DNA of 63,354 nucleotides, filler included, from Octopus bimaculoides (taxonomy: Eukaryota): NCBI RefSeq assembly GCF_001194135.2. It is 5 parts of 4 records of this genome, joined end to end, with 100 filler letters (N's around TTAATTAATTAA, not from the genome) between each part and the next. Parts side by side here need not be neighbours in the genome. Positions count along the whole stretch, not along the records: positions 61,728 to 63,354 come from NC_068996.1; 4 more parts are not named here. One strand, given 5' to 3'. Below the pieces are notes generated by a model. It searched no databases. It was not told the DNA's origin and was given only the letters and a program-made list of their open reading frames with translations. This document shows, piece by piece, positions 1 to 63,354 of this stretch; position 1 is the first letter of the stretch, and each line of letters starts with the position of its first letter. The translations under genes and the position numbers were made by a program.

Positions 1-13593: not shown

Positions 13594-13965
13594 TTTATAT
13601 ATATACATGTGTATGATACATATGTACATATATAAGTGTCCGTAAATGAGCGTGTGTGTGTAAGTTTATGTGTGTGTGTGTGTGTGTGTAAGATAACGCT
13701 AAATTCTAGGTCAGAGAATCGCGACGGAAAAGAGTTAGCTTTTTAAGTTTGATTCCTAAGAGTACAAACTATTATGAACGAGTGATAAATAATAATTAAT
13801 AATGACTGTCTCATATAGCAGTTCCTCAATATCATTTGTATATTTTCTTCACATAATCTATCTCTGACCAAGGTAATAGCCAGACAAATACATCTCGAAA
13901 AGATATATAACATATACATAGATATATACATACCCATACATAGATACATATGTATGTCCGTGTGT

Positions 13966-14120
13966 GAGTGGCTGTGTGGTAAGGAACTTGGTCACCAGCC
14001 ACATGATCCTGGGTTCAGTTCCACTGTATGGCACCTTGTGCAGGTGTCTTCTACTATAACCTCAAGCTGACAAGAGCTTTGTGAGTGGATTTGATAGATG
14101 GAAACTGATAGAAATCCGTC

Positions 14121-14172
<52 letters not shown>

Positions 14173-14405
14173 GTATGTATGTATGTATGTATCTGTGTCT
14201 GTGTGTCGGTGTCTGTGGTAGTCCCCCACCATTGCTGGACAACCGATGGCGGTGTTGTTTACGTTCCCGTAACTTAGAGGTTCGGCAAAAACAACGGATA
14301 GAATAAGTACTAGGCTTACAAAGAGTAAGTCCTGCGGTCGATTTGTTCGACTAAAGACGGTGCTACAGCATGGCCACAGTCAAATGACTGAAACAAGTAA
14401 AAGCA
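13966..14405 (+). mobile_element. Full-length SINE family B (tRNA head, CORE-like segment, internal microsatellite, LINE-like tail)
   Basis: Head ctgtgtggtaaggaacttg...gggttcagttccactg..ggcaccttgtgcaggtgtcttctactata; (AT)n/(GTAT)n at 14121-14190; tail ending gcatggccacagtcaaatgactgaaacaagtaaaag. Confidence 0.9.
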
Positions 14406-14709
14406 TAAAAAATATATATTTTTTTATATATATATATATATAAATAAAACTATATATGTATGTATGTGTATAAGTATGTATGTATATATGTATGCATGCA
14501 TGTATGTATGTATGTATGTATGTATGCGTGTGTATGTATGTATGTATGTATGTATGTATGCATGTATGAAGCCCTGTGTTAATGTAAGAAATCACATCTA
14601 TTAAGTATCATGCGGTTGTTATTTATTATCTGTTTTCCTGTAGGTTTTCTTCCTTCTTGTACCACTGTTAATGTGTGTCTCTTGTTTTTGTATTCTATAT
14701 ACTCGTGCA

Positions 14710-14783
<74 letters not shown>

Positions 14784-14931
14784 TGCGCGCAAGTGACCGA
14801 CAAAATGGCATATGCGCGCATGTACTGACCGTGAGTTCATAATTAATCAAAATAACATGTTGAAATGCTATCAATTGCATTCTTACTGACGGGTCTCAAT
14901 AGATTAGCACTTCATTCAGTGGGGACACAGC

Positions 14932-14972
<41 letters not shown>

Positions 14973-15153
14973 GCACGCACACACGCAAATATATATATAT
15001 ATGTATATATGTATATTTATGTATGTATATATGAGTATATGTATATATATGTATACATACACACATACACAGATATAAAATAAACAAACGCACATATGTA
15101 TATATATATATATATATATACATACATACATACATATATATTTAAACATATAC

Positions 15154-15205
<52 letters not shown>

Positions 15206-15352
15206 GACACATACATGCACATGTGTGCACTCATATACTTAAACATGCATATTTATATCGATGCACACATATATTCACACACACATACACACATACATAT
15301 AGGTACATGTATAGGTATGTCTATACATATGTGTATTTTGTGTGTATATATA

Positions 15353-15478
<126 letters not shown>

Positions 15479-15577
15479 TATATACAGACACACATGCACT
15501 TACATATATTTATATGCACACATATGTGTATATAATCTATATGTACATATGCGCATATATTCATACATATGTGTGTG

Positions 15578-15632
<55 letters not shown>

Positions 15633-16134
15633 ATGTTTGTGCGTGTGTGTGGGTGTGTGAATGTGTGTCTGTACACATTTAAGCCACGAAATAGTGCTGA
15701 ATGATATATAATATATACGTAAATAAGCCTTTTGCTGAAATAAAGTAAAAGAATGTGAAAAAAAAACACATTTGTTTAAGCCAATAAAAGAAAAAACAAA
15801 TATGCACCCAAGAAAAACAAAAACACCAACAGATATAAAAGAAGAAATTTACAAATAGGTAGAAAACTACACATAACGATTACAAGAAAAACCAGGATGG
15901 AGACGTAAACCAGAATTAATAGGTTACTGAATAAAGTAGATACCACCAGGGCAAAGATATAATTAAACATATAAATTCCATATGATTGATATATAATGCG
16001 AGTTGTTGTTCTTCTTGTCATTGTTGCTACTGTGTGATGTTTAATGCCGGAAATCGTGTATGTCATATATTATTGTGTGTGTATGTGTGTGTATGTGTGT
16101 GTGCATGTATGTGCATGTGTGTGTATATGTGCAT

Positions 16135-16179
<45 letters not shown>

Positions 16180-16236
16180 TGAGGGGTTAGGAAGTGAAAG
16201 TAACGTGATGTGGTGATGTACGCATATATATATATA

Positions 16237-16336
16237 NNNNNNNNNNNNNNNNNNNNNNNNNNNNNNNNNNNNNNNNNNNNTTAATTAATTAANNNNNNNN
16301 NNNNNNNNNNNNNNNNNNNNNNNNNNNNNNNNNNNN
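16237..16336. other. Artificial scaffold join: 44 N + TTAATTAATTAA + 44 N (also at 32981-33080, 51643-51742, 61628-61727)
   Basis: Four identical 100-bp constructs with a six-frame-stop 12-mer centred in Ns. Confidence 0.97.
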
Positions 16337-16589
16337 GCTGTTATGTTAAACTGTCATGTGTCCAAATTTGGCCAAATGCGTCCTTTTCAATATCTACTTT
16401 TGCTTGCAATAGCCGGTTCTTTTTGGTCAAACTATCGTATCTCCAGCTGGTTCAGATGCCAATATATCAAAAATTGTCAAAGTGTAGTTCAACGGTTTTG
16501 CCATGGAACGGTGAAACTATTTTCTCGCTTTCTGAATAAGCAACGTTTTGGACTTACAACACTTTTGCATAATAGCAACAATATATATA

Positions 16590-16880
16590 TGATGGTGTGA
16601 AAAATATGGCCAAGACTCTGTAGAATGTGAAACTCGTGTATTGACTCCTGTAGGCTATGACACATGTATAGAAGTGTGAAGACTCACGGAGCACTGTATA
16701 GATGTATGTAGATTGTAAAGAGCGACCTGGATGTATAATAAGTGTGTCGTGAGTAAGACGGGTGAATAACAGTCTATTGAATCTGATACCTTTGTATAGA
16801 AAGGTGTAGAGTTCAGCGCGTGCGTATAATATGTATATAGAGGTGAACAACCGCATGTAGAGTGTAACATATGTGTATGA
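16590..16880. repeat. Decayed ~30-bp minisatellite (consensus roughly gtgtagaatgtgaaacaggtgtatacagga); further blocks at 18105-18480, 18590-18790, 21300-21520, 21720-21800
   Basis: Recurrent tgtagaat / gtgtata(g/c)a motifs at ~30-bp spacing, always on the same strand. Confidence 0.65.
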
Positions 16881-17344
16881 AAGCGGAAATCTTTTACTTG
16901 CTTTAGTCATTGGACTGCGGCCATGCTGGGACACTGCCTTGAAGAGTGTCAGTCGAATGAATGGACACCGGTAATTATATTTTTATTTTTTTGTTTTTTA
17001 TAAGTCTGGTATTCTTTCTATCGGTCATTTTCACCGAACTGCTATGTTATGTGGGTCGGTGGTCAGACTGTGGTGGGGACAAACACACCACCCACCCTCC
17101 CACACACATATATATGTATATATATATACATATGTATATATACATATATGTATATATGTATATATATGCATGTATTCATATGTGCGTGTGTGTGTGTGTG
17201 TCTGTATATATATATATATATGTGTGTATGGTCAGTGCCAACGCACGAAACTCTCAGACCTTGGGTCACTCTGTTACTTCGGCTAAATTTTGATAAAAAT
17301 ATACATATACTCATATCTGAGTTTTCCTGTTTGCAACAACACAC

Positions 17345-17376
<32 letters not shown>

Positions 17377-17772
17377 NNNNNNNNNNNNNNNNNNNNNNNN
17401 NNNNNNNNNNNNNNNNNNNNNNNNNNNNNNNNNNNNNNNNNNNNNNNNNNNNNNNNNNNNNNNNNNNNNNNNNNNNNNNNNNNNNNNNNNNNNNNNNNNN
17501 NNNNNNNNNNNNNNNNNNNNNNNNNNNNNNNNNNNNNNNNNNNNNNNNNNNNNNNNNNNNNNNNNNNNNNNNNNNNNNNNNNNNNNNNNNNNNNNNNNNN
17601 NNNNNNNNNNNNNNNNNNNNNNNNNNNNNNNNNNNNNNNNNNNNNNNNNNNNNNNNNNNNNNNNNNNNNNNNNNNNNNNNNNNNNNNNNNNNNNNNNNNN
17701 NNNNNNNNNNNNNNNNNNNNNNNNNNNNNNNNNNNNNNNNNNNNNNNNNNNNNNNNNNNNNNNNNNNNNNNN

Positions 17773-17816
<44 letters not shown>

Positions 17817-17903
17817 ACTGAAACATATATATATGTATACAGAAAAACATATAGATATATAAGTATATCCATACATACACATATATTTTTTACCTTCTTC
17901 TTC

Positions 17904-17929
<26 letters not shown>

Positions 17930-17940
<11 letters not shown>

Positions 17941-18095
17941 TAGTCTTCTAGACAGTTTACGTCTATCAAATCCACTCACAAAAATTTTGTCGGGCCCGTG
18001 GCTATAGTAAAAGACATTTTCCCAAGGTGCTGTGAGGTGGGACTGAACTTGAATCCACGAAGTTACAAGGGAGACTCTTAACCACACAGCCGTGT
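17930..18095 (-). mobile_element. SINE family B head
   Basis: Reverse complement gctgtgtggttaagagtctcccttgtaacttcgtggattcaagttcagtcccacctcacagcaccttgggaaaatgtcttttactatagc. Confidence 0.8.
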
Positions 18096-18492
18096 AAAAT
18101 GCATGCACGAAAATATGTAGAGTATAACGCAGGTATGTAAAAATGTGTAGAATTTAGCATGTGTATATAAAAATGTATAGTGTAACAATACAGAATGTAG
18201 AACGTGAAACAAGTGTATACGAGGGTGTATAATGTGAAACAGCTATATAGACGTATTTAGAATGTGGAAAATATATGTATGACGTGTGTAGAGTAGCGGA
18301 GATATTTATACAGGGGTGTAGAATGTGAAGTGGTTGTACGGGAATGTGTAGAGTGTAAAATAATTGAAATAAAAGTGTGTAGTCTGGAATACAAGTGTAT
18401 AGAATTTAGTAGGTACGAGTCACGTTTTGAGCAGTAGAAAAAATGTGAAGCAGTTATAATACAAGTGTATAACACGTGATGCAAGCGTTTGA

Positions 18493-18588
<96 letters not shown>

Positions 18589-19602
18589 TAAGAATATATT
18601 GAGCGTGTGGAATTACGAGAGAACTGTATAAATATGTTCTAGAGCGAAATACAGGTGTATACAGGTGTATGGTGGTATGAGTGTGTAGAATTAGATTCAG
18701 GACTGTTCAAGGGTGTAGAATATGAGTTAGCAGCTGTAAGAACGATGAAAACTGCTATGTAGAGGACGATGTAGGGTTGTATGTACAGGGGGGGGGGGGN
18801 NNNNNNNNNNNNNNNNNNNNNNNNNNNNNNNNNNNNNNNNNNNNNNNNNNNNNNNNNNNNNNNNNNNNNNNNNNNNNNNNNNNNNNNNNNNNNNNNNNNN
18901 NNNNNNNNNNNNNNNNNNNNNNNNNNNNNNNNNNNNNNNNNNNNNNNNNNNNNNNNNNNNNNNNNNNNNNNNNNNNNNNNNNNNNNNNNNNNNNNNNNNN
19001 NNNNNNNNNNNNNNNNNNNNNNNNNNNNNNNNNNNNNNNNNNNNNNNNNNNNNNNNNNNNNNNNNNNNNNNNNNNNNNNNNNNNNNNNNNNNNNNNNNNN
19101 NNNNNNNNNNNNNNNNNNNNNNNNNNNNNNNNNATGTGTGTATGTGTATATGTGTGTATGTTTGTATGTATGTATGAATGTGTACGTATGTCTGAATGTG
19201 TGTATGTATGTGTGCTTGTATGTTTATGTGTGTATGTATGTGTGCTTGTATGTTTATGTGTGTATGTATGCATATATGTATGTGTATGGATGTGCGTGTA
19301 TGTATGTATGTAAGTGTGTATGTATGTGTGTGTAAGAAGTTCACTTTCCAACCACGTGGTTTCAGGTTCGTTCTCACAGCGCAGCACCTTGGGCTAGTGT
19401 CTTCTGCAACTGCGGGGCAACTAATACCATCTCAGTGAATTTGATAGGTGGAAAATATGTAGGAACCCCCTACTTGTGCGCGCCCGAGCAATTCTGTGTG
19501 TGTAGGTGTTTCTTTTTGTTTGCACGCGTGTGTGTGTGTGAGTCTATACACATATGTATATGATAAATGTATATATGTATACATATACACACCCACACCC
19601 AT

Positions 19603-19689
<87 letters not shown>

Positions 19690-19796
19690 ATACATACATA
19701 CACACACACACATATATTGTGAAGCGATTGTGAGGGGACAAACTCAGACACACAAATACATACACACACACACACATATATATGTANNNNNNNNNN

Positions 19797-19834
<38 letters not shown>

Positions 19835-19838
<4 letters not shown>

Positions 19839-19965
19839 GGGCTTCTTTCAGTTTCCGTTTACCAAATACATCCACAAGACACTTGCCCAAGGTACCACGT
19901 TGTGGGAGTGAACCCGGAACCATATGATTGGGAAGCAAGCTTCTAACCACACAGCCTTGGCCTGC
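19835..19965 (-). mobile_element. SINE family B head
   Basis: Reverse complement ggctgtgtggttagaagcttgcttcccaatcatatggttccgggttcactcccacaacgtggtaccttgggcaagtgtc. Confidence 0.85.
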
Positions 19966-20122
19966 GAATATATATGTATGTATGTGTGTGAGTATATATA
20001 TGTACATATATATACGTATGTACGTATGCATAATTATGTTTAAACATGCATATATATCTATATACATATATATACTTATATTTATATATATATATTTCGT
20101 AAATGGCATATAAGTTACATAC

Positions 20123-20289
20123 CGTGAATGTCAGGTGATTAAATACTCCGGGTAATAGAAGATGAGTACAGAATTTGATGGAAGCTAGTTGTAGGTGAAC
20201 GCCATCTTCTGTCGATGCTACATGCAGAATCGGTTGTAAAGCCACATGTACAATAGCATGAATCCATGACCAGACTAACGCCAGCGATA
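20123..20289 (-). CDS. Candidate 167-nt internal exon, hydrophobic peptide [55 protein letters not shown]
   Basis: A complex-sequence island between microsatellites, closely bounded by acceptor tttttgttgctatttcag and donor ACG|gtatgt; only one of six frames is open across it. No family recognised. Confidence 0.5.
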
Positions 20290-20389
20290 CTGAAATAGCA
20301 ACAAAAAGTCTCATGTAAATACGGTAATAATATATAACGTGTGTGTGTGATTGTGTACGTGCATATTGTGTGTTTATGTATGTATATAT

Positions 20390-20475
<86 letters not shown>

Positions 20476-20738
20476 ACACAAACGTATATATATAAACATG
20501 AATACATACATATCTGTATACATACATATATATGTGTGTGTATATATATATATGTGTGTGCATATATGTACATATATGCATATACTTACATGTGTATATG
20601 CGTATGTTTGTATAAATGTGCAAATGCATATGAATGTGCATAAAGGGTGAGATAGAAAAAAATGCGTCGATATTGATACATCTGTCTCTCATATATGTGT
20701 ATACAGCAAGATGGGAGGGGGAAATATATGTATATATG

Positions 20739-20786
<48 letters not shown>

Positions 20787-20896
20787 TGTGTGCGTGTGTG
20801 TGTGTTTGTGTGTATCTATATTCGCGTGTGTATGTGTGTGTGTGTGTNNNNNNNNNNNNNNNNNNNNNNNNNNNNNATATATATATATATTTATAC

Positions 20897-20933
<37 letters not shown>

Positions 20934-20943
20934 CCTATATATA

Positions 20944-20977
<34 letters not shown>

Positions 20978-21079
20978 AATGAATGTATGAATGGATGGGT
21001 GGGTGAGTGGATGGATTGATGGATAGATTGATGGATGGATGGATATATATATAAACATACATATATTTATATATACATG

Positions 21080-21111
<32 letters not shown>

Positions 21112-21120
21112 CACATACAT

Positions 21121-21178
<58 letters not shown>

Positions 21179-22022
21179 GACAGTTTTCGTCTGTCCTATG
21201 TGTCAATATGATACCTTTCATCTTCCTAGCCGCCATTATTCACATCTTCTTTCATATATATTTTTTTTCTTCTTATTTTTAATACCATATATTGTCTCAT
21301 ATGTGTATACAGGTATGTAGAACGTACCATAGGTGAACAGATGTGTATAGAACTGCTTACAATACGTCAAGGGTATATAGAGTCGTGCAAAACGTGTCAT
21401 AGCTGTATAGAACTGTGAAGAATTTATAATGGGCGTCGATAGGTGTGCCTTGATGTTTAGATTGTCATAGCAGTGCACACAATGTGTCATACGTTTAGAG
21501 TGTGTCATAGGCGTATAATGAGTAATCTCCCTTGATAAGGTCTCCGTTTTAGAAAGGCATTCCCCATGTAAAGTCTCCCTTTGGTGTGACTCATGGATTG
21601 CCACTGTAGTAAGCGGTACACCAAGACATCGGATTTTCTATAGGCAGACGACAGCCTCGATCTGAATGCTTGCAGTTTTTACCTGTGTTGTATAACGGAG
21701 TGTCCAATGCTTCGAAGCTGTGTGAACGTATTTACGGTGTCATATGAATATAGAGGTGTGTAGAATATGATATACATGTATACAAGTGAGTAGAATCCGG
21801 AACAAAAGCTAAGCTAGGATAGGGTTACCTTATAAGACATATAAGAAAGAGAAGAGACTCTCAACTAATTGATAGCCAATCCGTAATGGAGACGTTACAG
21901 CCATTTGGTGTACATGCGTTCTGGCTCGCTATAACAATGGAGTTTATTTCAACGGGCATGACTCGGGAAAGGTCTTTATCCATTAATCTTATAAGTAGGT
22001 GATCCAGATCTCAACATCTCAC

Positions 22023-22065
22023 CCCAACCTTGAACGGAACGCCGGTCCGTCACGTGAATCAAGGT
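22023..22065 (-). CDS. Candidate 43-nt exon (TLIHVTDRRSVQGW)
   Basis: Acceptor aaatttcag, donor GGG|gtgaga; phase-compatible with 20123-20289. Confidence 0.25.
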
Positions 22066-22227
22066 CTGAAATTTTTTTGAAGAAAAGAGCCAGTCCATTC
22101 CATCAACCCCCAGTACACAACGGCTTTTTTATCGACCTCAAAGTACGGAACGCATTGAAGGCTTAGTGTTGTTTTCGTATTTGATGATGATGATGATGAT
22201 GATGGCGACGACAACGACGACGACGAC

Positions 22228-22269
<42 letters not shown>

Positions 22270-22889
22270 AATTATCCCAAGTCGGACTTGATCAAACGTA
22301 TATCCAACCGTTATCATCCTTTCTTTTTTTAAGGGTGTGGCTAGGGTATGACTATATTTTGATACATCCTTTAAAATCATTCCAGTAATCGTTTAAAGAT
22401 CTTGGCGGAACGAAACGAAACGAAACGAAAGGCCGATGGCTGTCATTGAGAAAGTCTAATTCGGTGGTAACAAGTAAAACAAAATGGCGGCTGGAACAGC
22501 GTGATACAGGAAGCTGAATATGAAGACGTTAACAGAGTGAAAATAGACAGTAGCAAATAGACTGCAAACTGAAAGCGGTCTGTGTTTGTGATGGTGAGTG
22601 AGGGCGCTAAGAATGTGGCCCGAGTGCCAAGGGGGTAGCAGCTTGAAAAGGTTTAGGAACTACTGCGGTATAGTGCGATTTGAGGGATGTTTAGCTCTTA
22701 TTTTTTGTGAATTGTGGAACAACGTAACTGTGCAGTATGGTGGAAAGCTGTTGTAGAAAACACTGACACAGTAAATAGCGGCCGCGTGAAAGTGGAAATA
22801 TATCAAAAAGCGGTGGAAAATGTGGTATGATAGAAAGTGCGATGTAGACATCGTAATGCGAACGTCACCATCTCTCGTCCCGCCTTATG

Positions 22890-23320
22890 CGATGATGTAA
22901 CACGGCGTGATGGTATGTTGTGATGTAATACGGTGTAATACGGATGGTGTGGCGTGACTTAATGGATGTAATACAATGTAATGGACACACTGTGGTGTTA
23001 TGTAGTGGTGCATTGCTGTGTGACATAGAGAAGTAACGCAGTGTAGTATGTGTTGTGAGATGATGTAACGCAGCGTAAAGTCGACAGTGTTACGTGCATA
23101 GGGAACAAGGTGTAGTTTTAGGAAGTGATGTAACACAGGGCAATGTTGATGTAGAGTTATGTAGAGACGTAACACGTTGGGATGTAGACGGTATGTTGTT
23201 TTGTGATGATGTAACACAGAGTAACAATGATGTAACGCAATGCACTGTAGACAGTGTTACGTGCATAGGAAACACCGTGTAGTTTTAGGAAGTGATGTAA
23301 CACAAGGCAATGTTGATACC
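22890..23320. repeat. Decayed gatgtaacac-type minisatellite with a 167-bp higher-order repeat
   Basis: Repeated gatgtaac(a/g)c motifs; a ~68-bp block at 23083 recurs almost exactly at 23250. Confidence 0.8.
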
Positions 23321-23456
23321 GTTGAATGATGTTAATAAATGGGTTAGGGTTACAGGAGTTGTTCTCATTGTTGCCTTTGACTCTGTTTTATATTTGCAGA
23401 TCAGATCTAATGGAAAACATCTGTGATCAAAGTTCTTTCAAGGATGACCATCGCAA

Positions 23457-23814
23457 ATTATTATCATTTTATGTTTGACTTTTGCTTTGCATTTGTACAA
23501 GTTGGCTCCAAGTCTCACCCAGAGACCTCAAGAGACAACAAGTTAGAAGTTCATGTTGGTATTATGCCTAGGGTGCCATGTATTTGGTTTTGTACATAGT
23601 GTTGTTCTAGAGAATGTTTAAGAAACCAAAAGAAAATTATGCGGTTGTTTTAAAATTTGAGATTACATAGACAGTATTTTACGTAGGATATGAGCAGTTC
23701 CCATGAGCACTGTCTTTTGAATTCCTGCCATTTTCGGGCTTCCTGGCATTTGCGCTAGGTAACAATCAGCCCCTTTTGCTATCATTCCTAGGACACCTAT
23801 GACAACAGGTATTG

Positions 23815-23818
<4 letters not shown>
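23457..23818 (-). mobile_element. R4/Dong-like non-LTR retrotransposon, 5'-truncated 3' end, adjoining (AAT)n
   Basis: KTIPVVIGVLGMIAKGADCYLAQMPGSPKMAGIQKTVLMGTAHILRKILSM* is the typical C-terminus of restriction-like-endonuclease LINEs; the 3' UTR matches 45199-45360; (AAT)n at the 5' junction and aatgataataat at the 3' end. Confidence 0.85.
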
Positions 23819-23860
<42 letters not shown>

Positions 23861-23926
23861 GTCATAATTATTGTAAATCGGATACTTCTCACGTCCGTGT
23901 GTCTTTCCAGTTTTAAGACGGTGGAG

Positions 23927-24228
23927 CAATGGTTCTCAAAGTGGGTGGAACTGTCCCTTTGGAGGGGTGGAAAAAATCCAGGTGGGAGGTTGAAGAAAAG
24001 TGGGGACGATAATGGGATGACCAAAATGGGGTCAATGAATGTAAAAAAGAAAAGAATAATCCAAATGAAGGGTCGATTGGGTTAAGTTTTATTTGTGAAA
24101 TACAGATCTTTTCAATTTGCTGCAGAAAGTGGTCTGTGTTTGTGATGGTAAGAGAAGGGCAGTAGGAATGTGGCCCGAGTGGCCCGAGTGCTAAGAGGCA
24201 GCAGCTTGAAAAAGTTTGGGAATCACTG
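23927..24228 (+). mobile_element. hAT-like MITE
   Basis: Termini CAATGGTTCTCAAAGT...AGTTTGGGAATCACTG; TSD degenerate. Confidence 0.65.
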
Positions 24229-24507
24229 AGGTAATGTGTGATTTAAGGGCGATTTGGCTACTACTTCTTGCGAGTGGTGTGACCATGTAAGTGAGTAGTA
24301 TGGTGGAAAGCTGGGGGAGAAAACATTGACACAGTAAATGGTGGCTGTGTGAATGGTGAAATATTTTTAAAAATTTGTAGAATATAGTTTGACAGAAAGT
24401 GTAATGTAAAACACCGCGATGCAGACGTCGTCAGTTCTCATTTCTCCCTAATATTTCCAAACCACGCAGTATCTGCTCGCATCATGTGTTAAACCTAAAA
24501 AGCAAAG

Positions 24508-24908
24508 GTAAAGGATACCTTCTCGAGTCACACTGACTCATAAGGGCCGGTTCCCTGCTACAGTATAGGGTAAAGACCCCTTTCGGTCATGCATGACCAT
24601 GAGATTGCACCTAGAAAGTTCCCCTTCGAGGTACAGGTTTGGATAAGGTTGCTATGGAAGACCAGCAGTCGCCCAAGAATGCCAGCTTCTTTTCTCCATG
24701 CCACTGATGTTATCCAAGAGAAAAGCAAAGGGGCCGGATACAGCTTGGCACCTGTGACGTCGCAACTCATTTCTACAGCTGAGTGAAACTGGAGCAACGT
24801 GAAATAAAGTGTCTTGCTCAAAATACAACACACAGCCCAGTCCGGGAATTGAACTCACTACTTCATGATTATGAGCTTGACGCTCTAACCACTAAGCCAC
24901 GTGCCTTC
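24508..24908 (-). mobile_element. tRNA-derived SINE with CORE-like body and RTE-like tail
   Basis: Reverse complement begins gaaggcacgtggcttagtggttagagcg...gagttcaattcccggactggg...ttgagcaagacactttatttcacgttgctccag and ends in (ccttt)-type repeats. Confidence 0.8.
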
Positions 24909-25096
24909 CTGGATGTGATATAAAGAGGCATTAAAATACAAGCAGCAGTTTTGGAGTCATGAGGGGCAGTGTAGAATTCACAGTGTGGTGTTCATCGTGG
25001 GGTAGTCAGTTTGGTGTAAAACTCTAAGACTAATAGTGTAAAATTAAGAGGACAGTATATGAGACATGATGTTGCACAAAGTAGAGGACCGATACG

Positions 25097-25600
25097 TTAT
25101 TTTCTTAAGCCATTCGCTCTCTGTGGAACCTAAACCATCGACGGCTTTTCTCCACTGTTCTCGACTCAGTGCTGTCAGGGCCACTCTTTTAGTATGGGGT
25201 GAGGTGTTTCGTTGAGCAAAAAATCCTTCCTCTCCCAGATCTGGTTAGCTTTGAATTTGATCTTTCTGTAATTTTGCTGTTTTTTCTAAGTAGGAGTGTT
25301 GGCCCCAAGCAAGCCTATTTTTATCTCTGAGAAGTGGTCCATATTTTTGTTGCCTCTATCTTTTGACCAGTCAAGTATGGGAACCCTACCAGGAGCTTGC
25401 ACATCGCTTCAAAAATTGCTGGCTCAGTGACAAAATTTGAAACTATTCCTGCAGCATTTATATCATCTATCTCGGAGAGTTATCGAGGTCCGTGGGCTCG
25501 GCCTTGCCCCTAGGCCGAACGAAGAAAACTGGCCAAAAAGACCGATAGCTCTCAGGGTCATTAAGACACTCAAGCCAGCACAATGCAATAAGGACTGGAC
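25097..25600 (-). mobile_element. Internally deleted RTE-clade LINE derivative (5' UTR joined to 3' end)
   Basis: aatgaccctgagagctat...ctcctggtagggttcccata...aaaaacagcaaaattacagaaa resembles RTE/Rex3 5' UTRs; followed by ALSREQWRKAVDGLGSTESEWLKK, resembling the RTE C-terminal AQDRxxWRxxVxGLCS motif. Confidence 0.6.
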
Positions 25601-52796: not shown

Positions 52797-53800
52797 TATG
52801 GCAGTCGTCTTTCGTGTCTCTGAAGATGACCAGATTAGCAGCTTTACTCTTCGTGAATCTTCAGGTGACTTATTAGACCAATATTGACATAAAATCCATG
52901 GTTACAGTGGGTGCATATTATAACAGAATCAGGACCTGATAGAACTTTTGCTTTCTGCACAGCCTTCCCCACTTTAGTTACTCTGATCATTTCTGATTCT
53001 GAGTTCTGTACTTCAGAGTACACAGCAATACACCACCGTTAGTGATCTTGCGGAAGATGTTTTCAAGTGAACTATTCTAAGTTACACTTTTTAAATTTGT
53101 CTTGAGAATGTCTTTGTATCGCCTCCTTGGTCCACTGCATGACCAAGGGCCAACTGCTAGTTCACTAAGAAAATTGTAGGGAATCTGGAGTCAGGCATGC
53201 ATACTACATGTTCACTCCACTGCAGTTGCAATTTTCTTAGGAAAGCATGTAGATTCAACATATTAGCTTGTTCTCCATAGCACAAACTGGTTTGTCATTT
53301 TATCATTTCCCCTTCTATCTATCAAAGGAGACACAAGCACTTTCACACACGACGGAACTTCTATGTATCAAATTCACTCATAAAGCTTTGGTTGGCTTGA
53401 GGCTATAGAAGACACTTGCTCTTGGTGCTGTGCAGTGGGACTGAACCTGAAACCATGTGTTTGGGAAGCAAGCTTCCACTTAATGTTGAGAATTTTTCAC
53501 AGGCATGTTAGGTGAAATTGAAAGTTTTTTTTGCATGTTTTTGGTCAACTCCCCAGCTTTCGCATCCATAAAGTAATGTACTCACCACAACAGCTTTGTA
53601 TATATCAAGTTTTGTCTTTATCGTCAAACTGGTTTGTCGACTGTATTATTATAGGAATGGTATGGATTTAGGGCATCTGATTGTGTATTATTTGTTCTCA
53701 GTCACACCAAATTTACAGACTTTCAACTTATAGTAAGGAAAAAGACCCATGTTCTTTGGGTTTGTTGAAAATTTGTTTAACAGCACTGAAACAATTTTTT
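52797..53800 (-). mobile_element. RTE-clade LINE 3' portion (RT thumb to C-terminal C2H2 finger), interrupted by a SINE
   Basis: TKLDIYKAVVVSTLLYGCESW; WSEHVVCMPDSRFP..SELAVG..SGPRRRYKDILK; ICTHCNHGFYVNIGLISHLKIH*. Confidence 0.85.
53335..53480 (-). mobile_element. SINE family B head nested in the RTE
   Basis: Reverse complement ggaagcttgcttcccaaacacatggtttcaggttcagtcccactgcacagcaccaagagcaagtgtcttctatagcc. Confidence 0.8.
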
Positions 53801-53964
53801 TAGCCTTTTACTAGTTTCAGTCTTTTTACAGGCTCAAGCACTGCCTTACTTTTTGTAGATTTAGATGATCATATCAACCTCAGTACTTTGTTTGTTATTT
53901 ATTTTATCAATCAATGTTTATTTGTTGAATAGCTAAGCCTGTTTTCAGCATGATGCATTGATCT

Positions 53965-54295
53965 ATTGGCAAAAGTTGCTGAGAGGATCATAGCTCAACT
54001 AATTAGAAAGAGAGTTAGCCTAGATGAGATACAGTTTGCTTTTGTGCCAGGGAGAAGCACTAACTGATGCTATACTCCTGCTATATGCTATATGTCCAGG
54101 AGACATATTTAGCAAAAAATAAACCTCTGTACTTAACTTTTGTTGACATGGAGAAAGTCTTTGACAGGGTCTCCCACTCACTTATCTGATGGTCAGTGCA
54201 GAAACTAGGGATAGATGAATGGTTGGTGAGAGCTGTACAAGCTATGCACATGGATGCTGTCTGTAAAGTGAAAGTCAGCAATGAGTACAACCATG
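53965..54295 (+). mobile_element. RTE-clade reverse transcriptase fragment
   Basis: KVAERIIAQLIRKRVSLDEIQFAFVPGRST.DAI...QETYLAKNKPLYLTFVDMEKVFDRVSHSLI*WSVQKLGIDEWLVRAVQAM. Confidence 0.9.
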
Positions 54296-54636
54296 ACTGT
54301 GCCTGTAGCCACACCTACAAATAAATTTTTTTAGAAAGTTAAAAGTTATAGCTTGTCAGAGAGAGACCATTGATTTAACAGTATAGGCAATGGCTGAAGA
54401 CACATAACCTCTTCAGAACTGGAGGAAGAAATATGTAACAGTCAGTTGGTTTTGTAAGCAAAAAATAACTGTTCATGCTGTGGATGGAGTCATCTGTATT
54501 GCTAAGTGCTTTATATGTGCAAAACCACCGGTCACTCTATGACTGACCATAACTTTTAACTTCCTAAAAAATTTATTACTGCTTTAATGCTTTGGTGTGT
54601 GTTTCTTTTTCGAATTTATGAACTACTGATGATATA

Positions 54637-54687
<51 letters not shown>

Positions 54688-55882
54688 NNNNNNNNNNNNN
54701 NNNNNNNNNNNNNNNNNNNNNNNNNNNNNNNNNNNNNNNNNNNNNNNNNNNNNNNNNNNNNNNNNNNNNNNNNNNNNNNNNNNNNNNNNNNNNNNNNNNN
54801 NNNNNNNNNNNNNNNNNNNNNNNNNNNNNNNNNNNNNNNNNNNNNNNNNNNNNNNNNNNNNNNNNNNNNNNNNNNNNNNNNNNNNNNNNNNNNNNNNNNN
54901 NNNNNNNNNNNNNNNNNNNNNNNNNNNNNNNNNNNNNNNNNNNNNNNNNNNNNNNNNNNNNNNNNNNNNNNNNNNNNNNNNNNNNNNNNNNNNNNNNNNN
55001 NNNNNNNNNNNNNNNNNNNNNNNNNNNNNNNNNNNNNNNNNNNNNNNNNNNNNNNNNNNNNNNNNNNNNNNNNNNNNNNNNNNNNNNNNNNNNNNNNNNN
55101 NNNNNNNNNNNNNNNNNNNNNNNNNNNNNNNNNNNNNNNNNNNNNNNNNNNNNNNNNNNNNNNNNNNNNNNNNNNNNNNNNNNNNNNNNNNNNNNNNNNN
55201 NNNNNNNNNNNNNNNNNNNNNNNNNNNNNNNNNNNNNNNNNNNNNNNNNNNNNNNNNNNNNTATATATATATATACATATATATATATATGTGTGTGTGT
55301 ATATATATTCTTTTTCTGCTTTTTCATCTTGGAAATGATGCAGTTTAAAAAATTTTTTCTTGTATTTTTAACAGGATGTGGCCAACCCTCACACTGAAAC
55401 AACCAAGCCAGCCAGCCAGCTCAGCCAGCCAGCCTGTAGCCCTGTGTTATGTAAACTGTTTGATGACTGTAGCCAATCTAGCTACACACTCACTTTGGTC
55501 ACTGCTTACTGACTTGCCAGTTTATTCAGCTGGTACCTTCTTCCTCCTCTCAAAATAACGGTCATAGTTCTTGCTCTGGACAACAGTGTGAACTTCACAA
55601 GTAAACAAAAACAGCAACAACAACAACAGCAACAAATCTCAGTAACAACTACAGCAACCAACCAATTCTTCTCCAGTAGTATGTGCTCTCATCAATGACT
55701 GCTAGTTCTACTATGTGGAGTTTATTTTAACCAGGATTCCATTCAGTCTTTAAAACGAAACAAAGAGGAGGCGGATTCTGTTCTACATTGCAGCATGGTT
55801 TCACTGCTGGGGATTTTTTTTATTTTCATATTCTTTTTAAACATTTTTTTTTTTACACCACCCATTCAGTCCCATTTAAGAG

Positions 55883-55914
<32 letters not shown>

Positions 55915-56596
55915 NNNNNNNNNNNNNNNNNNNNNNNNNNNNNNNNNNNNNNNNNNNNNNNNNNNNNNNNNNNNNNNNNNNNNNNNNNNNNNNNNNNNNN
56001 NNNNNNNNNNNNNNNNNNNNNNNNNNNNNNNNNNNNNNNNNNNNNNNNNNNNNNNNNNNNNNNNNNNNNNNNNNNNNNNNNNNNNNNNNNNNNNNNNNNN
56101 NNNNNNNNNNNNNNNNNNNNNNNNNNNNNNNNNNNNNNNNNNNNNNNNNNNNNNNNNNNNNNNNNNNNNNNNNNNNNNNNNNNNNNNNNNNNNNNNNNNN
56201 NNNNNNNNNNNNNNNNNNNNNNNNNNNNNNNNNNNNNNNNNNNNNNNNNNNNNNNNNNNNNNNNNNNNNNNNNNNNNNNNNNNNNNNNNNNTTAATCCGT
56301 GAAGTAGGGAGTGACTATTTTTGTTAAGGTACTAGTCGAAAAGACTGAACCAAACAGCGTCAGCTACCTTCCCCAGGAGCACAAGAAAATGACAGTAGTA
56401 GGATTTGAACTCATGACTATGTGGTAAATAATCCGATTAAATTAATGTCACTATTTTTAATCTGTGGTAAAATAAAAGTTTGCGATAGCACCATGAATCT
56501 CGTGAAAGCTGTTAAAGGATATTATTTTTAAGTAATAAAAGAGAATGGGTGTGTCTGTGTATACATATATATATATATAGAGATATATATCAATTA

Positions 56597-56955
56597 TCAT
56601 CATCATCATCATCATCATCATTGTTTAATGTCCGCCTTCCATGCTGGCATGGATGAGACGGTTCCACAAGAGCCAGCTAGGTCGAAACCTGCACCAGACT
56701 TCTGTGACTGTTTTGGCAGGATTTTTACAGCTGGATGCCCTTCCTAACACCAACAACTCAGTAGAGTGGACTTGGTGCTTTTTTTCATGGCACAAGCACA
56801 GGCGAGGTGAGTAGTGCTTTTTAAATGGCACAAACACAGACGAGGTCAGTTTCGGCAAGGTTTTTACAGCTGCATACCCTACAGAACACCAACCACTTTA
56901 CAGTGTGGACTGGGTGCTTTTAAGTGGCACCTGCACTGAGAAGATCACCAAACAC
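56597..56955 (-). mobile_element. RTE-type 3' tail / SINE with an internal ~140-bp duplication and (GAT)n end
   Basis: Reverse complement ...gttaggaagggcatccagctgtaaaaatcc...gcatggaaggcggacattaaacaatgatgat; the block at 56712-56782 recurs at 56851-56920. Confidence 0.7.
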
Positions 56956-57098
56956 CTGCAAGAAAATGAGATGACAAAGGAATAAACAATTATCTTATGA
57001 ACTTCATTAGCTTAGAGGTGTGTATATATATATATGATATATATATGGATGTGTATATATATAATACATATATGTATATATAATATATGTACGCACAG

Positions 57099-57290
57099 AA
57101 GTGGATGTGTGGTAAGTAGCTTGCTTACCAACCAGGAGCGCTGTGTGGTAAGTAGCTTGCTTATGAACCACATGGTCCTGGGTTCAATCCCACTGCATGG
57201 CACCTTGGGCAAGAGTCTTCTACTATAGCCTCGGGCCGACCAAAACCTTGTGAGTGGATTTGGTAGATGGAAACTGAAAGAAGCCCATCA

Positions 57291-57369
<79 letters not shown>

Positions 57370-57672
57370 ATGCATGTGTGTTGAAATCTTGAAGCTTCAA
57401 GATAATGCACAATTTATACAAAATAATGTGAATGTGAAAGAAGCCCATCGTATATGTATATACATATATATATGTGTGTGTGTGTGTTTGTCCTCCCAAC
57501 ATCCGATGCTGGTGTGTTTACGTCTCTATCACTTAGTGGTTCAGAAAAAGCGACTGATAGAATAAGTACTAGGCTTACAAAGAATAAGCTCTGGGGTCGA
57601 TTTGCTCGACTAAAGGTGGTGCTCCAGCATGACCGCAGTCAAATGACTGAAACAAGTAAAAGAATAAAAGAA
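57099..57672 (+). mobile_element. Full-length SINE family B with duplicated head and two internal microsatellites
   Basis: tgtgtggtaagtagcttgctta occurs twice in tandem; intact ggttcaatcccactgcatggcaccttgggcaag; tail to ...aaatgactgaaacaagtaaaagaataaaag. Confidence 0.92.
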
Positions 57673-57931
57673 AAATATATATATATATGTATGTATATAT
57701 AATATATATTTATGTATATATAATATGTATGTATGTATATATAATATATATGTATATATATTTATGTATATATAATATATATGTATATATAATTATATAT
57801 ATATATGTTTATATAATATATATATATGTATATATAATTATATATATATGATATATATATATATATATATAGATAGATAGATAGATATATGTATAATATA
57901 TATATATATGATATATATATATATATATATA

Positions 57932-57976
<45 letters not shown>

Positions 57977-57985
57977 ATATATATA

Positions 57986-59763
57986 TCTATAAATCGTGTT
58001 CTCTGTGTGTGTGTGTGTGTGTAAAAGGTTTTAATGGCTGCATTTTTTCAAATGATTTTCTCCAAACTTGGAACATACATTACTGATGTTCCGGGGATGG
58101 TTTTATACTCTTAACATTTTTCACATAATGAGTAATGCACCACCTGAGAGCAGAAAATACCTGTTCCTGGGTTATGTTGAGAAGGGAGGTAACTCTTTGT
58201 AAAGTAACTTTCAGAAATTCATTGTCTCCTTTACATCCATTGGTGAAAAAATTATCACAATCTCATCTAATATATAAAATAGAGACGTGTGTGTATTTGC
58301 TTTTCACACTAAAACAGCTTCACCAATTGCTTCCATGCTTGTGATGTGCGAATAATTCGACCTTGGACACATGTTAGGCTCTTCATTTGATTTTTTTATA
58401 AAAATAAAAGATATTGCTTTTTATATTAGATTCACATCTTTGAAAACTTTCAAAAATATTTACTTCCAGTTTTCTAGCATCAGTGACATCTATATCTCTG
58501 TATCTATATCTGTCTATCCATCTCTCACTATCTATATCTCTCTATCCATCTCTATCTCCATACCTATATCTATCTTATTTGTCTAATATATAGAATAGAG
58601 ACGTGTGTGTATTTACTTTTCACACTAAAACAGCTTCACCAATTGCTTCCATGCTTGTGATGTGTGAATAATTTGACCTTGGACACATGTTAGGCTCTTC
58701 ATTTGATTTTTTTATAAAAATAAAAAATATTGCTTTTTATATTAGATTCACATCTTTGAAAACTTTCAACAATATTTACTTCCAGTTTTCTAGCATCAGT
58801 GACATCTATATCTCTCTATCCATCTCTCTCTGTTTATTTATCTCTCACTATCTATATCTCTCTATCCATCTTTATCTCTATACCTATATCAATCTTATTT
58901 GTCTAACTAGCTAGCTCTCTCTCTCTCTCTCTCCCCCTCTCTCTATATTTCACTCACCCTCTATTGATTTCACTTTCATTTTTCAAACACTATTGTTTTC
59001 GCTTTGTCAATTGCTATTGTTTTCACTGTAAGTTTTCAATTGCTATTTACAAACAACAAATTACTGACAGAAAGAAGTTCATAAATTTCACTTCAATTTC
59101 ACTTTATAAATTTCACTTCATTAAATTTGCCTACAAATTTCTTATTTACCTTTGCAAACTTTTGTATTTTTTGTTGGTTTTTTTTTTTTGTTGTTGACAA
59201 TTACTGATAAAAGTAAGTTCGTAATTTACTGACAGAAGTAACTTCAAAAATTTCACTTAAATCTGTACAATTTTTAATTGTGATAATGAAACAAGAGGTT
59301 CAGTCCTTCTCGCCAAAGTTCATTTCTCTTGAGAAATATAAAGGTGACAATGCCTTCATTCCACGGATCCCATTAATCCCATCTGACATCCCCTATCAAT
59401 TTAAATGGCTCCAGTTCCCAGTGAAACTAACATCTGCTATGTCCATAAACAAAGCTCAAGCACAATCTCTCAACATTGTTGGAATTAACCTTGCTTCTCT
59501 CATGGGCAATTATCTGTAGGATGATCACGAATAGGAAGTTCCAAAACTCTTTTCCTTTGTAAACCAATTAAAGGACATACTGAAAACATTATATACTCAG
59601 AAGTTCTACAAAATTAAGTTGTGATTGATTTCAAGATTTCTTTTAATAACTTTGTTTATAATCATACCATCTGATAGAATTTTTCTGAAAATATGTTTTT
59701 TATCAAGAGAAATATATATTTTTTTTTCTTCAACATTCTAAACTTCTGAACAACACTGGGTAA
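57986..59763 (+). mobile_element. Non-autonomous Helitron derivative with PIF1-helicase C-terminal remnant
   Basis: 59280-59617 encodes AFIPRIPLIPSDIPYQFKWLQFPVKLTSAMSINKAQAQSLNIVGINL...GQLSVG*SRIG...TENIIYSEVL, the Helitron helicase end. TC-starting 5' end with (GT)n; decayed 3' hairpin ctgaacaacactggg. Boundaries are inferred. Confidence 0.75.
58266..58901 (+). repeat. Two tandem ~316-320-bp units, each starting tctaatatata(a/g)aatagagacg
   Basis: Units at 58266 and 58582 are highly similar (see the twin ORFs 58371 and 58687). Confidence 0.92.
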
Positions 59764-59810
59764 TATATATATATATGTGTGTGTATATATATATATATAT
59801 ATATACATAT

Positions 59811-60519
59811 ATCGTCCTCAGCCGCCTGGATTACTGCTCACAGCTGTGGTCACCCACCAGTGTGAAATTAACAGCAGACCTTGAAGCAATCCAAAGAAGA
59901 TTCACAAAGAAGATTGTCTCTTTGCAACTGCTCAGCTACTGGGAAAGGCTGAAACAGCTAAGACTCTACTCCCTGGAGAGAAGGCGGGAGAGGTATGCAG
60001 TAATATACATCTGGAAGATCCTGGAAGGAATTGTGCCAAATTTTGGCATTGAAAGCTACACCAATGCCAGAACGGNNNNNNNNNNNNNNNNNNNNNNNNN
60101 NNNNNNNNNNNNNNNNNNNNNNNNNNNNNNNNNNNNNNNNNNNNNNNNNNNNNNNNNNNNNNNNNNNNNNNNNNNNNNNNNNNNNNNNNNNNNNNNNNNN
60201 NNNNNNNNNNNNNNNNNNNNNNNNNNNNNNNNNNNNNNNNNNNNNNNNNNNNNNNNNNNNNNNNNNNNNNNNNNNNNNNNNNNNNNNNNNNNNNNNNNNN
60301 NNNNNNNNNNNNNNNNNNNNNNNNNNNNNNNNNNNNNNNNNNNNNNNNNNNNNNNNNNNNNNNNNNNNNNNNNNNNNNNNNNNNNNNNNNNNNNNNNNNN
60401 NNNNNNNNNNNNNNNNNNNNNNNNNNNNNNNNNNNNNNNNNNNNNNNNNNNNNNNNNAGTGTAGCAACACGGCAGTGCATCAGCATGGCCGCAGCTGTAA
60501 GCTGAAACTATAAAAAAAA
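59811..60519 (+). mobile_element. CR1/L2-group LINE 3' end spanning a gap
   Basis: VLSRLDYCSQLWSP......LEAIQRRFTKKI.....LSYWERLKQLRLYSLERRRERYAVIYIWKILEG; after the gap, gcatggccgcagctgtaagctgaaac followed by poly(A). Confidence 0.85.
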
Positions 60520-61727
60520 TATATATATATATATATTTATATATAGCAATAAGAAAATGGAGGGGAATATGTGGTACTCATCAACTTGCAGACACTGTAC
60601 TATGTTAATTAACTTGTTTATTTTTCAACCAAAAGGACAATAAAGACAATATACAAACATATGTGACACACTATGTCATATCAGCAATTAAAAATTAAAA
60701 ATTCAAGTGACCGAAGAAGGGACAAATTCTTACAGCTGTTTCAGCCTAGAGGTGGCCTGCCCCATTCTATCTATATAACTCTATATCTAAATACATACAT
60801 TTACAAGTGTATGATATACCCATAAATGATTGCAAATATATAGGTACATACATACCCACATATATATATATATATATATATAAACACATGGGCACACCCA
60901 TAGACATATATACATATATGTACATATACACATATACATATACACACATATATATATATATATATACCCTCACATACACACATATATATACACATCTATA
61001 CACCCACCTATAAGTACGTCTATATATGCACACACACATATATATATATACAAACAAATACAGGGGTAGTATTTATAGTAATTATAATAATGACAATAAC
61101 ACCACGTTTTACTATAAATACTAGGGTGAGGTGAAATAATCATCAAACAAATAATCATCCAAAAGTATAGCTCATTTTCTTGGTTAGGCTTTTCTTATTT
61201 GTCTCCACAAATAAGATGATTTCAAGCAAGCTATTAACTCACCTGCTTTAGTGCCTCTCGGAATTACACACAAAGTCTCTCCCTCTCTCTCTCTCTCATA
61301 TATATACATATATATACATATACATATATATATATATATATACATATATATACACACACACACATATATATGATGCACTCGTATATCTGTCAATAGAGGC
61401 GGTATGTATATATATATATATATATACGTCGAGATGGTATAATTTCCTGGGAGAGAGATAATTTTTGCGGCTGAAGATAGCTTTACATTGTAGATTATAC
61501 ACATATTATATTATGTTATATTATATTATGTTATATTATATTATACACATGTAGAGCTTGAAACACGTGTACCGCGGAATCCTTTCTAGTTTTGTTGTTA
61601 TTTTTTTCTTTTGGATTTACAATTTATNNNNNNNNNNNNNNNNNNNNNNNNNNNNNNNNNNNNNNNNNNNNTTAATTAATTAANNNNNNNNNNNNNNNNN
61701 NNNNNNNNNNNNNNNNNNNNNNNNNNN

Positions 61728-62028
61728 CATCCACCTGTTCTCCCCCCCATCTAATAGTTCCTAGTTTGACGAAGGCAGCCTAATCGCTCTCCGTATACGC
61801 TTCTCTCAACCTCCGTTCGATGTTCTCCGCATTTAACCTCTCTTCCTCGTCCATTTCTAAATACAGGGTCAGGGCGCTCCCTTCCAAGTATAGTGCCATG
61901 AGACTCGCCACATCACTTAGTCCTTGTAGCTTGGCAACGAGCCTAATTTTTCGCATCCAAGCCATCACATCTCCTTCGCCATTAAAAGGCCTGATCACAT
62001 CGCTGGCGATTCTAATCTTGGCTGCCAT
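61728..62028 (-). pseudogene. gag: Gypsy-like gag N-terminus (disrupted, truncated by scaffold join)
   Basis: MAAKIRIASDVIRPFNGEGDVMAWMRKIRLVAKLQGLSDVASLMALYLEGSALTLYLEMDEEERLNAENIERRLREAY has the PFxG..DV.AW..K..L / LYLEG.AL..Y pattern of Ty3/Gypsy capsid; stop or frameshift near 61780. Confidence 0.8.
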
Positions 62029-62047
62029 CACGGCGAATTTCTACACG

Positions 62048-62063
62048 TGGTGCTGAAATAGCT
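62048..62063 (-). promoter_or_regulatory. Putative non-canonical primer-binding site AGCTATTTCAGC-ACCA
   Basis: Immediately follows the LTR terminal CA; 11/12 complementary to the conserved metazoan tRNA-Phe 5' end GCCGAAATAGCT. Confidence 0.6.
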
Positions 62064-62404
62064 TGTGGTGTATGCGTGTGAGTAGATGTAAATGCTTACC
62101 TCGGTTTTCCTTTCGTCAACTGCGAGTCTGTCTTGCGGTATCCAATCCTTGAAGCTTGCCCCGACCCAAAGAACACTAGGAATAGCAGCTGCTTCTCCCA
62201 AACCTAGACCGTCGCTTAACACGTCTTGTCCTGACCACGACCCTGTTCGAAAAAGGCACGAATCCCGATCGAGGCTTTTTCCTCTGCCCTTTTTCCTCTT
62301 CCGGTCAACTCGCCCTTCCGGTCAACTCACCCTTCCGGTCAACTTGCGCTTCCGGTCAACGCGCCCTTCTGGTCAGCCTCCCCAGACACTGACGTCATAC
62401 CACA
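62064..62404 (-). mobile_element. 5' LTR (341 bp) of the Gypsy-like element
   Basis: On the gag strand it starts TGTGGT and ends ACCACA (perfect 6-bp terminal inverted repeat, TG...CA), 35 nt upstream of the gag ATG. Confidence 0.8.
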
Positions 62405-63235
62405 AAATAAACCTGGAGAAAGCTTTTGATAGTCTCTCACTCTGTTATCTGGTGGTTTGTAAAGAAATTAGGTGTAGCTGAATTGTTTGTTAGAGCTGTA
62501 AAAGCCATGAATAGGGATGCTGTCAGGTAGATGAATGTTGGTCATATGTACAGTGATGAATTAAGTGTAGAAGTAAGAGTTCACCAGGGATCAGTTCTTA
62601 GTCCCTTCTTATTCATCATAGTCCTCCAGGCCATAACAGAAGAATTTAAGACTGGATGCTTGTAGGAACTATTTACTATATGCTGATGACCTTGCTCTTA
62701 TTGAAGAATCTGTAGCAGAACAGGAAAAGAAATTTTAGGTATAGAAGCAAAACCTGGAATCAGAGGGTCTTAAAGTTAACCTAGCAAAGACTTAAAGTTG
62801 TGAATAAGACTGTCTACCCATCAGATAAAAGGCCCTGCTCAAAATGCAATGAAGACATTGGAAAGAATTTCATTTGATAAGAAGTGCAGTAGAATCACAG
62901 CTCAGTTAACAGAGAAAGTAGTCTTTGTATGTGGCAGATGTGTATGAACAATAAGCACAGGAATTAGATTTTCTCAAAAGCCCAGGAGGCTTCTTAGCTG
63001 TAAATAGTTTCTGTTATGGAAGAGGGTGTTTTGAAAGTATGATTGCTAGAATCAGTATAGGACAGAGAAAGACCAGAGAGCTTAATAACTCTGTTGGCAA
63101 CAAAAGGGCTCTATTTCAGATTGAAAAGCAGATGGTATGATGCTTGTGTACAAATGGCTGTGCTCCATGGTTATGAGACTTGGGGTCTGAATGCAGAAGA
63201 CATGTCAAGACTGACAAGGAATGTGAAACTCTGAG
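62405..63235 (+). mobile_element. RTE-clade reverse transcriptase fragment (decayed)
   Basis: LEKAFD...VHQGSVLSPFLFIIVLQAITEEFKTGC..YADDLALI...GLKVNLAKT. Confidence 0.9.
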
Positions 63236-63279
63236 TAATAGTTTTTGTGATGTCTTTGCAGCTTTATTAATAATGTATG

Positions 63280-63354
<75 letters not shown>

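What the first reader, a model, noticed from the sequence alone, without database searches (positions are those of the whole stretch)
62028..62404. Gypsy-like element whose primer-binding site matches the 5' END of tRNA-Phe and mimics its acceptor-CCA strand
Seen: the LTR is well delimited (TGTGGT...ACCACA) and the gag ATG lies 35 nt downstream, but no TGG-type PBS follows on the gag strand; the next 16 nt are AGCTATTTCAGC-ACCA. Established: metazoan tRNA-Phe(GAA) begins GCCGAAAUAGCU and ends UUUCGGC-A-CCA. So the first 12 nt pair with tRNA nt 1-12 (11/12, or 12/12 for a U3 isoform), with nt 12 exactly adjacent to the LTR end, where a primer 3'-OH is needed. The last 11 nt copy the tRNA's own 3' strand plus ACCA, which could displace it and rebuild an acceptor-stem mimic. 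Inference: priming by a ~12-nt 5' tRNA fragment, possibly cut by the element's RNase H, a trans version of Tf1 self-priming (first 11 nt of its own mRNA) and distinct from 3'-end or half-tRNA (copia/Ty5) priming. I found no matching 12-mer in the LTR sense strand, which argues against self-priming. I do not know of a prior description but could not search the literature.
Basis: partly seen in the sequence, partly recalled or inferred. Interest (0 to 1): 0.85.

Follow-up and report, generated by a model that had tools for sequence, protein, structure and literature searches.

The report
Retrotransposon primed by tRNA 5' end
A decayed copy of a small retrovirus-like jumping gene carries, exactly where its copying primer must bind, 12 bases that pair with the first 12 bases of a host tRNA, not the usual last 18, and about 60 relatives in molluscs, crustaceans and metagenomes show the same design, which looks like an undescribed way to start reverse transcription.

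Summary
On the minus strand, the LTR (62404..62064, TGTGGT…ACCACA) is followed at once by AGCTATTTCAGC-ACCA. The gag ATG lies 35 nt after the LTR.

I collected 58 distinct LTR/leader junctions from relatives. Six are complete elements with LTR pairs and 5-bp target duplications, from Aplysia, Argonauta, Petrolisthes, Oratosquilla, Palaemon and one metagenome contig.
- All carry a 12-nt block directly after the LTR end. It reads AGCTA + 4 variable bases + GGC in 54 of 58.
- Conservation falls to background at base 13.
- The commonest forms are exact complements of tRNA nt 1-12. AGCTATTTCGGC matches metazoan tRNA-Phe, AGCTATCCGGGC matches tRNA-Lys(UUU), and AGCTAGCCGGGC matches tRNA-Lys(CUU).
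- The window copy is the Phe type with one CpG-to-TpG decay, in a dead copy that also has an in-frame stop in gag.

No relative has a TGG-type site. None carries a complement of its own 12-mer in its LTR, so Tf1-type self-priming is rejected. The same few 12-mers recur in separate pol clades and track host group.

The trailing "ACCA" is not conserved, so the acceptor-CCA mimic idea fails. "Gypsy-like" is imprecise, because the pol is retrovirus-like (RT-connection-RNase H). How the 3'-OH at tRNA nt 12 is made is still inference.

The parts
62064..62404 (-). 5' LTR (341 bp), TGTGGT...ACCACA.
   Evidence: The start is homologous to the LTR starts of L088/L091 (TGTGGG(G/T)ATGAG) with unrelated flanks, and the end is homologous to ...TACA in relatives. 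Complete relatives fix the same kind of boundary with LTR pairs and 5-bp target duplications.
62052..62063 (-). 12-nt primer-binding site AGCTATTTCAGC. It is a decayed form of the family's AGCTATTTCGGC, the complement of tRNA-Phe nt 1-12.
   Evidence: The same position in 58 distinct junctions holds AGCTA+NNNN+GGC. Phe-type 12/12 copies occur in Aplysia, Argonauta and L006, L015, L016, L025, L034, L049, L051, L056, L070, L090. Plus-strand T at 62054 is C in the family form, a CpG-to-TpG change.
62048..62051 (-). ACCA after the 12-mer. Not a conserved feature; coincidental.
   Evidence: Close relatives have ACTT, ACTC and TCGG here. Information content at +13 to +16 is 0.11-0.28 bits, against 1.7-2.0 bits inside the block.
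62029..62047 (-). Short leader between the primer-binding site and the gag start. It contains a CACGTG palindrome.
   Evidence: In relatives the leader is 0-60 nt, and in several the ATG follows the 12-mer directly, which leaves no room for a second binding site.
61728..62028 (-). N-terminal part of gag, cut by the piece edge, with an in-frame TAG at 61782..61780.
   Evidence: Homologs P0001-P0012 are 49-63% identical. Full gag in relatives is about 237 aa with two CCHC knuckles.
62298..62382 (-). Five tandem 17-bp repeats in the upstream (U3-like) part of the LTR. Each holds TTGACCGGAAG on the element strand.
   Evidence: family D2.

Best explanation
The window holds the 5' end of a dead copy of a compact (about 4.2 kb) retrovirus-like LTR retrotransposon. 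Its primer-binding site is the 12 nt directly after the LTR. These 12 nt pair with nt 1-12 of a host tRNA: the whole 5' acceptor strand plus U8-A9-G10-C11-U12. Here and in mollusc relatives the tRNA is tRNA-Phe(GAA).

Minus-strand DNA synthesis must start from a 3'-OH at tRNA nt 12, because the LTR (U5) ends exactly opposite that nucleotide. So the primer is a 12-nt 5' tRNA fragment.

It is most likely made after annealing, by a cut at the end of the tRNA:template duplex between nt 12 and 13, by the element's own RNase H. This is what Tf1 does to its own mRNA.

Plus-strand strong-stop synthesis would then copy the whole 12-nt primer and regenerate the site. That would explain why live copies are exact complements of a tRNA and why lineages switch between a few discrete 12-mers.

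Shown: position, length, conservation, tRNA complementarity, absence of alternatives. Inferred: that the site primes, where the primer's 3' end is cut, and which enzyme cuts.
For: 1. Boundary. In six complete relatives, LTR pairs (97.8-100% identical) and 5-bp target duplications put the LTR end immediately before the 12-mer.

2. Sharp 12-nt block. In 58 distinct junctions, ACA at -3..-1 and bases +1..+12 carry 1.3-2.0 bits, except the variable +8/+9. Base +13 onward carries 0.3 bits or less.

3. tRNA identity. Reverse complements are exact for tRNA-Phe nt 1-12 (11 junctions) and tRNA-Lys3 nt 1-12 (2 junctions), both checked in papers. One junction matches tRNA-Lys(CUU), from my own knowledge of that tRNA. 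One (L065) reads CGCTA..., which pairs with a UAGCG D-stem start as in elongator tRNA-Met, also from my own knowledge. That is a covariation at base +1.

4. The invariant AGCTA is the complement of U8-U12. It is not the T-stem that precedes the 3' acceptor strand, so the block is an antisense copy of the tRNA 5' end and not a sense copy of its 3' end.

5. No alternative site. No TGG-type site follows the LTR, and gag often starts 0-5 nt after the block. No complement of the tRNA-Phe 3' end occurs anywhere in the mollusc elements.

6. No self-primer. The complement of each element's own 12-mer is absent from the 700 nt upstream in about 50 of 54 loci (best hits 4-5 mismatches, as in shuffles) and from five whole elements.

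7. The same 12-mers recur in separate pol clades. Three of three malacostracan hosts carry AGCTATCTAGGC, and two of two mollusc hosts carry the Phe type.

8. Live copies exist. LTRs are 100% identical and gag and pol are intact in Petrolisthes and Argonauta.

9. The pol has an RNase H domain behind a retrovirus-like connection domain. Tf1 is the precedent for RNase H cutting an RNA duplex to make an 11-nt primer (PMC4600332 and its references).
Against: - There is no experimental evidence of priming.
- Host tRNA sets could not be read. No tRNA gene lies in any fetched locus. So the commonest types (complements GCCTAGA-, GCCGCGA-, GCCGTGA-, GCCGGGA-TAGCT) are not assigned to a host tRNA. Drosophila tRNA-Phe starts GCCGAAA, so the crustacean type is probably another tRNA or a lineage-specific isodecoder.
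- In phage and bacterial contigs these 14-mers do start tRNA-Phe, Thr and Ile genes. That shows tRNA-likeness only.
- A cut inside the D-stem at nt 12/13 has no known cellular source.
- If the integrase trims 2 nt, the primer could end at nt 10 rather than nt 12.
- The NJ tree behind the claim of recurrence is rough.
Confidence: 0.75

Rival explanations
1. Tf1/sushi-type self-priming. The first 11-12 nt of the element's own transcript fold back on the site and are cut off to serve as primer.
For: The site is short (12 nt against 11 in Tf1) and does not start with TGG. Tf1-type elements are known from fungi to vertebrates (PMC4600332).
Against: The complement of the 12-mer is absent from the window LTR at 3 or fewer mismatches. 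It is absent from the 700 nt upstream in about 50 of 54 relatives and from five whole elements. Self-priming also does not explain why the 12-mers equal tRNA 5' ends, or why AGCTA is invariant while LTRs diverge completely.
Confidence: 0.03
2. The block binds the tRNA 5' end, or a pre-made 5' tRNA fragment from the host, but the element's RNase H makes no cut. A host nuclease supplies a 12-nt 5' fragment, or the tRNA contact serves packaging or annealing while the 3'-OH comes from elsewhere.
For: The same sequence evidence as the main explanation. From my own knowledge, cells make 5' tRNA fragments cut in the D-loop (14-16 nt).
Against: Known 5' fragments end in the D-loop, not at nt 12, and unpaired 3' bases would block extension. 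The LTR/site boundary is where a primer 3' end must sit. No other candidate primer site exists in leaders of 0-60 nt.
Confidence: 0.15
3. The resemblance to tRNA is coincidental. The block is a conserved cis element of another kind (translation start context, packaging signal), and priming works in an unknown way.
For: Four of the five commonest 12-mer types could not be matched to a known host tRNA.
Against: The block shows three exact 12/12 matches to well-known metazoan tRNAs. It ends exactly at tRNA nt 1 and at the LTR. Its invariant part is the conserved tRNA part (nt 8-12 and G1-C2-C3), and its variable part is the variable acceptor part.
Confidence: 0.05
4. One reading: the last 11 nt (TTTCAGC-ACCA) copy the tRNA's own 3' strand plus ACCA and rebuild an acceptor-stem mimic.
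For: In the window the four bases after the block are ACCA. Base +13 is A in 29 of 58 junctions.
Against: The closest relatives have ACTT, ACTC and TCGG. Positions +14..+16 are at background. Any complement of a 5' acceptor strand necessarily equals the 3' strand, so only 'ACCA' is independent evidence, with about 1/256 chance.
Confidence: 0.03

Closest known systems
Canonical tRNA 3'-end priming (retroviruses, Ty1, Ty3, most LTR retrotransposons)
   Same: A host tRNA anneals to a site directly downstream of the 5' LTR. Sites switch between tRNAs among related elements.
   Different: The canonical site starts TGG and pairs with the last 8-18 nt including CCA, so the tRNA's natural 3'-OH primes. 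Here the site pairs with nt 1-12, and a new 3'-OH has to be made inside the tRNA.
Tf1/Tf2/Tj1 and sushi-group self-priming
   Same: A short (11-12 nt) site without TGG. The primer is the 5'-terminal 11-12 nt of an RNA and must be released by a cut at the end of an RNA:RNA duplex. In Tf1 the RNase H domain makes that cut.
   Different: In Tf1 the primer is the element's own mRNA 5' end, encoded in the LTR. Here no such sequence is in the LTR, and the complement is a host tRNA 5' end (acting in trans). The Tf1 group are chromoviruses (Ty3/gypsy), whereas this pol is retrovirus-like.
copia / 1731 / Ty5 priming by an internal part of initiator tRNA-Met (own knowledge: Kikuchi et al. 1986; Ke et al. 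1999)
   Same: The primer is a 5'-derived tRNA fragment whose 3' end is made by cleavage, not the natural CCA end.
   Different: Those sites pair with the anticodon stem-loop region (about nt 25-39) of tRNA-iMet, and the primer is about 39 nt. Here pairing is with nt 1-12 of Phe/Lys-type tRNAs, and the primer would be 12 nt.
Retroviral PR-RT-connection-RNase H-IN pol (foamy virus, HIV-1, MMTV integrase)
   Same: The fold search puts foamy virus PR-RT and HIV-1 RT p66 on top. The integrase profile is closest to MMTV, HIV and HTLV integrases. The RNase H is PF00075/RVT_3-like behind a connection-like domain, DUF7047.
   Different: The elements are about 4.2 kb with no env, sit in molluscs and crustaceans, and share only 12-14% identity with retroviral RT. 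Their phylogenetic position was not determined.

Membership tests
Canonical 3'-end tRNA-primed LTR elements | A site starting TGG, complementary to a tRNA 3' end with CCA, 0-5 nt after the 5' LTR. | tested here: not met
   AGCTA follows the LTR in the window and in 57 of 58 relatives' junctions. No complement of the tRNA-Phe 3' end occurs in the mollusc elements.
Tf1/sushi self-priming elements | The site is complementary to the first ~11 nt of the element's own transcript, encoded in the LTR. | tested here: not met
   No complement in the window LTR at 3 or fewer mismatches. Chance-level best matches in about 50 of 54 relatives and in five whole elements.
Tf1/sushi self-priming elements | RNase H-dependent cut of an RNA duplex releases the primer. 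| not testable with these tools
   An RNase H domain is present. Its activity on a tRNA:template duplex needs biochemistry.
copia/Ty5-type half-tRNA priming | The site is complementary to the anticodon stem-loop region of initiator tRNA-Met. | tested here: not met
   Complementarity is to nt 1-12 of Phe/Lys-type tRNAs and ends at tRNA nt 1.
Ty3/gypsy (Metaviridae) | Domain order PR-RT-RNase H-IN. | tested here: met
   ORFs of L003, L085 and L086 and Pfam hits.
Ty3/gypsy (Metaviridae) | Gypsy-type RT/RNase H (strong RVT_1, RT_RNaseH/RT_RNaseH_2). RT groups with Ty3 rather than with retroviruses. | tested here: not met
   RVT_1 hits are weak or faint only, there is no RT_RNaseH(_2) hit, and RNase_H/RVT_3 plus DUF7047 are found instead. 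PDB sequence and fold hits rank retroviral proteins above Ty3. No formal phylogeny was made.
BEL/Pao (Belpaoviridae) | Pao-type peptidase (Peptidase_A17) and DUF1759-type gag. | tested here: not met
   Pfam finds retropepsin-like families only, and no BEL-specific families.
Retroviridae-like pol | RT followed by a connection domain and a cellular-type RNase H, with a retroviral-type integrase. | tested here: inconclusive
   The model (pLDDT 77) aligns over PR-RT-RNase H with foamy virus and HIV-1 RT (E about 1e-24, TM 0.33-0.58). Integrase is closest to MMTV. Identity is 12-14%, there is no env, and no tree was made.
LTR retrotransposon (general) | Two LTRs with TG..CA ends, a target-site duplication, a polypurine tract, and gag and pol. 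| tested here: met
   Met in relatives: LTR pairs, 5-bp duplications and a G-rich tract before the 3' LTR. The window itself holds only the 5' LTR and the start of gag.

The most novel reading that the evidence does not exclude
A widespread lineage of compact retrovirus-like LTR elements, still active in places, lives in molluscs, crustaceans and other aquatic or soil eukaryotes. It starts reverse transcription from a 12-nt fragment that it cuts from the 5' end of a host tRNA (Phe, Lys and others). That would be a third class of tRNA-derived primer, beside 3' ends and anticodon-stem fragments. Mechanistically it is a trans version of Tf1 self-priming. It would make these elements blind to 3'-tRF-based silencing, which targets canonical sites.
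Probability: 0.6. Interest if true: 0.85.

Novelty: new variant of a known kind. Interest (0 to 1): 0.82.

Why it matters
Priming of reverse transcription is one of the defining steps of LTR retroelements, and only a few solutions are known: the tRNA 3' end, an internal tRNA-iMet fragment, and self-priming.

A site that reads the 5' end of a tRNA would add a new solution. It would demand a specific cut inside the tRNA D-stem, which is a testable new activity for an RNase H or a host nuclease.

Standard annotation tools search only for tRNA 3' ends, so they would miss it. That may be why these elements look as if they have no primer-binding site.

It also bears on host defence. Small RNAs from tRNA 3' ends that silence LTR elements through their binding sites would not recognise these elements, whereas 5' fragments would.

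The family includes copies with identical LTRs and intact genes in a crab and an octopod, so experiments are feasible.

Tried and rejected
- Self-priming. I searched the window LTR, 700 nt upstream in 54 loci with shuffles as control and five whole elements for the complement of each 12-mer. Results were at chance level. L071 (1 mismatch at -327) and L070 (2 mismatches at -651) are isolated.
- A canonical tRNA-Phe 3'-end site anywhere in the mollusc elements: absent.
- The acceptor-CCA mimic: rejected by close relatives and by position-wise conservation.
- Host tRNA genes in the fetched loci: none found with ARAGORN.
- Assigning the unmatched 12-mer types through the literature: only tRNA-Phe was found. 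IMG/VR scans show these 14-mers start tRNA-Phe, Thr and Ile genes in phage and bacterial contigs, which says nothing about the hosts.
- Prior descriptions: searches on primer-binding site with BEL/Pao, tRNA ends, self-priming, tRNA-Phe, acceptor stem/D-arm, and the motifs themselves found none. DUF7047 appears in no paper. The library lacks most subscription journals, so this is not proof of absence.
- Levin 1995 (PMC230564) is not held.
- Rfam on the odd insertion in L048: no hit.

Full report
**What is in the window**

The element lies on the minus strand. Read 5'->3' it is TGTGGTATGACGTCAG…CATACACCACA | AGCTATTTCAGC | ACCA | CGTGTAGAAATTCGCCGTG | ATGGCAGCCAAG….
- The LTR spans 62404..62064.
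- The 12-mer spans 62063..62052.

The gag frame carries an in-frame TAG (61782..61780) and then continues to the piece edge, so this is a dead copy. The complement GCTGAAATAGCT occurs nowhere else in the piece at 3 or fewer mismatches in a way that exceeds chance.

tRNA-Phe starts GCCGAAATAGCTCAGTTGGGAGA in human (PMC2175372, PMC10505166). It starts the same way in Drosophila (probe in PMC7038984).

**Relatives**

The gag N-terminus has 12 short homologs. Their contigs (L001-L003) all read …ACTACA|AGCTATCCCGGC| just before gag.

The pol of these relatives has hundreds of homologs of about 950 aa. Named hosts include Aplysia, Argonauta, Petrolisthes, Oratosquilla and Palaemon. A profile scan of metagenome contigs gave 80 further loci.

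Six complete elements of 4.1-4.6 kb have LTR pairs 97.8-100% identical and 5-bp target duplications:
- GATCA in Aplysia
- TCAGT in Argonauta
- TAAAC in Petrolisthes
- TTTAT in Oratosquilla
- ATTAC in L003
- GCTTC in L002

In each of them the LTR ends exactly before the 12-mer. Petrolisthes and Argonauta copies have identical LTRs and intact gag (two CCHC knuckles) and pol, so the family is or recently was active.

**The conserved block**

I compared 58 distinct junctions.
- The LTR end ACA and the next 12 bases are strongly conserved.
- A-G-C-T-A at +1..+5 is invariant in 57 of 58 junctions.
- GGC sits at +10..+12.
- Bases +6..+9 vary, most of all +8 and +9.
- Conservation drops to background at +13.

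In many loci the gag ATG follows within 0-5 nt, so there is no room for another site.

The types, written as their complements, are:

| Complement of the 12-mer | Junctions | tRNA match |
|---|---|---|
| GCCTAGATAGCT | 14 | not assigned |
| GCCGAAATAGCT | 11 | tRNA-Phe nt 1-12 |
| GCCGCGATAGCT | 10 | not assigned |
| GCCGTGATAGCT | 7 | not assigned |
| GCCGGGATAGCT | 5 | not assigned |
| GCCCGGATAGCT | 2 | tRNA-Lys3 nt 1-12 |
| GCCGAGGTAGCT | 2 | not assigned |
| GCCCGGCTAGCT | 1 | tRNA-Lys(CUU), from my knowledge |
| other types | 1 each | L065: GCCTCGGTAGCG, see below |

In L065 the usual AGCTA becomes CGCTA. That matches the UAGCG start of the D-stem of elongator tRNA-Met (from my knowledge).

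The invariant part therefore corresponds to the conserved tRNA positions (G1-C2-C3 and U8-U12). The variable part corresponds to the variable acceptor positions.

AGCTA is the complement of U8-U12. It is not the T-stem that precedes the 3' acceptor strand. So the block is an antisense image of the tRNA 5' end, not a sense relic of a tRNA 3' end.

**The window copy in context**

Its closest relatives read ACA|AACTATTTTGGC|ACTT (L088/L089), ACA|AGTTATTTCCAC|ACTC (L091) and ACA|AGCTATTTCGGC|TCGG (L090). The window's AGCTATTTCAGC is therefore the Phe type with one CpG-to-TpG transition (plus-strand T at 62054). The following ACCA is not shared, so the acceptor-CCA mimic is not a feature of the family.

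**Rivals**

*Self-priming* needs the complement of the site in the LTR. It is absent in the window. In 54 loci the best match in 700 nt upstream has 4-5 mismatches, no better than shuffles, apart from two isolated cases. Five whole elements have none.

*A canonical site for the 3' end of tRNA-Phe* is absent from the mollusc elements.

*Chance* is excluded by the family-wide pattern.

On a rough NJ tree of the RT-RNase H region, the same 12-mers recur in separate clades. The Oratosquilla element groups with the Argonauta element but carries the crustacean type. All three malacostracan hosts carry AGCTATCTAGGC, and both mollusc hosts carry the Phe type. This is what an external template, a host RNA, would produce.

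**Mechanism**

The U5/site boundary marks where the first deoxynucleotide is added, so the primer's 3'-OH must be at tRNA nt 12. It would be nt 10 if the integrase trims two bases. The +1 covariation in L065 argues for nt 12.

A full tRNA cannot offer that end, so a cut in the D-stem is required. The closest precedent is Tf1, where the first 11 nt of the mRNA anneal to the site and the RNase H domain cuts the RNA duplex (PMC4600332 and the Levin papers it cites).

The pol here has an RNase H of the cellular/retroviral type behind a connection-like domain, DUF7047. That this enzyme makes the cut is inference.

A 12-nt primer would be copied to its 5' end during plus-strand strong-stop synthesis. 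That would reset the site to the tRNA sequence in each cycle and would explain the exact matches in young copies.

**What kind of element**

Pfam finds only weak RVT_1 hits. It finds no gypsy-type RT_RNaseH and no BEL/Pao families. It does find RNase_H/RVT_3 and DUF7047.

A pol profile hits MMTV, HIV and HTLV integrases and HIV-2 RT better than Ty3. An AlphaFold model (pLDDT 77) aligns best with foamy virus PR-RT and HIV-1 RT p66.

"Gypsy-like" is therefore imprecise. I call it an unclassified retrovirus-like LTR retrotransposon lineage, and I did not make a formal tree.

**Limits**

- No host tRNA set could be read, so four of the five commonest types remain unassigned.
- Literature searches found no earlier description of a site complementary to a tRNA 5' end, and I know of none. 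The library is incomplete.

**Verdict**

The core interpretation (tRNA 5'-end priming, not self-priming) is well supported by comparative sequence evidence. The CCA-mimic part is rejected. The cleavage step is a hypothesis.

Noticed in passing
window 62298-62382 and 62390-62397: The upstream part of the LTR holds five tandem 17-bp repeats, each with TTGACCGGAAG on the element strand (a GGAA core, ETS-like). A perfect TGACGTCA palindrome (CRE-like) sits 7 nt from the LTR start. A similar AATGACGTCAGTGG occurs upstream of the site in L019.
   Followed up: no
window 62426-63230 (+): A decayed non-LTR (LINE) reverse transcriptase fragment with stops and frameshifts (…VRVHQGSVLSPFLFIIVLQAITEEF…) lies directly beside the LTR start. 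The LTR element sits in or next to an older LINE.
   Followed up: no
window 63266-63354: A (TG)n/(TA)n microsatellite runs to the end of the piece. The closest relatives' contigs (L088/L089) are also flanked by (CA)n-rich sequence.
   Followed up: no
L084 8406-8435, L085 9609-9638, L087 8485-8514, L003 11550-11579: Just upstream of the 3' LTR, relatives share a palindrome GATCT(N2)AGATC followed by a G-rich tract (e.g. ttgatcttgagatcacgggggcg|TGT). This may be a hairpin next to the plus-strand primer.
   Followed up: no
L001-L092 (pol), model m612bcdbbe6bb: The pol (PR-RT-DUF7047-RNase H-IN, about 950 aa) looks retrovirus-like by sequence profile and by fold, yet it belongs to 4.2-kb env-less elements of molluscs and crustaceans. 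DUF7047 seems to be the RT connection domain. I could not place the lineage in a known family.
   Followed up: partly
L085 5700-9912 (Petrolisthes), L086 4625-9031 (Argonauta): These copies have 100% identical LTRs and intact gag and pol reading frames, which points to very recent activity.
   Followed up: partly
L014 (521 and 4538), L024 (1228 and 5251), L007, L008, L012, L022, L027: Many ~4-kb metagenome contigs are circular permutations (pol-LTR-site-gag), or carry the site twice about 4.02 kb apart. This fits assembly through a collapsed LTR, tandem arrays or one-LTR circles. I did not distinguish between these.
   Followed up: no
L048 1833-1950: A ~100-nt degenerate tRNA-like sequence (it starts GACCTCGTGGCG, like tRNA-Trp) with a T-run sits right after the 12-mer. 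It is flanked by a GCGGCC duplication and looks like a tRNA-derived SINE insertion. ARAGORN and Rfam do not call it.
   Followed up: partly
L086 4969-4987: The Argonauta LTR ends …GATCAAG instead of …ACA, yet AGCTATTTCGGC still follows directly and the 5-bp duplication (TCAGT) is intact.
   Followed up: no
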